Source of the DNA: Bacteriovoracaceae bacterium
GTDB lineage: Bacteria > Bdellovibrionota > Bacteriovoracia > Bacteriovoracales > Bacteriovoracaceae
DNA: 64,000 nt
NCBI GenBank assembly: GCA_018649885.1
Contig: JABIHA010000028.1
Location: forward strand, 1-64,000
Direction: 5' to 3'
Shown in pieces: positions 1 through 64,000 of this stretch. Position numbers and translations under genes: made by a program. Position 1 is the first letter of the stretch. Every line of letters starts with the position of its first letter. The notes beneath the pieces are model-generated. The model did no database searches. It saw nothing but the letters and a program-made list of their open reading frames with translations, and was not told where the DNA came from.

Positions 1-158
1 CAGCAATGTTTTTTAGATCATCAAATGACATGTTAAAATATTGGCAGAAAAATTACGATTGGCCAAATAATATAAATGACATAGGGCCGCACCGGCAAAA
101 AGATAGAAGGGCCCGACAACTTATTGGGCAGTTACGAGAGGAGAGGGATTATCTTTAG
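1..158 (+). CDS. Partial CDS (3' end), hypothetical protein
   Basis: Open frame from the window edge (AMFFRSSNDMLKYWQKNYDW...EERDYL) to TAG at 156-158. Confidence 0.6.
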   Translation, partial: AMFFRSSNDMLKYWQKNYDWPNNINDIGPHRQKDRRARQLIGQLREERDYL

Positions 159-171
159 AACTGAAACTGTA

Positions 172-209
172 AACTGAACGGTGCACAGTTAACCGTGTAC
201 CGTTCAGTT
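172..209. terminator. Long inverted repeat between convergent genes; probable bidirectional terminator or REP-like hairpin
   Basis: AACTGAACGGTGCAC-AGTTAACC-GTGTACCGTTCAGTT, 15-bp arms with one G-T pair. Confidence 0.6.
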
Positions 210-226
210 GGTAGGGTTTAAGGCTT

Positions 227-1072
227 TTAGATTTTTTGTTTTTTATCACTTTGATAAAACCAAAAAGTCAGGCCGGTAATTCCAGATACGGTGTGATCTT
301 TGATATGGAGGGGAGAGTCCTTATTTGAGGCATGGTCGTAACTTGTCATGACGGCGCCTCCAAAGACTGACCACTTTTTTAAAAAATTGAAAATGAAAAA
401 GGTTGAAAGTGTTATGGACATATTTCCACCTTTGGCCTCATAGCTGGGCCTAAGCGCTCCGGACTCTCGTCCTTTAACCCTGTAAAAATGGTTATGGTAA
501 TCTTTTGTTGCCCAAGTGGCCGAGAGGCCATTGAACACAGTGAGGTTTTTGTGGATTTTATACCATCCAAAGAGTAGGGGATGAAGCACATAACCTTTGT
601 GTTTTGTATGTTTAAAGTCTGAGCTGATCGCAATTCTAGTTCCGAGGTTGAGAGAAAGAGTGTATCTGCGTCCTTTTTTGGCGGGGATAAAATGGTAGAT
701 AACTCCAGGGCCGAGTTCAAAAAGTGGATCTAAATTATCCATGCCATATCTTGAGGGGACATCGTCACTATTGACCGGAAGAGAAAAGCCTACCGATGTG
801 TTGATTTCAAATCTTTCATTCGAAAAGAATCTTCCTCGCATACCTCCATCCTCATCGGCCCGGACCTTGTCACCTCTAAAAATAAAAGCTGGGTAGGGAA
901 GGACAAAATTTCTTCTTTTGGAGGCCCCGGGATAGTAGGGGAAATTGGCCCAACCAATACCTAGTCCGGCTTCCATGACAGGGAGGTTTTCTTGGTCAAG
1001 TCGATAACTTTGGGCCATGGAAGCACTAATAAAAATAAAAAATGATATAAAAAAAATAGAGATTAATTTCAT
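227..1072 (-). CDS. MipA/OmpV family outer-membrane protein (MltA-interacting type)
   Basis: Signal peptide; PYYPGA..RNFVLPYP, R.GMDNLD..FELGP and ATKDYHNHFY.V...RPSYEAKGG motifs typical of MipA; ATG at 1072. Confidence 0.8.
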   Translation of the reverse strand: MKLISIFFISFFIFISASMAQSYRLDQENLPVMEAGLGIGWANFPYYPGASKRRNFVLPYPAFIFRGDKVRADEDGGMRGRFFSNERFEINTSVGFSLPVNSDDVPSRYGMDNLDPLFELGPGVIYHFIPAKKGRRYTLSLNLGTRIAISSDFKHTKHKGYVLHPLLFGWYKIHKNLTVFNGLSATWATKDYHNHFYRVKGRESGALRPSYEAKGGNMSITLSTFFIFNFLKKWSVFGGAVMTSYDHASNKDSPLHIKDHTVSGITGLTFWFYQSDKKQKI

Positions 1073-1297
1073 CAAGAATTTATTTCCCCCAATTGTGTTT
1101 TATTGTATCAGGATTTAGTGAATCAAGAGAATTGAAATAGCTAGCTTTAGAACTGTCCTTTGGAATAACTATAAGGTAAGGCCACCAAAGTTTAATGGAT
1201 TTAGAGAAATCAAATTTTTCATACTCTCATGTTAAGAAAGTGTGATCTTATTGGTAATGGTTGCTTCTGAGCAGCAAAGTTTCAATTTAAATTAAAG

Positions 1298-1372
1298 ATG
1301 GAACAAAGAGATCCTGATGGTAATAATGTAGAGGTCGGCTTCCGAATGAAAATTAATAATAAGGATTGTTAA
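1298..1372 (+). pseudogene. Possible C-terminal remnant of a VOC/glyoxalase gene
   Basis: Frame reads MEQRDPDGNNVEVGF..., matching the VOC C-terminal DPDGNxxE motif; stop abuts the next ATG; no N-terminal part. Confidence 0.3.
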
Positions 1373-1738
1373 ATGATAGAGTCATCATGCCATTGTGGAA
1401 TTCTTAAAATTCAAATTGATGCAGAAGTTCCTGCAACACTTACTTCTTGCAGTTGTAGTATTTGTAGTCGTTATGGAAGTTTAATGGCCTATTTTTCAAG
1501 TGAAAATGTGAAAATCTCAGCTGTGCCAAGCTCCGTTCAAAAATATTGCTGGGGAGACGAGCAAATAGCATTTGTTAGGTGTTCAAAGTGTGGATGTTTG
1601 AGCCATTGGGAGAGTTTAGACCCCAAGGGAGCAGATCGTATGGGAGTTAATGCACGACTTTTTACCAATGTAGATATTGAGAAAATTCAAGTAAGACGAT
1701 TTGATGGAGCCGATACTTGGAAGTTTTTAGATAAGTAA
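1373..1738 (+). CDS. GFA/CENP-V family Zn-binding protein
   Basis: CHCG, CSCSIC and CSKCG motifs; C-terminal GVNAR..FDGA. Confidence 0.9.
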   Translation: MIESSCHCGILKIQIDAEVPATLTSCSCSICSRYGSLMAYFSSENVKISAVPSSVQKYCWGDEQIAFVRCSKCGCLSHWESLDPKGADRMGVNARLFTNVDIEKIQVRRFDGADTWKFLDK

Positions 1739-1981
1739 AATGAACAGTGTACTAAAGCTTATTAGGCAATATTTTGGGTCCCAATGGTAGTACAGGCACA
1801 GTGGGGACATTGCGCACTTACTGGTGCAAAATAGTCAGATAGCCTATAAATAATATTTAAATTTCCATAATTTTTATTGAACCTTTCAATAGCTCTTATT
1901 GAATTTACTGGTACAGAACTTGAAATAACTTATGTAAGAAACCTTGTGGTTTCTACGAAATTTATTTACCAGGGACGGAAA

Positions 1982-4900
1982 ATGAGACACCTAAAAGCAA
2001 TTCTTCTTTCACTTATTCTTTCATCACTAGTATTTATGGGTGGATGTAATAGTGGCGGTGGTGGAGGTAGTGCCGGAGGCGGTGGGACTGCTGCTCCAGT
2101 GGTACCAGCACCTGCTGTAGAGACTGCTGCTATTGAGCCAGATCTTAATGCACTTGAGAGCGTTCAATATACTTTTGAAGATGGAAGTCTTGTGGGAAGT
2201 TATGAATTAACAGAAGACACCGCGAATGCTGAAGATATAAATTATCAAGTTTATTGGACCGTTGGGGAAGAGGTTTATCAGGGAGCGAGTTTATCACTAG
2301 ATAAGCTCAGAAAAGATGAGCAAGTCATCTTCTTTGCAAATGCTGTTAAAGGATCCAGTATTCAAAGTCTTGGAACAACACCTTTTATTTCTCCTGGTTT
2401 TATTGACCTCGAGTTTAGTGAGCTTGAGGCAGATGAAGATCAAATTTACATAACACTCGGAAATATAGGAGATGGCAATGAAAACCTTTTCTCCACGCAA
2501 ACTAACTTTCAATTTACTCTTCAATTTATGAAAACAGAAGATAGTGAAGGCAATATTGTTGAACTGGACCCAGAAGAATACACACTGCTCTCTTCAGCAA
2601 ATGAAATTATTGAAGCAGGAAGTACTAAGAGGATTGCCTTCTCAAAAGATAAAATGCTTTCACTTTACAATGCAAGGGAGCCGGATTCTCAATTGTCATT
2701 TCATTTCAAAGTTCAAATTGATGGAGAAAATAGAATTAATGAGGCCTCAAAGGAAAATAATGATTTTGAAGGAACAATTGCCCTATTCAGTGGTAGTGAG
2801 CGATTTGATGCCTCCATTGAGAGTGTATTAGAAAGTGATGAGAATATCCAGATTACGCTTTCTAACAACGGTCTAAGTGCGATTGATGAAGGAGTTCTTC
2901 TTCAGCTTGATATTTATAATCAAAATAGTGAAAAAATTCATACAAGAGACCATGTTGTAGATTCACTTTTAAGAGGGGAGAATCAAGTTATAACTCTAGC
3001 GAAAAATGATCTTAGTATTTATGCCCTTGAAAACCATATATTTGATCTTATCCTTAAAGACTTTGGTATAGGTAGGGATAAGAATCCTGAAAATGATTCT
3101 CTAACCAGTGAAGTTCTCATCACTTCAGTTAATCCTCCAAGAGACCTTGAAGTATTGGCCTTAAACTACAATTTTGGAAATGGACAAGGAATAGTTCAGG
3201 TTAAAAACAATTCACCTATTGAAGTATCCTCAATTAGTCTTGGGGTTGTATCAGGTAGTAATTCCCTTTTAAATAATAGTGACCTTACATTGAGCGCGAT
3301 GGAAACTCGTGAAATAAGCTTTACTGCAAGTTCTGAGCAACTTTCAATTGCAGGGGGCACGTCAAGTATTGGTGCCACTTTAAGTGTGAGCGGTTTTGAA
3401 GAAACTAATACTGAGAATAATTCAAAAGAAATTTCTTTCAATACTCCCGTTAGTGATTTAAAAATCCTGAGTCTTTTTACGTCCCAGGGAGATATCGGAG
3501 TTCAGTACAAAGTAATCTCTGGGTTACCTGGACAGCAAAATATTTTAACTGTGATGATTAATGGTGAACCTAAGGTTATTAACTTACCCTCAATAGAAGA
3601 GGGAAATACTGGGTACTATTATTATTTGAATGCAGATATTTACAATGATTTTTCTTACCTTGATAGTTACTACTATAATTTAGTTAATATAACGATTTCA
3701 CCACTAGATTCTTCAATTAAGATGATTAACACACAAGATGATTCCAGATCACTCTATGAAAGAATTCCTGAATATGCATTTGATTTTGCCATAAACTCAA
3801 TGAATATTGAAAATGGCAATCTCACTTTAAACTATTCGGTAGACAAGAGAAGAGATCTTACAATCAATGATGGCACAGTTGAAATCTCAATTGAGATAGC
3901 GGGACAAACTAAAGAGTATAATGTATCTCAAACCTTTCTTAGTGGATCTACTAGCGGCTCGCTTCAACTAGATCTACATGATGAGTTTAATCTTAGTTTA
4001 GATAATGAATATTACCTAAATGCAACTATAGACTCAAATGAATTTTTTGATGAAATTGAAGAATACAATAATCGTTATAGTGAGAATTTTGATTCAAGAT
4101 CATCGCCTCTTTCTAATCTTGTGATTAAAGAAATGCGTAGTGAGGATAAAGATTTCTTTGTCACTGTTGGTACCAACGAAGGAGAGTGTAAAAATAGAAA
4201 CTCTTGCAATGATGTAACTTTAACTGTGTTCACAAAAGATGAAAGTGGTGGTGTTGATAGAACACTGGATTCTTCATCATTTAATCTTCAAGCGGTTGAT
4301 AGAGAAGTTGAAATTTCTCTAAGTAGTTTTAATTTTCATTACGGCGATGAAGAGACTATTTTTGTACGGATAAATAAAAATGATGCAAGTATTGATGACA
4401 ATGAAGGCCAATACGCATTTTCTTATCATCCAAAAAAAGATCTAGAGATTGTTGATATGAGAATCTCTGAAGATGAATCAGCACTAGAGTTTGTCATCAG
4501 AAATAATGGTACGCAGAGAACTCAAATTGATTACATCGTTGTCGATATTGAAGGAGCAGCGGCCAGTCAGGTTTCATCTGCGAGATATCAAACTCTAGAC
4601 CCCTTTGAAGAAAGAATCTTTAATCATCCTCTTACTAGTTTTTATGTTCCCTATCAAATAGAGGCGCATTCTATAAGTGCTAGGATAAAGTCTTCAAATT
4701 GGTCCGATCAAGTGGGAGGCAACAATACGCTAACAAAAGACGTGGCCATTCCATATCTTGACTTTGAGGTTGTCGATCTTACATTTGAAGATGAAAAAAT
4801 TGTTGTCTATGTGAAAAATAATGGAACTCACAGTGGTGTTGAAGTAAGTACTATTATGGAGGTGCGCCGGCACAATTTTGGCTCAATAAACTATCGTATA

Positions 4901-7528
4901 ACGAGTATTGGTAGAGGAGAGCCTGTAAGAATTGAGATGGATGAAAACCAAATGGAACGCCTAGGTCTTAACGGCCATTATGGCAACTTCAATTTTACTG
5001 TGAAGATAAATGCAAATAAGGACATCAGAGAGCCTGACTATGATAATAATAATTTTGAAAAACAAATTGACTTTCCTTACCCTGAACACAACTTGGTCAT
5101 TGAGGAACTTGGAATATCCTATGTAACAACCTCCATATATTTTCAACCTAAAGTAGTTGCAGAGGGGGAGAGTTGTATTAATCCTGAAATTTGTGATAGT
5201 GCACGACTAATCGTTTATACAAAAAATGAAGATGGATCTGTCAAAACATCTAAGACATGGAATAGTGGAATTTATACCACTGGATCAAGTTTTTATACCA
5301 ATGCTCAGGAATTAGAGCTAGAGCCTTATGTTTCCACTGAGGTTTTCTTTAAAATTGTGGCAGATGATGCTAATCAAGAAGACAACGAAGTATCAACGAT
5401 CATATCATTTAATTTTGCAAGAGATCTTTCAATCAATGACTTTTCTTATGATAAAGGCAAGGAAGAGTTCACGGTTATTGTTGAGAACAAAGGCAGAGAA
5501 GAAGTAAGAATTGAGAGAATGTATATTACACCTCGTATTGGAAACAACCAAAGAACCACCCGAGTTTTACATGGTACAAATGATCCATTTGAACCAGGCG
5601 AGATTAGAGAAATAAAATTTGGTCTAGGGTGGATTGACTATGTCATGGGGGCCGAGGATAGCACGGTTAGTATATCCATTGGACTTCCCGATAGTGATGG
5701 AAATACTATCAATAACTCAAAAACGATTACAGCTGATCTGCCTCACAATGATTTCGAATTGACAGATTTCTATGTAGATGGGCACGAAATCGTGGCCTTG
5801 GTCCAAAACAATGGAGACTCTCTCAAGGCGGGTAGACATATCACAGTAAAAGTTAAATCTCCAACCAGTTATGAATATGCCTCTATTTTTGAATTCGCAG
5901 AAGGTGAGTCAAAAGAAGTACGTTTTTCAAGTGATCAGTTTTTACGTATTGTAGGAGAGGATAGTGTGGTTAGAACAATTAGTGTATCAATTAATCCACT
6001 AATGGAAGGCCAAACATCCGGTCCTGAAGATGATTATCGAATTTTTGAAGAGAGCACATACCTTAATAATAAAATTGAGAAAAATCTAACCACTCCTGAT
6101 TTTAGGCCAGACGTTAGAATTGTTAATGCTGAGGCCAATGGAGAGATATTAGCTGTTACTTTAGAAAATATTGGTGTTGTTCCTTGGCGTACCATAAGTC
6201 GGCTACTAATAACTTCTGAAGATGGTGTGGCCATTACAGTTAATGATTTCACCTTTATCATGCCTAATGAGCAAGGCGTGATAACAGTAAATATGTCTGA
6301 GCTCAATGCTAGAGAAAATATTGACTACAATTTTACATTTACAGCTGACTTTGAAAATACAGCAGAAGAGTTAAATGAAGAAAATAACTCTTTAACTAAA
6401 ACAGTGAGATTCACTGACATTCCAAAACCTGATCTAGTGGTTGAAAATATTGAAATTAGAGATTTTGAATTAGGGATTAGCTATAAAAACTTAGATAGCA
6501 CTAACTCTCTTTCACATTTCCGTTTATTTAATTTAATTGTTCGAGCGGGTGACTTTGAGAGAACCTTTGAAGACCTTTCAATTCCAAGAGAGAATATTAC
6601 TGGTAAAATCAAAATATTAATTCCTGAACTTGATATACTAAGAGGTCAAAATGTAGACTTTGAAGTAGTAATCGATAGCGCTGATAGCATTGGTGAATCT
6701 AATGAAGATAATAACACCACTATTGTAAATTTAGATATCCCAGAAGTTGGGTTGCCTGATCTTATAATTTCACAACATTTTCTACAAACATCTTATAGCG
6801 GTTTAACTTACTTACTGGTAGAAAATATAGGGAGCGAATACTTTGAAATGAATTCTTCTACTCAAATGCCAATCCTAATCTCAGGAAAGGACAATGTTTT
6901 TAATTTAAACTTTGGTTCTAATAAAGAAGTTCTCATTCCAGGGAAGAAGTGGTTATTTCATGTGCAGTCTCAATTCTTCTACTCTTCTTCGCAGGAAGAG
7001 AAAACTGAGCAGGCTTACATGGTAGTGCTTGATCCAAATGAGGTAATTGTTGAGTCTAATGATGAAAATAATACTCACAGTCTAACTTACTATAAAAGTC
7101 CAAGTGAAGGAGTTCAGGTTAATGATGAGAATTGCCCTCGAAATTTTATTTTTACTCAGGTAAGGGCCATAAATGAAATTAAGAAGGTTGAACTCGCATT
7201 TAGCTATGAAAGTGTTTGTGATGCCAAGGGACTTAATACAGAGATTCGCCTGCATCGTGCCAATGGAAAAGTTAAACAACTCTGGATTAACTCAAATCGT
7301 ATTTTCGAAAATGGACAACATTACACTCTTTATGTTGATTACAAGGACTTTATAAGTGAGTTTAAAAATCATGGACGATCTCAGGGATACCAAGTTGAAT
7401 CAATTACACCTAATCTAAATTTTAACGTTAGAGATGAGTATAACGAGTTTGATAACATTCTCGATTACACTGAACTTAACGATACTTTGAGAGAATACGC
7501 CATAGAAAAACAAATTATTGTTCAATAA
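1982..7528 (+). CDS. Giant acidic lipoprotein with tandem CARDB-like Ig domains
   Basis: MRHLKAILLSLILSSLVFMGG-C lipobox then Gly/Ala/Pro linker; more than 10 units bounded by (P)DL.(I/V) and E.NE.NN motifs; ATG at 1982 preferred over TTG at 1877. Confidence 0.75.
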   Translation: MRHLKAILLSLILSSLVFMGGCNSGGGGGSAGGGGTAAPVVPAPAVETAAIEPDLNALESVQYTFEDGSLVGSYELTEDTANAEDINYQVYWTVGEEVYQGASLSLDKLRKDEQVIFFANAVKGSSIQSLGTTPFISPGFIDLEFSELEADEDQIYITLGNIGDGNENLFSTQTNFQFTLQFMKTEDSEGNIVELDPEEYTLLSSANEIIEAGSTKRIAFSKDKMLSLYNAREPDSQLSFHFKVQIDGENRINEASKENNDFEGTIALFSGSERFDASIESVLESDENIQITLSNNGLSAIDEGVLLQLDIYNQNSEKIHTRDHVVDSLLRGENQVITLAKNDLSIYALENHIFDLILKDFGIGRDKNPENDSLTSEVLITSVNPPRDLEVLALNYNFGNGQGIVQVKNNSPIEVSSISLGVVSGSNSLLNNSDLTLSAMETREISFTASSEQLSIAGGTSSIGATLSVSGFEETNTENNSKEISFNTPVSDLKILSLFTSQGDIGVQYKVISGLPGQQNILTVMINGEPKVINLPSIEEGNTGYYYYLNADIYNDFSYLDSYYYNLVNITISPLDSSIKMINTQDDSRSLYERIPEYAFDFAINSMNIENGNLTLNYSVDKRRDLTINDGTVEISIEIAGQTKEYNVSQTFLSGSTSGSLQLDLHDEFNLSLDNEYYLNATIDSNEFFDEIEEYNNRYSENFDSRSSPLSNLVIKEMRSEDKDFFVTVGTNEGECKNRNSCNDVTLTVFTKDESGGVDRTLDSSSFNLQAVDREVEISLSSFNFHYGDEETIFVRINKNDASIDDNEGQYAFSYHPKKDLEIVDMRISEDESALEFVIRNNGTQRTQIDYIVVDIEGAAASQVSSARYQTLDPFEERIFNHPLTSFYVPYQIEAHSISARIKSSNWSDQVGGNNTLTKDVAIPYLDFEVVDLTFEDEKIVVYVKNNGTHSGVEVSTIMEVRRHNFGSINYRITSIGRGEPVRIEMDENQMERLGLNGHYGNFNFTVKINANKDIREPDYDNNNFEKQIDFPYPEHNLVIEELGISYVTTSIYFQPKVVAEGESCINPEICDSARLIVYTKNEDGSVKTSKTWNSGIYTTGSSFYTNAQELELEPYVSTEVFFKIVADDANQEDNEVSTIISFNFARDLSINDFSYDKGKEEFTVIVENKGREEVRIERMYITPRIGNNQRTTRVLHGTNDPFEPGEIREIKFGLGWIDYVMGAEDSTVSISIGLPDSDGNTINNSKTITADLPHNDFELTDFYVDGHEIVALVQNNGDSLKAGRHITVKVKSPTSYEYASIFEFAEGESKEVRFSSDQFLRIVGEDSVVRTISVSINPLMEGQTSGPEDDYRIFEESTYLNNKIEKNLTTPDFRPDVRIVNAEANGEILAVTLENIGVVPWRTISRLLITSEDGVAITVNDFTFIMPNEQGVITVNMSELNARENIDYNFTFTADFENTAEELNEENNSLTKTVRFTDIPKPDLVVENIEIRDFELGISYKNLDSTNSLSHFRLFNLIVRAGDFERTFEDLSIPRENITGKIKILIPELDILRGQNVDFEVVIDSADSIGESNEDNNTTIVNLDIPEVGLPDLIISQHFLQTSYSGLTYLLVENIGSEYFEMNSSTQMPILISGKDNVFNLNFGSNKEVLIPGKKWLFHVQSQFFYSSSQEEKTEQAYMVVLDPNEVIVESNDENNTHSLTYYKSPSEGVQVNDENCPRNFIFTQVRAINEIKKVELAFSYESVCDAKGLNTEIRLHRANGKVKQLWINSNRIFENGQHYTLYVDYKDFISEFKNHGRSQGYQVESITPNLNFNVRDEYNEFDNILDYTELNDTLREYAIEKQIIVQ

Positions 7529-7672
7529 ATACAATCATAGTCCCGTTAAAGTAGGGGAATTGTTTAGTTCCAAGTTATTGAAACGTCACAAACCTTCTCC
7601 TACTTTTTGAGAGACTTTACTTGTCCATTGAGTCATTTTAGGGCTATATTAGCATCCTTTCAGGGGGGAGAT

Positions 7673-8770
7673 ATCAAAGCTCTTAAGCTCATTAGCCTCA
7701 TTCTACTTAATACTCAATTGATATTTGCAGCGGCCATTGTGGACAAAGAAACTGTGCTTTGGAAGGGGGGAATCATTTTCTACAAGATAGATTCTGGCTT
7801 TGCTCACACAGATAAACTTCAATTGGCGATGGAATATTATGAAAGAAATACTCCTATTAAGTTTGTGGAAAGGACCTCGGAAAAACTCTACGTTACTTTC
7901 AAAGGAGGAAGTGGATGTAAGGCAAATATTGGTATGCCATCTACGGCAAATGCTGTTGTATTCAGCGATACCTGTACATATAGATCTTACCTCCATGAAT
8001 TAGGCCACTTAACAGGATTATTCCACGAACAATCAAGAAAAGATCGTGATCGTTTCATTAAAATAAATTGGGGTAATATTAATAGCTCAGATAGGGACCA
8101 TTTCAAAAAATATTCTACCATGACGACACCAGGTCGAGATTTTCAGGCCTATGATTACAACTCTATAATGCATTATGAAGAGGATGCATTTTCAAAAAAT
8201 GGTGGTTTAACTATCGAGAGAAAAGATGGAGGCGTTCTAAATCCCTTTCAAGATCGGTTGACTACAACAGATTTGAAGGCGGTTAAATACCTATACAAGG
8301 CCTATATCTCACACTCATGCGTAGTGCTCAGACCAAATCGACTAACAGTAAGTTATCGTGCTCCATCATGGCAGGTAAAAGACGGAAATAAGAGATATTT
8401 TAAATTTAATCAAAAGAAAAATGCCCTGGCGGCACTTGAGGTCATACAACATTTTAACCTAAAATATCTTTGTCATACTGGCGTTGGTCAAAAACGGGTA
8501 TCATTTTTCAAAAACCAATCTCTAAATGCACCCTCAGGTAATTTAAGCTTTAGCGAAAATTGCACAAATTTTTCAAACTTAGGTCTAGATGTGAAAATGT
8601 ATGGTGCCTCCAAAATTGGAATTTTTGATAAAAATAGCAACCGAATTCTAGGGTTTGGAAAAGACGTGAAAAGTAGCTACACCGCCTTTCGATTTTTAAA
8701 AGATCAAGTTATCAGGAAAAAATGCCTTATAGGCCTAAAAAAATCTGGGTTTATTTATTGGAAACGCTAG
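7673..8770 (+). CDS. Secreted astacin-family (M12A) metalloprotease with duplicated Cys-bounded C-terminal domain
   Basis: HELGHLTGLFHEQSRKDRD zinc motif and SIMHY Met-turn; start uncertain (ATC 7673 after GGGGGGAG, or TTG 7607). Confidence 0.9.
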   Translation: MKALKLISLILLNTQLIFAAAIVDKETVLWKGGIIFYKIDSGFAHTDKLQLAMEYYERNTPIKFVERTSEKLYVTFKGGSGCKANIGMPSTANAVVFSDTCTYRSYLHELGHLTGLFHEQSRKDRDRFIKINWGNINSSDRDHFKKYSTMTTPGRDFQAYDYNSIMHYEEDAFSKNGGLTIERKDGGVLNPFQDRLTTTDLKAVKYLYKAYISHSCVVLRPNRLTVSYRAPSWQVKDGNKRYFKFNQKKNALAALEVIQHFNLKYLCHTGVGQKRVSFFKNQSLNAPSGNLSFSENCTNFSNLGLDVKMYGASKIGIFDKNSNRILGFGKDVKSSYTAFRFLKDQVIRKKCLIGLKKSGFIYWKR

Positions 8771-8796
8771 GCCCAGGGCACTGGCAAATATGATAT

Positions 8797-9159
8797 TCAT
8801 AAACAAAAAAGATAAAAATGGTCTTTCTTAAAACGACTATTTAAAAGCGCTTGTTGATAATCCATCTTGTTTAAAGTGTAAAAAATCTTTAGCTCCTCAA
8901 AAACCTTGCTTAGGAGTGTTCTAGCAAGCTGCCTTACTTCAATTTCAAATTGGCGTTGTTTGATAATAGATGAAAATGCTTGATAACCGCTTAGAAAGTA
9001 TTTTTCCATGCAGCCAAAACAGTTTTGTTTTTCACCACAAGACTTCAAGAGAAGGGTCGTTTGAAAAATTTGCTCAAGACATTCAAGTCTTGTAGAGAGA
9101 TCACCGCATTCTATTCTCTGCCATGCCTTCTCAAAGTTCTCAGTCCAACTGTCCTGCAT
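8797..9159 (-). CDS. Hypothetical helical protein
   Basis: 120-aa ORF with purine-rich AAGGAAG upstream; no recognised motif. Confidence 0.6.
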   Translation of the reverse strand: MQDSWTENFEKAWQRIECGDLSTRLECLEQIFQTTLLLKSCGEKQNCFGCMEKYFLSGYQAFSSIIKQRQFEIEVRQLARTLLSKVFEELKIFYTLNKMDYQQALLNSRFKKDHFYLFCL

Positions 9160-9415
9160 ACCACTTCCTTTTAAAAAATTACGACCAAGTGAAAAGGGTG
9201 GGACATATTTGAATTTTAAGCATGATGCTTAGGAGACATGTTTGTAAATTGAGAGTCATTGCAATAACAGTACATTCTTCTCACTTGGCCTTAACTGAGA
9301 GTAGTGTATTACATGGGGTTTGGTATGGCAAACATTTGTTTGGTGCGCGATATCTCGCAGCGCTCTGAGAGCCTATTCTGAAATTGTTTAGCTCAGGCGC
9401 CAATGCCGTAGTAAA

Positions 9416-11638
9416 TTAAAATGCCAGTATTTTTTGGTTACCGAGTTCCACGAATTTGAGGTTTTTCCCCATCTCTTTTGGGCCATCACCTATATTACGA
9501 GTATGACCGTAGCCTAGCCGACCATAACTATTAAAACCCCAACATTTAATCCGTTTCGAGGCCATCATGGCACAGCTGTAATGATTTCCTGTATTTAATG
9601 AAATGGCTTTTTCTTTTCCAATATCCACATATTTTAGGTTGCTTCCCATTTCACCTTTGACCAAACCTCTAGATTTTTTATCGCCATATCCAAGCTGACC
9701 ATAGTAATTATAGCCCCAGCATTTGATCCTTCCCGATTGCAGTAGAGCACAGCTGTGCTGGAAGCCAGCTCGAATTCCCGCAACTTTTTCTCCCCCTAGA
9801 TCGACATATTTAAGGTTTGTACCCATTTCTCCAGCAGAATCTCCTCGCTGAACTTTATCTTCATAACCTAGATTGCCATAATAATTATATCCCCAACATT
9901 TTATACGACCTGATTGAAACCTTGCGCATGAGTGATAATACCCAAGGCTTATTTCGATAACTTTCTCTGGGCCTAAGTCAATATGGCCTAGGCTTACTCC
10001 CATTTCACTAGGTGAATCCCCGCGGTTATTTTTGTCTCCATAGCCTAAATTGCCATAGGAATTATAGCCCCAACATTTGACCCTTCCAGACTGTAGAATT
10101 GCACATGTGTTGTAGCTTCCGGTAAAGATACTTTGTACTTTCTCTTTTCCAAGTTCTATAAATTTTAAGTTGACTCCCATATCACTTTTTAGCTTGCCCC
10201 TGTTATTTCTATCCCCATAACCTAAGCTTCCATAGGTGTTATAACCCCAACATTTAACCCTTCTAGACTGCAAAAGGGCGCAAGTGTGATGGTAGCCGGC
10301 CTGAAGAGAAAGTACTTTTTCACCACCAAGGTCTACAAATTTTAGTTTTGATCCCAGCTCTCCTGGGTTATCTCCACGGTTAGTTGCATCCCCGTATCCG
10401 AGCTCCCCGTTTCCGTTATAACCCCAGCACTTAACACCTCTAGATTTAAAAATAGCACATGTGTGATGTGCCCCGACGGTCAAAGAAATAACTCGCTCTT
10501 TTCCAAGGTCTACATAGGGAAGGTTGGCACCCATTTCTCCGGCACTGTCACCTCTGTTATTTTTATCACCGAGGCCTAAATTTCCATAATAATTGTATCC
10601 CCAGCATTTGACCTTTCCCGACTCAAAAAGAGCACATGTATGGGTATGGCCAGTTTTTCTTGTGACTTCCTTGTCGGGAATGGCAAAGTCTTTTTCAATG
10701 AGAAGTTTTTTTGAGGGTTTCGCGCTATAGATATCTGCAGAAATTTCCACTTCCCGGTTGTAATTGTGTCCAAAACAAACAAGTCCTGCAGACTTTTTAT
10801 CATAGGCACAACCTGTGTAGGGTCCAAGTTCCATTGCCTGAACCGAGCTTAGATCAGGAGTGTCTTTGGGGACAACGTCTCCAAAACAAACCAACTTTTG
10901 ATCTGTGAAGTTTACCCGGTCTACAGCGCACACAAAGTGCCTGGCCGATTTTAAATAGATGGGATCTTTAAGGGCCGGGGGAGTGATAGATCTTTTCCCC
11001 CAACAAACTACTTCTCTTTCATATGCAGATCTTTGATTAAGAGCGCAGCTATAATTCTTCCCCACGGCAACCATCATAGGCCTATAAATACCAATTGGAG
11101 AGTCGGCCTTAGCGTAACGGTTGTCTCCAAAACAGGAAATTTTCTTTTTGGGTTTTTTATCTTTATCAATTCCGTACTTATCAATCACGCATCCATGATT
11201 TGTGCCAAGTGCAATACTGACAACTTTTGTTACTTTGGGAAGTGTTGCTCGTGCAATCGCCCCGGATCCCAGACATTTAAATTCTAAATCTGTGGCATAA
11301 CAAATTGTGGCATCTGATGAGGCCAGAAGTTTGATTCCAGAAATTTTCTCAGACAATGCTAAGTTTTTGCCTTTGCATATAAGCTCTGTCTTATTAGCAG
11401 CACAAATATGATCTCTATGAATGCTTATGATTGCATCTTTATCTAAAATAATGGGAGAGCTTAGTTTACTGTTTTCACCCAAACACTCAAGAGTCTTAAC
11501 TCCTTTGTCTTCGAGAACAAAACAGCTCGTTTTATTAAGCAAATGGATTGAGTCCATGGTGGTGGCCTTCGCCTCACTATAAAAAACAAAAACAATTGAT
11601 AGCATTGTAACAAATCGAGTAATTTTTGAGAGTTTCAC
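9416..11638 (-). CDS. Secreted RCC1/BLIP-II repeat protein, two propeller regions
   Basis: Seven ~59-aa repeats H(T/S)CA....G.(V/I)KCWGYN.YG.LGYGD..NRG; degenerate N-terminal repeats; GTG 11638 lies 9 nt after AAGGAGG. Confidence 0.88.
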   Translation of the reverse strand: MKLSKITRFVTMLSIVFVFYSEAKATTMDSIHLLNKTSCFVLEDKGVKTLECLGENSKLSSPIILDKDAIISIHRDHICAANKTELICKGKNLALSEKISGIKLLASSDATICYATDLEFKCLGSGAIARATLPKVTKVVSIALGTNHGCVIDKYGIDKDKKPKKKISCFGDNRYAKADSPIGIYRPMMVAVGKNYSCALNQRSAYEREVVCWGKRSITPPALKDPIYLKSARHFVCAVDRVNFTDQKLVCFGDVVPKDTPDLSSVQAMELGPYTGCAYDKKSAGLVCFGHNYNREVEISADIYSAKPSKKLLIEKDFAIPDKEVTRKTGHTHTCALFESGKVKCWGYNYYGNLGLGDKNNRGDSAGEMGANLPYVDLGKERVISLTVGAHHTCAIFKSRGVKCWGYNGNGELGYGDATNRGDNPGELGSKLKFVDLGGEKVLSLQAGYHHTCALLQSRRVKCWGYNTYGSLGYGDRNNRGKLKSDMGVNLKFIELGKEKVQSIFTGSYNTCAILQSGRVKCWGYNSYGNLGYGDKNNRGDSPSEMGVSLGHIDLGPEKVIEISLGYYHSCARFQSGRIKCWGYNYYGNLGYEDKVQRGDSAGEMGTNLKYVDLGGEKVAGIRAGFQHSCALLQSGRIKCWGYNYYGQLGYGDKKSRGLVKGEMGSNLKYVDIGKEKAISLNTGNHYSCAMMASKRIKCWGFNSYGRLGYGHTRNIGDGPKEMGKNLKFVELGNQKILAF

Positions 11639-11770
11639 GGGGTGGTGCCTCCTTCTTTGTCCATTTGAATTACTCAAAGGCAAAATAAGCACTAAGGTTT
11701 AGTTTCCCAAAATTATAACTAAAAGACCTCTAGTGTGACAAACCATACCCGACTAAAAAGATTTCAAATG

Positions 11771-11825
11771 ATTGATGGCGGCCCACTTTTGAGACACTAA
11801 GTCCAAAAGGTGAGCCGCCATCAAT
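11771..11825. terminator. Long stem-loop; terminator or structured element
   Basis: ATTGATGGCGGCCCACTTTTG ... CAAAAGGTGAGCCGCCATCAAT, near-perfect ~21-bp arms. Confidence 0.5.
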
Positions 11826-11964
11826 AAACAGTTGTAAAAGGAGGGCTGGTACCAATAGTAGCACCGTTAATATAACCATTATGCATCAAGTTCCTCTCTC
11901 CTTTGATGGAGAAATGTGACTCGATAGAGATGGTAACTTGATGGTATTATATCCACTTTTGCTC

Positions 11965-12375
11965 TTATCTTGACCCGCAAGGATAGTTTCTAACTTTTAA
12001 TAGTTCTTCACCACCTTTCGTAAAGTAGTAACTTTCGCATGTATAAGTAGACGATCTACTAGTAAAAGTTTTGTAAGTCCATTCTACTTTGTCCTTTAAA
12101 TCGTGTTTAATTCCAGGGTTTCCTTTCTTTTTATAAATTTTTGCCATCGCTAGCTTTCCTTCATTTTTATATTTTTGAATCTGTTCATTTTTATATTTCC
12201 AGGCCTTTTTATTATTTTGTTTAAGCTTGTTTGATCGTTTACAGATCATTTCCATCCTTGATTTTATTCTTGGTGGTTGCTTATTTAAAGCATCCCGCGA
12301 GCAATCCATCTTCCCGCCAGCTGCCAAAGATGTACTTAAAATAGATAAAAAAGTTAGTATTAGTATTTTCACCAT
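11965..12375 (-). CDS. Secreted basic hypothetical protein
   Basis: MVKILILTFLSILSTSLA signal peptide after AAGGAG; Lys-rich, 4 Cys. Confidence 0.75.
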   Translation of the reverse strand: MVKILILTFLSILSTSLAAGGKMDCSRDALNKQPPRIKSRMEMICKRSNKLKQNNKKAWKYKNEQIQKYKNEGKLAMAKIYKKKGNPGIKHDLKDKVEWTYKTFTSRSSTYTCESYYFTKGGEELLKVRNYPCGSR

Positions 12376-12420
12376 TGTCTCCTTATATAAATGCATGACA
12401 CGAATGCTTGAACCCAAAAT

Positions 12421-12444
12421 AGATCCGAGATAAATCTCGGACCT
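12421..12444 (-). terminator. Rho-independent terminator of 12470-13402
   Basis: Minus strand AGGTCCGAGA-TTTA-TCTCGGATCT followed by ATTTT. Confidence 0.55.
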
Positions 12445-12469
12445 ATCAAGGTCATTTTGTTTATTGGTT

Positions 12470-13402
12470 CTATTGAATTGGAAGACGATTTACATCTTCA
12501 ACAATTTCATTAAATACATTAGAAGCGCATCGCATTTCGTTCTCATAGCTATTATTAGGGAAATTCCCTGGAGATGAAATTCTACGCTGTGCTAAACTTG
12601 AATTTTTCTTAACACTCTTTTTAAGCAATAAGTACTCGTCAATAGTCGATTGTACTTGAACTGCGAGCTCCCGCTTAGCTAAAGCAACTTGTCTATTTGA
12701 AATTGGTGCGTAATTTCTAGCTTCTATTTCAAGTCTTTTAGCTTTGGCAATTGCCTCCGCAACTTGTTCAAGCTCACGGTGTTTTCTTGCTTTAATTTGA
12801 GCAATGAGTTCACCCTTGAAAACTTGAGTTTCGGGGTCATTCATAGCTAGTGCACTTTGAAGGCCCATTTTAAGCTCAAGGAGGTCTGCTAATTTTTCAT
12901 CAATACGGCCTTTCAAAAGGTGCGCCTTAGCTCTCGCCTGATCGGCTTTTGCCTCTAAGCGTGCATCTTGACTAGAGTCAAATCCGCCCATAGCTGCCCG
13001 GTAAGTCGTAAGCTCAGATTTGTACTTATTGTATTTATGCTTAATAGTATCTGCTCTTTCTTCAAAGTTTACAGCTCTCTTACATGCAACTGGAAAGCGA
13101 ACATCTCTGCAAGCACGATTTTCACGCTCTGCAATTACTAAACTTCCACCAGGAGTATATATATAGGCTTCTCTGGCAATAGATTTTCTTAAAATGTTAG
13201 TTTGAAACTCAAGCTTCCGAGTTAAATCCTGAAATGAGCTACCATTAACAGAGGAGGCCTTTTGTCCTCGTCTGTTGCAAGCATAGTTATGTCCACTATA
13301 ATGATTGGCATCCCAGTTAATGGTGATTGTAAAATCGACATCTTGAGTAAAACCCACTGTGCTAGCAGCAAATAGTGAGCATGCAAGTAAAAAACTTTTC
13401 AT
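12470..13402 (-). CDS. Secreted coiled-coil hypothetical protein
   Basis: Signal peptide; long Ala/Lys/Glu heptad-like central region. Confidence 0.75.
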   Translation of the reverse strand: MKSFLLACSLFAASTVGFTQDVDFTITINWDANHYSGHNYACNRRGQKASSVNGSSFQDLTRKLEFQTNILRKSIAREAYIYTPGGSLVIAERENRACRDVRFPVACKRAVNFEERADTIKHKYNKYKSELTTYRAAMGGFDSSQDARLEAKADQARAKAHLLKGRIDEKLADLLELKMGLQSALAMNDPETQVFKGELIAQIKARKHRELEQVAEAIAKAKRLEIEARNYAPISNRQVALAKRELAVQVQSTIDEYLLLKKSVKKNSSLAQRRISSPGNFPNNSYENEMRCASNVFNEIVEDVNRLPIQ

Positions 13403-13542
13403 GGTAATTCCTTCGTAAACTTATCCCTATTTTGAGAAAAAAAGATTTTGTCCAAATTGGATACTATTATTATGCACTGGGTTACCCCCGACTTTAAAGG
13501 ACAAATTGTACTCAATAAGCATTCTAAGTGACCGATATTATA

Positions 13543-14988
13543 CTACTGGTTAGTGGGAGTTACTTTCGATATACGCATAGACAAAGCAAGACCTGTACAG
13601 CGTGCAAGCCGAGAATTTGCAGATTTTGAAAAAGCTCTAAGCTTATGATTGGTGCGCTTAGAGTGATAATATCGAAGGGACTTTAGCGCCACACACTTTA
13701 TATTGTCATCTGGATCATCAACTGCTTTTAAGATGAATTTTTCATCTTTTGAACTCGCAAGATGTCCTAGAATTTGAATTGAATAAATTTTCTTAGGTCC
13801 TTTTGCCAATTTCAAATAGGTTTTTCTTAAAAACCTTGCACCCTGAAGAGAGTAGTCTCCAGATTTTCGAATCAAGATTGCTAGGAATTGATCAAAAAAT
13901 GGATGGTGTTTTTCACCAATTGTTTTTCTTGCCTTGAAAAACTGATTAAGAGCAATTTGAGTTGGTGAGCTTATGAGACCCATAAAAGCTATGATGTTTT
14001 TCTTTTGTTTGTGATTTATTAGAATTTTTGCGAGTGCCAGTTGGGCCTGAGGCCGTTTTGAAAAGAGCATCCCTCTTATTAATACTTTGAATTCTGGGCC
14101 TGTGGGCGCTAGCCCTAGAGCTGTCCCCACATACTGAGGGATCTTATTTGGAAATAGTTGAAAATAGGCCTCTAGTAAACGCGTGTTTTTATACATATTT
14201 TTTTCATCAATCTTTCTATTCACAATATTTGCAAATAAGTTATCGACATTACTTTTTTCAAGTAACCCCTTATTATAATTTTCACTTATACTTTCCCAGT
14301 CCACTAAAAGACTTAGTGTTTCCTTTTTAAGATTTGAATGCATTTCTTTTTTTAACTCAACTTGATAAGCCTTGAGCTGTTTTGCTTTAATCACAACTTT
14401 AACATTTTGATTATTGGTTTTGTAAGTAGTGGTAATTGTCCATAGCTTAGTAAGGGAGTCATGCTCTACCCCGCGACTCCAGTCCTTTCCACTTTCAAAG
14501 TAACCATTTACTTTATCAACCTTTTTATTTTGAATCCAAATGCCTAGGGCATTTTGGTGCTCTGATTGCCAGTAGAGATTACTGATAATTAACGACTGGA
14601 AATTTTTTACCGAGTTAATTTGTGCACCTGGTCTATAAATAAATACTTTACTGGCAGCGCGTTCGATATAAAAAGAGTGGTCTAGCTCTTTTTGTAATCT
14701 ATTTGCATCTACTTGCAAGGCACCCATTTTAGATCTGTCTTCAACCAAGGTATTTTGAAAATCAAATGCTTGTATTTTCTTTTGCCCTTCAATTTGGAGA
14801 AGCGAGTTAAGTTGAATATTAAATCCATTTGCTCCTCCTAGTAATTCACCCATTTTGCTGTCAACTTTTGAAGTGACTTCTATGTGGACTTTATATAAAA
14901 GCCCCTCTCCCGCCAAAGGGAGAAAGGATTCACATTGAGAAGGGGTGCTGCTAAACCAAGATAGTACAAACACAAGAGCATAAAACAT
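13543..14988 (-). CDS. Secreted protein with beta-rich N-terminus and HEAT/superhelical C-terminus (vitellogenin-N/LLT-like, tentative)
   Basis: Signal-like N-terminus; C-terminal HEAT-type helices (IQILGHLAS...DDPDDNIKCVALKSL); GGAG SD; 10 nt from upstream gene. Confidence 0.6.
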   Translation of the reverse strand: MFYALVFVLSWFSSTPSQCESFLPLAGEGLLYKVHIEVTSKVDSKMGELLGGANGFNIQLNSLLQIEGQKKIQAFDFQNTLVEDRSKMGALQVDANRLQKELDHSFYIERAASKVFIYRPGAQINSVKNFQSLIISNLYWQSEHQNALGIWIQNKKVDKVNGYFESGKDWSRGVEHDSLTKLWTITTTYKTNNQNVKVVIKAKQLKAYQVELKKEMHSNLKKETLSLLVDWESISENYNKGLLEKSNVDNLFANIVNRKIDEKNMYKNTRLLEAYFQLFPNKIPQYVGTALGLAPTGPEFKVLIRGMLFSKRPQAQLALAKILINHKQKKNIIAFMGLISSPTQIALNQFFKARKTIGEKHHPFFDQFLAILIRKSGDYSLQGARFLRKTYLKLAKGPKKIYSIQILGHLASSKDEKFILKAVDDPDDNIKCVALKSLRYYHSKRTNHKLRAFSKSANSRLARCTGLALSMRISKVTPTNQ

Positions 14989-14998
14989 TTCAATCTCC

Positions 14999-16639
14999 TT
15001 AGAATATACTTACTGAATCCGAGTCAGAGAAAAGAACACCATCTTGAGTAATACCGCTCCATCTAAATAGATCATAAGAGTAGCGTCTTTTGTCTCTAAA
15101 TGGTGGTTTGATATCTACATAAATATAAAGTCTACCGTTAAGTGTGCTTGTATTTGAATAGGTAGACACCACACTTCTACCAATGTATTGACCGGTCCGA
15201 GAGGTAATCTGTGCTTTAGCGTCTATCGCCAAATCCTCTTCAACAATCTTTAGGTTGGCACCCACACCGGCAGCAGCAATTAGTAAATCAACTTCTAATT
15301 CTGCACCAGCATCGATGTTAACTGAAGGATAGATTTGGCTGACAACAGCTGAGTCAAATACCTTATTCACCACAAGTGCACCAACTTCTCCTGAGCCGTA
15401 TACTCTCACATTCATCGGGATGAACCCCGCTAACATAAATCGAATATTTTTAGCTTTGCTTACTGAATGTGATGAGCTTGCATTTTGAGAAAAAGGAGCT
15501 GCCTCAACTTGGTTATCACTTAGAATGGGATCGTTTCCAACATTAACCTCATAGTATCCTTGAAAACGTGTTCCATGTGTACTTGAAGCGTAAGTTTCAG
15601 CGTTAAGTACTCTTTTTGAACTTCCAAAAATATAAATCTTACTTTCAACAAAGTTAGAAGCATAGGCCTTCGTCGCTCCAGTTGTACTGGCCTCTGAATC
15701 AATATTGAGTGAAACACCAAAACTTCCCCTGTCTCCCCATTCATTAGAATAGCTTTTTGAAACATGAGTGTCCTTTGGCGGAGTGGAAGACTGATCTTCC
15801 TCATCTCTAGCAAGGGATGCGACGGCATGTTGCTCCATAGCTTCACTTGTAAAAACCTCTTCATCTATTTCAACATTTCTTTGATACATCTTAGAGTCCC
15901 CACTATGAATTTGCAGTACTTCATACATGGGATCGAGGATTTCCCTGCCATCAATATTAAGACCAGTTGTACTGCTGAAAAATTCTTCATTTGCAGCATT
16001 CAAAATTTCTTCCGAGCGATCATGATCTCTTAAAAAACTTTCCTGTCTATCTAACATTTTCGAATAAAGCGAACGCCTAATTTTCATTCTTCCGATTGTT
16101 GCGCCTTCTTCTGAGCTTTCATCTCCAACGAGACCTGCCAAATACTGTTTAAACTCTTTTGTAGAGCTTTGGTATTTATCATAACTAGAGTTTCTAAGTG
16201 AAAGACCTTTTTGATTGAGATTTACTTCTAACTGGTTGAGGAATTTATAATATTTTCCAGCATTCATAATTGTTTGCTCATAAACGACTTCACCATTATC
16301 ATTTAAAATGATCTCACCATTGAGATCTTTCAAAGGATTGGCGGTTAGAACTGTAATTTCATCGTCAGCACTTAAATTCTTATTCCTACCGATGATACCG
16401 CCCTGATCGTCGTATATTGGGTGCCTGGATAAACTAAAGGGTCTATGTTTAAGACTTTTGTAGACCTTATATTCTTCATTACAGTATTTGCTATTAGGCG
16501 AATCACTGCAGCTAGTGAGGCCTACAATTTTCTTATTTCCTTTTTTAACCTTATCTGGAGTATTAGGTGACTTATTACTGGTATAGTCATTTGCCATGGC
16601 AGCGAAGGCCATGCTTAGTAAAATTAGTACTTTAAACAT
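14999..16639 (-). CDS. Secreted protein with long amphipathic beta-sheet C-terminal domain
   Basis: MFKVLILLSMAFAAMA signal; last ~260 aa are consecutive alternating beta-strands (RFMLAGFIPMNVRVYGSGEVG, PSVNIDAGAELEVD); AAGGAG SD. Confidence 0.7.
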   Translation of the reverse strand: MFKVLILLSMAFAAMANDYTSNKSPNTPDKVKKGNKKIVGLTSCSDSPNSKYCNEEYKVYKSLKHRPFSLSRHPIYDDQGGIIGRNKNLSADDEITVLTANPLKDLNGEIILNDNGEVVYEQTIMNAGKYYKFLNQLEVNLNQKGLSLRNSSYDKYQSSTKEFKQYLAGLVGDESSEEGATIGRMKIRRSLYSKMLDRQESFLRDHDRSEEILNAANEEFFSSTTGLNIDGREILDPMYEVLQIHSGDSKMYQRNVEIDEEVFTSEAMEQHAVASLARDEEDQSSTPPKDTHVSKSYSNEWGDRGSFGVSLNIDSEASTTGATKAYASNFVESKIYIFGSSKRVLNAETYASSTHGTRFQGYYEVNVGNDPILSDNQVEAAPFSQNASSSHSVSKAKNIRFMLAGFIPMNVRVYGSGEVGALVVNKVFDSAVVSQIYPSVNIDAGAELEVDLLIAAAGVGANLKIVEEDLAIDAKAQITSRTGQYIGRSVVSTYSNTSTLNGRLYIYVDIKPPFRDKRRYSYDLFRWSGITQDGVLFSDSDSVSIF

Positions 16640-16756
16640 TATTGATCTCCTTGATAGGGTACAACTCAGTCTATGATGCTTTGCACTGTTTTTTAGTAGA
16701 TAAATTATACGCGCTAAATGCCTTAAGTATTTGTTTTTATATGACGATTAAGAGAA

Positions 16757-18190
16757 ATGAAGAAAATCGAGCTTGCCCACATTGAGGAAAAATTGATTCT
16801 CAAAGGCCATTCCGAAGCTTCAAGCTTAGCGCGAAGTTTGCTTTTACAAAAGGGTGAGACTCCCTTTATTTGGGAAAAGCTCTTCCGTCTGTTCACAAGA
16901 TATGGTGCCAACAAACACTTGGTAAAGTTATTAGACTTTAGAGGGCTGCCTTCGCAAAGAGAGCTCAAGAAATTAGTAGTAAGAAAAAAATTAAATATTT
17001 TGGCCGCTGTCATTTCCCTCCAAGGTGCTTGGAAATTTGCAGAAAAAATTTTGGCCATCACTCCGGCCAGAAATATTTTTGATTTTGAGATTAACGCAAA
17101 CGTTTATTTTCTAAATGGTGATTTTGAAAAAGCGATGGAAATTTATGGACGCATTTTAAAACTTCAAAAACCTGAGAGTTACTCAAAATACCATCATGCC
17201 CTTTCAAATTTTATCATCACCTCTTTACATGCTGGTAAACTTAATGAAAGCCGAGAAAAACTCGCTATTTTCAAAAAGTATGCGAAGACTTCACCTCAAT
17301 TATCTTACTTTTATTACAATTTAATGGGCCTATACCATTTTAAAAAGAAATCTTATGAAAGAGCAAATGCATGGTTTTTAAAATCTTCCAACATAAGAAG
17401 TCCAATTAGAAAGCGTCCCTTTCCCGGCTCTCGTTTTCATCTTGTTTTTTGGTGTGCCTGTTTGTGTCGCCTGGGAGATAACCGGGGTGCAAAAAGGTTA
17501 TTCAATCACTATAAGCTTCAATTTCAAGGTGACTATAAGGCAGGTCTAAGCAGAGCTGAAACCTATCTTTTTAATTTATCGTTTATCAATGAACCTAAAG
17601 TTACCGGAAAAGAGCACCTTTTACTTTTTTCTTATCCAGAAATCCCCATGGCCTATCAAGCAGTTTCAAAAGATGAGCTAGCTGCCGCGGCTTTGCCAAA
17701 TATTGTGGCCTCCAAGGTTTTCTACCTCTACACAGGTGAAATAAAAGAAAATGGGAAGTTTCGCTTAGATGATTCAAAAGAAAGCTATTTGTTATCAATG
17801 GTACTTGCAACAGGAAATTTGGGAATAAAAGTTGAAAGGTTGTACGAGCTTCTATGGCCTGACGAGGTTTTTAGTTACTCTCAGTTACCTGATCGCTTAA
17901 GAAAAATAATTTCACGAATTAAATCAAAGTTTTCAATTGATATAACTATAAATAAACAGATTGTTTTAATAAAAGATCCAAAAGATTTTTGTGCAAATAT
18001 ATTAAAGAGTGAATTATCAATTGTCTCTAAGCTCGCATTATTTGACTCCCAGAGCTTTGCTGATTACTACAATACTTCACTATCAAAAGCACAAAAAAAA
18101 TTAAAACAACTCTGCCTTGAAGGTAAACTTCAAAAAAGAGGTACAGGCCGTGCGACCCGCTATCAAAGTGTGGTCGTCACTCATAAATAA
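16757..18190 (+). CDS. TPR plus winged-helix putative transcriptional regulator
   Basis: TPR helices (GDFEKAMEIY, MGLYHFKKKSYERA); LYELLWPDE..DRLRKIISRIK resembles an OmpR-type wHTH; C-terminal LCLEGKLQKRGTGRATRY wHTH. Confidence 0.7.
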   Translation: MKKIELAHIEEKLILKGHSEASSLARSLLLQKGETPFIWEKLFRLFTRYGANKHLVKLLDFRGLPSQRELKKLVVRKKLNILAAVISLQGAWKFAEKILAITPARNIFDFEINANVYFLNGDFEKAMEIYGRILKLQKPESYSKYHHALSNFIITSLHAGKLNESREKLAIFKKYAKTSPQLSYFYYNLMGLYHFKKKSYERANAWFLKSSNIRSPIRKRPFPGSRFHLVFWCACLCRLGDNRGAKRLFNHYKLQFQGDYKAGLSRAETYLFNLSFINEPKVTGKEHLLLFSYPEIPMAYQAVSKDELAAAALPNIVASKVFYLYTGEIKENGKFRLDDSKESYLLSMVLATGNLGIKVERLYELLWPDEVFSYSQLPDRLRKIISRIKSKFSIDITINKQIVLIKDPKDFCANILKSELSIVSKLALFDSQSFADYYNTSLSKAQKKLKQLCLEGKLQKRGTGRATRYQSVVVTHK

Positions 18191-18364
18191 ATAGTTTCAC
18201 ACCCCTTGAAAATGACCCCTGAATCACCTGAAAATGAGGGCCCATGTCTGCTGAATTATTCACTATCGCTTCTTCTTGTGTATATATTTCCACTCCCTTT
18301 CCAAGGAACAACCGTGGATTTAAAACTTTATTGTAAAAATTAAATTTACCGTGGAGAGGATAAA

Positions 18365-18913
18365 ATGAAACTATTAGCTAGTATTTTGGTGTTATTTTCC
18401 ATTAGCTTTAACATCGCCGCTGGCGGCGGTCATAGTGAAATTTCACTGCCTAGTGAGATTAATGAGATTTACCAAAATACAAATAAAAAATTAGAAGGGA
18501 CATTTTACGATACAGGTCTACAAAAGCTGATTGTTAAGGCCTATACTTCAACTCGAACAGTAAACTCAAAAACAGTTGGATACTTAGTTTCGGATATGGC
18601 CTATCACTCTAGTGAACACTACGAAATGCCCTTTGTTGAAATTTCAAAAGAAAAGACCAAGCTGACCAGCTTTATGCTTGACCTACTTGAATTCCTGGAT
18701 CCAGAAGAACCTGGAACAGAAAAAACTATCCTTACAATGCTTCAGTTTGAAAAAGACTTGATTAAATTAATCGATAGTAAACCTGAGCAAACTTGGTATA
18801 TGTACCGCTATAGTCTAAGTGATGGTGGATCTATTTACGAGAATGGAGTCATCATCTATTCTGGAGAGCGACATTCCGTCTTCTATAGAGTTACTTATTG
18901 GGAAAGCGTTTAG
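18365..18913 (+). CDS. Secreted hypothetical protein
   Basis: Signal peptide, GAGGA SD. Confidence 0.75.
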   Translation: MKLLASILVLFSISFNIAAGGGHSEISLPSEINEIYQNTNKKLEGTFYDTGLQKLIVKAYTSTRTVNSKTVGYLVSDMAYHSSEHYEMPFVEISKEKTKLTSFMLDLLEFLDPEEPGTEKTILTMLQFEKDLIKLIDSKPEQTWYMYRYSLSDGGSIYENGVIIYSGERHSVFYRVTYWESV

Positions 18914-19023
18914 GAAGTCTACTCACTGAGCTTGCAATCTATTTCAAGTGAATTAACTTAATGAGATATTAATTTTGTTTTCTGCTAAAATATTGTCATT
19001 GTAGAGTTATCAAGGATAAATAT

Positions 19024-19485
19024 ATGAGCAAAATGTCCCTATTAATGGTATTTTTCATCTCAACTTCTTTATTTGCTGACTGCATGGAAGATCGCTTTGG
19101 AAATTCTATTTGCGGAGAAGGTGACTGTTTGAAGGGTCGGTCAGGTCATGTTGCTTGTGCAACTGCAGATGAAGGCGCCTGCATGGAAGACAGCTCTGGA
19201 GATGTTATATGTGGAGCAGGGGACTGCGTAAAAGGCCGATCAGGCCATGTTGCTTGCGCTTCCAAAGAAAACGGCTCATGTATGGAAGATCGACGTGGTA
19301 ATATCATCTGTGGGGCCGGGGATTGTATGAAGGGAAGATCTGGAAATGTTTCTTGTGCTACAACTGAAGATGGCTCATGCATGCAAGACAGGACCGGAAA
19401 TGTAACTTGTGGAGCAGGGCCATGTAAGCTGAGTCGCTCTGGAAAAGTCTCTTGTCAAGCCCCTACTCAAACCCACCATAAGTAG
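19024..19485 (+). CDS. Secreted Cys/Gly-rich tandem repeat protein
   Basis: Four ~33-aa repeats CM(E/Q)D..G...CG.G.C.K.RSG.V.C. Confidence 0.8.
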   Translation: MSKMSLLMVFFISTSLFADCMEDRFGNSICGEGDCLKGRSGHVACATADEGACMEDSSGDVICGAGDCVKGRSGHVACASKENGSCMEDRRGNIICGAGDCMKGRSGNVSCATTEDGSCMQDRTGNVTCGAGPCKLSRSGKVSCQAPTQTHHK

Positions 19486-19589
19486 TAAGTATACTGTGTT
19501 AAATGTTAACAACAGTTAAACACCTCCATCTATTGATTCAATCAAAAAACTAAGTACAATTATTAAAAGCTCGAACTAAGGAGTCGCTG

Positions 19590-19934
19590 GTGAAATTTGT
19601 CCTACTAATAATGTCAATTACTTTAATCTCTTGTTCACATCATGGTGGGAGATATTTAAAGAAGTTTGATACAAATGGTGACAGCAAAATTTCGAAGAGT
19701 GAATGGGATCAAGGCCACAGCGAAAAATTTTCTAAAAAAGACAAAAATGGTGATGGGTTTTTAACAGAAGAAGAAATTGGCAAGTTTCATTGTAAAAAGA
19801 GTCAAAAAGGCGCAAGCTGCCCGTATTCATCCAAAAAAACTAAATCAAAATGTAGCGGTAAGAGTCATTCAGACTGTAAAAAACAGTGTGAGGGAAAAGA
19901 TGGCAGCTGTCCTTTGAAAAATAAAGATTCGTAG
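19590..19934 (+). CDS. EF-hand lipoprotein with Cys/Lys-rich tail
   Basis: LISC lipobox; DTNGDSKISKSE and DKNGDGFLTEEE EF-hand loops; AAGGAG SD. Confidence 0.82.
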   Translation: MKFVLLIMSITLISCSHHGGRYLKKFDTNGDSKISKSEWDQGHSEKFSKKDKNGDGFLTEEEIGKFHCKKSQKGASCPYSSKKTKSKCSGKSHSDCKKQCEGKDGSCPLKNKDS

Positions 19935-19980
19935 TTACTTCTTTTCACCACCAGTTAAAAAAAATATTCATTTCACTTAA

Positions 19981-20037
19981 GTCTCCACCTGTGCACCTGA
20001 TTGAAGAAAAAGTAGATTTTGGCAGATAGGTGGAGAC
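19981..20037. terminator. Inverted repeat with large loop
   Basis: GTCTCCACCTGT ... ATAGGTGGAGAC downstream of 19934. Confidence 0.35.
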
Positions 20038-20211
20038 CCAAAGCATTTGAAAAAGTTACATAATTGATAAGCTGAATTGTTCCAAAAAACACAGAATTTG
20101 ACCCATTAAATTGAGTTATTTCGCCTATTTCCCTATAAATTATTCAACTAGATTTTCACTTTCAAGCCAATTCTGTAGGACATATTAGATAGACATAAAT
20201 TGGGAAATTGA

Positions 20212-23067
20212 ATGTACAAACTATTTAAGATTACAGTTGTTTTTTTGTCTTTAATTAGTTGGGGCATTACCTATGCAAGTGTAAGTAGCATTTGCGAAAA
20301 TATGAAAAATGGAACTTATCAGGATAGTGAAAAAAGATACACTCTTGAATTGAATCAAAGTAATCTTTGGGATTTTGCTAGCGAAAATGATGATGAGCAG
20401 TGGGCGAAGTTTGTCACGGTAAAATGCGATGACAGCGAAGTCTTTGTATTTCAAAATAGTGCAAAATTTCCAACTCACTATGATTTTTTGAACAAAGTAA
20501 TTTACAGTGATACCTTATCCAAAGAACAATTCAAGGCAATGACTCTGGGGCGTAAAGGCAGGGTTCATCTCTTAGGCGTTCTCAATTACAAACGAAACTT
20601 CGAAGGTTACGAACCAGGTACTCACTATCAATTTATTAGTAGTGATAATTTTAGTGCAAGTGAAATTTACCAGTTAAAAGTAAATCTTCTTTCCCGTGTA
20701 AAGCTCACCTTACTTCACATATACTATTTCCCTTCACCTCTCATTAGACAGGCCGTAAAAGATGACCGCGATGCTTACAATACTTTGGGAATTGATGTGG
20801 AATTTCCTGGGCAACCAAGAGAATACATAAGCTACTCTGCAGGCTGGTCAGCGGGCAAGGTGGTTAGAATACTATCGAGCGAAATCGAAACAAAATGGAT
20901 CAGCGGAGAAATAACAGCAAAAGATATCCTTGTTGTTGACAAGGTTCCAAGGGATATCCCTCCTGTTGCTGGAATCATTACTTCAGAGACTTCTTCAAGC
21001 TTTTCTCACGTGGCATTACTATCAAAGATGATGGGGACTGTTTTTCTTTATGAAAAAGATGCCTACTTTCTTGATAAATGGAAGCAAAGAGAGAATACCT
21101 TGGTTTTTATTGAAACGAAGGAAAAGGAAGATCATTTCTACAGTGATGTCAGATCCATCGTTGAAATTCGTGATAACTTAACTGAGAAAGACATTGAAAA
21201 GGTATTGAGGGTCAGGACAATTCCTGCTCGCAAGATACCAGAGTTTAATCACCAATATGCTAAACTAAAATCCATTGATAGCTATATTTTTAGTGATAAA
21301 AATAAAATTGGGGCCAAGGCGGCAAACCTCGGTTTTATTTGCCAAGCTCTAGAAGAGTGTCCAATAGGATTTGCCCTCCCATTTTCATATTATGAAAACC
21401 ATTTGGATACAAGCTTAGCGAGCGGATTCACTATTAGGGAGACAATAAAAGCTCTACTAGAGGGAAATGATCTTAGTGCTGTAGAGCTCTCCAAAACATT
21501 GCAACAGATAAGAGACCTCATTAAGACCACAGCGGTAAATCGTGGTGATTTTAAAAAGATATATGGGGAAATTCAGCGTGTCTTTGGTAAAGATGAGGTT
21601 CGAATAAAACTGAGAAGTAGTAGTAACGTTGAAGATCTCAAGAACTTCAATGGTGCAGGGTTGTACAGTTCAAAAGCGGCTTCTTCTATATCCAAAGAAG
21701 AAATTGAAAAAGATTTAAAGAAAGTCTGGGCCTCACTCTACTCAGAAAGGGCCTATATTGCCAGAAATCTAGCGGGCCTTAAAGGCCTTGGCACTTCCAT
21801 GGCCGTTGTGGTCCAGGCATCATATATAGGAGAGTTGGCAAGAGGCGTTTTATTTATTGATAAAAGTGGTTATGGAAAAAAACCGAAAGTAATTGTCTCA
21901 GGGTTTCCGGGAGATCAGCTCAAAGTTGTAGATGCGCCAGCGGGTAAAGTACCAGAAATTGTTGAACTATCATCTTACGGAAGAACAAAACTCGTCAGAA
22001 AAACTACCGAACTTCCTGATGGGCAGAGAGTCTTAACTGAGGCCCAATATCAAGAGCTTCAGTCCAAGTCTAGTAAACTCTTTGGACGCTGGATTACTTC
22101 TAGATCTCTTGATGAGAAGAAAGTTGTTCTAGATATGGAATGGAAGCTTCTAGCAAGTGGTGAAATCATTATAAAGCAACTACGTCCTGTGCCAGAAAAG
22201 AGTGGATCCCAAAATGATCAGCTGGTAACAACTGTTGTGGGTAACAAGGGGGCCATTTTAAGAATAAAACTTAGAGAGTCCTCCAATGGCCTAATTGCCC
22301 TAGCTCTCAACATGGACCTTGAGCTAGATTCTATGGCCTTTATCTTTGATGAATCACTTTCCACCGTAGGCCCAATTACTAAGGTTAGTGGAAAAAATCG
22401 AGGAGGTATACCCTTTGAAGTGAATGCTAACATGATGAAAGGAAATTTTTCAAAGACTGCTTGGGGTGAAAAATACTCAGGTTATGAATACGAAGTAAGA
22501 GAGGTGAGTTTTGTACTTGAAGTTCCTCTTCCAGACGTACCATCTTTTAAAATATTAATGAAAAGAGAGGAGAGAAGGCTTCCAGGTACATCGCGTGTAA
22601 CCAACCCTATAGTGAGTATAGAGGAGCTTGATTTTGAAGTTTTGGCATTGAAATCAGACTTGCCTGGATACAACCCTGAATATAAAAATAGAGAAATTTC
22701 TGTGGAAGCTGAAATTGTTCCGGTTCCCATGGTTGATAAAGTCATTGAAGAGCTTACGGAAACCTACCAAAGCACTAGTGGCTACAGTATTGAGCTTAAA
22801 ATGGAGCTTCTTCTCAGCGAAGGCTATGATGCTAGGGGACTCGACTACTACAACGTAACTTCAGGTAAAATTACTGGTCTGATAGAAAAAGATATTGAAT
22901 TCAACTCACCTCTTGCTGTGGAATACAGTGCTATTGATCACAACAGCGAGTTTGGCATTGCCTTTGATTTTCTCTTCGCTGACAACCTGACAGAAGCCGA
23001 GAAGGTGGACTTAATCAAGATTCATGGGCGTTACTTACACTTTGAACCTGCCTGGGAAGATTATTAA
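20212..23067 (+). CDS. Exported PEP/pyruvate-binding (PPDK_N ATP-grasp) dikinase-like protein with N-terminal phosphohistidine domain
   Basis: Signal peptide ending TYA; AGIITSE....SHVALLSK His domain; GAKAANLG, RSSSNVEDLKNFNGAGLYSS and DMEW...KQLRP ATP-grasp motifs. Confidence 0.85.
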   Translation: MYKLFKITVVFLSLISWGITYASVSSICENMKNGTYQDSEKRYTLELNQSNLWDFASENDDEQWAKFVTVKCDDSEVFVFQNSAKFPTHYDFLNKVIYSDTLSKEQFKAMTLGRKGRVHLLGVLNYKRNFEGYEPGTHYQFISSDNFSASEIYQLKVNLLSRVKLTLLHIYYFPSPLIRQAVKDDRDAYNTLGIDVEFPGQPREYISYSAGWSAGKVVRILSSEIETKWISGEITAKDILVVDKVPRDIPPVAGIITSETSSSFSHVALLSKMMGTVFLYEKDAYFLDKWKQRENTLVFIETKEKEDHFYSDVRSIVEIRDNLTEKDIEKVLRVRTIPARKIPEFNHQYAKLKSIDSYIFSDKNKIGAKAANLGFICQALEECPIGFALPFSYYENHLDTSLASGFTIRETIKALLEGNDLSAVELSKTLQQIRDLIKTTAVNRGDFKKIYGEIQRVFGKDEVRIKLRSSSNVEDLKNFNGAGLYSSKAASSISKEEIEKDLKKVWASLYSERAYIARNLAGLKGLGTSMAVVVQASYIGELARGVLFIDKSGYGKKPKVIVSGFPGDQLKVVDAPAGKVPEIVELSSYGRTKLVRKTTELPDGQRVLTEAQYQELQSKSSKLFGRWITSRSLDEKKVVLDMEWKLLASGEIIIKQLRPVPEKSGSQNDQLVTTVVGNKGAILRIKLRESSNGLIALALNMDLELDSMAFIFDESLSTVGPITKVSGKNRGGIPFEVNANMMKGNFSKTAWGEKYSGYEYEVREVSFVLEVPLPDVPSFKILMKREERRLPGTSRVTNPIVSIEELDFEVLALKSDLPGYNPEYKNREISVEAEIVPVPMVDKVIEELTETYQSTSGYSIELKMELLLSEGYDARGLDYYNVTSGKITGLIEKDIEFNSPLAVEYSAIDHNSEFGIAFDFLFADNLTEAEKVDLIKIHGRYLHFEPAWEDY

Positions 23068-24356
23068 TCGGCACAGATTGTATGGCCTATTTTCCACCAA
23101 ACCTTTAAGTTAATTGCGGCCACAGTGTAGCTCGTAAGCCTTGTAAGCCCTGTGCCATCTGTGTTCATGACCCAGACATTTTTAGCAGCATTGGTATTTT
23201 GTGTATTACTACCATCGAGGGCCATGTCGCTATTAAAAAGTATTTTTCCTGAAGCTGTTGGGTGCATTTCTGCAGCCGAGGCGTTTGTTAAACTCGTTAG
23301 AGGTGTTTTACTTGATCCATCTGTATTCATAGACCATATATTTTCAACACCGATACTTGCGTCACTCCCATCGAGGGCCATATCAGAGATAAAATAGATC
23401 TTGGTGCCATCGATGGAATATCTCCCCTGGTTGGCATAAGCAACGATTAGATTTGTTAGGGGTGCTCTATTTGAACCATCACGATCCATCCGCCAAATGT
23501 TGAGCTTTGCTCCAGCATTGTTGGCGTCACTTGAGTCAAAGGCGCCTGCACTATGGTAGAGAATCTTAGTTCCAGTAATAAAAAAGTGAGCTTGAGATGA
23601 ACTTGCTGTACTATTGGACATGAGTGCACTTTGACTACTTCCATCAACATTGACAGTCCAAATATTCCATTGAATTGTTGAAGCATCAAGAAGGTCGGCC
23701 GTGTTTTTTGATCTATAGACAATTTCACTACCGGCACTATTAAAAAAGGATTGTATATTTGCACCTTTAGCGTTGTAGTTGGTGAGGGGAAGATAGTTAC
23801 TTCCATTTGAATTCATGATCCAAATATTTTTTATGGCAGACGTATTGGTGGCATCAGTTCCATCAAGCTTTCCTGTACTCCTAACGGCGATATATTTTCC
23901 AGCTGCATCGATATGCTCGGATCTGCCATATGCACCAGCCGCGGTATAACTAGTTAAATTAGTATGGGCAGCAGTAGGGGCCGCATAAGTTGTAGTCCAA
24001 ACATTCATATTTCCATTGGCCAGAACAGTATCGGTTCCATCGAGTTTTTTATCGCTGTAATAGATAATTTGACCAGTTTCGGAGAGAGCTGGTCCACCAA
24101 CTGATGCAGTATCATGTTGGGTAATAACCTTACCACCTGTTCCGTCAGTATACATGGCCCAAATATTTGAGTTCGTTCCTGCGTTCAAAGTATCAGTGCC
24201 ATCGAAGGCCCCATCATGGACGTAGAGAAACAGGGTTTTATAATTAGAACAAGTAGTCGTAGTTGCAGCTGCTGCAAGACCGTCATCTTGAATATCATCC
24301 GATAAAACGCATGATGAAAAAATGCCAATAAGGCAAATTGCTAGAAGCACTCTCAT
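23064..24356 (-). CDS. TolB-like beta-propeller lipoprotein
   Basis: FSSC lipobox; seven repeats of S...LDG.D......N(I/V)W.M..DG....LT; ATG 24356. Confidence 0.8.
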   Translation of the reverse strand: MRVLLAICLIGIFSSCVLSDDIQDDGLAAAATTTTCSNYKTLFLYVHDGAFDGTDTLNAGTNSNIWAMYTDGTGGKVITQHDTASVGGPALSETGQIIYYSDKKLDGTDTVLANGNMNVWTTTYAAPTAAHTNLTSYTAAGAYGRSEHIDAAGKYIAVRSTGKLDGTDATNTSAIKNIWIMNSNGSNYLPLTNYNAKGANIQSFFNSAGSEIVYRSKNTADLLDASTIQWNIWTVNVDGSSQSALMSNSTASSSQAHFFITGTKILYHSAGAFDSSDANNAGAKLNIWRMDRDGSNRAPLTNLIVAYANQGRYSIDGTKIYFISDMALDGSDASIGVENIWSMNTDGSSKTPLTSLTNASAAEMHPTASGKILFNSDMALDGSNTQNTNAAKNVWVMNTDGTGLTRLTSYTVAAINLKVWWKIGHTICAD

Positions 24357-24592
24357 GCAACCCCTTCGGTCAGGAACTTCCACTATTTTATCATGTAGTA
24401 CATGAAATCTTCATTAAGAGAAATACACTTCGGGGGAGAGTGATAAATAATATTTATTTTTAAGTGGCAACTCATTTGATTTATTGCTACTTGCGCTGGG
24501 CCAGCTACACATATGTTATAAAGTGGATTTTCTGAAAAACCCCTGCTAGCTAGTTAATATTGATAAATTTGACCATTATTAGACTCAATATC

Positions 24593-25318
24593 TTATTGAA
24601 AAGGAACCTCAAGATCTTTTACATTTTTTCCAAAGTAACTTTGTGGAAGCGATGGTCTCACGCCTAGGGCCTTTTCTTTACTACTGATACAAGTTTTGAC
24701 GTTGCTGTGAAGGTCTGCCCATGTGACTGACTTGCCCATTTCTTCAATTATACAGCCATCCCAAAAGGTGTACTCTTCGTCAGCACTGCAACCAAAGCTT
24801 GGCAAATTTTTATGAGCAGCTGTAAGGATAATTCGATTATCTCCTGCTAGAGAAGAGGTGATAAACTGTCCTGAGTAACAAGCTGAGATGAGTATCACTG
24901 TAGGTGCATTTCCACAGTAACTATTTACTACCGAGCTAATAAATTTGGGTGGAATTATTCCAAGTCCCCTTATAAGAAAACCTTTGCCCTTGGCCCCATG
25001 GCTTGTCATATGAATTAAACATCCATCAAGTTCTGGATTAATTTCTAGGGCACTAAAGCCTGCAATTAAGTTTTCTGCAGTGGGAGAAAAAACTGTTCTA
25101 TCATCAACATAGTTTGGATCAACTGAGTAGTGAATTTGACTATCAATACCACTAGAGCGAAAGAGCTCTGATATATCTGTTCTGCCAGCATCAAAGTTTG
25201 CGATTTTAGCATCACCGGAGATAAATATTCCCTTCCAATCATAATTGTTTGAATAGATTTCTTGTGAAAATGAGTGAAAACTAAGAAAAAGGCAATAAGC
25301 TAGAAATAAATATTTCAT
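24593..25318 (-). CDS. Secreted peptidase C13 (legumain/caspase-fold) family protein
   Basis: HMTSHG catalytic His; ISACYSG catalytic Cys; ILTAA....SFGC motif; signal peptide. Confidence 0.85.
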   Translation of the reverse strand: MKYLFLAYCLFLSFHSFSQEIYSNNYDWKGIFISGDAKIANFDAGRTDISELFRSSGIDSQIHYSVDPNYVDDRTVFSPTAENLIAGFSALEINPELDGCLIHMTSHGAKGKGFLIRGLGIIPPKFISSVVNSYCGNAPTVILISACYSGQFITSSLAGDNRIILTAAHKNLPSFGCSADEEYTFWDGCIIEEMGKSVTWADLHSNVKTCISSKEKALGVRPSLPQSYFGKNVKDLEVPFQ

Positions 25319-25561
25319 AAGTGCTCCATAGCAAGACTGTATGGGGGGACCTTCTCATAAAGCTGAGTAAGATCAATACTTTGGAAAAGTTTACTTGGAA
25401 ATTAGGGAAAATCAGTACTATTTATAAACATCAATAGATACCATTTTGTGGTTTTCATTATTATTCTTATCTTTTTTACAACTTTTGGGTTTCAACCCTT
25501 TGGAATCCTTATTCCGTGTTAATCATGACCTCGGTGTTACATTTTTTATTCGGAGACTTTT

Positions 25562-26032
25562 ATGAAAGCTTTTGCCATCATTATTTCAGCAATTTTAATT
25601 CCTGCCTCTTTTGCTTCAACCCCTGCACAACTTTCAGAATTTTATGAAGTGCCTGTCACTCAAATAGAAAATGTGGATGCAAGGATGGCAGAGATGAAAC
25701 ATAAAATTACCTCTGAAAGTTGCAACCTATCATTTGAATCAGAAGGCAGTGTAAGAGCATTGCTTCCAATAACCGAGAGCATGGTTGGGCACCAATATTC
25801 GCTGGGACTAGCACAGGTGACATTTTGTGATCCTGAAATGGCTGCGGACCTAAATGATGATGAACTGACTGAAGAGGTTACAGGGGTGTTACCATTGGGT
25901 TTAATGCTTCATTCTAGATGCATAAATATTATGTATATGGCGCCAAATAATTCCTATGCTAAAAAAGATCGTTCATATTTAATAAGAACAGTTGTTCAGG
26001 AAGAGTACTCTATACATCTTAAATGTCAGTAG
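25562..26032 (+). CDS. Secreted hypothetical protein
   Basis: Signal peptide ending SFA; GGAG SD; 4 Cys. Confidence 0.75.
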   Translation: MKAFAIIISAILIPASFASTPAQLSEFYEVPVTQIENVDARMAEMKHKITSESCNLSFESEGSVRALLPITESMVGHQYSLGLAQVTFCDPEMAADLNDDELTEEVTGVLPLGLMLHSRCINIMYMAPNNSYAKKDRSYLIRTVVQEEYSIHLKCQ

Positions 26033-26100
26033 CGAAGGGTGCCAAAACCTGGTATTAGGTGTGGTCCAAACCTTGGCACATTAAATACTAAGTTATATGA

Positions 26101-26676
26101 CTATCTTTTCTTTTTCTTACCTGGTTTATATCCACGCATAATCTTTTTTATAGCGGCGTCGTCGAGAACCTTTTCACACTTGGTAAGCTCTTTTAGTTTA
26201 ATCTTTGCTTTTTTATGGCAAATGCCCATGCAAATCCCGTGATGCGGAAGTGGCGGAGTGAAAGGTGGGTAAGCACAACCACTGTGACAACCAACATTTC
26301 TGGCAAATAGGGCCATACATTTTTTTGTCTTTTTACTAACCTTTGACTTCTTCTTAGACTTCTTTTTTGACTTCTTTTTCTTACTTTTTTTCTTTTTATA
26401 CTTTTTCATTATTTTTTTTATAGCGGCCTTGTCGAGAACCTTTTCACACTTTGTTAGCGCACTTGGCTTAATTCCAGACTTACCATGGCAAGCGGCCATA
26501 CAAATCCCGTGATGGGGAAGTGGAGGTGTAAAGGGAGGATAGCCGCATACACTGTGGCATCTCACATTTTTACCAAATAGCTTGGCACAGCTTTTTTCTT
26601 TTTTACTTTGTTTTGTATATCCATTCCCAGGAATAGCAATGAGAACAGAAATGGCAATAAACAAAATATATTTCAT
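26101..26676 (-). CDS. Secreted Lys-rich protein with duplicated 6-Cys domain
   Basis: Two copies of C..LF..NV.CHS.C.YPPFTPPLPHHGICM..CH...LTKCEKVLD.AAIKKIM joined by a KKKS-repeat linker. Confidence 0.8.
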   Translation of the reverse strand: MKYILFIAISVLIAIPGNGYTKQSKKEKSCAKLFGKNVRCHSVCGYPPFTPPLPHHGICMAACHGKSGIKPSALTKCEKVLDKAAIKKIMKKYKKKKSKKKKSKKKSKKKSKVSKKTKKCMALFARNVGCHSGCAYPPFTPPLPHHGICMGICHKKAKIKLKELTKCEKVLDDAAIKKIMRGYKPGKKKKR

Positions 26677-26781
26677 GATAAACCCCTCAGTTTTGTTGGA
26701 TATCGGATCAATCCAACTAAATAATGAGTTTTGATTTATCTGATAAGGTTAGTTTTCTGTTAATATTGAGAAATCTAGACT

Positions 26782-26943
26782 CTAATAACTTCCACCATTA
26801 ACACAACCGAGGACATGATAGGTGAAGTCAGAGTGGAATTCATTTAATTGTGCGTCAGTCTTTCCACGGTAATTTAGATTCACAGTAAAAATACTGGAGT
26901 AAGATAGAGAAGGGATAACAAAAAATAAAATAAAAATTTTCAC
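26782..26943 (-). pseudogene. Short or truncated secreted-protein ORF
   Basis: GTG-KIFILFFVIPSLSYS signal-like start, then only ~35 mature residues. Confidence 0.3.
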
Positions 26944-27144
26944 CAGAATGCTCCAAGGTAGTCGCAACATAAACGGAGTTGATATATGGAAGCAAGGCCT
27001 GCTCTTACTTTTAAGCCAAATAAGAGCAAATACTATTCGGGTTCAAAATCTTCCGCGACCCATGGCGGCGAGCATGGGAGCTACTAAAACTCCAAGTCAT
27101 CGGTTAAACTGGGGAAATAAATTACTGTCGTCCTGGGGGGGGAA

Positions 27145-27834
27145 ATGGTTAATCAATGTCCATGGAGTGGTCTTGAGCCTGGAAGCATCTCTTTTTGTGA
27201 GAAAAAACTTTGCGCTCTCATTGTGGAGCCAGCGAACTCTTGGTCTAATATTGGTTTTATCATTATTGGGCTACTTCTATTTTACAAATGTTACAAAAAT
27301 GGACAACTCGACTTACTTCCTATTCCCATAGGCTCATTTTCACTTGGAATCGGATCTTTTGCCTTTTATGCTACTGGCACATTCTGGGGAGAGTACTTTG
27401 ATAATCTAAGCATGTTTCTTATTAGCAGTTTTATTATTGGCTACGCGCTTAGAAGAATTGTTAATTTTTCAAATTTATGGCTGTACTTGTTTATCAGTTT
27501 TATAACTCTCTTTTCTGGTATCATTCTCTATCTCAACCATAGTTGGGGAATTGCTATTTTTATAGGTCAAATTGTAATTGGAGAGTTGTTAGAGTTATCA
27601 CTTTTTTTAAAAAAGAATCCATCTGATAGCTACAAAATAGTCCCTTTGACTATTTGTATTCTATCTTCGGCAATCTTAGTTTGGATACTAGATCTAACCG
27701 GAAAGGTGTGTAACCCTGATAATCACATCTTCAACGGACATGCTTACTGGCATCTTGCACTATCTGTTGGTCTTTATTTGTTTTATATATTTCAGCAACA
27801 ATTTTCGAGTTATCAAAAAAAAACGGAGAAATGA
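27145..27834 (+). CDS. CREST superfamily membrane protein (alkaline ceramidase-like)
   Basis: FCE...EPANSWSN, GSFAF(Y)AT, D.LSM, HAYWH; about 7 hydrophobic segments. Confidence 0.85.
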   Translation: MVNQCPWSGLEPGSISFCEKKLCALIVEPANSWSNIGFIIIGLLLFYKCYKNGQLDLLPIPIGSFSLGIGSFAFYATGTFWGEYFDNLSMFLISSFIIGYALRRIVNFSNLWLYLFISFITLFSGIILYLNHSWGIAIFIGQIVIGELLELSLFLKKNPSDSYKIVPLTICILSSAILVWILDLTGKVCNPDNHIFNGHAYWHLALSVGLYLFYIFQQQFSSYQKKTEK

Positions 27835-28001
27835 TAAAATAAAATTTCTTTAGGTATTAAGGATAAGTCGTTAATAGTAGTCTTAATTTTTTCATACTAC
27901 ACACTTTCTGAAACTTTCTGAGTTTGGGCCTGTATAGTCTATATATATAAATTCAATACTAATAATACAAATAAAATTTGTTTATAAAATCAGGGGACCT
28001 C

Positions 28002-29042
28002 ATGAAATACGTTCCTACCATGGTATTTTTAATTCTATTTTCTATGACTGCTATGGGCACTGAGTATACATATTGTAAGGTAAATCTTCTTGATGGAGCT
28101 ACAATGGATTTAAAACTCGACTTTAAAAGACCTGCAGTAGCGCAGAGTGTACCCGCACTTGTGTTTATTCATGGAGGGGGACTTGTAAGAGGAAGCAGGC
28201 TTACATATTTAAATGAATTAGATCGGGCAAATGCCATGGGTTTTGCTGCTCTTACTATTGATTACAGGTTAACCATAAAGGCAGAGGACGAAACAGTTGA
28301 AAACGATCAGCCGAATGATGAATACTATCAAGTTGGTGCTAAGGCACCTGCTGGAATGAGAGATGTTCAATGTGCTATCAAATGGCTTAAGTCAAATGCA
28401 CTCTCACTTGGAATTGATCCAAGTAGAATTGGAATACAAGGTCACTCAGCAGGAGGCTATCTGGCATTAATGCTAGCGACAGCAAGTGCCGCCCCGATCT
28501 TTAATTTTACACCAATGCATCAAATTCAGTTTGTAGATGGCAATCTTGCTCAAATGGAAGTGCATAATACTTCTGTTCAAGCGGTCTCCCACTTTGCTGG
28601 TCCTAATAATATCGCCAATTGGCAAAACACAGAAGAGTTCCATCCTGCCGTCGTTGAAATGATGGAAAATTTATTTTTTACACTAAGTCTAGAGGATATC
28701 CCAAGTCACCCAATGGCCATTAGAATAAGTCCTTTCTATCATCTGAGTACATTTGTTCCGCCAATTTTGGCCTTTCATGGTAGAAGTGATGACCTGGTAC
28801 CTTGGCAACAAACTGAATCTTTTCACAATCAAAATACTCAAAGTTTTGGAAATACCCAAACGACTTATTTTATTGAAGGCGAAGAACACATGTATACTGA
28901 TATGGTTCTTTGCTGGATGATGGATAAAGTCTACGAGCATTTCGACAAGGTATTATTACAAAATGAAAGTGCCAGCTTGAATAGCTCAATAATTGATTTC
29001 GCTCCCTCTTATGTGAATCTAGGTCGTTGCAACTCAATTTAA
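28002..29042 (+). CDS. Secreted alpha/beta hydrolase (HSL/BD-FAE-type esterase)
   Basis: FIHGGG oxyanion motif, GHSAGG nucleophile, HGRSDDLVP, GEEH; signal peptide. Confidence 0.9.
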   Translation: MKYVPTMVFLILFSMTAMGTEYTYCKVNLLDGATMDLKLDFKRPAVAQSVPALVFIHGGGLVRGSRLTYLNELDRANAMGFAALTIDYRLTIKAEDETVENDQPNDEYYQVGAKAPAGMRDVQCAIKWLKSNALSLGIDPSRIGIQGHSAGGYLALMLATASAAPIFNFTPMHQIQFVDGNLAQMEVHNTSVQAVSHFAGPNNIANWQNTEEFHPAVVEMMENLFFTLSLEDIPSHPMAIRISPFYHLSTFVPPILAFHGRSDDLVPWQQTESFHNQNTQSFGNTQTTYFIEGEEHMYTDMVLCWMMDKVYEHFDKVLLQNESASLNSSIIDFAPSYVNLGRCNSI

Positions 29043-29055
29043 TATTTCCTTACTC

Positions 29056-29262
29056 TTAAATTTCCCAATAAGTAAGTGAATCAAGAGTGATAAAAGATTC
29101 AAGCTTTCCTTGCGGAGAAAAAATGCGCACATTGTATTTTGCCTTATAGCCTGAAGCTTGCTCAGAACGACCATCTTCATCAGTTACGATTTCACATGTA
29201 ATATTAAAAGTTTCTTCACCAGAAGTTGTTGTTTTACAGTGGGTAAGTCTTAACCATATTCT
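29056..29262 (-). pseudogene. Start-less coding remnant
   Basis: Open frame IWLRLTHCKTTTSGEETFNITCEIVTDEDG...KYNVRIFSPQGKLESFITLDSLTYWEI* preceded directly by a stop. Confidence 0.35.
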
Positions 29263-29342
29263 TTATTGTTAATTCAAATTTTTCAGATAAGTACAGCTTG
29301 CTGATACTCACAAATAAGGCCCAATATACCGAGTATGTAGGT

Positions 29343-30308
29343 ATGAGGATTTTTAAAGTTATTTTATTTAGTCTTTTGGTATTTAGCACATATTCCTCGT
29401 GGGCAGAAATTTGTGTTGGGGAAGATGCATCGTACACGAGTTTTGGAAATACAACTGTAACTTGGTATTTGAATCCTACAACAAAAGTATGTGTAACCAG
29501 AATTATGGTCAAGAGTCCAGAGGGTTATAGTCGTGAAATACTCTTTGACGAGCGAGGTTATTTTTCAACAATTGATAAAGATAGTACCTTCGAAACCACA
29601 AGGTCTCCTGAAAAAAAATCTTGGGCAGTATGGCCTGCTCTCAAAAGACAGTCAGTGGTCTTTTTGGAGGACCAGAATCTTTTAGAGGTTACACTCGCTT
29701 CTGGTCATGTCATTTACTGGGATACAATCAAAGCTGAAATTGATGATACAAAAACAAAAGATTTAAAGATTAAATACAATGGCACTTCAGCTCCAATGAC
29801 TATGGATATTAAAGAAAAAACTGGTACTCTCATAGATTTTGGTCGAATCGTTGGATATAAAGATCCTATGTTAAACTGGAGACGAAATATCACTCTCACT
29901 ACCGCTGAGGGAAGTAGTTGTAGTGTCCCTCACTCAAAGTTATTTTACCGATTTGCCAGATGTAAGTGGATCCCCAAATGTGAGTGTCCTGAAGGTGAGG
30001 ATTCATTCTACTTTACTTGTCACACAGACAATCCAAGGATAACCGAGCTAGATTTCATTACTCCGCGCTTAGAAGATATAACCCCTACAAGTACACAACT
30101 GCTATTAAACAAGCTTTGTCCAAATGCTGACTTTAGCTCTTCTAATGAGATGATAAGAAACCACCTAATAAGTGAATTGACACGGGCAGGGGAAGATAGA
30201 CCTCCTCAAAGCGATGGTGATCGTGCTGAAAGAGATCCCGGAAAAGATGTTTCAGTTCCCACAGGTGACCAAGGAGTTGTTCCATCTCCAGACGTACGGC
30301 CTGAATAG
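29343..30308 (+). CDS. Secreted hypothetical protein
   Basis: MRIFKVILFSLLVFSTYSSWA signal; several Cys; disordered C-terminal tail. Confidence 0.75.
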   Translation: MRIFKVILFSLLVFSTYSSWAEICVGEDASYTSFGNTTVTWYLNPTTKVCVTRIMVKSPEGYSREILFDERGYFSTIDKDSTFETTRSPEKKSWAVWPALKRQSVVFLEDQNLLEVTLASGHVIYWDTIKAEIDDTKTKDLKIKYNGTSAPMTMDIKEKTGTLIDFGRIVGYKDPMLNWRRNITLTTAEGSSCSVPHSKLFYRFARCKWIPKCECPEGEDSFYFTCHTDNPRITELDFITPRLEDITPTSTQLLLNKLCPNADFSSSNEMIRNHLISELTRAGEDRPPQSDGDRAERDPGKDVSVPTGDQGVVPSPDVRPE

Positions 30309-30377
30309 GCCCTAAAAAGAGAAAAGCCGCGAATTAAGCGACCTTTCATTTTATGTATTGGTAATTATAGTATTATT

Positions 30378-30785
30378 TTAGTCTTCATATTCTTCATCAT
30401 CGTAATCTTCTTCTCCTGCACTATCACACTTAAAATCAGCGTATTTTTTTGTAAGTCTTGCACATCTTCTACCATCTGGTTTCTTCTCACAAGACTTATC
30501 CATTTTTTTTGCGATTCTATCACATTTCTTACCTAACTTGCCTTTTGATGCTTTTCTATCAGAACGCCTTCCTCTTCTATTTGTTTTCTTAGCGGCCCGG
30601 TAGTCTTTTCTAGATCCACCATCTTCGCATAGAACTTGATACTTTGAAGTCAATTTTTGACATCTTCTACTATCAGGCTTTTTTCCACACCTTTTATCTC
30701 TTTTTTTTAAAATTCTGTCACAGTTTGCTGAAAACGCCGGCAAACTTAAAAGAAGACATGCACTCAGTATCAATAAAATTCTCAT
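30378..30785 (-). CDS. Secreted cationic Cys-repeat protein with acidic tail
   Basis: Two copies of CDRI.KK.DK.C.KKPD.RRC..LT.KY; C-terminus EEDYDDEEYED. Confidence 0.78.
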   Translation of the reverse strand: MRILLILSACLLLSLPAFSANCDRILKKRDKRCGKKPDSRRCQKLTSKYQVLCEDGGSRKDYRAAKKTNRRGRRSDRKASKGKLGKKCDRIAKKMDKSCEKKPDGRRCARLTKKYADFKCDSAGEEDYDDEEYED

Positions 30786-31198
30786 TTTCCTCTCCCGTTT
30801 ATCTGATAGTAATTCTCATACTCTTATCGACAAAAAATTAAACAAAACAATTATTTATTCAAGAAAATAACACTAAACTTTGGTTGCTCTTATACAATTT
30901 ACCAACAACTGGAAATGACAAAAATATTCTATATAATTTATTGATATTTGATTCTCAGAAAGTGGGCAAGCACAACAGCTTTAAACATATTCAATTTATC
31001 GGACCTAGTAGAGGGGGGATGAATGTCAAACTTGCAAAGCGTTAAATACATTTTAATTCAAGTGTTCAATTAATTGTTTGCTAATTTCATGTCAAAAATA
31101 CACACTTTTCGCGCGTGAATCAAAGATTACTTATAAAATTGACGAGCTGAAATTTCATTGTTAGCCATGGCACAATCGACATTTTTTTTGGAGTTAAA

Positions 31199-32188
31199 AT
31201 GAAAACAACTTTATTATTTCTAGTATCACTTTTCTCGCTAGCCGCTTTCAGCGCAAGTGCACCATCTTATACAGTAAAATCTTCTGAAATTTTAGGTAAA
31301 TATACCTTAACTAATGAAAACGATTATTTTTCTAAAGGAGATTCATTAGAGGTTAAATTTATTCAAAATGAAGATTCACTTGAAGAAAACAAATTGGTTG
31401 TCTACTTTTTAGATGCCTTTGATTACCCAGTGGATGTTTTTGAAGATAGTGGATCTCTTCAGATTGATGATTTTCAATATGGTGAGTGTGATGATCCTGG
31501 ATGTGGTTATATCTCAGGGATCAGTGGTAAAATAACTTCCACAAAAGTAGGGGATAGCTACGTTCCTTCTGTTCAAATGACACTTACCTACACTTACGAT
31601 TATCCTGAATATGAAGGAGATAGAGAAGGAGACGTAGAAGTTAATCTCGAATTTGTTTTCTCTGAAAAAATTGAAGATACAACTCCTCTTGCCAGACAGG
31701 TTGAACTCGACAGTAGACTTACGGAAATCATCAAAGCTGGAAAATTGGCAGATATGATGAAAGGCTCATCCACAGATTTTTTAAAAGTTAGAAGGACCAC
31801 TAGAATGCGTTTTAAAAAAGGTGTTACTCCAAAAGTTGGTGAAGCTAGTTTTAAAAAAGTATTTGAAAACTCAGGCAACTGGGTAAAACTTGAAAAAGAA
31901 GATATTCAAACTCTTGTATTTGAAAATGCAAAATACCACCTAAAAGTTTTTAAAGTTAACGCTAAGCTTAAAGGAAACTTAGAAAGTAAAGAAATTCAAG
32001 ATAAAGCCGTGGCCTATGAAGAGTATCTTTTTGACCTGGCCAGCTACCTTCATAGTGATGATCGCTTGGAGATTTATATGACAAAACCCTATCGTGAACT
32101 GTCAAAATCCTCAATGAGTATGTTCTCTATTTACTTGGTGCATCCTATATACAGATCAGTGACAACTCTAGATTTTGATAATCAATAA
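31199..32188 (+). CDS. Secreted hypothetical protein
   Basis: Signal peptide ending AFS/ASA; ECDDPGC motif; GGAG SD. Confidence 0.75.
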   Translation: MKTTLLFLVSLFSLAAFSASAPSYTVKSSEILGKYTLTNENDYFSKGDSLEVKFIQNEDSLEENKLVVYFLDAFDYPVDVFEDSGSLQIDDFQYGECDDPGCGYISGISGKITSTKVGDSYVPSVQMTLTYTYDYPEYEGDREGDVEVNLEFVFSEKIEDTTPLARQVELDSRLTEIIKAGKLADMMKGSSTDFLKVRRTTRMRFKKGVTPKVGEASFKKVFENSGNWVKLEKEDIQTLVFENAKYHLKVFKVNAKLKGNLESKEIQDKAVAYEEYLFDLASYLHSDDRLEIYMTKPYRELSKSSMSMFSIYLVHPIYRSVTTLDFDNQ

Positions 32189-32241
32189 TTTACGGCCTAA
32201 TATTTAATAATAAACCAGGGTCACAATTTTAGTGGCCATTT

Positions 32242-33111
32242 TTATTTTGTTATTAGTTCAACTAATTTTAGTACCGTTTTATCGACCTTGTTTTTTTGAA
32301 GCATGTAAAGGCCATGGTGTTTTTTGATCAGAGCAAAAGGGATTTTATCTAATATGACTATATTTTTATTGTTAGGGGTAGCATCAAGGAATGATTTTGC
32401 TATAAATGCAGCGCCAATTCCCTGTTTGATAAGGTTTAGCTGTAGGTTGATATCATTTATTTCCCACACTGTTTTGAAGTAATCTCTAATTTTTTTTCTT
32501 GAAGGTCTCTGGTCGGGACTGTCTAAATAAGATGATAAAAGTGGTGTTTCTTTTAAAAACTGCAGGGGACTGTGTTTGTAAGTCTTATAGTTGGGATTAT
32601 TCTTACCAGTTACGAGGCAAGATTGTTCTGTTAATAATTTTATGGCGTGAAGTCCTTCCATCTTTTTTTGAAATGGTCCAATCCCCACAAGAAATTGCTC
32701 ACTCTTAATTGCTTGAATGATTTCTCTAGCTGGCATCCGTTTGATTTTTATATTGGCCTCAGGAAGAAGCTTGTTAAATCCAGCTACGATTTTTGGACAA
32801 TAGTAATTTGCTGCCAAGTGATCAACAGCAATACTTAGAGTTTGGAGGTGACCGTCTTTTAATCTGTGAAGCTGGTTTTTAAAATTAGTTTCACTTTCAA
32901 GGACATATCTTGCGTGCTTAAGCAGTTCAGTGCCTATTGGAGTCGGTTTGATAGGAGTAGTGCGTTCTAATAGCTTTTCACCCAGTTTTCTTTCCAGGTT
33001 AGACAGAGATTGGCTTATAGCTGGTTGGGAAAGGCCAAGCTGAGTCGCTGCCAGCTTGAATCCACCAGTGTCTACAATAGATGTTAATACTCTTAGTTCC
33101 TGAATTTCCAT
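32242..33111 (-). CDS. LysR family transcriptional regulator
   Basis: GGFKLAATQLGLSQPAISQSLSNLERKLGEKLLER HTH; divergent from citrate synthase-like gene. Confidence 0.92.
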   Translation of the reverse strand: MEIQELRVLTSIVDTGGFKLAATQLGLSQPAISQSLSNLERKLGEKLLERTTPIKPTPIGTELLKHARYVLESETNFKNQLHRLKDGHLQTLSIAVDHLAANYYCPKIVAGFNKLLPEANIKIKRMPAREIIQAIKSEQFLVGIGPFQKKMEGLHAIKLLTEQSCLVTGKNNPNYKTYKHSPLQFLKETPLLSSYLDSPDQRPSRKKIRDYFKTVWEINDINLQLNLIKQGIGAAFIAKSFLDATPNNKNIVILDKIPFALIKKHHGLYMLQKNKVDKTVLKLVELITK

Positions 33112-33214
33112 CACTATAAGCAATCCTTATAAATATATAATAAATATCGACTTTATTTATATAGCATATTGATGGATTATTTGAAAGAGATAACCGGAAG
33201 CCGAGGAGAATCGT

Positions 33215-34327
33215 GTGAAACAAGACCAACAAGTGATTTACAAGGGACTAGAAGGCATTTACGTCGATACTACTGCCATCTCTCAAATTGATGGGGAGCT
33301 CGGACTTTTAAGTTATAGAGGAATTCCCATAGAAGAATTGGTGGGCCTTGATTTTGCTACTGTCTGCTTTCTTGTACTATTTGGGCGCAGGCCTTGTGTT
33401 AATGAAAGGGAAGAGCTTGAAACATTTCTGCTAGGTAATTCTCATACCACAAAAAAAGAAGAGGCCATTTTAGGTTCAATTCCAGAGGGTCTACATCCTA
33501 TGAAGGTTCTTCAAGGGATGATTCCATTGATTGATTTAGAAAATGAAAACAACTTAAAAGGGGCCTACTCTGAAGAGCTTAGAAATGGTCTTATGGTAGC
33601 AGCGAAGCTTCCAGCAATCTTGGCGGCATTCCACAGGATTCGTATTGGTGAAAAAGTGTTATCTATTAAAAAAGGTCTTTCATTCAATGCTAATTTCTTG
33701 TACCGCTTTACTGGAAAACTTCCCACAGATTTAGAAACCAAAACTCTCGATACAGCTCAAATTCTTCAAATGGAACACGGGTTTAATGCCAGTACATACT
33801 CTGCAAGGGTCACCGCCAGTACGCTGGCACCTGTAGAGGTTGCACTTTCAGCAGCAATTGGAACACTCTACGGAAAGCTTCACGGAAGAGCTGATCAAGC
33901 GGCACTGGAAATGGCGATGGAAATTGGCAGGGTTGAGGATGTTGAAAACTTTATTTTAAGTGCCCTTGATTCAAAGAAAAAAATTATGGGCATGGGACAC
34001 AGAGTTTACAAGGTTGTGGATCCAAGGGCCAAAATATTAAGGCCCATGGCAGAGGCACTATGTGCGGGAACACCTTTTGAGGGGAACTTCCGCGTTTTGG
34101 AAAAGATCGAAGAAGTAATGGGGACAGAGATGCTGAAAAAAGGAAAACACATAAAAGCAAATGTAGAGTTTTATAAAGGGCCGGTATTTTATGCACTAGG
34201 GATTCCTACCCAATATTTCACATCACTCTTTGCTATGTCCCGAACGTTTGGATATTTGGCGCATATTTTAGAAAGTAGAAAAGATAACAAATTGATTCGG
34301 CCTAAAGCATTTTATGTGGGCAATTAG
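33215..34327 (+). CDS. Citrate synthase / 2-methylcitrate synthase family protein (type I-like, variant motifs)
   Basis: KGLEG, G.LSYRG, EHGFNASTY, G.LHG, IMGMGHRVYK..DPR, NVEFY, FAMSR..G. Confidence 0.9.
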   Translation: MKQDQQVIYKGLEGIYVDTTAISQIDGELGLLSYRGIPIEELVGLDFATVCFLVLFGRRPCVNEREELETFLLGNSHTTKKEEAILGSIPEGLHPMKVLQGMIPLIDLENENNLKGAYSEELRNGLMVAAKLPAILAAFHRIRIGEKVLSIKKGLSFNANFLYRFTGKLPTDLETKTLDTAQILQMEHGFNASTYSARVTASTLAPVEVALSAAIGTLYGKLHGRADQAALEMAMEIGRVEDVENFILSALDSKKKIMGMGHRVYKVVDPRAKILRPMAEALCAGTPFEGNFRVLEKIEEVMGTEMLKKGKHIKANVEFYKGPVFYALGIPTQYFTSLFAMSRTFGYLAHILESRKDNKLIRPKAFYVGN

Positions 34328-34515
34328 AATATTTGCCTAGAAGCTTTTGGAGCACACTACTCTTTTTTTTAGCCTATTCACATAGCAGCAGGCGGAAGAC
34401 AGGCTTGGGCCTTGCCTGCCGTTCTTCGCGACAAGTCATCCATCTTCATTAAGTTGACATTAAGAGTCCATAAATGATTCCATACTTAGAGTATTTTCTA
34501 TCAGATGGAGCTTTT

Positions 34516-36276
34516 ATGAAAATCACTCTAGTCCTGTCCCTATTTATATTCTTTTCTTTATCAGCTCATAGTCTTGAAATTTTGAATTTACAACTTTCAG
34601 GATCTAGAACATGCGCTCTTGTAAAAGGCACAGATGGAAATCGCCTAGAATGTTTTGGCCTTTCCAAAGGTGATTTTACACCACCGATAAAAAACCTAAC
34701 AAATATATCTGTTGGTGGTGATCATATGTGTTCCATTATTTCTTCAAAGCTTCGCTGTTGGGGCAATGCCATGGATATTAGTCTAGATGTAGACAGTCCG
34801 AGGGCCCTAAGCTCTTCCAAATCCGTCAGTTGTTTATCAAGTGGTGGAGTCCTAGAGTGTGTTGGACCTAGTAAATTTGCAAAATTAACACCTCCTAAAG
34901 TTGACGAAGTGATTAAGATATCTCTTTCTCCGATCCATGGATGTTTATTAAATGACAAAATAGAAGGACCAAATGAAGTATTGTGCTGGGGAGACAATCG
35001 CTTTGGTAAAGTTGATGTTCCCCTTTATATCAAAAATCCTGTGGATGTAGTAGTAGGTGCAAGCTTTAGCTGCGTTATTGATCAGTATCAAAAAGAAAAA
35101 AGAAGAGTCGTTTGTTGGGGGAGAGGCAAGGATGGCGAATTAGCTATTCCTAGCGGAAAGTTAAACTTTCCTCTGAGATTATCAGCAGGGAAATCACATC
35201 TTTGTGTTCTCGATCAAATAAACCATTGGCAGGAAACTCAGTTATTTTGCTGGGGAAAAAATACTATGGGACAAATTGATGTGCCTAGTTTAAAAAATCC
35301 ACTTTTTATTTCATCTGGAGCAAACCACAGTTGTGCATACTATGATGAGAGTAAAGAGCTTGCCTGCTTTGGATCTAATTACAGTGGTGAGGGAGATATT
35401 CTGCCCTTACATGCAAAATCTACTCTAAGTAAATCCTTACTGGTGGTAAAAAAAGAGCTTGGATTAAATAAGTCTTCGGTGAGCGGGGTTCTTAGCACGG
35501 GTTTTTACCATTCATGTGTTATTGATAAAGTGGGAGTAAAATGCTGGGGATCAAATTCATTTGGGCAAACAGAAGTTCCTAAACTGCGTAGGCCCACTTA
35601 TGTAACGGCGGGTGGTCATCATACATGTGCTCTAGATAGCAGTGGTGTTAAATGTTGGGGGAAAAATAATTTTGGCCAAACCGATGTACCGAAACTGAAC
35701 GGACCGATTCAGGTTTTGGCGGGGGCAAAACACACTTGCGCTCTAGACCAGGACGGAGTTAAGTGTTGGGGTAGCAATACCGATTATCAATTAAAAATAC
35801 CTGTACTAGACAAACCCATATGGATATCGAGAGGCTACTATCATAATTGTGCTAGAGATAAAGAGGGGGTAAAATGCTGGGGAAAATTTGGACGCTATAA
35901 TGGATATGTAGTACCTCCCGTTTTGAAAAATACGACACAAATGGCCGGCAGTGATCAACATGTTTGTGCCATCGACTCAGGAGTCGTTAAATGTTGGGGA
36001 GTCGCAAAGTATGGTGCAACTATTGTCCCGAGACTTACCGCACCTACTCAAATTGCAACGGGTGAAAGACATATCTGTGCTATCGAAAATAAGACAAAAG
36101 CAAATTGTTGGGGAACAAATAAACACGGTCAATTAAATCCTCCCACTTTTAATAAAATAAAAGTGATGGACGCTTTTGCCCTTCATAGCTGTGCACTAGA
36201 TGCTGATGGTGTTAAGTGTTGGGGATGGAATAAATATGGTCAAAATGATGTGCCAAAGTCTTTAGTTCTTAGATAG
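34516..36276 (+). CDS. Secreted RCC1/BLIP-II repeat protein, two propeller regions
   Basis: Signal peptide; seven ~37-aa C-terminal repeats H.C.....GVKCWG.N..GQ..VP. Confidence 0.88.
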   Translation: MKITLVLSLFIFFSLSAHSLEILNLQLSGSRTCALVKGTDGNRLECFGLSKGDFTPPIKNLTNISVGGDHMCSIISSKLRCWGNAMDISLDVDSPRALSSSKSVSCLSSGGVLECVGPSKFAKLTPPKVDEVIKISLSPIHGCLLNDKIEGPNEVLCWGDNRFGKVDVPLYIKNPVDVVVGASFSCVIDQYQKEKRRVVCWGRGKDGELAIPSGKLNFPLRLSAGKSHLCVLDQINHWQETQLFCWGKNTMGQIDVPSLKNPLFISSGANHSCAYYDESKELACFGSNYSGEGDILPLHAKSTLSKSLLVVKKELGLNKSSVSGVLSTGFYHSCVIDKVGVKCWGSNSFGQTEVPKLRRPTYVTAGGHHTCALDSSGVKCWGKNNFGQTDVPKLNGPIQVLAGAKHTCALDQDGVKCWGSNTDYQLKIPVLDKPIWISRGYYHNCARDKEGVKCWGKFGRYNGYVVPPVLKNTTQMAGSDQHVCAIDSGVVKCWGVAKYGATIVPRLTAPTQIATGERHICAIENKTKANCWGTNKHGQLNPPTFNKIKVMDAFALHSCALDADGVKCWGWNKYGQNDVPKSLVLR

Positions 36277-36745
36277 GTGAAAGAAAGAAGACTTAAGAGC
36301 TTAAGCCTTCTATCTTTTCGACTGGAATCGGACTGGCAAATAAATGAAATAAAGTAGAAATGTGGGGGGCCTACTTAAACAAGAATATTTTTTTGTTCTA
36401 GAGTTAGTATACTTTGAAATAGAAAATGATCCTTTATTCTCCTCTACACTTGTAATATTTCTCTATCCATATTTAAAGAGAGCTGATTCACCGTTCGATA
36501 CGGCACATGGTTTTTGGCCTTTAAATCGCATCAGAGTGTCCAAGAATTTTGCACTATTTTAATTATCGCCTAAATGTGAAACCACATTGGAGTTTTTTCA
36601 CACTGTGGACATCAAAACTGCCTTTATTGATACAATTAAATTGAATAAATCTAACTAAAGGGTGTTACAAGGAAGGGTTTTAGTCTATTGGCGCTTTGTC
36701 TCCAATACTCTTGGAACTTTATTCTTATTAACATAGAATTGAATT

Positions 36746-37717
36746 ATGGAAAAATTAGACTTTAAGTCCCTTGCTATTCAAATTATTAGGGCGGCCCGTG
36801 GAGACAAATCTCAGAATTTTCTAAATCTTGCACTCGGAAGTAGTTTTAATGTTGTTGCCAAGTGGGAAAATGCCAGAAAAAGAATTTCTTGGAATGAGTT
36901 TGTTAATATTTGCGAAGTTCTTGATCTTCCTTTAGACAATGCTCTCAATTATGGCTGTTTTTACAATGGTGATATTAGAGACTGTGGGAAATTATTTGGC
37001 CATATATCATCTGGGAAATCATCGGCCGAGGTTTCCAACGATTTAGGAATCAGTAAGTCTAAGGCCCTGAGGCGAATTAATGGAGAAAAGCTTCTTCTTG
37101 AAGAGATGTTAAGTGGAATGCACTATTACTTTAGTATTAGGTTTTGGGTTTTTATTAAAAGTCTTAATCTTTCTGGAGAAATAGACTGTGAATCAAGTGA
37201 TATCGAAATAATAAAACAGCTCAGTGATATCACTGATGAGCACCCTTCTAGTGATATATTAGTTCCTTATTTGAACACAGTTGAATATAAAAATATGGCA
37301 AGTCACAAAGCTGGTTTTCTGGCCACCTGTACTGATATAGGAACAGAAGAAGAAAATAAAATGCTTAACAGCTTAGAAAGTGCTGGCATAATTTATTTTG
37401 AAGACGGCAAATTTATTGAAAGGCATGGAGATATTACCCATCATGATGATTTCGAAAGCAGCAAAAAGCGCTTTCGATATATTTTTGAACAGTCTCTTGA
37501 ATCCCTTAATGCTGAAAAGGAAGAACATCACCATACAAAAAATAGAAGATATTGCACTTTTGATTGTGACCCTGACACAGAAAAAAAGTTGATAGCACTT
37601 ACTGACAATTTCTACAAAGAATTTCTTAATATCATGTCTAAGAGAGACCAGGAGAAATCGGACAAAGTTTTAGCTTTTTGTCTTCATCTCTTTGATACAG
37701 ACAAAAGAAAGGACTAG
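36746..37717 (+). CDS. HTH plus DUF4423/TIGR02147-like protein
   Basis: N-terminal XRE-like HTH (RAARGDKSQ..L...LG...N.VAKWENA), central wHTH (LESAGII) and terminal AFCLHLF strand typical of this family. Confidence 0.65.
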   Translation: MEKLDFKSLAIQIIRAARGDKSQNFLNLALGSSFNVVAKWENARKRISWNEFVNICEVLDLPLDNALNYGCFYNGDIRDCGKLFGHISSGKSSAEVSNDLGISKSKALRRINGEKLLLEEMLSGMHYYFSIRFWVFIKSLNLSGEIDCESSDIEIIKQLSDITDEHPSSDILVPYLNTVEYKNMASHKAGFLATCTDIGTEEENKMLNSLESAGIIYFEDGKFIERHGDITHHDDFESSKKRFRYIFEQSLESLNAEKEEHHHTKNRRYCTFDCDPDTEKKLIALTDNFYKEFLNIMSKRDQEKSDKVLAFCLHLFDTDKRKD

Positions 37718-37768
37718 TTTACATGCCTCAAAATCGTCCTCTACAGAGGATTAATTATTAAAATCACT

Positions 37769-38662
37769 TTGATGATCCTTCTTATTGTCACATCTTTGAT
37801 TTCGATTTTTCTTTACACAGGTGACTTGAGTGAACAAATAATTATAGAAAAGTACCAAACCCCGAACTCCCAATTCCTGAAAATAGGTGGCCAGAAAATT
37901 CATTTCACAAGACATGGAAAGGGCGATCAAATGATTTTGTTACATGGATCGGGCCAGTCATTTAAAGTATTTGATGGAATTTCCCCAATGCTTTCAGCTC
38001 ACTTTGAGGTCTTTGCCGTTGATTTACCGGGATTTGGTCTTTCTAATAATCAGGCGCAAAAAGAGCTATCTACAAGCTACTATATCGAATTTTTGAATAA
38101 GTTCATGAAAAAATTAAATATTTCCAGGCCTATCTTGATCGGAACATCACTTGGAGGAAAAATCGCTTGGAGATACGCACTTAAGTATCCAGAAAGTACC
38201 AAGAGTCTTATTTTACTTGCTCCTGGAGGCACTGCTAAACGCAAAGGCCCTGCTTTTTTAAAACACCTTATTAGCTTCTCCCCTGCAAGATCGATTCTAT
38301 CGAAAATTGGACCGAGGGAGTTAATCCTATTCAATTATATGAATTCTTGTAATGAAAAATTATCAATTCAAAAATTCAATGAATTTTACGATATTTTTCT
38401 TAAACAAGGCAATAGAGCAGCATTTTATAATAATTGGGATGCCGCGAGTTCAGAGCTTATGGACTTATTTCCTATCAGTGATATACCCACGCTACTGATT
38501 TGGGGAAAAGAGGATAAGCTGATATCCATAAAAGAGGCGGACAAAATTTCTAGTTATTTCTCAAACATCGTGGTCAAAAAGTTTAATAACTTAGGTCATT
38601 TTTCTGTAGAAGAAGATCCCAAACTGATCTTTAAAAATATTAAAGAATTTCTGATACCTTGA
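37769..38662 (+). CDS. Alpha/beta hydrolase with N-terminal anchor
   Basis: LLHGSG, VDLPGFG, GTSLGG, PTLLIWGKED, GH...EE; start may be ATT at 37757. Confidence 0.9.
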   Translation: MMILLIVTSLISIFLYTGDLSEQIIIEKYQTPNSQFLKIGGQKIHFTRHGKGDQMILLHGSGQSFKVFDGISPMLSAHFEVFAVDLPGFGLSNNQAQKELSTSYYIEFLNKFMKKLNISRPILIGTSLGGKIAWRYALKYPESTKSLILLAPGGTAKRKGPAFLKHLISFSPARSILSKIGPRELILFNYMNSCNEKLSIQKFNEFYDIFLKQGNRAAFYNNWDAASSELMDLFPISDIPTLLIWGKEDKLISIKEADKISSYFSNIVVKKFNNLGHFSVEEDPKLIFKNIKEFLIP

Positions 38663-38688
38663 GTGTTAGTCCTCTTGTGAGAAGAGTA

Positions 38689-39087
38689 CTATCTTCCTGG
38701 GACACATACTCCGCGCTCGTAATAGTGGCAATTGGGTTTATTTGTACTTGTGGTTTTTGCTTTAGCTTTAGCTGCCAGTAGGTCCTCACAGTTTAAGCTC
38801 ACAGTACTTTCACTTACACAGGTACTTGCTTCACTGAGGGCAGAGCACTCTAAGTAGGCTTGGTCTCTTGGAGCAAATTTCCCCTGACAGTCACTCTCTA
38901 CGTAGAACGATTGGAAGTGCTCAAGAGCAGCTGAAAACTTATTAAGGCCCTCGCCATCACTTCCACAATCATTTACAGCGGACTCCATCATGCCATTTTC
39001 CACAAGGTGCTTGGCCGCATCTGTGTTGCAAGTTGCAAATGTTAAAGAGCTGATTGTTAAAAAGAATGCTACTAGGATTAATTTCAT
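38689..39087 (-). CDS. Small secreted Cys-rich protein
   Basis: Signal peptide ending TFA; 8 Cys; GGAG SD. Confidence 0.75.
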   Translation of the reverse strand: MKLILVAFFLTISSLTFATCNTDAAKHLVENGMMESAVNDCGSDGEGLNKFSAALEHFQSFYVESDCQGKFAPRDQAYLECSALSEASTCVSESTVSLNCEDLLAAKAKAKTTSTNKPNCHYYERGVCVPGR

Positions 39088-39270
39088 AAGAGTTCTCCAT
39101 TTTTAATTTTAAGTTCACTTAGGGAATTACACGGCTGATTTTGATTCGTCAGGGTAATTGAAAAAAATTTATGGAAAAACTTAAGCTAATTCGGTTAAGT
39201 CGCAGATATTATGAAAAAAAAGATTAAGAGGAATTGAAATACTTTCACTGTGATGCGGGGCATATAAGGA

Positions 39271-39633
39271 TCAATTGAGTAGTTCTTTAAACATCCCAGT
39301 TTCAATGGCCTTAACTGTTTGGCCGCGTCCACCGAGCAGTTTTCCTTTCACAAAAACTTGGGGAAATGTGGGCCATCCGCTCCAGATTTTAATCGCCAAT
39401 CTCTTTCTCCATAGTTTTAGGTAGTTTCCATACTCTAGATAGTGAAAAGGAGTATCATTGTCTGATAGATATTTTCTCAAATAGATAACATGAGGATTCC
39501 AGGCCATTCCCACTACAACTACATCGTGAGAGTTAATAGCACTCTTTACTTCATCAATAATCCCTGGATGAAAGCCATCCATAGACTTTCTTGCATATTC
39601 TGTTGCTTCTGGATGTTCCGTGGTTGTAGTCAA
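39271..39633 (-). CDS. Glutaredoxin-like protein with no cysteine
   Basis: WSGWPTFPQVFVKGKLLGG monothiol-Grx C-terminal signature; TTG after AGGAG. Confidence 0.8.
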   Translation of the reverse strand: MTTTTEHPEATEYARKSMDGFHPGIIDEVKSAINSHDVVVVGMAWNPHVIYLRKYLSDNDTPFHYLEYGNYLKLWRKRLAIKIWSGWPTFPQVFVKGKLLGGRGQTVKAIETGMFKELLN

Positions 39634-39656
39634 GACCGTCTCCTAGTGCTTTTGTG

Positions 39657-39680
39657 GGGCCTCGCTTTAACACGAGGCCC
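39657..39680. other. GC-rich hairpin between the AAA gene and the glutaredoxin-like gene
   Basis: GGGCCTCG-CTTTAACA-CGAGGCCC; no U-tract on the minus (sense) strand. Confidence 0.5.
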
Positions 39681-39686
39681 TATATA

Positions 39687-41072
39687 CTAGTTAAATAGGT
39701 TTGAGAGGGCAAGTGTGAATGATTTTCTGCCCTGGTTTTCTGCGATGATTCTAAAAGCTTCAGAAAAGTAAAACTTTGTTAAAAGCAGCTTTGATTCATC
39801 AGCATTTTTAGAATCGTCTTCATAAGCAAATTGCTTTGCTAGATCAATGGCCTCTATAATATCGGCACCAGAAAAACCTTCTGATTCAGAGCTAAGCCAC
39901 TCTACGCTTATTCCTTTTTCCCAGACAGCGCCTTTTTTTCCAAATCTTTCAAAAAACTTAGAACGAATTGTAAATTTAGGTAGTCCGTAGGTAATGTGGA
40001 GTCCAAGTCTTCCAGATCTGATCAGTGCAGGGTCAAGGGAGTCCGCATTATTTGTAGTGGCAATTGTCAGTACTCCATCACTTTCAACAAGGCCGTCGAG
40101 CCCATTGAGAAATTCGTTTAAAACCACTTGGTCATAAACTGCTTTTTTCTCTCCACTACGGCTACGCACGCCAACGAGATCGAGATCTTCCATAAAAATT
40201 GTTGTAGGGGAGAGCTCTTTTGAGACCTTAAATAGTTTTTTAATCATATAAGAGTTAGATAAATGTCTGGCACTGAGATAAACAAATGACGATTTCTTCT
40301 TCAATTTACCTTTTAGAACATTTGAAATAAGAATTTGTCCAAGAAAGGATTTGCCAGTTCCAGGAGGTCCTTGAAGTAGTACACCTTTTTTTGGTTTTAT
40401 ATTCATAGCTTTGTAGATAGGGAAGTTTAACAAATAATCATGAGTATTTTCAATCGAGTTTCTCTTTAAATCTGCATCTAGAATTAAGTCATCCCATTTG
40501 TAATTAAATGAAGCCGTATTTTGCATGAATCCAACTCTAGAGGACTTAAATTCTATAATACTATTTTTGTAAATATTTTTTGGCACAAGGTATTGTTTTA
40601 ATTGCGCCAAAATCTTCTTTGATAGTTTGGTGTCGACATCTCTTGAGTAAATATTAAAAACACCGTCGTACATTTGTACAATGAAGCGATGTGGAGTGCT
40701 CTTATCTTTACCTAAGTGAATAAAGTAATATCCGGATCCAGTCATCATCAACTGCTTATTTCCAAAATTATCTAGCTGGATAAAACTTGTATCAATGGGA
40801 GTTCTTCTTCCGTAGATATATGCCGCCCTATCGTAGACGGTGAAGTCACCTTTTGCATCATAAAAAGTCTGATGAGTCGCCACATACGTAAGGTTTATGT
40901 AATCGTACAATATGCTCGATGTTATAACATGTGTATGTTCAAAGTCATTCACTTGCAGCCAGTTGTTAGCAGCAAGTGGCCAGGTATCGAAATCTGGGTC
41001 AAGAGCATCTCCTGCAAAGACAGTGGTGTGACATAGTAGTGATAATATCAATATATATGGTAAATTTTTCAT
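39687..41072 (-). CDS. AAA+ ATPase (Bcs1-like) with N-terminal signal peptide
   Basis: GPPGTGKS Walker A, IFMEDLD Walker B, FLNGLDG, TTNNADSLDPALIRSGRL second region of homology; MKNLPYILILSLLCHTTVFA signal. Confidence 0.88.
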   Translation of the reverse strand: MKNLPYILILSLLCHTTVFAGDALDPDFDTWPLAANNWLQVNDFEHTHVITSSILYDYINLTYVATHQTFYDAKGDFTVYDRAAYIYGRRTPIDTSFIQLDNFGNKQLMMTGSGYYFIHLGKDKSTPHRFIVQMYDGVFNIYSRDVDTKLSKKILAQLKQYLVPKNIYKNSIIEFKSSRVGFMQNTASFNYKWDDLILDADLKRNSIENTHDYLLNFPIYKAMNIKPKKGVLLQGPPGTGKSFLGQILISNVLKGKLKKKSSFVYLSARHLSNSYMIKKLFKVSKELSPTTIFMEDLDLVGVRSRSGEKKAVYDQVVLNEFLNGLDGLVESDGVLTIATTNNADSLDPALIRSGRLGLHITYGLPKFTIRSKFFERFGKKGAVWEKGISVEWLSSESEGFSGADIIEAIDLAKQFAYEDDSKNADESKLLLTKFYFSEAFRIIAENQGRKSFTLALSNLFN

Positions 41073-41084
41073 AATTTATCCTTT

Positions 41085-42404
41085 CTAATTCTTAAATTTT
41101 TTCTTTAAGCTAACTGACTCTTCAAGGCCACCTTGAGAGATATTTACCTTTTTTAGGCCTCTGTCATATTTTCCGTTAGCTATAGACTTCTCTACACTGA
41201 GTGCCACAACGTCTTTGATAAATGCTCCTGTTCTTCCTTCAGTAATAGATGAAAGCTTTTCAAGGTTCAGGCTTCCGGTAATATGTTTCTTGGTAAATAG
41301 TGAGAAGAGCTGTTTTCTTGCATCAAACGAAGGTAATCCCACAAGGTGGTGAAAGCCAAGTCTTTTAGATCTTTTTAATGCAGGATCAATTCTTTCGGCG
41401 AGGTTGGTAGTAGCAATGGTGATGACACCTTTAAGCTCTTCTACACCACTAAGCTGTTGCATCAACTCATTTTTTACATCAGCTCTATCCGTCCTATCCG
41501 TGCCGGCAATTAAATCCACATCTTCAATGAAAATAACCGATGGGGTGAACTTTCTAGCGGCATTATATAGTGATCGTACCAAAGATGAGTAGAGGAGGTG
41601 TCTTGCCTGGACGTGAATGTAGGTGACTTTGTTTTTATACCGACTTTGCATAACATTGCTTGCGAGTATCTTGGCCACAAAACTTTTGCCTGTTCCGGGA
41701 GGCCCATGAAGGAGTACGCCTCTATTTGATGGAAGGCCGTACTTTTTCCAGTCAGAGCTGCCGTAGCCATTGAGAAAACCATCAATGGTTTTGACCATAC
41801 GTTTTTTCTCACTTTGGTTAAAAATAAAGCTGTCCCAATTAACATCTAGGTCATCTATGCCCTTCCAAAAACTCATCATACCTGAATTAAACTCAAGTAC
41901 ACTTCCACGATATGGAGTTGTTTGGTAGAGATCTTTTTCTATTTCTTCTAAAAAAGAATTGGCAAGTGCAAGTGAGGCCTTATTACTTCTCTGATAGTAA
42001 GTACTCACAGAGTTTCGGCTTTGAACAACCAAAAGTCTTTGATCATGGTCAAGTTTATTGTAGATCCAGTAATATAGTCGCACGTCTAACAATTTTTCAA
42101 CATAGGGAGCTTGCCCTGTTTGAACGATGCTTCGGCTTTTAAACCAAGGGTATGATCCATTATAATTCATTGATTTCGCTACTACCCACTTAGAGCTTTT
42201 TCTACTTATGAACTCGTCAAAGTAGATACTGTAGGAATCGGCCAAATTACTCCCCTTGTAAATAGTTGAGGCAGAGTAGGAATTGGGGAGATTGTACCAA
42301 GTTTGCAAAGCTTTTGAAAAATTTTTGAAGTCCACAACAGGGATAGTTGAATAGGCCTTGGGGACTAGGTTTAGAAATAGTGTTAATAATATTATTGTTT
42401 TCAA
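41085..42404 (-). CDS. AAA+ ATPase (Bcs1-like) with N-terminal signal peptide
   Basis: GPPGTGKS, IFIEDVD, TTNLAERIDPALKRSKRL; MKTIILLTLFLNLVPKAYS signal; TTG after AAGGAGG. Confidence 0.88.
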   Translation of the reverse strand: MKTIILLTLFLNLVPKAYSTIPVVDFKNFSKALQTWYNLPNSYSASTIYKGSNLADSYSIYFDEFISRKSSKWVVAKSMNYNGSYPWFKSRSIVQTGQAPYVEKLLDVRLYYWIYNKLDHDQRLLVVQSRNSVSTYYQRSNKASLALANSFLEEIEKDLYQTTPYRGSVLEFNSGMMSFWKGIDDLDVNWDSFIFNQSEKKRMVKTIDGFLNGYGSSDWKKYGLPSNRGVLLHGPPGTGKSFVAKILASNVMQSRYKNKVTYIHVQARHLLYSSLVRSLYNAARKFTPSVIFIEDVDLIAGTDRTDRADVKNELMQQLSGVEELKGVITIATTNLAERIDPALKRSKRLGFHHLVGLPSFDARKQLFSLFTKKHITGSLNLEKLSSITEGRTGAFIKDVVALSVEKSIANGKYDRGLKKVNISQGGLEESVSLKKKFKN

Positions 42405-42815
42405 TCTTCCTCCTTGAAGATAGGCATGGTCAATAATGGTTTTATTGAATTAAATAATGATCAAAATATTATCAAGTTTTGTCAAATAATTAGGGTCTTT
42501 GTAATAATATAGTTTAATTAGATTCACGACTCGTGAAACAGGCATTTTGTTAGTTGAGAAAACAATGTTATCAAAAATGAATAGAATCCGCTGACAGCCG
42601 AACACAATCTTTCATGCCAAAAGCATGGTGAATGATTTTATCTAAAAGTTTATGGAACAGCTTGCTTATAAAGTTTTTGAACGTGTATTTATGTGATGCA
42701 AGAGATAGCAGTACCTGAATTGCATGCAAAAAAGGCATCATGAAGGTGAGATAGATTCATTTTTGTCATTATTAAAGGCGTAGTATTCTGCTTCTATCTT
42801 AAATGGGAGAAACCT

Positions 42816-43343
42816 ATGAAATATATATTATTACTGCTTTTAACTTTCAATTCTTCACAGACCATGGCGAATATTTTTGAACAGTTAGTTGTCGCGCAGC
42901 ACTTACAAGATGAGTTTCACCTTACTCTTGTTGAAAAAGATGACTCCCACACGGATTATCTAGATAAAGGCAGAATAGTTGCCCGCGAAGTACTCGATTA
43001 CGCTGGAGATTTTGAGAAAGTCATAAGCGAAGGCTATAGGGGGTATGACCAGGAAATTATCACCAAGTTTCTTATAAGGCCTGGTCACAATTACGCTCCT
43101 TTTTTCTGTGGAACTTATAAATCCATGCTATCAGAGGATTGGGAGTTTTCAGAAAATCCAAAGCTATGCTTTGAGCAAACTGAAATGCTACTTAAAGCTC
43201 TCTTAAAAGATGCTGATGAAGTATTTGTCTTGGTATTAGAGGGAGTCAACTGGGGCCCTCAGCAAGAAGTAGTCATCTATTTCAAGTCTTATGGTAAACA
43301 TTCAGTGAATGTGCTTAGCTTTGATATCCTCCACGAAATTTAG
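42816..43343 (+). CDS. Secreted acidic hypothetical protein
   Basis: Signal peptide; GGGAG SD. Confidence 0.75.
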   Translation: MKYILLLLLTFNSSQTMANIFEQLVVAQHLQDEFHLTLVEKDDSHTDYLDKGRIVAREVLDYAGDFEKVISEGYRGYDQEIITKFLIRPGHNYAPFFCGTYKSMLSEDWEFSENPKLCFEQTEMLLKALLKDADEVFVLVLEGVNWGPQQEVVIYFKSYGKHSVNVLSFDILHEI

Positions 43344-43700
43344 AGGTCATTATTTTTCGTCGCCGTCTCCGTCGGCCTCACCTTTATCGTACTTAAGTTG
43401 TGCATCCTCCGCATCTTTGTAGGCAACAGGAGCTTAAAGTATTAAAATGAGCTATGAATTACAAACAATAAATAAGTTAACCGTCCACCGCTATCGCTCA
43501 CTGTAGTTTGGGGGAAACAGAGAAAATTTTCTTTGAGATAATTTGTATATAAAAAGATATAACTTCGATAATGGAATTGAAGTTTTTTCAAAAGAATAAA
43601 CAAGCATTAGAAAAATGGGTAGTTTTAAGAGTGTACCAAGGCCTTTGGTTTTTACTTTAGTCTTTTAACAAAACCTCACTCATGAAACAGGAACAGTAGA

Positions 43701-44290
43701 CTAGCGAAATAGGAATTCAAAAACCTTGATGGTATTTGTATTTGTCGGTTTTACCGCCGCAGATATAAACATAATTGAGTTGATGAAAATAGATCTCACC
43801 ACTAGGGGCCTGGTAAAAAGCAACGAGGCCGCTTTTATAATGGATTCCATCAAGTTGGTCAGGATCAGAGCTATAGCTGTAGGCCAAATCATAATCGAGA
43901 TATCCAAATTCTCTGTAGGTGTTAACCTCAGTGACGCTTACTTCACCTATTGGAGTATTCACAATTATTTGGGCAGAATGAGTTGCACTCCCAGATGTTT
44001 CAAGACCAGACTTTGAAGAGTATTCATAACGAATCCCTTCAATAGGAGTAGCTAGTGTTCGCCAATTTGGAAAATTGAAAAAATGTGTGACCGCACTTTC
44101 TAGTGATAGGGTATTTGGCCTTATTAATTTTACCGTAAAGGGATGTTTCAGCCACTTTATGACTATCTTGGTAAGTCTTTTTGGAAACTGCACAAACAGG
44201 AGCTGAATTAAAGCAATTTTCAGGGACAGAAAAGGCCCCAGCACTTAAAGGTAGTAACACTATGGTTAGAGCAATTGTTAACTTAAACAT
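43701..44290 (-). pseudogene. Frameshifted secreted-protein gene
   Basis: Signal-peptide frame (MFKLTIALTIVLLPLSAGA...KAKYP) continues in another frame (SLESAVTHFFNFPNW...) near 44108; a second shift near 43765 is likely. Confidence 0.6.
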
Positions 44291-44452
44291 TTTCGTCTCC
44301 CCCGATATGCTTTTAAAAAGAATATGAATACAAATCCTCCTTTTCATAACATAGATTAATTTTTCATTGGAGCGCTTGTAAAATCAACATACTTAGTAAA
44401 CTATTAAAATCAAAGACTTGAAATTGAGGACACACAACTTTGGAGGGAAACA

Positions 44453-44755
44453 GTGATTTTTAGAATTTTGCGCAATTTATTATTTAAAATTTTCAAGGCT
44501 TCATTTGAAGAGGAACTCGCTGAGAAAATTGACCAGAATTCTGTGGAGTGGGTGACAGTGAATACATATCCTTCAAAGATTCTCGCTGATATTGATTGCT
44601 CACTACTTGAATCCATGGAAATTCCCGCTAGAGTTTCAGCTGATGATGCTGGAGGGCTTGCCCCTCATTATGCAACTGCAAGTGGTGTGAGGCTATTAGT
44701 CCCAGAAGATAGTGCACAAGCTGCACAAGAGGTCTTGAATAAGTCTGATAGCTAA
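44453..44755 (+). CDS. DUF2007 family (PII-like putative signal transducer)
   Basis: WVTV.TY.....A.....LLES..IPA.V..D.....P.......VRLLV.ED...A.EVL. Confidence 0.8.
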   Translation: MIFRILRNLLFKIFKASFEEELAEKIDQNSVEWVTVNTYPSKILADIDCSLLESMEIPARVSADDAGGLAPHYATASGVRLLVPEDSAQAAQEVLNKSDS

Positions 44756-44760
44756 TCTAA

Positions 44761-44791
44761 GAGTGTTCCACCCCCCTGGAGCACTCATTTT
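44761..44791 (+). terminator. Rho-independent terminator
   Basis: GAGTGTTCCA-CCCCCC-TGGAGCACTC then ATTTT, immediately after the stop. Confidence 0.6.
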
Positions 44792-44869
44792 AAGTAATTC
44801 CTTCTAATTCCCAGCAAACTGTATTGGTTTCGTGCTAGCACTATAAGTAGTTCATTGAAAGGAGCAAGA

Positions 44870-45208
44870 ATGAAGACATTATTCTTATTAACACTATTAG
44901 CGCTAATTCCATATAAATCCTTTGCAGGCTGCGCCTATCAAATTAATTATGTGAATACTCTAGACGATCCAATAACTCTCAGTAAGATTTCTGTCAGGTT
45001 AAGTGGATCTACGGAAGGATGGTATAAAAAGCGCTGGGTCGGTAGCACTGTTGTTGGGCCAGGTGATGAATATCAAATGAGCGTAAGAACCCAAATTGGA
45101 TGTGGTAGTTGGAAAGAATTCAAAACAGTCTTTTTCTATAAAGGTAAGAAATATTCCGCCAAAGAGCTAACGAGGTCTAATGAAACAAGCTTTGACTGGG
45201 TATTCTAG
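44870..45208 (+). CDS. Small secreted beta-rich protein
   Basis: MKTLFLLTLLALIPYKSFA signal after AAGGAG. Confidence 0.75.
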   Translation: MKTLFLLTLLALIPYKSFAGCAYQINYVNTLDDPITLSKISVRLSGSTEGWYKKRWVGSTVVGPGDEYQMSVRTQIGCGSWKEFKTVFFYKGKKYSAKELTRSNETSFDWVF

Positions 45209-45321
45209 TCGGTCTTAGGGGGGAGTGCCAATTTCTGTGGACGCAGCAGCGGCCATAAGTACCAATCAATTGAAAATTGTCAGGTTTTAAGTTACAATAG
45301 GTCTACCTGTGGAGGGGACCT

Positions 45322-46404
45322 ATGAATAGAATTTGTTTATTATCTCTTTTTTTAATTATGGCCATTTATTCAGTAAAAGCAGAGGCGAGGGATGAGGCCA
45401 AAGGTAAAGCTAAGGATATTTGTAAGTCCTGGAAGAAAAAAGACTATAGATGCAGAGTTAGGAAAAAGAAAAAAGGATGTAATAAAGACTGGACTAAAAA
45501 AGACAAAAAAGGTGACTGGCTTGTTTGTGTTAAAGAAAAATGTAATAGAGAGTGTAAAAAGAAAGCAGGCATTGCTGCTGCAAAAAAAGAATGTAAATCA
45601 ATCACTAAATCCACAGGACGGGCGTGTAAATTTATTGAGCCAATAAAAAGGTGTACGAAACACTTTGGCAAAAACTGGAAGAAGTACAAAAATATTAATG
45701 GCCAAAAACAAAAAAAATACAAGATTTGTTTGAATGAAAATTATGATCCAACCAATAAAAACCATATCTCCAGTACGGCAGGTAGTAACCCGACACTAGA
45801 TGGACAAATTACTACAACAGTTCAAACAGCTATGAATGGTGCGTTTGTAAAAAATGATATTCAAAAAATGATGAATAAAGCACTCTGTGATGCCATTAAC
45901 GACAATAGAAAACCTGATCCTAGACTTACCATTAACAAATGCAAGAGTGCCAAAGGAGTGGGAATCAAAATTGGATCTTCAAAACCCACTATTATCATTA
46001 AAAATTTTATCATTGGGCCAACACTACAAGATGCTACATTTGATTACCGAGTTGAATGGAAAACGAATGGATTTAAGCTAAATTATACAAAAGACTGCAA
46101 GGCCAAAGTTAGAAAAAAGAAAGGCAAGGGAAAGAAAAAAGATTGGAAGTGTCCAAAAATTAATTTTAAAGTAGGAAACTTTGCAATGTCACTCAAGGGT
46201 AATGGAAAGGCGGTAATGTTGGGAACGACTCTAAAGTCGGTTGATCTAAACGTAGATAATGGTAGCGTAAGCCATAATATTAGATTCTCAACATGCATGA
46301 AAATATTTGGTTTCATCAAATTCTGCCCAAAAGTGGCGGAAGGTCCTGCATGGAAAGCACTCAAAGATGCTCTTATCGATACCATCGAAGACCTCTCAAT
46401 ATAA
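45322..46404 (+). CDS. Secreted Lys/Cys-rich two-domain protein
   Basis: Signal peptide ending AEA; N-terminal Cys/Lys repeats; C-terminal long beta-strands and a terminal helix. Confidence 0.78.
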   Translation: MNRICLLSLFLIMAIYSVKAEARDEAKGKAKDICKSWKKKDYRCRVRKKKKGCNKDWTKKDKKGDWLVCVKEKCNRECKKKAGIAAAKKECKSITKSTGRACKFIEPIKRCTKHFGKNWKKYKNINGQKQKKYKICLNENYDPTNKNHISSTAGSNPTLDGQITTTVQTAMNGAFVKNDIQKMMNKALCDAINDNRKPDPRLTINKCKSAKGVGIKIGSSKPTIIIKNFIIGPTLQDATFDYRVEWKTNGFKLNYTKDCKAKVRKKKGKGKKKDWKCPKINFKVGNFAMSLKGNGKAVMLGTTLKSVDLNVDNGSVSHNIRFSTCMKIFGFIKFCPKVAEGPAWKALKDALIDTIEDLSI

Positions 46405-46801
46405 AATGAAAAATGGTATGGATAATAAAAGGCGCCAGTAGATTTTTAATATGTGGGATTAAAATCTGTTGGCACCTTTTGGCAACTGGAGAAATCTACT
46501 GTGGGCACAAAAAGTCAGAGGTCATTGTTGTGTCCAAAAAATATCATACCTTGGATTATTGTGTGGTAATTCATCAGCTTCTAGAGAAGTTATATTCCTG
46601 TCCACCAAATCACTTATTGAGTGGACAAACCTTTAGCTACTGCCCTGGAAGTACAGAATCCGCTTTTGTGTATTCTCCTTATTTTTTTTACCATACTGTG
46701 CTTTTTTGGTGCTTACAAATTAGTAAGTTTTTCAATTTTTCACAATTAAATCTTAATGGTGATAAAAGCTCTTTAGGTGCAATTTTTTAATCGGGGGTTT
46801 T

Positions 46802-47845
46802 ATGTTTAGGCATATAGCTGTTTGTATTTTTTTCATACTTCCTACTCTTGGAAGTGCAAAACTAGAAAAAAACGTCATTCTTATAAGTGTGGATGGTCTA
46901 AAGAGAGCGTATGCTACTGACACTCATTTCATGCCCAATTTAACCGATTTAGCGAAGTCGGGGAAAGGCAGTCAAAGTGCCAGCGCGGCCATACCTCCTC
47001 GAACTATTCCCAACCATACCACAATGCTAAATGGCCTTAATCCCAGAACTCATGGAATGCTAATAAATGATAAAGAGGCCGCAAATGTAACCTCTAATCC
47101 ATCTATCTTTGATATTCTGAGCTCTCATTTTGGAGAAAGCTTTGAAGGTGCTGCGGTTGTGGCCAAAAAGAAATTGGCCTACATTGTAAGCTCTCAGGGA
47201 CCACAGTCAGCACCTCTGTCTATTGATGGATCATTTGTCAGAGAATTCATCCCTATAAAACGTGACAATTTTGTGATGAGACAAATCAGAAATTTCACCG
47301 GGGTTCATCCGAGTGAGCAAACCAGAGATATTGCCCTCGAAAAGCTTGCAGATAGTATTCCCAACCTCTTATTCATTCATTTTGGCAATGCTGATTTAGA
47401 TGGCCATTGGGGTGTACGTTTTAAAGCAACAATCGTTAAGTCTAATGGTGGCTGGGGCGGAGAAAGACAAAGAAATGAATTAAGAATTATTGACCGTGCT
47501 ATCAAAGCGATAGTGGAGCAGGCCTCAGTACACGATCCTGGTCTTGAGCATACGACTTTCATTATCACCTCTGATCATGGCGGGCATAAAAACTCTCATG
47601 GAGGTATTGAAAACCAAGATAAATCAAAACTTAGCATTAAGGTTTTGGAAGATGTAAAGCAGCTGACTTTGGATGATTTTCACCCTGATGACATAAGTAT
47701 TCCTTGGATAATTTTTGGTGGAGAGTCAGATAGTTACCGAATTAGTGATCATATTGACCAGGTTGATACAGCTCCCACCATTTTAGATATTTTTGGTCTT
47801 GAAAGGCCCGTAGCATTTGAAGGCCAATCAGCAATTGTAAATTAG
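46802..47845 (+). CDS. Secreted alkaline phosphatase superfamily / nucleotide pyrophosphatase-phosphodiesterase
   Basis: LISVDGL, PRTIPNH (Thr nucleophile), D..GH, TSDHGG, DTAPT. Confidence 0.88.
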   Translation: MFRHIAVCIFFILPTLGSAKLEKNVILISVDGLKRAYATDTHFMPNLTDLAKSGKGSQSASAAIPPRTIPNHTTMLNGLNPRTHGMLINDKEAANVTSNPSIFDILSSHFGESFEGAAVVAKKKLAYIVSSQGPQSAPLSIDGSFVREFIPIKRDNFVMRQIRNFTGVHPSEQTRDIALEKLADSIPNLLFIHFGNADLDGHWGVRFKATIVKSNGGWGGERQRNELRIIDRAIKAIVEQASVHDPGLEHTTFIITSDHGGHKNSHGGIENQDKSKLSIKVLEDVKQLTLDDFHPDDISIPWIIFGGESDSYRISDHIDQVDTAPTILDIFGLERPVAFEGQSAIVN

Positions 47846-48193
47846 CAGACTCAAGGCTATTAGAGCTGGCAGTGTCTGGACTACCATAATTTTGCGGCTG
47901 GATGTGAACCCACCGTATACTCCTGCAACAGCTACACATGCTAGGAAAAAGACTTTGAAGTGCAAAGCTGTATGTGCATTTTTGACTATTAAACTCCAAA
48001 ATAGGCCTGCTGCCAAAAAACCATTGTAAAGTCCTTGGTTGGCCGCGAGAGCTGCTGATTGTTTAGCTTCTTCGAGAGTTTTCCCAAAAGTTTTCAGACC
48101 CTTTGGTTTGGTCCAGAGAAACATCTCCAAAACGAGAATATAAAGATGCAGGAGTCCAATAATGGTAATGAGTATATTTATTAGCGTGTTCAA
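47828..48193 (-). CDS. DUF1304 family membrane protein
   Basis: HLYILVLEMFLW, LAANQGLYNGFLAAG, VQTLPA. Confidence 0.9.
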   Translation of the reverse strand: MNTLINILITIIGLLHLYILVLEMFLWTKPKGLKTFGKTLEEAKQSAALAANQGLYNGFLAAGLFWSLIVKNAHTALHFKVFFLACVAVAGVYGGFTSSRKIMVVQTLPALIALSLLIYNC

Positions 48194-48251
48194 TTTTTCT
48201 CCTTATGCTTTCAAGTTAATTTTCACATAAGTTTACACTTGATTAAAGCTT

Positions 48252-48605
48252 TTATTGCTCGCAGTTGGTCCTTTTGCAAAAGAATCCGTCTCCACCTTGT
48301 CCTTTTTTACAATTTTTAATTGCATTGTTTTTTGCTACAGCTTTTGACCCACCAGTTCCGGTATAGATATTACTCATGGCCTTGACTGTGCAAAGCCAAG
48401 TGTCGCTTGCGCTTCCTTTGCTTTCTAGCTGAAATACTTTTTGTTGAAGTTGCCAAACGGCCCGTTCTAAATTCCAAATCCTTCTTCTTAAATCATCTTG
48501 AGTGTAGCCCTTGTAGTTTTTTCCAACTTGGATTTTAATTATACCCTCGGCCATGACTGCTGTGCTGAAAACAATTAAAAGTAGTGCTATAGTTTTTTTC
48601 ATCAT
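48252..48605 (-). CDS. Small secreted protein with coiled coil and 4-Cys domain
   Basis: Signal peptide; LERAVWQLQQKVFQLE; W.C...G.G.SK..A...A...C...FC...C. Confidence 0.75.
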   Translation of the reverse strand: MMKKTIALLLIVFSTAVMAEGIIKIQVGKNYKGYTQDDLRRRIWNLERAVWQLQQKVFQLESKGSASDTWLCTVKAMSNIYTGTGGSKAVAKNNAIKNCKKGQGGDGFFCKRTNCEQ

Positions 48606-48828
48606 CTCTTCCTTTCTAACTCGTTACGTGTGGTGCTCAAAAATATGTGACGTAATCTACTATGATATCGCAATGTTGGCGAGTGAAGTTTGTTAAAAAC
48701 TTTGCTCGCAAAATTGTAGTGTTACATAGTGATCTATGACAAAAGAGTCCCTATATAGAGAAAGAACAATTAAAGTAGAAAAAATTTGTGGAAGAAGAAT
48801 CATCACAGCCTAAAAGAAATACACAATT

Positions 48829-49410
48829 TTATTCTTTCAGTGATTTTAGTGTAGGTCTGATTAACTCTAAGGCCATCTCGGATTTGGTCATTCCTTTTTT
48901 TAAATCAGGAAGCATATATCCACTGGCCACCAGTGTGGTGATTCCATGAATAGCTGCCCAAAGAGAGTAGGCACTTTGGAAGTTAAAGGATTCGGTTTTC
49001 ATTTTCTCCTGTCCCACATATTCATAAGTAAAGGCCGCAAATTGCTGAAAGCCAGCTGCGGCACTTTCACTAAATCGACTAGAGATTTCTTTTTTTTCTC
49101 TGATAGCTCCAAACATAAGCTCAAAGAGGTGGGCATGGGTGATGCCGTAATCAAAGTAAGCGAGTAGCACCTTTTCAATTTGGTCTAATTTGCTGACAGA
49201 ACCCTCAGCACTTTGGATTCCTGCACTTGCTAACTCTTCAAAACCAACGGCAGCTACCTCAAGCAGTAGGAAGTCCTTGCTTGGATAGTGCTTGTAAGTG
49301 GCCATGGCAGAAAGACCCACGCTGGTGGCCATCTTTCTCATGGAGAGGGCCCCAGCTCCTTTATTTTCGATTAGTTGGCGAGCGGCCTTAAAAATTTTCT
49401 CTTTAGACAT
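48829..49410 (-). CDS. TetR/AcrR family regulator (WHG-type C-terminus)
   Basis: LSMRKMA..VGLSAMATYKHYPSK HTH; WAAIHG motif. Confidence 0.93.
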   Translation of the reverse strand: MSKEKIFKAARQLIENKGAGALSMRKMATSVGLSAMATYKHYPSKDFLLLEVAAVGFEELASAGIQSAEGSVSKLDQIEKVLLAYFDYGITHAHLFELMFGAIREKKEISSRFSESAAAGFQQFAAFTYEYVGQEKMKTESFNFQSAYSLWAAIHGITTLVASGYMLPDLKKGMTKSEMALELIRPTLKSLKE

Positions 49411-49423
49411 AGTTAATTATACA

Positions 49424-49472
49424 CCCCTGGTTTACATTGTACACCACTTAGTATACAGTGTAAACCAAGGGG
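49424..49472. promoter_or_regulatory. Putative TetR operator pair in a divergent promoter
   Basis: CCCC-TGGTTTACATTGTACAC-CACTTA-GTATACAGTGTAAACCA-AGGGG; each arm is itself a TACAnTGTA palindrome. Confidence 0.7.
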
Positions 49473-49491
49473 ACCCACTAAGGAGAATGTT

Positions 49492-50349
49492 GTGAACATT
49501 ATTTCTAAAAAATACCACACTAGGCCTTCAGCTTTAATCTATCAGGCCCGCGCTTTTATCCCATCTAAGGGTCTCGACAATCAAAAATCTCCACAAATTT
49601 TTGAGTTCCATCAAACAAATGCTGGCATTGATAAGAAACAGGCCCAGGCCCTTTTTGAGTTATGCCAAATGGAGGAGAGTGAGAATATCCCCATTATATT
49701 TCCACAAGTTTTTGGATTTCCACTGATCATGTCACTTTTAACTCATCCTGAGTTTCCAGAACCCATTTGGCGCTCTCTCCAAATTAGAAACTCAATTACC
49801 TCTCATAGAATCATCAAAGTAGGAGAAAACTTAGAGTTTAAACTCAAAAGTAGTGAATTTCGATATTTGGAAAAAGGGGCCGAGCTAGATCTTGTCTTAA
49901 AAGTTGAAGCAGAGGGAGAACTTCTTTGGGAGAGTTCAACAACCTTTTTCTATAAAGGTAAATTCAAAACTAAGGGGGCCGTGGTAGCATCTTCTGGTCC
50001 AAAAATAGAGGGCACTAAAGTAGCAGACTGGAAGGTTCCTAGTGGCGGAGGTGCAAGGTACGGATCAATTTCGGGTGACTATAATGGAATTCACTTATCA
50101 GACTTTTACGCAAAAATCTTTGGATTCAAGAAGGCCTTTCTTCATCCTCACCGTGTGATAGGACAAATCATTTCAGTGATAACAAAGCTTGGACAGTGTC
50201 CTCCTAATAATCTTAAACTCTGGTTTAAAGGTCCCGTCCCATATAATTCTAATGTCCGTTTGATGAAAAGTGATGGACCAAGTGATTACTCCCTCCATTT
50301 AGAGGGGGACTCAAGAGCCTGTGTATTGTTCTCTATGAGTGAGCAGTAG
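49492..50349 (+). CDS. MaoC-like double hot-dog (R)-enoyl-CoA hydratase/dehydratase
   Basis: YGSISGDYNGIHLS...AKIFGFKKAFLH hydratase motif; FKGPV. Confidence 0.85.
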   Translation: MNIISKKYHTRPSALIYQARAFIPSKGLDNQKSPQIFEFHQTNAGIDKKQAQALFELCQMEESENIPIIFPQVFGFPLIMSLLTHPEFPEPIWRSLQIRNSITSHRIIKVGENLEFKLKSSEFRYLEKGAELDLVLKVEAEGELLWESSTTFFYKGKFKTKGAVVASSGPKIEGTKVADWKVPSGGGARYGSISGDYNGIHLSDFYAKIFGFKKAFLHPHRVIGQIISVITKLGQCPPNNLKLWFKGPVPYNSNVRLMKSDGPSDYSLHLEGDSRACVLFSMSEQ

Positions 50350-50394
50350 CTGAGTGCAATTGGCAAATTTCAGATATTGGAATACAATGTGTTT

Positions 50395-50766
50395 ATGAGA
50401 GTTGTTTTTATTAGTTTTCTTATTTTAGGGAGGGCCTTTGCTTTGATGCCACCACATTTTACAAAAGTTATTCCTGATCCTGGTCCCTTAACTGGGAATA
50501 CTATTGAGCTTCGAGGATATACACTTTTTGAAGATCCTATTGTTACCAATTTGAATACTTCAGAAAAAGTGGAAATCAAAATTGAACGAGATTCTAAAAT
50601 CATTGATAATAATAAAGAGAAAAAAGACCCCGTCCCAGATGGATCAATTCAACACTTTGATTCAATTAAAGTCATACTTCCCAAGCTGACTGTCGGTCAT
50701 CGAATTCAATTAAAAGTTGAAGGCATCGATGATGAGAACTTGATTTGGACCATAACGACTAAATAA
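50395..50766 (+). CDS. Small secreted Ig-like hypothetical protein
   Basis: Signal peptide ending AFA; beta-rich. Confidence 0.65.
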   Translation: MRVVFISFLILGRAFALMPPHFTKVIPDPGPLTGNTIELRGYTLFEDPIVTNLNTSEKVEIKIERDSKIIDNNKEKKDPVPDGSIQHFDSIKVILPKLTVGHRIQLKVEGIDDENLIWTITTK

Positions 50767-50863
50767 TCTATTTGTGCCTGGCCACTTATAAGTAAATACA
50801 ATCTATTTATTTCTCAAATAATTATAATATTAATGGTGCAGTGTTTTTCTCCGAGTAGGGCGT

Positions 50864-51496
50864 ATGACAAAGAATTTAGTTGTGGCATTCATTTTATTTC
50901 AAGCTTGTGTATCATCAATTGTGAGTGCTGAGGAACCAACAGTTGGGACATTTGTGACACTGTCAAATTTGGAAGATTATTCTGAAAAAGAGGTAAGACA
51001 GTTAAAGACAAAATTTGTATGTCTTGGAGATGAGAATTTTCAAAGTTTTGCTGACACACTCGGTTCTGGCCCATTTTTTACTCATCCTAAGTTAGCAGGT
51101 CTAACCAGTACACTGAACGCTCAGTGTATCGAATCAATAGAAAATCATTCAGAGTCTCCGGATCAATTGATCACAAAACTTTATGTCACTTGTGATGATA
51201 GCTGCAAGGAGTTTGATGGAGTTAAAAATAGCGGTGAAGCTTCACAGGCAACTAACAAATCAATTTGTAGGGCCCACTGCGTTTGGGCCAAAAGATTTGC
51301 TCAGGGCAATCTCAGAGGCTACTCATCTGCCAGAGAAAAATTCAAGAAATTGAGCACTCAGTGTGAAACTGAACTCAGTGAGCTGAAACAAAGTGGATGC
51401 TCTTCATATATTGAAGGCTCTCCCACAAGAGAGTGGGGGGGACGTCAAATTCCAGTACCACTGGCACCTAGAAAGATGGGTGTTACCGTCGAGTAA
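50864..51496 (+). CDS. Secreted Cys-rich hypothetical protein
   Basis: Signal peptide; CxxxC pairs. Confidence 0.7.
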   Translation: MTKNLVVAFILFQACVSSIVSAEEPTVGTFVTLSNLEDYSEKEVRQLKTKFVCLGDENFQSFADTLGSGPFFTHPKLAGLTSTLNAQCIESIENHSESPDQLITKLYVTCDDSCKEFDGVKNSGEASQATNKSICRAHCVWAKRFAQGNLRGYSSAREKFKKLSTQCETELSELKQSGCSSYIEGSPTREWGGRQIPVPLAPRKMGVTVE

Positions 51497-51606
51497 AAAT
51501 ATTGTTCAGGAAGATTGTATTAGACAGATGTATGCTGCACTGAGTGCTTGTGCCAATGTCACTGAATAAAATTGGCATTGATGTAAAAAAGTTATTTAAT
51601 TTCTAC

Positions 51607-52810
51607 ATGAGAATATTTTTTATTTTTTCAACCTTACTACTCTTAGTTTCTTGTGGAGAAGATAAGGCTTACGATCAGTATGTGAACGTTAGCTTTAATG
51701 CCCCAGGAGAAGGAGGAGCTAGCTTTTTTTCTCCTGAAGCAATGGTTGTAGCAACTCCCGCTGTGAGCTCGGCTTCAGATATTGATTGCTACGCAATTAT
51801 GGTGGAGTACCCAGATCACACAACTTCCAGTTATTGCAATAATCAGCATGATTCTAAGGTATTTTATATAGACTCAATTGGAGGAATGTCTGCTATCAAC
51901 TCAAGCCTGAGTATGACTTTAAAAGTAGAAGATCATGTCACTTTTCATTTGCTCGGTTGGGGCAGTAATAATGGTTGCAACAATATTGGAAATTTTAGCT
52001 CTAATGAATCAAACTTATCAAATTCCTACTGGCTGGGTAGTTTTATTGAAGATGTAAAACCAACGGCCTCAAACAATTTTAGCTTTGCAGGGACATGGGA
52101 TGCCTCACAATATATGGGAACCTGTGCAGGTAGTGTTTTTGGCGCTGGACAAGCGGCAGGAGCAAATTACTACCAAACGATTATAACAGACTCACCTCTG
52201 TCGTATTATAGATTATCTGCTGATACAACCGATGATTTTAGCAATGAAAGTATTGCAGATTTTGGGGGGCCTGTCTTTGGCCAAGCGGGGGCCACAACTG
52301 ATGGAAATTCATCAGTCTCTTTTAATGGCAGCTCACAATATATGTGGTCAGCATCGGCTCCAGGTTTTCAATTTGCATCTACAACTGATTTTTCAGTAGA
52401 GGCCTGGGTTAACCCTTCACAATTGAGTAGTATGCAATACATTGTTGCTCATACTCCTGGATCTCATGGTTATAAATTGTTAATTGATTCCTCTAATAAC
52501 CCCGCATTTTACATCACTGGGGGGGGCGGGGAGCATTCAAGTAACCTCAACTGTAACAGTCAGCACATCAACCTGGTATCACATTGTAGGAACCTATGAT
52601 GGTGCAGGGAATGCCTATATTTATGTCAACGGGGTTTCTAACACCGCTAGTGGTACTGCAGGAACTATTACTTGGACATCTGCTCAGCTTGGCGTGGGTA
52701 GTAATACATCTGGCAGTGGCAACTACTTTGGGGGCTATATGGATGAGCTCGCCATATATGGCACCGAACTGAGTGCAGGACAAGTTCTTAATCACTATAG
52801 TAATAGATAG
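51607..52810 (+). pseudogene. LamG/concanavalin-like lipoprotein split by a frameshift in a G8 tract
   Basis: LVSC lipobox; FSVEAWV in frame 1; WYHIVGTYDG..YVNG and FGGYMDELAIY in frame 2; junction at G8 (52519-52526). Confidence 0.85.
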
Positions 52811-52924
52811 CTTCCATTAAATGAATTCTATTGGATACTTTTCCAATTTTTCTCCCGTGAAACCGGTGATCTTGATTGCTATGATAGTTATAGAGATCAA
52901 TAAAATAACACTAAGGGGGAAAAA

Positions 52925-53716
52925 GTGAGTACTTTCAAAGTTCTATTTCTGGCACTCGTGATGGTTACTACCACAATTAATTCGGCCATGAGTCAAGCAA
53001 ACTTCTTTAAAGCTAGTAGGTCTGATTTAAATGCACCACCATATATTCAATTTGGTGGTGATGACAGGGCCGTGTGTGCGATCATGCAAGGCTACGTTCC
53101 TACCGGGCATCCATTTTATACGGCAGAGATAGCTAGGATCGATCAATGCGCAAAAGAGGCACAAGACAGTGGAGTTTCCCTTACTTCAAATGATATTTGG
53201 AATTGTGAATATGTAACAGGTAGCATTCATTTTTGTGTAAATGCGGCCAAAAGAAAGGATCCATTTTTAGACATGTTCAGAAATGATTTTACAAACTACT
53301 ACCAATGCCTCAAAGACTTTGATTTAAAACCTGGAGCTTTAAGAAATGCTAACTTTCCCTACAACCGCAGGAACAATACTCGTACTGAGCGAAATCAAGA
53401 TATCGTGGTATCAGTGCTGGCGGGAGAGGATTCTCCTATATGTCGAGGAGCTGATTATGTGAGTTTTAACTTCGACAATGTTGACTACAGAAAATGCATG
53501 AAACATTTTAAAGCTAAGGACTATCCACATTACTATAGTGATAGCAGGCATATTCAAACTGTAAAATTATGCATGAAATTGTCAAAAACTGAGGAAGGCA
53601 AACAAAAAATAGCAGGTATCATCCAAGCAGAAACAGCTAGAAATGATTATGAAAATAGTTTTAAAGGCTGGTATGATTCTGCTGTCGAGTATACAAATAC
53701 AGTTATTCTTGAATAA
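52925..53716 (+). CDS. Secreted Cys-containing hypothetical protein
   Basis: GTG after AAGGGGG; signal peptide; 8 Cys. Confidence 0.72.
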   Translation: MSTFKVLFLALVMVTTTINSAMSQANFFKASRSDLNAPPYIQFGGDDRAVCAIMQGYVPTGHPFYTAEIARIDQCAKEAQDSGVSLTSNDIWNCEYVTGSIHFCVNAAKRKDPFLDMFRNDFTNYYQCLKDFDLKPGALRNANFPYNRRNNTRTERNQDIVVSVLAGEDSPICRGADYVSFNFDNVDYRKCMKHFKAKDYPHYYSDSRHIQTVKLCMKLSKTEEGKQKIAGIIQAETARNDYENSFKGWYDSAVEYTNTVILE

Positions 53717-54644
53717 TATAGAGAGCTTTTACTTGAGATATTCCGGGATTTATTGGCGCTGCCACGCTCGATGAACTCGGAAGTAGCTCTTGGTAAACAT
53801 TCCCGATAACTATCACCTTTTTTCCCTCAAACTTTTCAATCTCAATAATTGGTCTTAATGCCAGTGGGTCATTAATTTGAAAAAGGGATACACCAGACTT
53901 TTCTGAATCATCTAAGACTATTTCTACATGGCCTTTAAAATTCTCTTGCTCAAGTTGCATCATTCCAACATCTACTTGGGTATAGATGCCTTGTAGTTGA
54001 ACAACTTGTCCATTGTGCTGACTAATTTCTGCAAGTGAATGAATTTTTGGGAATTGCTCTGAGTTTTCATAGCTGTCTGGAAATATGACTTTACTCCTAC
54101 TCTCTAAATAGACTTTAGGCTGAAGGCGATCGCTTCCTTTATCATCTGTTTTCTGCATGAGAATGTCAGAGGGAATTAGCTGATGGAGTTTCAGAATTTT
54201 CAACTCATAAAATGACATAACTTCCGTAGCGCCACCGCCGAAGGCCGGAGCGGGGGGCGGGGCCTTGGAATTTGTAACTTCTTGAATAAATTGTTTCTTC
54301 ATTTCAAGCTGAACTTTTGCGTGAATTTTAACAACTCCCCATGTTTGTAAGATGCCATGTTGATCTTTTAATATAGAGGTATCACCAAGAAATTTTATAG
54401 CTCTGCCCTGTGATAAAGAAATTGTATTCTCAGGCCAGTCTACTACAGGAAGACCTTCAAAGTGCGGCTCTTTTTTCAATCTGAGAAAAAAAATGGCATC
54501 TTGGGGGACTTCGGTGGTGGCGATGGAAATGGGTGTCGATTGGTCCATTTTTGTAACCTTTATCTCCTTTTTGTGACTGCATCCAAATGAGTATAAAAAT
54601 ACCCAAAGGCCTAGACATTGAATAGGGAGGCCAAGTTTTTTCAT
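53703..54644 (-). CDS. Lipoprotein, hypothetical (possible OB-fold-like C-terminal domain)
   Basis: SFGC lipobox; Pro-rich segment; G.VV.L.G.Y ... FEGKKVIVIG. Confidence 0.7.
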   Translation of the reverse strand: MKKLGLPIQCLGLWVFLYSFGCSHKKEIKVTKMDQSTPISIATTEVPQDAIFFLRLKKEPHFEGLPVVDWPENTISLSQGRAIKFLGDTSILKDQHGILQTWGVVKIHAKVQLEMKKQFIQEVTNSKAPPPAPAFGGGATEVMSFYELKILKLHQLIPSDILMQKTDDKGSDRLQPKVYLESRSKVIFPDSYENSEQFPKIHSLAEISQHNGQVVQLQGIYTQVDVGMMQLEQENFKGHVEIVLDDSEKSGVSLFQINDPLALRPIIEIEKFEGKKVIVIGNVYQELLPSSSSVAAPINPGISQVKALYIIQE

Positions 54645-54691
54645 ATCGTATATACTCTAAAATACTCCAAAATAGCTAAAGAAGCCAATCT

Positions 54692-54959
54692 CTAATGTAA
54701 GGGGTGTGTATCAGTTTTGATGGTGAGGAAATTATCAATTGTTCCACTCTTATTTATTATTATTGGATAAATTGTGTTATCTACCCAAGATTCATTTCCA
54801 TCTATAGAATTGTTTTTAATTTCTTGATGAAATATTTTCCCAAAAGCTTTGTGGGTAATATTTTGAATTTACGATTTGGTGAGTTTTTCCAATCAATTCT
54901 TTTCGAGTAAAGCCACTTATTTGGCCAGTTACTTTGTATAAATTGGAACAAAAATTTAG
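54692..54959 (-). pseudogene. PAS-domain remnant with internal deletion and frameshift
   Basis: ISGFTRKELIGKTHQIVNSKYYPQSF, then +1 frame GKIFHQEIKNNSIDGNESWVDNTIYPII..SG.IDNFLTIKTD, matching the PAS/PAC consensus. Confidence 0.7.
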
Positions 54960-55097
54960 GACAAAGTGTTCGGGCCACTTCTATACAATGAATAACTACT
55001 TGGATTCATATAAAAATACCTAACTGCATCAAATTGTCGCTGCTGTACAAAAGGAGTAATTAAATATATTTGGTTTGAAACTATTGAAGGGGAAAAA

Positions 55098-56543
55098 ATG
55101 CACAAATTTCTTAAGTTATTACCACTTTGTCTATTGGTCTCATGTGGCGGTGGAGGCGGTGGTGGTGATGGTGCTCCCAGTGCAGGACAAAAGGCCTTTA
55201 CCTCAAAGCAATATGGTAGGCCCATAATGCTTGCTTTTCAAGATCCAAGTTGCCAGAAGGGAAAGGCATTAGAGGTAGGCACACTAGGAAATTACAATTT
55301 AAGCTACATAAAAGAGGGTAGAGCTTACAATGGAGTTCATTCTCTTTCATCATTTTCTTCCAATCAAAACCTGAAAAGCGAGGCCGTTAAAAATATTATC
55401 GGCGGAATGCACTTTAGCTTCACTCATCAAAATGGGAGAAGTGAGTACAATAGTATCTCTAAAGGACAGGGGATTAAAATATGTGACACTCACTATTCAT
55501 CTGGCTATCTTGAAATGGCAACTCTGACGACACTTATGTCAATAGACAAGGCCTACTCTTTTCATAAGAGTCTTAGTGGCTCAAAGAATTTGAAAGCAAT
55601 TGATTTATTAATGTATCCAACAATAGTAGATATTTATTATTTTGAAGATGAGAAAAAAGTGGAAAAGATTGTCAGCACCAATGTTGATAATGCTTACTAT
55701 TTTAAAGGCTCGAGTGAGATCGCAATCCTTCCTCAAGGGCGAAATTCATATAATAAAGGAGCTAGTGGTTTTTTATCAGGCCACGCCATTTGGGAAATCC
55801 CTTTTGTTGCGGCCCATGAATACGGACACCATGTCTTTTCCAGTTATTACCAAACAAATAACAAAAATCTCTACAATCAATTAAGAAAAGCAAACGATCA
55901 ACACAAAATGGAAGTCGTCTATAAAGAGGTTCATCCTGAAATCCTCAGAAAGCTTGCAAGTTCTAAATCTCAAAGATATGAGGATGGAAAGCTTCTCTAC
56001 GGTGATGATCGTCAGGAGGCTTATCGTAAGGTTAAGAAAATTAACGCTGTCAAAGCACTTAATGAAGGATTTGCTGATCTATTTGCCTATTATTCTCTTG
56101 GAAAAGAGATGGCGAATTTGAAAGACATCAATTGCTTTAAAAACTCTAGAGATGTTTTTGTGGATAGTTTTTCAAGCTCACTTAAGAAAGAGCTCAGTTC
56201 TTGGTTTGAGTACAATTACTTTTCTACTTATGTGGTCGAACGTCCTAAAGACTGCAATACTCCTTATGTTCAAGACTCTCATGCTATGGGAGCGATCATG
56301 GCCTTTGGAGTGGACAAACTTTTCTCTACTGTATCCTCACTTGGAACAAAAAAAGGTCAACTTCTTATTAAATGGCTGAAGTCCATGGATAAGATTTATG
56401 AGAAGGACTTGGCACCTAAAACCTTACTTAAGACTTCTATTCTTGCTGCCTTTGAAATTGTTGAAGAGGATCAAGGATCACCAATCAACCATGAACAATG
56501 TCTAGCAATGAAGATATTTGACAAGTACAAATATTGCCACTAA
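55098..56543 (+). CDS. Lipoprotein gluzincin metallopeptidase (M4/M36-like)
   Basis: LVSC lipobox and poly-Gly linker; DNAYY, AAHEYGH, ALNEGFAD, DSH..G. Confidence 0.8.
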   Translation: MHKFLKLLPLCLLVSCGGGGGGGDGAPSAGQKAFTSKQYGRPIMLAFQDPSCQKGKALEVGTLGNYNLSYIKEGRAYNGVHSLSSFSSNQNLKSEAVKNIIGGMHFSFTHQNGRSEYNSISKGQGIKICDTHYSSGYLEMATLTTLMSIDKAYSFHKSLSGSKNLKAIDLLMYPTIVDIYYFEDEKKVEKIVSTNVDNAYYFKGSSEIAILPQGRNSYNKGASGFLSGHAIWEIPFVAAHEYGHHVFSSYYQTNNKNLYNQLRKANDQHKMEVVYKEVHPEILRKLASSKSQRYEDGKLLYGDDRQEAYRKVKKINAVKALNEGFADLFAYYSLGKEMANLKDINCFKNSRDVFVDSFSSSLKKELSSWFEYNYFSTYVVERPKDCNTPYVQDSHAMGAIMAFGVDKLFSTVSSLGTKKGQLLIKWLKSMDKIYEKDLAPKTLLKTSILAAFEIVEEDQGSPINHEQCLAMKIFDKYKYCH

Positions 56544-56560
56544 CAATTTTCACTAACTTC

Positions 56561-56584
56561 CAGTGCACCAATTGAGGTGCACTG
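56561..56584. terminator. Hairpin after the peptidase gene
   Basis: CAGTGCACC-AATTGA-GGTGCACTG perfect 9-bp stem. Confidence 0.5.
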
Positions 56585-56794
56585 AGACTTTGTCTCTCAA
56601 TTACTTTCTAAGCATATATCGTATGAGTCAGTACAAACATAAAGACCTTAGGGGGATACAAAAATTGGAGGCATTGAGGGGTTGTGTGATAAAGAAAATA
56701 GCATAGAATTGGAATTTTAAAATAGTTTATCAGGGTATTGAAACCAGTATAGGTTAGCTAGCAAAATCAGTAACGATCGAAACATTCGTTTTTA

Positions 56795-57589
56795 TTAATG
56801 GGCAATATAAAATACGACCCTCTTAGGAATTACGAATTTCCCCAATTTTTCGATTTCATTACTTAATCCCTCAAATAGTAATTGAAAAAATGGTTCGTCT
56901 AGGGCCTGATACTTCATCATGGACTTACAGTACTCTGCTAATGGTGCTGGATCCGTTACATCCAAGTAGTCATCAATTTCATATTTTTCATAGGAGTTAA
57001 AAACCTCAGTAATTAACTTATCAGCAACAGATTCATTGAACCTGTCGATGCTTGACTGCTCAGTTATTTGGTAATTGAGTTTATTCTCTTTTATTAATGA
57101 TTTTATGAAGTCATCAATTCTTTTCATGTGTAAGTCACCTAAGGTGGCAAGTGATGCTTTGCCTTCAGGTGTTAACATCCCTTTAATGCTCATCAATGCC
57201 TGCTTAGGGTTGCCAGAGTGGTAGAGCATAAAGTGGGCAATAACTAGGTCAAATTGACTTGCAATATTTGGGGTGTCGATATCAAATTGTGAGAACCTAA
57301 AACGGTGGTCCTTGATTCTATCCCTTGTCGTCTCGAGCATTCCAGAGGAGATATCAGTAAGGGTAACACAGGAGTTTTCGTTAAGTTTCTTAAGTGCTGT
57401 ATCCCAAAATATACCTGTACCACATCCAATTTCGAGAATTTCTTTTGAGTTCTTCCAAGGGTACTTAGATGCCAGCAGAGGCCAGAAATTTTTATTAATT
57501 CTTGTAAATTGTTGGTGCAGGCCAACTCTGGACTGGAGATTAGAGCTGGTTTTGTATTGGACGTCTCGAATTAATTCTTTTGAAAACAT
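56795..57589 (-). CDS. Class I SAM-dependent methyltransferase
   Basis: ILEIGCGTG, TDISSGML, FDLVIAHFMLYH, LTPEG. Confidence 0.92.
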   Translation of the reverse strand: MFSKELIRDVQYKTSSNLQSRVGLHQQFTRINKNFWPLLASKYPWKNSKEILEIGCGTGIFWDTALKKLNENSCVTLTDISSGMLETTRDRIKDHRFRFSQFDIDTPNIASQFDLVIAHFMLYHSGNPKQALMSIKGMLTPEGKASLATLGDLHMKRIDDFIKSLIKENKLNYQITEQSSIDRFNESVADKLITEVFNSYEKYEIDDYLDVTDPAPLAEYCKSMMKYQALDEPFFQLLFEGLSNEIEKLGKFVIPKRVVFYIAH

Positions 57590-57621
57590 AAGCTATAATT
57601 TCATATTAATGGCGTTTTAGG

Positions 57622-57652
57622 AAGGGTGCTGAGTATTTCGCTCAGCACCCTT
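57622..57652 (-). terminator. Hairpin after the CARDB gene
   Basis: AAGGGTGCTGAG-TATTTCG-CTCAGCACCCTT perfect 12-bp stem. Confidence 0.6.
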
Positions 57653-57661
57653 AGGATCGTG

Positions 57662-58258
57662 CTATTTCTGTTTTAAATATGGAGTACAGTCATTATAACT
57701 TGTAGGCTGTATAGGGATTATCCCTTGGTCCACGTGGTAGCAGAATTTTTGAGTGTTATTATTGACCTCATTGGTTTCCGTCACATCTTGATTGTGATCA
57801 ACACTTACTTCAAAGTAAAAAACTTTACAGGCCGGAGTATCTTGTGAGCCTGGGATTTTCCAAGAAGCATTCATGTATTCATAACCGTAGGCAGGTACAG
57901 GAGTTGGGATTACAAATTGGGCCACCGTTGAATAGTTGTAGCCATTGCAAACATTAGTCGTATCAAAACCAACTTCAGCATCATTTTTCATACATACTCC
58001 AAGCGTATAATCATCCTGCTCAAAGTTAAAAATTTCAAAGTCAACAGTAGTGTCTCTTGTCCCAGGTACTGTAGACATAGAAAAAGTAGCAATATCAGTT
58101 GAAAGATCCACCTTTTTGACCCAACCAATAGCTGAAAGCCACTTGCAAGGATTTTTATGCAAATTGGGCTCAAGCCTTACATTTTTTAAATCAAGTTTTG
58201 CAAAGGCCGCTGATGAAAAAATTAAAGAAGTCATAATCGTTAGATAAATAAATTTCAT
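57662..58258 (-). CDS. Secreted single CARDB-like domain protein
   Basis: Signal peptide ending AFA; VDHNQDVTETNEVNN motif. Confidence 0.7.
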   Translation of the reverse strand: MKFIYLTIMTSLIFSSAAFAKLDLKNVRLEPNLHKNPCKWLSAIGWVKKVDLSTDIATFSMSTVPGTRDTTVDFEIFNFEQDDYTLGVCMKNDAEVGFDTTNVCNGYNYSTVAQFVIPTPVPAYGYEYMNASWKIPGSQDTPACKVFYFEVSVDHNQDVTETNEVNNNTQKFCYHVDQGIIPIQPTSYNDCTPYLKQK

Positions 58259-58430
58259 TTTCCCTCCCCAAGAAAGAATACAAATAAAATATGTAATGTG
58301 CTATTTGGTGCAAAGTACATACCACTTGAGGGGATTTAACCTTCTGGAATCCAGTGAGAAAAATTATCGAAATTGATCATCTAGGCAAAAGTGTATAAAA
58401 AATTCAATTTTTTGCCTAAATAAAAAATCA

Positions 58431-59138
58431 TTACTTTTTGGATTTGCAAAATCCAAGTGAGTCGATTTCTCCGCATACACGGTTTATCATTTCACCCAGA
58501 GCTAGCTTTTGGACAAACTCATCTTTTTCTTCACAGCCTAAAACATCAGGAAAGACTTCTCTCCATCTTTGTTTTCCTTCTGCCCCGAAAAAAATCTCTT
58601 TATTGTCCTCTACGTGTTGATTATAAGTAAGTTTAGTAAAACCATTTGGACACCACCCAAGGCCATAGATTGATACAAAATCTTTGTTTCTAATTGGATC
58701 GTGATATATGGGCCTACCGGTGTCAATATCATCTGGCAATGCTATCCAATTGCAGGTCATATTTTCAATATGGCATTTTTCAAGTTGAACCTCTTTGATC
58801 ATTGAAGGAGTCAGTACAAATGATTGGTCTTTAGAGCTCTTGTAAATGGTAGGATGTCTTGAAGGGATACTACCAAAGTCAATTACAGAAATATCAATTT
58901 GGGATTTAATAGCTACGCTACCATTGTATAGTTCATAATATAAATTTTTTGAGTTTTGTTCATAGCATAGAACGACCTTTACTTCCTCGCTATTTCGACA
59001 CGGCCTAGAGCGTTTTAGTACCTTTTTTATTTTTGTGTAGTACCCTTGAGATGGTGTTTGCCCAAAAACGGTAGCTGAAGAAATAAGTAGCACTTGTACC
59101 ACCAGTACCACCAACACCACTGTATTATATTTTTTCAT
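58431..59138 (-). CDS. Secreted hypothetical protein
   Basis: MKKYNTVVLVVLVV signal; GGGGG SD. Confidence 0.7.
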   Translation of the reverse strand: MKKYNTVVLVVLVVQVLLISSATVFGQTPSQGYYTKIKKVLKRSRPCRNSEEVKVVLCYEQNSKNLYYELYNGSVAIKSQIDISVIDFGSIPSRHPTIYKSSKDQSFVLTPSMIKEVQLEKCHIENMTCNWIALPDDIDTGRPIYHDPIRNKDFVSIYGLGWCPNGFTKLTYNQHVEDNKEIFFGAEGKQRWREVFPDVLGCEEKDEFVQKLALGEMINRVCGEIDSLGFCKSKK

Positions 59139-59354
59139 TTTCCCCCACATATGATTACTTTAGTTTTTAATATTATCATAAGAAGAGATCCCAAAAGTTT
59201 TTAGAGTAAAAATGTAAAGGCCGCACAGAATTTAAACATCCTAAGTGAAATCAAATACATGGTGAGTTTAAAAAAGAAATCACTAACGATTTCTCCTCTC
59301 TCGTGGAACCTAAACAGCGTTATCATTGTAAGAAATTAAGCAAAAGGCGAAAGC

Positions 59355-60014
59355 ATGGTTCGAAAAGCTCTTGAGAGGTCAAATATTCATTATTACCACC
59401 TGCTTGGCAGGTCAAATGATCCAGAGTTCTTTGATCTTCCCCAAAGCGAAGTGTGGAATATTTTTACGAGGGAGCTGGGATGTTTACAACAGTTATTTCA
59501 ACTAAAGATAGCGGCATTTGTACTTTTGAATAATCATTTTCATTTGATTGCACTAACTCCAAAAGAAAGTGTCGATAGGGTCATGTATTTTTTGATGAAA
59601 AATGTTGCCACCACCATTAAAAAAAGAAGTGGAAGAATTAATAAGGTTTTTGGGGGGAGGTACAAGGGTTCGATTATAAAGTCCGACCTATATTTATTAA
59701 ACATCTACAAATATATTCACCTCGAACCAGTCAATGCGAAACTGGCAACGATGGCAGAGCTCTATCGTTTCAGTACTCTTTTTTACCGGGGTGATAAAAA
59801 ACACCACCTTCCATTTTGCAGCTCAAGTCTACCTCCTATGAAAATGATAGAAAATCTTGAAGGTCTTAATGAACTTGATTGGATCAACATGGCATTCAGC
59901 GAGGAGGAATCAAATAGTATAAAAGTGGGTCTTAAAAAATCTACCTTTGCTTTTGGAAAGAGTCGGAATACGGGAAAACCATTGATCCCTATGATGAAGA
60001 AAATTGAAAAATGA
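59355..60014 (+). mobile_element. REP-associated tyrosine transposase (RAYT) / Y1 HUH transposase
   Basis: YHLLGRSN, FVLLNNHFHL (HUH), VFGGRY, YKYIHLEPV, YRFST. Confidence 0.85.
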
Positions 60015-60136
60015 ATCCTACATATCACAATATCTTATTTCGCGTCGTATACGCAAAAGTGTAGTGGAGCCCTATATAAATTTACAATTTAAATCTAACT
60101 GATAGCATCTCCATAGTTAATTATCTTGGAGGCCAA

Positions 60137-60694
60137 ATGACTCAGTACCATAGCAAAATGATCATGTCCTTATTAGTTTCATTCTTATTTTGTAATCAAA
60201 ATTTTGCTAGTGAAATTCAACTAAAACCAAGTGGCACAAGTCACTGCGTAAACTTTTCAGGCGCATGGGTAGGAGGTTGTGGAAAAAAGGCCCCCATTCT
60301 AGTTCCGAATAAATGGATTATAATTCAAAATTCATGTGACTCATTTTCAAGTGTCTTCCTCTACATTAATACAAAAACGGGGTTGATTAATGGTACATCG
60401 GCCAGTGACTATTTCATTGGAGAGGGGATTACAGGGAACTATACAGTTTACCACAAGGGTTTACCTAGTACTATTGTGAAGGATCAAGTTCGCTGGAATA
60501 AAGATAAAAAGATTTTAACTGTTAATGAGTCTACTTCGTATAGGGTTGGATCTAAAATTGTTAAAGCAAAATTTAGAACCGAACTTCGCCTGATTGGTAA
60601 GCAGTTGATTGCTCCTACCTGGTTTAACAATGATAAATTGCCAATAGACTGTCGTTTTACGAGAGTACCCATTAATTTAGAAGTTATGAAATAG
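60137..60694 (+). CDS. Secreted beta-rich hypothetical protein
   Basis: Signal peptide; CVNFSGAWVGGC motif; GGAGG SD. Confidence 0.72.
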   Translation: MTQYHSKMIMSLLVSFLFCNQNFASEIQLKPSGTSHCVNFSGAWVGGCGKKAPILVPNKWIIIQNSCDSFSSVFLYINTKTGLINGTSASDYFIGEGITGNYTVYHKGLPSTIVKDQVRWNKDKKILTVNESTSYRVGSKIVKAKFRTELRLIGKQLIAPTWFNNDKLPIDCRFTRVPINLEVMK

Positions 60695-60701
60695 ACCACT
60701 A

Positions 60702-62153
60702 TTAAGAAATCTTTTTCTTAGCAGTTCCCAATAAGAGGTATCTGGTCCTGGGTCCTTTTCCCTCTTTTAAAATCCACCCTCTTTCAATCCAATTGTTTAG
60801 ATGCCTATTGGCCATAACTTTGGAGATTTCGTAATAGCTTGCGAGATCTCCTACTGTAAATGAATCATATTCATTTAAAAATGATGGCCTTGATTTTGAA
60901 TCCCATACAACAGAAATTTTGGATAGTTGCTGCTCCTCCAGGCGATATAATTTTCCCGCCTTTTCTATTTTAAATCCGTGTCTTTTTTTTATTCGCAGAA
61001 ATAATTTATCTATGCGATCCATTAGTTGAAAATATGAGAAGAATTCATCAGGCCAAAGTAATGTACAAAGAAGCTGTTTTGTTATTCCTAAATAATCAGA
61101 TCTTCTAAGTATTGAGATGGCCTTGAGCTCTAATGGGATGCCAAGATACCTCTTTCCATTTAGGATATATTCATCAGCATGTGTATCTATAAAGTGTGTT
61201 TCTTCTAAAAGTCGAGGAGTCTCAAAAACAGGACTATAATTATGGATCCCAGGGTTTTGGTAGGGGTACATTTTTAAGATCTTTTTGTAAACTTTCGGTA
61301 ACTCCATCGCTTGTTGAAAAATTTCTAAATTGAGGATAATACTTTCAACTTTTCGGCGATTGTTTTCTAAAAGGTCAATACGACACTTCATAAAAAGGGC
61401 CAAGTAATCACATGCTTTTTCCCCGTCTCCTAGATGAGCGTGGATGGGACCCAGGTAGCCATAGAATTGTCCAAAATCATTTTTTCTAGGACCATCTAGT
61501 TTTTCAATAGACTTGTATATTTCAAATGATTTTTCTATATTTTTAAGAGCGTTTTGATAATCACCTTTGTAGAAGTCTATGGTGCCTTGTAAATTTGATT
61601 CAAAATGTGCAAACATCGGAAGTTCAAATGGTTTTATTTTGTCAAAGAGGTTTTGCGCTTTCTCAAAATCACCGGCCAAGGTATAGCAATAGATGAGATT
61701 AAAATATTTTCTCCAATCTTCTAAAACATGAGAATTTTCTTTTCCCTCTACTGATGCTTCATAACAATCAATGGCCTGAGCTAAATGATAGTTTGTTAAA
61801 AAAATTCCACCGAGAAATCTGTGTTCTTTATGAGTATTAACCTTGATCCTTTTTGCAAATTGAAGAGAAAAAGTACTGGCACCCTGGAAGTTAAGTATTA
61901 CCATCATGTAAAAAAATCTCTTACCTTCAAGTGTTTTGGTGTCAATTATTGCTTTGGTAGGAAATTCGTCCAGTGCAATAATTTTATAACACTTTCCAAG
62001 ATTATCTAATTCGAAATACCAGTGAAAAACTAGATCACACAAATGCTTACTGAGTCCTCTCTTTTTTATGAGAAGATCAATCTCTTTAGAGGCATCAGCT
62101 TTTAGCCCTTTGCTCACAAGTTGGTGAATCTCTTTAATCTCATCCTGTCCCAT
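60702..62153 (-). CDS. TPR plus winged-helix putative regulator (paralog of 16757-18190)
   Basis: GDFEKAQ and GDYQNALK TPRs; LLWPDEFFSYFQLMDRIDK; GWILKEGKGPRTRY. Confidence 0.7.
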   Translation of the reverse strand: MGQDEIKEIHQLVSKGLKADASKEIDLLIKKRGLSKHLCDLVFHWYFELDNLGKCYKIIALDEFPTKAIIDTKTLEGKRFFYMMVILNFQGASTFSLQFAKRIKVNTHKEHRFLGGIFLTNYHLAQAIDCYEASVEGKENSHVLEDWRKYFNLIYCYTLAGDFEKAQNLFDKIKPFELPMFAHFESNLQGTIDFYKGDYQNALKNIEKSFEIYKSIEKLDGPRKNDFGQFYGYLGPIHAHLGDGEKACDYLALFMKCRIDLLENNRRKVESIILNLEIFQQAMELPKVYKKILKMYPYQNPGIHNYSPVFETPRLLEETHFIDTHADEYILNGKRYLGIPLELKAISILRRSDYLGITKQLLCTLLWPDEFFSYFQLMDRIDKLFLRIKKRHGFKIEKAGKLYRLEEQQLSKISVVWDSKSRPSFLNEYDSFTVGDLASYYEISKVMANRHLNNWIERGWILKEGKGPRTRYLLLGTAKKKIS

Positions 62154-62240
62154 ATTTAACTTATCGCCGATTTACTCCATTGCTTGACTCCTTTTGTATA
62201 GAAAGAGTCGTTTATTTTAAGCAAACTAAAGAAATTAAAT

Positions 62241-63065
62241 TTATTCATCATCTTTTGATGCTGGAGGTGGCGTTTTTGAGGGTTTTGCAGATGATGATTT
62301 CGACTGTTCCATTGAGCCATTGACGGATTCGTCTTTTAAAAGGCGATAAAAAGTACAGTGTGTATTACCAACAATTGGGTCTGCAACTAAGTCTTCTCCT
62401 TGATATTGGAAAATCGGGACAGAATGACCTTGGTCTTCCCTGCCATCTTCACTTATAGAAGCAGCCTTAACAACTTTAAAATCAAGCTCAACTCCTAATT
62501 GCTTTGCTATATCTATTGCCATCCTGGCATAGACGACACAGTTGCCTCGAGACTTAGCATAAATTTGCCTTGTCATTCCATGTGCTAGCATTCGAGTTTC
62601 AACTTTATTTGAATATTTGAGGAAATTATTTACAATGCATCTTGATAAGCAAACCTTTTGGCAAGGTCTTAAGCTATTTTTACCCGTGTAAACTTTTGCG
62701 TGTGTCATTAAGCTTGCTCTAACTTCAGCACCATCTCCGCTGGAGCCTTCCGCTAATGCTTGGATTTCTTTTTTTGTCCATTGAATGGGTATGCCTTTAC
62801 TCCTTATCCAATTCATAACAGGGGTATCTTCATTTTCTGAAAAATAGAGATAAGCAAGGTCATCATTTCTTCCTATACTTTCTACTTCGCAAGCTTTTTC
62901 TCCCCAGTTAGGGTCAGCTACTGTAACTCCATCTTTAATACCAAAGCACTTCTCTAGTACGTTTGCAATCCCTGCTTCTGAATCCCAACTCTCTGGTTTT
63001 TTTGAGTAAGAACTGGCGGAAATGGAAATCATGATGCCAATGAATGGCCAGTATAATTTTCTCAC
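62241..63065 (-). CDS. Secreted transglutaminase-like cysteine protease
   Basis: GNCVVYA (Cys), GHSV (His), VADP (Asp); signal peptide. Confidence 0.72.
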   Translation of the reverse strand: MRKLYWPFIGIMISISASSYSKKPESWDSEAGIANVLEKCFGIKDGVTVADPNWGEKACEVESIGRNDDLAYLYFSENEDTPVMNWIRSKGIPIQWTKKEIQALAEGSSGDGAEVRASLMTHAKVYTGKNSLRPCQKVCLSRCIVNNFLKYSNKVETRMLAHGMTRQIYAKSRGNCVVYARMAIDIAKQLGVELDFKVVKAASISEDGREDQGHSVPIFQYQGEDLVADPIVGNTHCTFYRLLKDESVNGSMEQSKSSSAKPSKTPPPASKDDE

Positions 63066-63206
63066 CTCATAAACCTATAAAAGTAATTGTTTAAATTGAA
63101 AATTTTTTGTCCTTTTTACTAAGTAATATACAATAAATATCGGGAACTTGTTTGTTTGGCCTAAGTAATTATATGAATTGATCAATAAAATTGATTTGGG
63201 GTGATA

Positions 63207-63440
63207 CTATTTATATATTTTAAATTTCTTTTTTTTAAGAAATTTGTGTTCGCCAAGAGATTGTTCAGCGATTTTAGTGATATTATCTCCTTCAAAACAC
63301 TCAATAATATGAGTTTTCAGAATATCTCCATAGGTGGGGATGTATTTGCGTTTGGTTGCATCATCAATACAGGCTCCGTTTGTAAGCGCCGTATTTTGAT
63401 TAATTAAAAAAGCTAAAGTAAGTAATGTAATTCTGATCAT
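63207..63440 (-). CDS. Short secreted or truncated hypothetical protein
   Basis: MIRITLLTLAFLI N-terminus; ends just after an A-run. Confidence 0.35.
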   Translation of the reverse strand: MIRITLLTLAFLINQNTALTNGACIDDATKRKYIPTYGDILKTHIIECFEGDNITKIAEQSLGEHKFLKKKKFKIYK

Positions 63441-63606
63441 GCTTTCTTTCCAGATATACAGGGTACGCTCCATATCATTAAAAGTTGCGTTAAAATTAAG
63501 GTATTTTTAAAAGATCCTTTTTTAATTAAAAATTAAGTTCTAGCGCTAGTAGCAATAATGTATGTTTCGCTTAAAACCGGTATTAACTTTTTAAAAGAAG
63601 ACTTTT

Positions 63607-64000
63607 ATGAACAAAATTATTCTCTTCATTTCTTGTACTCTTATTTTTAATGTCTATTCCAGTGAAAGTAAGAAAAGTCCTATTCTTCTTTTACCAGGGG
63701 CAACCACTAATCATCTTTTTTATGAATTAGGTGGGGCCAATAGCTTGTCATCACAAATCGAGAAAACTGGTCATTCATTTTATGTTTTAGATACAAATGA
63801 AATCAATACTCAGAAAGAATATATAGATTCAGTTATTGAGAGAACTAGTGAGTTAACTATAAAATACCAAAAAAGACCCATCCTCGCTGGGTACTCTATG
63901 GGAGGGATGTTCGCAAATAAAATCTTATCTTTAAGTCCAAATTTATATGAGGGATTTATTCTTCTTGATTCCGTTGGTGTTAGCCAGGATCGTGAGCTCA
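63607..64000 (+). CDS. Partial secreted alpha/beta hydrolase (runs off the window)
   Basis: MNKIILFISCTLIFNVYS signal; PILLLPG; AGYSMGG nucleophile elbow. Confidence 0.8.
   Translation, partial: MNKIILFISCTLIFNVYSSESKKSPILLLPGATTNHLFYELGGANSLSSQIEKTGHSFYVLDTNEINTQKEYIDSVIERTSELTIKYQKRPILAGYSMGGMFANKILSLSPNLYEGFILLDSVGVSQDREL

What the first reader, a model, noticed from the sequence alone, without database searches (positions are those of the whole stretch)
39687..42404. Tandem Bcs1-like AAA+ ATPases that both appear to be exported
Seen: two co-oriented paralogous AAA genes 12 nt apart, each with intact Walker A (GPPGTGKS), an EDxD Walker B and a second region of homology with Arg fingers. 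Each opens with a short MK-hydrophobic-small-residue leader (..TVFA|G, ..KAYS|T) and has no other obvious TM segment. Known: the WD.(L/F)I pre-Walker segment, EDxD Walker B, LNGLDG and lack of a KYVG-type pore loop resemble Bcs1, which moves folded Rieske protein across a membrane. AAA ATPases are normally cytoplasmic and the periplasm is considered ATP-poor. Inference: a hetero-oligomeric AAA machine exported to a place where ATP is available, such as prey cytoplasm or the bdelloplast, acting as a remodeller or extractor. I know of no description of such a system.
Basis: partly seen in the sequence, partly recalled or inferred. Interest (0 to 1): 0.8.

Follow-up and report, generated by a model that had tools for sequence, protein, structure and literature searches.

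The report
Exported ATP-driven chaperone gene pair
Two neighbouring genes of a predatory-type marine bacterium encode ATP-burning ring proteins that both carry export signals, which suggests a protein-handling machine working outside the cytoplasm, where bacteria are usually thought to have little ATP.

Summary
Confirmed. Genes B (41085-42404) and A (39687-41072), 12 nt apart, encode AAA ATPases of the YjoB/Bcs1 type; the best Foldseek match is YjoB. They define two sister clades. A leader shaped like a cleavable Sec signal is present in 26 of 26 A and 29 of 33 B proteins, against 3 of 61 nearest relatives, by my own heuristic (no SignalP). Catalytic motifs are almost invariant. B precedes A in 8 of 8 informative loci. 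The pair is rare: 1 of 238 genomes of the order. This genome holds three pairs, plus signal-bearing Clp-like ATPases, dikinase-like proteins and CotH kinases. In the only other carrier genome found, the gene after A is a basic orphan membrane protein; 13 of its 14 copies lie within two genes of a signal-bearing ATP-using enzyme of one of three unrelated kinds. It is a candidate ATP exporter. Best reading: an exported mixed A/B chamber chaperone in the periplasm (0.5); delivery into prey is the main rival (0.25). Export, co-assembly and ATP supply are untested. This scan reported the family before, on another contig of this genome (e1-7470751).

The parts
42457..42485 (-). Promoter-like site upstream of B (TTGACA-17-GATCAT); unproven
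   Evidence: 10 of 12 matches; 15 such sites in the region against 12.4 expected in shuffles, so chance level
42409..42414 (-). Shine-Dalgarno AGGAGG before the TTG start of B
41085..42404 (-). Gene B: 439-aa signal-bearing YjoB/Bcs1-type AAA ATPase, clade B
42348..42404 (-). Predicted Sec signal peptide of B (residues 1-19)
   Evidence: own heuristic
41856..42347 (-). N-terminal domain of B (about residues 20-183), YjoB/Bcs1-NTD-like
41094..41855 (-). AAA domain of B (Walker A at 41682-41705, EDxD Walker B, NELMQQLSG, two Arg fingers)
39687..41072 (-). Gene A: 461-aa signal-bearing YjoB/Bcs1-type AAA ATPase, clade A
41013..41072 (-). Predicted Sec signal peptide of A (residues 1-20)
   Evidence: own heuristic
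40515..41012 (-). N-terminal domain of A (about residues 21-186), YjoB/Bcs1-NTD-like
39735..40514 (-). AAA domain of A (Walker A at 40347-40370, EDxD Walker B, NEFLNGLDG, two Arg fingers)

Best explanation
B and A are co-expressed, exported through Sec, cleaved, and assemble in the periplasm as a mixed ring, most simply an alternating A3B3 hexamer. As in YjoB and Bcs1, the N-terminal domains form a dome over the ATPase ring and enclose a chamber. With no aromatic pore loop, the ring holds or remodels folded or partly folded exported proteins rather than threading them. ATP reaches it from the cell's own cytoplasm through an inner-membrane carrier; the best candidate is a basic ~210-aa orphan membrane protein, a second is an NTT/TLC-family transporter. 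Shown here: the leaders, the fold class, motif conservation, the gene pair and the co-occurrences. Inferred: export, mixed assembly, ring size, periplasmic location, substrates and ATP route. My rough odds for the steps: export 0.85, mixed ring 0.75, own periplasm rather than prey 0.6.
For: Leaders: 26 of 26 A and 29 of 33 B pass; the four B misses look like short start calls or fragments; net charge is positive before the hydrophobic stretch (25 of 26 A, 23 of 29 B) and zero or negative after the cleavage site (25 of 26, 22 of 29); Ala at -1 in 42 of 55; no lipobox (the heuristic requires Ala, Gly or Ser there). ATP use is under selection: ED-type Walker B and sensor 1 in 59 of 59, both Arg fingers in 58 of 59; Walker A Lys invariant. 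A and B are each one clade (SH-aLRT 100) and sisters (98). B precedes A, -4 to 17 nt apart, in 8 of 8 informative loci. A and B distances co-vary over 11 pairs (Spearman 0.57, Mantel p 0.0002). The second-region motif differs by clade: DG in 26 of 26 A, SG or NG in 33 of 33 B. Foldseek ranks YjoB first for B; of the 50 rows listed for A, only YjoB and Bcs1 align over 300 or more residues (358, 310). YjoB is a chambered hexameric chaperone with the same ED Walker B and a Km for ATP of 13.6 uM (PMC9565160). This genome also encodes signal-bearing Clp-like ATPases, one with a CUB domain, 3 signal-bearing PPDK_N proteins and 4 signal-bearing CotH proteins. In G376 the gene starting 1 nt after A's stop is the orphan; 13 of its 14 copies lie within two genes of a signal-bearing ATP-using enzyme. 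Both carrier genomes hold the orphan, which is in 8 of 238 and 5 of 127 genomes.
Against: Signal calls come from my own heuristic, and 1554 of 4075 ORFs of this genome pass a similar one. Co-variation of neighbouring genes is expected from shared descent alone, and 5 of the 11 pairs were matched only by equal contig length. The orphan abuts the pair in only 1 of 7 loci with a readable downstream gene, and not in this window. The orphan has no Pfam, PDB or Atlas match, so its transport role rests on gene context and basic charge (+13 to +19). NTT-like genes occur in 48 of 238 genomes of the order and do not track the pair. Only two carrier genomes were available. The YjoB match has rmsd 8 to 10 A over the whole chain, and in the VIA listings other classical AAA proteins score equal or higher Z on the ATPase domain. 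The N-domain profile alone finds no solved relative by sequence. Periplasmic phosphatases hydrolyse ATP in E. coli (PMC7432876).
Confidence: 0.5

Rival explanations
1. The A/B ring is exported by Sec and then secreted across the outer membrane (type II secretion or vesicles) into prey or a lysing prey compartment, where prey ATP fuels it to take apart prey complexes.
For: The same leader and motif evidence. The genome has 4 secretin genes. Prey cytoplasm is ATP-rich (general knowledge). Patchy occurrence and three divergent pairs in one genome (39-63% identity) suit prey-specific tools.
Against: Not found in 237 of 238 genomes of this order, so it is not core predation gear. A membrane protein of the producing cell travels with three unrelated exported ATP-using enzymes, which is easier to explain by a local ATP supply. 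No secretion genes adjoin any pair examined.
Confidence: 0.25
2. A and B are exported but work as separate homo-rings, or as ATP-starved holdases that bind nucleotide only when cells or prey lyse.
For: YjoB is a homo-hexamer whose N-domain ring is stable alone (PMC9565160). Each clade keeps a full set of catalytic motifs, so neither obviously needs the other. Lig E is thought to use scarce extracellular ATP (10.64898/2026.03.22.713542).
Against: Strict B-then-A coupling in 8 of 8 informative loci, no lone copy in either carrier genome, and a clade-specific change in the inter-subunit motif.
Confidence: 0.15
3. The leaders are uncleaved membrane anchors with the N-terminus outside, leaving the ATPase ring in the cytoplasm as a Bcs1-like translocase or membrane-protein chaperone.
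For: Bcs1 has a single N-terminal transmembrane helix where these proteins have their leader (PMC9565160). It removes the ATP problem. Median best 19-residue hydropathy of the leaders is about 1.6, borderline for a membrane helix.
Against: The charge pattern is the reverse of that topology under the positive-inside rule (rule recalled; counts): basic before, acidic after. Leader sequence is not conserved in the alignments, unlike what a ring of membrane helices would need. No conserved internal Met offers a leaderless form (at most 16% of rows).
Confidence: 0.1

Closest known systems
Bacillus subtilis YjoB (PDB 7W42/7W46; PMC9565160)
   Same: N-domain plus single classical AAA domain, ED-type Walker B; first Foldseek hit for B (E 1.5e-19, 406 columns, 19% identity); aligns over 356-358 residues for both models.
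   Different: YjoB is described as a single-gene homo-hexamer of Bacillales with cytoplasmic enzymes as clients; the word 'signal' does not occur in the paper's main text. Here two paralogues with export leaders are always paired.
Mitochondrial Bcs1 (PDB 6UKP, 9GSN)
   Same: Related N-domain fold, ED-type Walker B; weak Atlas feature leads to BCS1_N and AAA_assoc clusters (scores 0.76-0.77).
   Different: Bcs1 is a membrane-anchored homo-heptamer that moves folded Rieske protein. Here the only hydrophobic stretch looks cleavable, and no Pfam BCS1_N match was reported.
Leaderless phage-type relatives (G007 contig 83, P0254, P0312, P0329)
   Same: Nearest relatives by the N-domain profile; ED-type Walker B in 52 of 61.
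   Different: No leader in 58 of 61. Several lie beside or are fused to terminase, portal or prohead-protease domains.
[quoted passage not shown]
   Same: A bacterial ATP-dependent enzyme with an N-terminal export signal; the same ATP-supply question.
   Different: A single-chain ligase thought to use extracellular ATP, not a ring motor; no dedicated ATP carrier is proposed in the passages read.
Torsins (ER lumen) and Plasmodium HSP101 (recalled, no call)
   Same: AAA+ proteins with signal peptides that work in a lumen outside the cytosol.
   Different: Eukaryotic and of the Clp/Hsp100 lineage; only a weak Torsin Pfam score below cut-off for B.

Membership tests
Classical AAA clade | Walker A, Walker B, sensor 1 and second region of homology with Arg fingers | tested here: met
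   PF00004 above cut-off for both; motif counts
Classical AAA clade | Aromatic pore loop 1 used for threading | tested here: not met
   No conserved aromatic residue after ARH in either clade's consensus
YjoB/Bcs1-type AAA group | ED instead of DE in Walker B | tested here: met
   59 of 59 A and B proteins; feature stated in PMC9565160
YjoB/Bcs1-type AAA group | YjoB/Bcs1-type N-terminal domain fold | tested here: met
   Whole-model alignments extend over the N-domain for YjoB and Bcs1; high rmsd, and the domain was not modelled alone
YjoB (Bacillales) | Single leaderless gene, cytoplasmic clients | tested here: not met
   Paired genes with leaders
YjoB (Bacillales) | Hexamer with internal chamber and holdase activity | not testable with these tools
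Bcs1 | Uncleaved N-terminal transmembrane helix with the ATPase on the ATP-rich side | tested here: not met
   Leader charge and cleavage pattern by heuristic; no other hydrophobic segment
Bcs1 | Homo-heptamer translocating Rieske protein | not testable with these tools
   No Rieske gene among the neighbours listed; activity not testable
FtsH, CDC48, PAN | Curated NCBIfam cut-off; protease domain, second AAA domain or OB/coiled-coil N-domain | tested here: not met
   Scores of about 100 bits against cut-offs of 500 to 800, AAA domain only
Sec-exported (SPase I) proteins | n-, h- and c-regions with small residues at -1 and -3 | tested here: met
   Own heuristic; SignalP was not available
Sec-exported (SPase I) proteins | Observed cleavage and extracytoplasmic location | not testable with these tools
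   Needs proteomics or reporter fusions

The most novel reading that the evidence does not exclude
Some Bdellovibrionota-type bacteria run an ATP-powered periplasm. An undescribed ~210-aa inner-membrane protein exports ATP, and a set of Sec-exported ATP users (this mixed A/B AAA ring, Clp-like ATPases, dikinase-like enzymes, perhaps CotH kinases) works on that pool. The A/B ring would be a bacterial counterpart of luminal AAA+ chaperones, and the orphan a first named route for ATP across the Gram-negative inner membrane.
Probability: 0.3. Interest if true: 0.93.

Novelty: new variant of a known kind. Interest (0 to 1): 0.78.

Why it matters
Periplasmic protein quality control is taught as ATP-independent (recalled), and a review states that the route of ATP from cytosol to periplasm is unknown (PMC7432876, passages). 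A family whose export signals and ATP-hydrolysis motifs are both conserved over about 60 divergent sequences makes that assumption testable with two small genes. The co-occurring orphan membrane protein gives a concrete candidate carrier to assay. If the ring is instead delivered into prey, it would be an exported AAA machine used as a predation tool, for which my searches found no report.

Tried and rejected
RNA evidence: no RNA holder listed; three same-study RNA runs laid 0 contigs: no verdict. NTT/TLC as a marker of the pair: present in both carriers but also in 48 of 238 genomes; kept only as a secondary candidate. A recalled likeness of the orphan to Mpv17/PMP22 got no support from Pfam, PDB or Atlas. 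A conserved neighbourhood beyond the pair: not found. Lipoprotein or Tat export: lipobox in 0 of 55, twin-Arg-like motif in 1 of 55. FtsH, CDC48 or PAN identity: rejected. Spurious leader by wrong start call: rejected for A; unlikely for B given the Shine-Dalgarno site and homologues. Promoter scan at chance level. Literature searches with no relevant paper; listings only.

Full report
Observation. Two minus-strand ORFs fill 39687-42404: B (41085-42404, 439 aa, TTG start behind AGGAGG) and A (39687-41072, 461 aa), 12 nt apart. They are 34% identical over 302 columns. Each has PF00004 above cut-off but scores about 100 bits on FtsH, CDC48 and PAN models whose cut-offs are 500 to 800. Each begins with a basic, hydrophobic, small-residue leader and has no later hydrophobic segment (best 19-residue mean 0.81 and 0.77).

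Family. Homologue searches gave 13 near full-length relatives of A and 30 relatives of B, some partial, before a drop to CDC48. An N-domain profile against 1.84 billion representatives found 266 proteins at E up to 0.001, of which the best 150 were listed. A tree of 126 rows (26 A, 33 B, 61 other N-domain relatives, 6 CDC48 D2 domains; fragments without a full AAA domain and one unrelated hit left out) makes A one clade and B one clade (SH-aLRT 100 each) and sisters (98); it was a quick search without bootstrap. The pair is therefore an old duplication in which both copies were kept. YjoB and Bcs1 sequences were not in the tree.

Leaders. No SignalP was available, so I used a heuristic: an uncharged hydrophobic 8-mer plus a -1/-3 small-residue site. 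It passes 26 of 26 A, 29 of 33 B, 3 of 61 other relatives and 4 of 106 CDC48-type hits. The four B misses read as short start calls or fragments. Charge is positive before the hydrophobic stretch and zero or negative after the site in most rows; none has a lipobox. That is the pattern of a cleaved Sec signal and the reverse of an N-out anchor (rule recalled). No conserved internal Met offers a leaderless form. The background in this genome is high, 1554 of 4075 ORFs, but among 135 Walker-A ORFs only 16 pass: the six A/B proteins, three Clp-like ATPases, and seven that look like false positives.

Catalytic state. ED-type Walker B and sensor 1 are kept in 59 of 59 and both Arg fingers in 58 of 59; the Walker A lysine is invariant. 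These proteins are under selection to bind and hydrolyse ATP. Neither clade has a conserved aromatic pore-loop residue, so threading unfoldase activity is unlikely. The motif before the second region of homology is DG in all A and SG or NG in all B, a fixed asymmetry of the kind expected in a mixed ring (inference).

Fold. AlphaFold models are confident (pLDDT 84 and 90). Foldseek ranks B. subtilis YjoB first for B. In the VIA listings other AAA proteins score equal or higher Z on the ATPase domain alone, but YjoB (356-358 residues) and Bcs1 (310) align over the N-domain too, with rmsd of 10 to 13 A. From PMC9565160 (parts 1 and 2 of 7 of the text, and passages; supplements not read): YjoB is a hexamer with a chamber, has the ED Walker B, a Km of 13.6 uM and an N-domain like that of Bcs1, and prevents aggregation of chosen clients. 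The nearest leaderless relatives are often phage-type, beside or fused to terminase, portal or prohead-protease domains; the Atlas structure search of the N-domain also leads with mainly viral AAA clusters.

Pairing and range. This genome holds three pairs, on contigs 7, 5 and 83. A motif scan of metagenomes gave 10 loci: 4 are this organism's own, 2 end at or just after B, and 4 show B then A; in L183 gene A is broken. With G376 that is 8 of 8 informative loci, spaced -4 to 17 nt. Six more A/B couples share a contig length (inferred pairs). Distances co-vary over 11 pairs, 5 of them inferred, which shared descent also explains. The pair was found in 1 of 238 genomes of the order (the one other match, in G007, is a leaderless phage-type gene), 2 of 301 sampled from the phylum and 1 of 127 in the class of G376. 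One B protein is labelled Bacteriovoracia by NCBI.

Where could ATP come from? This genome encodes other signal-bearing ATP users: Clp-like double ATPases on contigs 140 (two) and 1, the last with a CUB domain, and a second CUB-Clp copy on contig 17; 3 of 4 PPDK_N proteins, one inside this window at 20212-23067; and 4 of 5 CotH matches, the fifth not read. G376 has similar Clp cassettes. The CUB-Clp family is in 7 of 238 and 4 of 127 genomes and includes both carriers; G000 was the query, so only G376 counts as a test. In G376 the gene starting 1 nt after A's stop encodes a 212-aa basic, hydrophobic protein. It belongs to a conserved orphan family with no Pfam, PDB or Atlas match, 20 homologues and net charge +13 to +19 in the four measured. 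It is in 8 of 238 and 5 of 127 genomes, 14 copies in all. Thirteen lie within two genes of a signal-bearing ATP-using enzyme: Clp-like in 9 (G113 by coordinates only), the A/B pair in 1, PPDK_N in 3; the G153 copy, on a 4.7-kb contig, does not. Eight copies seeded the profile and two are their close kin, so the fair test is the other four, of which three sit by PPDK_N proteins. One membrane protein beside three unrelated exported ATP users is most simply an ATP conduit, but it could be an anchor or maturation factor. It abuts the pair in only 1 of 7 loci with a readable downstream gene, and in this genome its one copy lies on contig 140, in the Clp cluster that also holds an NTT/TLC gene.

Mechanism. 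Best reading (0.5): Sec export, cleavage, assembly of a mixed A/B ring with a YjoB-like chamber in the periplasm, acting as an ATP-cycled holdase or remodeller of exported proteins, fed by an inner-membrane ATP carrier. Rivals: delivery into prey (0.25), separate or ATP-starved rings (0.15), cytoplasm-facing anchored translocase (0.1). The complex could not be folded, and no RNA run holding the region was listed.

Prior knowledge. Exported ATP-dependent enzymes have precedent: Lig E has a periplasmic signal and is thought to use extracellular ATP (10.64898/2026.03.22.713542, passages). A review reports 24 uM ATP per 10^10 cells in the E. coli periplasm and an unknown route across the inner membrane (PMC7432876, passages). 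Five full-text searches found no paper on signal-bearing bacterial AAA ATPases or NTT-type ATP export; the library lacks most subscription papers. This scan noted the same family on another contig of this genome, and exported Clp-like families here and elsewhere; these are unchecked notes, not independent support.

Verdict. Real, conserved and apparently undescribed in print: a new variant of the YjoB/Bcs1 kind, with a testable route to something categorically new. Interest 0.78.

Noticed in passing
window 20212-23067 (+): 951-aa signal-bearing protein with a PPDK_N (dikinase ATP-binding) domain; two more in the genome (contigs 76, 132), beside a normal leaderless PPDK on contig 99.
   Followed up: partly
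L186:10733-11371 (G376 contig 3); L189:13234-13875 (G000 contig 140): Orphan ~210-aa basic membrane protein found beside three unrelated kinds of signal-bearing ATP-using enzymes; candidate ATP exporter.
   Followed up: yes
L189:6468-18085 (G000 contig 140, 16467-28084): Cluster of two signal-bearing Clp-like ATPases, a vWA protein, a trypsin-like protease, the orphan, an RCC1-repeat protein, an NTT/TLC transporter and a signal-bearing protein of no known family; similar Clp-vWA-protease cassettes occur twice in G376.
   Followed up: partly
L190:5338-7536 (G000 contig 1); G000 contig 17, 11332-13506: Clp-like ATPases with a CUB domain between the two AAA domains; the contig 17 copy precedes a subtilase-like gene.
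   Followed up: partly
L013:1516-4804 (G007 contig 83); P0254, P0296, P0312, P0329: Leaderless relatives of the pair are tied to phage head genes: next to or fused with terminase, fused to portal-like or prohead-protease domains, one with an intein-like insert. A possible capsid-assembly chaperone family.
   Followed up: partly
P0281, P0283, P0315: Signal-bearing YjoB-type AAA proteins outside clades A and B; P0283 and P0315 are long, with altered catalytic motifs, so export may have arisen more than once.
   Followed up: no
G000 contigs 57, 29, 60, 20, 38: Five CotH-family kinase matches, four read and all with signal-like leaders.
   Followed up: partly
L269:1-8713 (G018 contig 28): Tandem run of at least five signal-bearing leucine-rich-repeat genes around the orphan, downstream of a signal-bearing PPDK_N gene.
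   Followed up: no
window 39271-39633 (-): Glutaredoxin-like gene 53 nt downstream of A on the same strand; not seen beside the other pairs.
   Followed up: partly
window 34474-36276 (+): 600-aa signal-bearing protein with RCC1-like repeats by eye, similar in style to the one in the contig 140 cluster.
   Followed up: no
L183:405-1859: Clade A gene split by a stop after 270 codons; could be an assembly error or decay.
   Followed up: no
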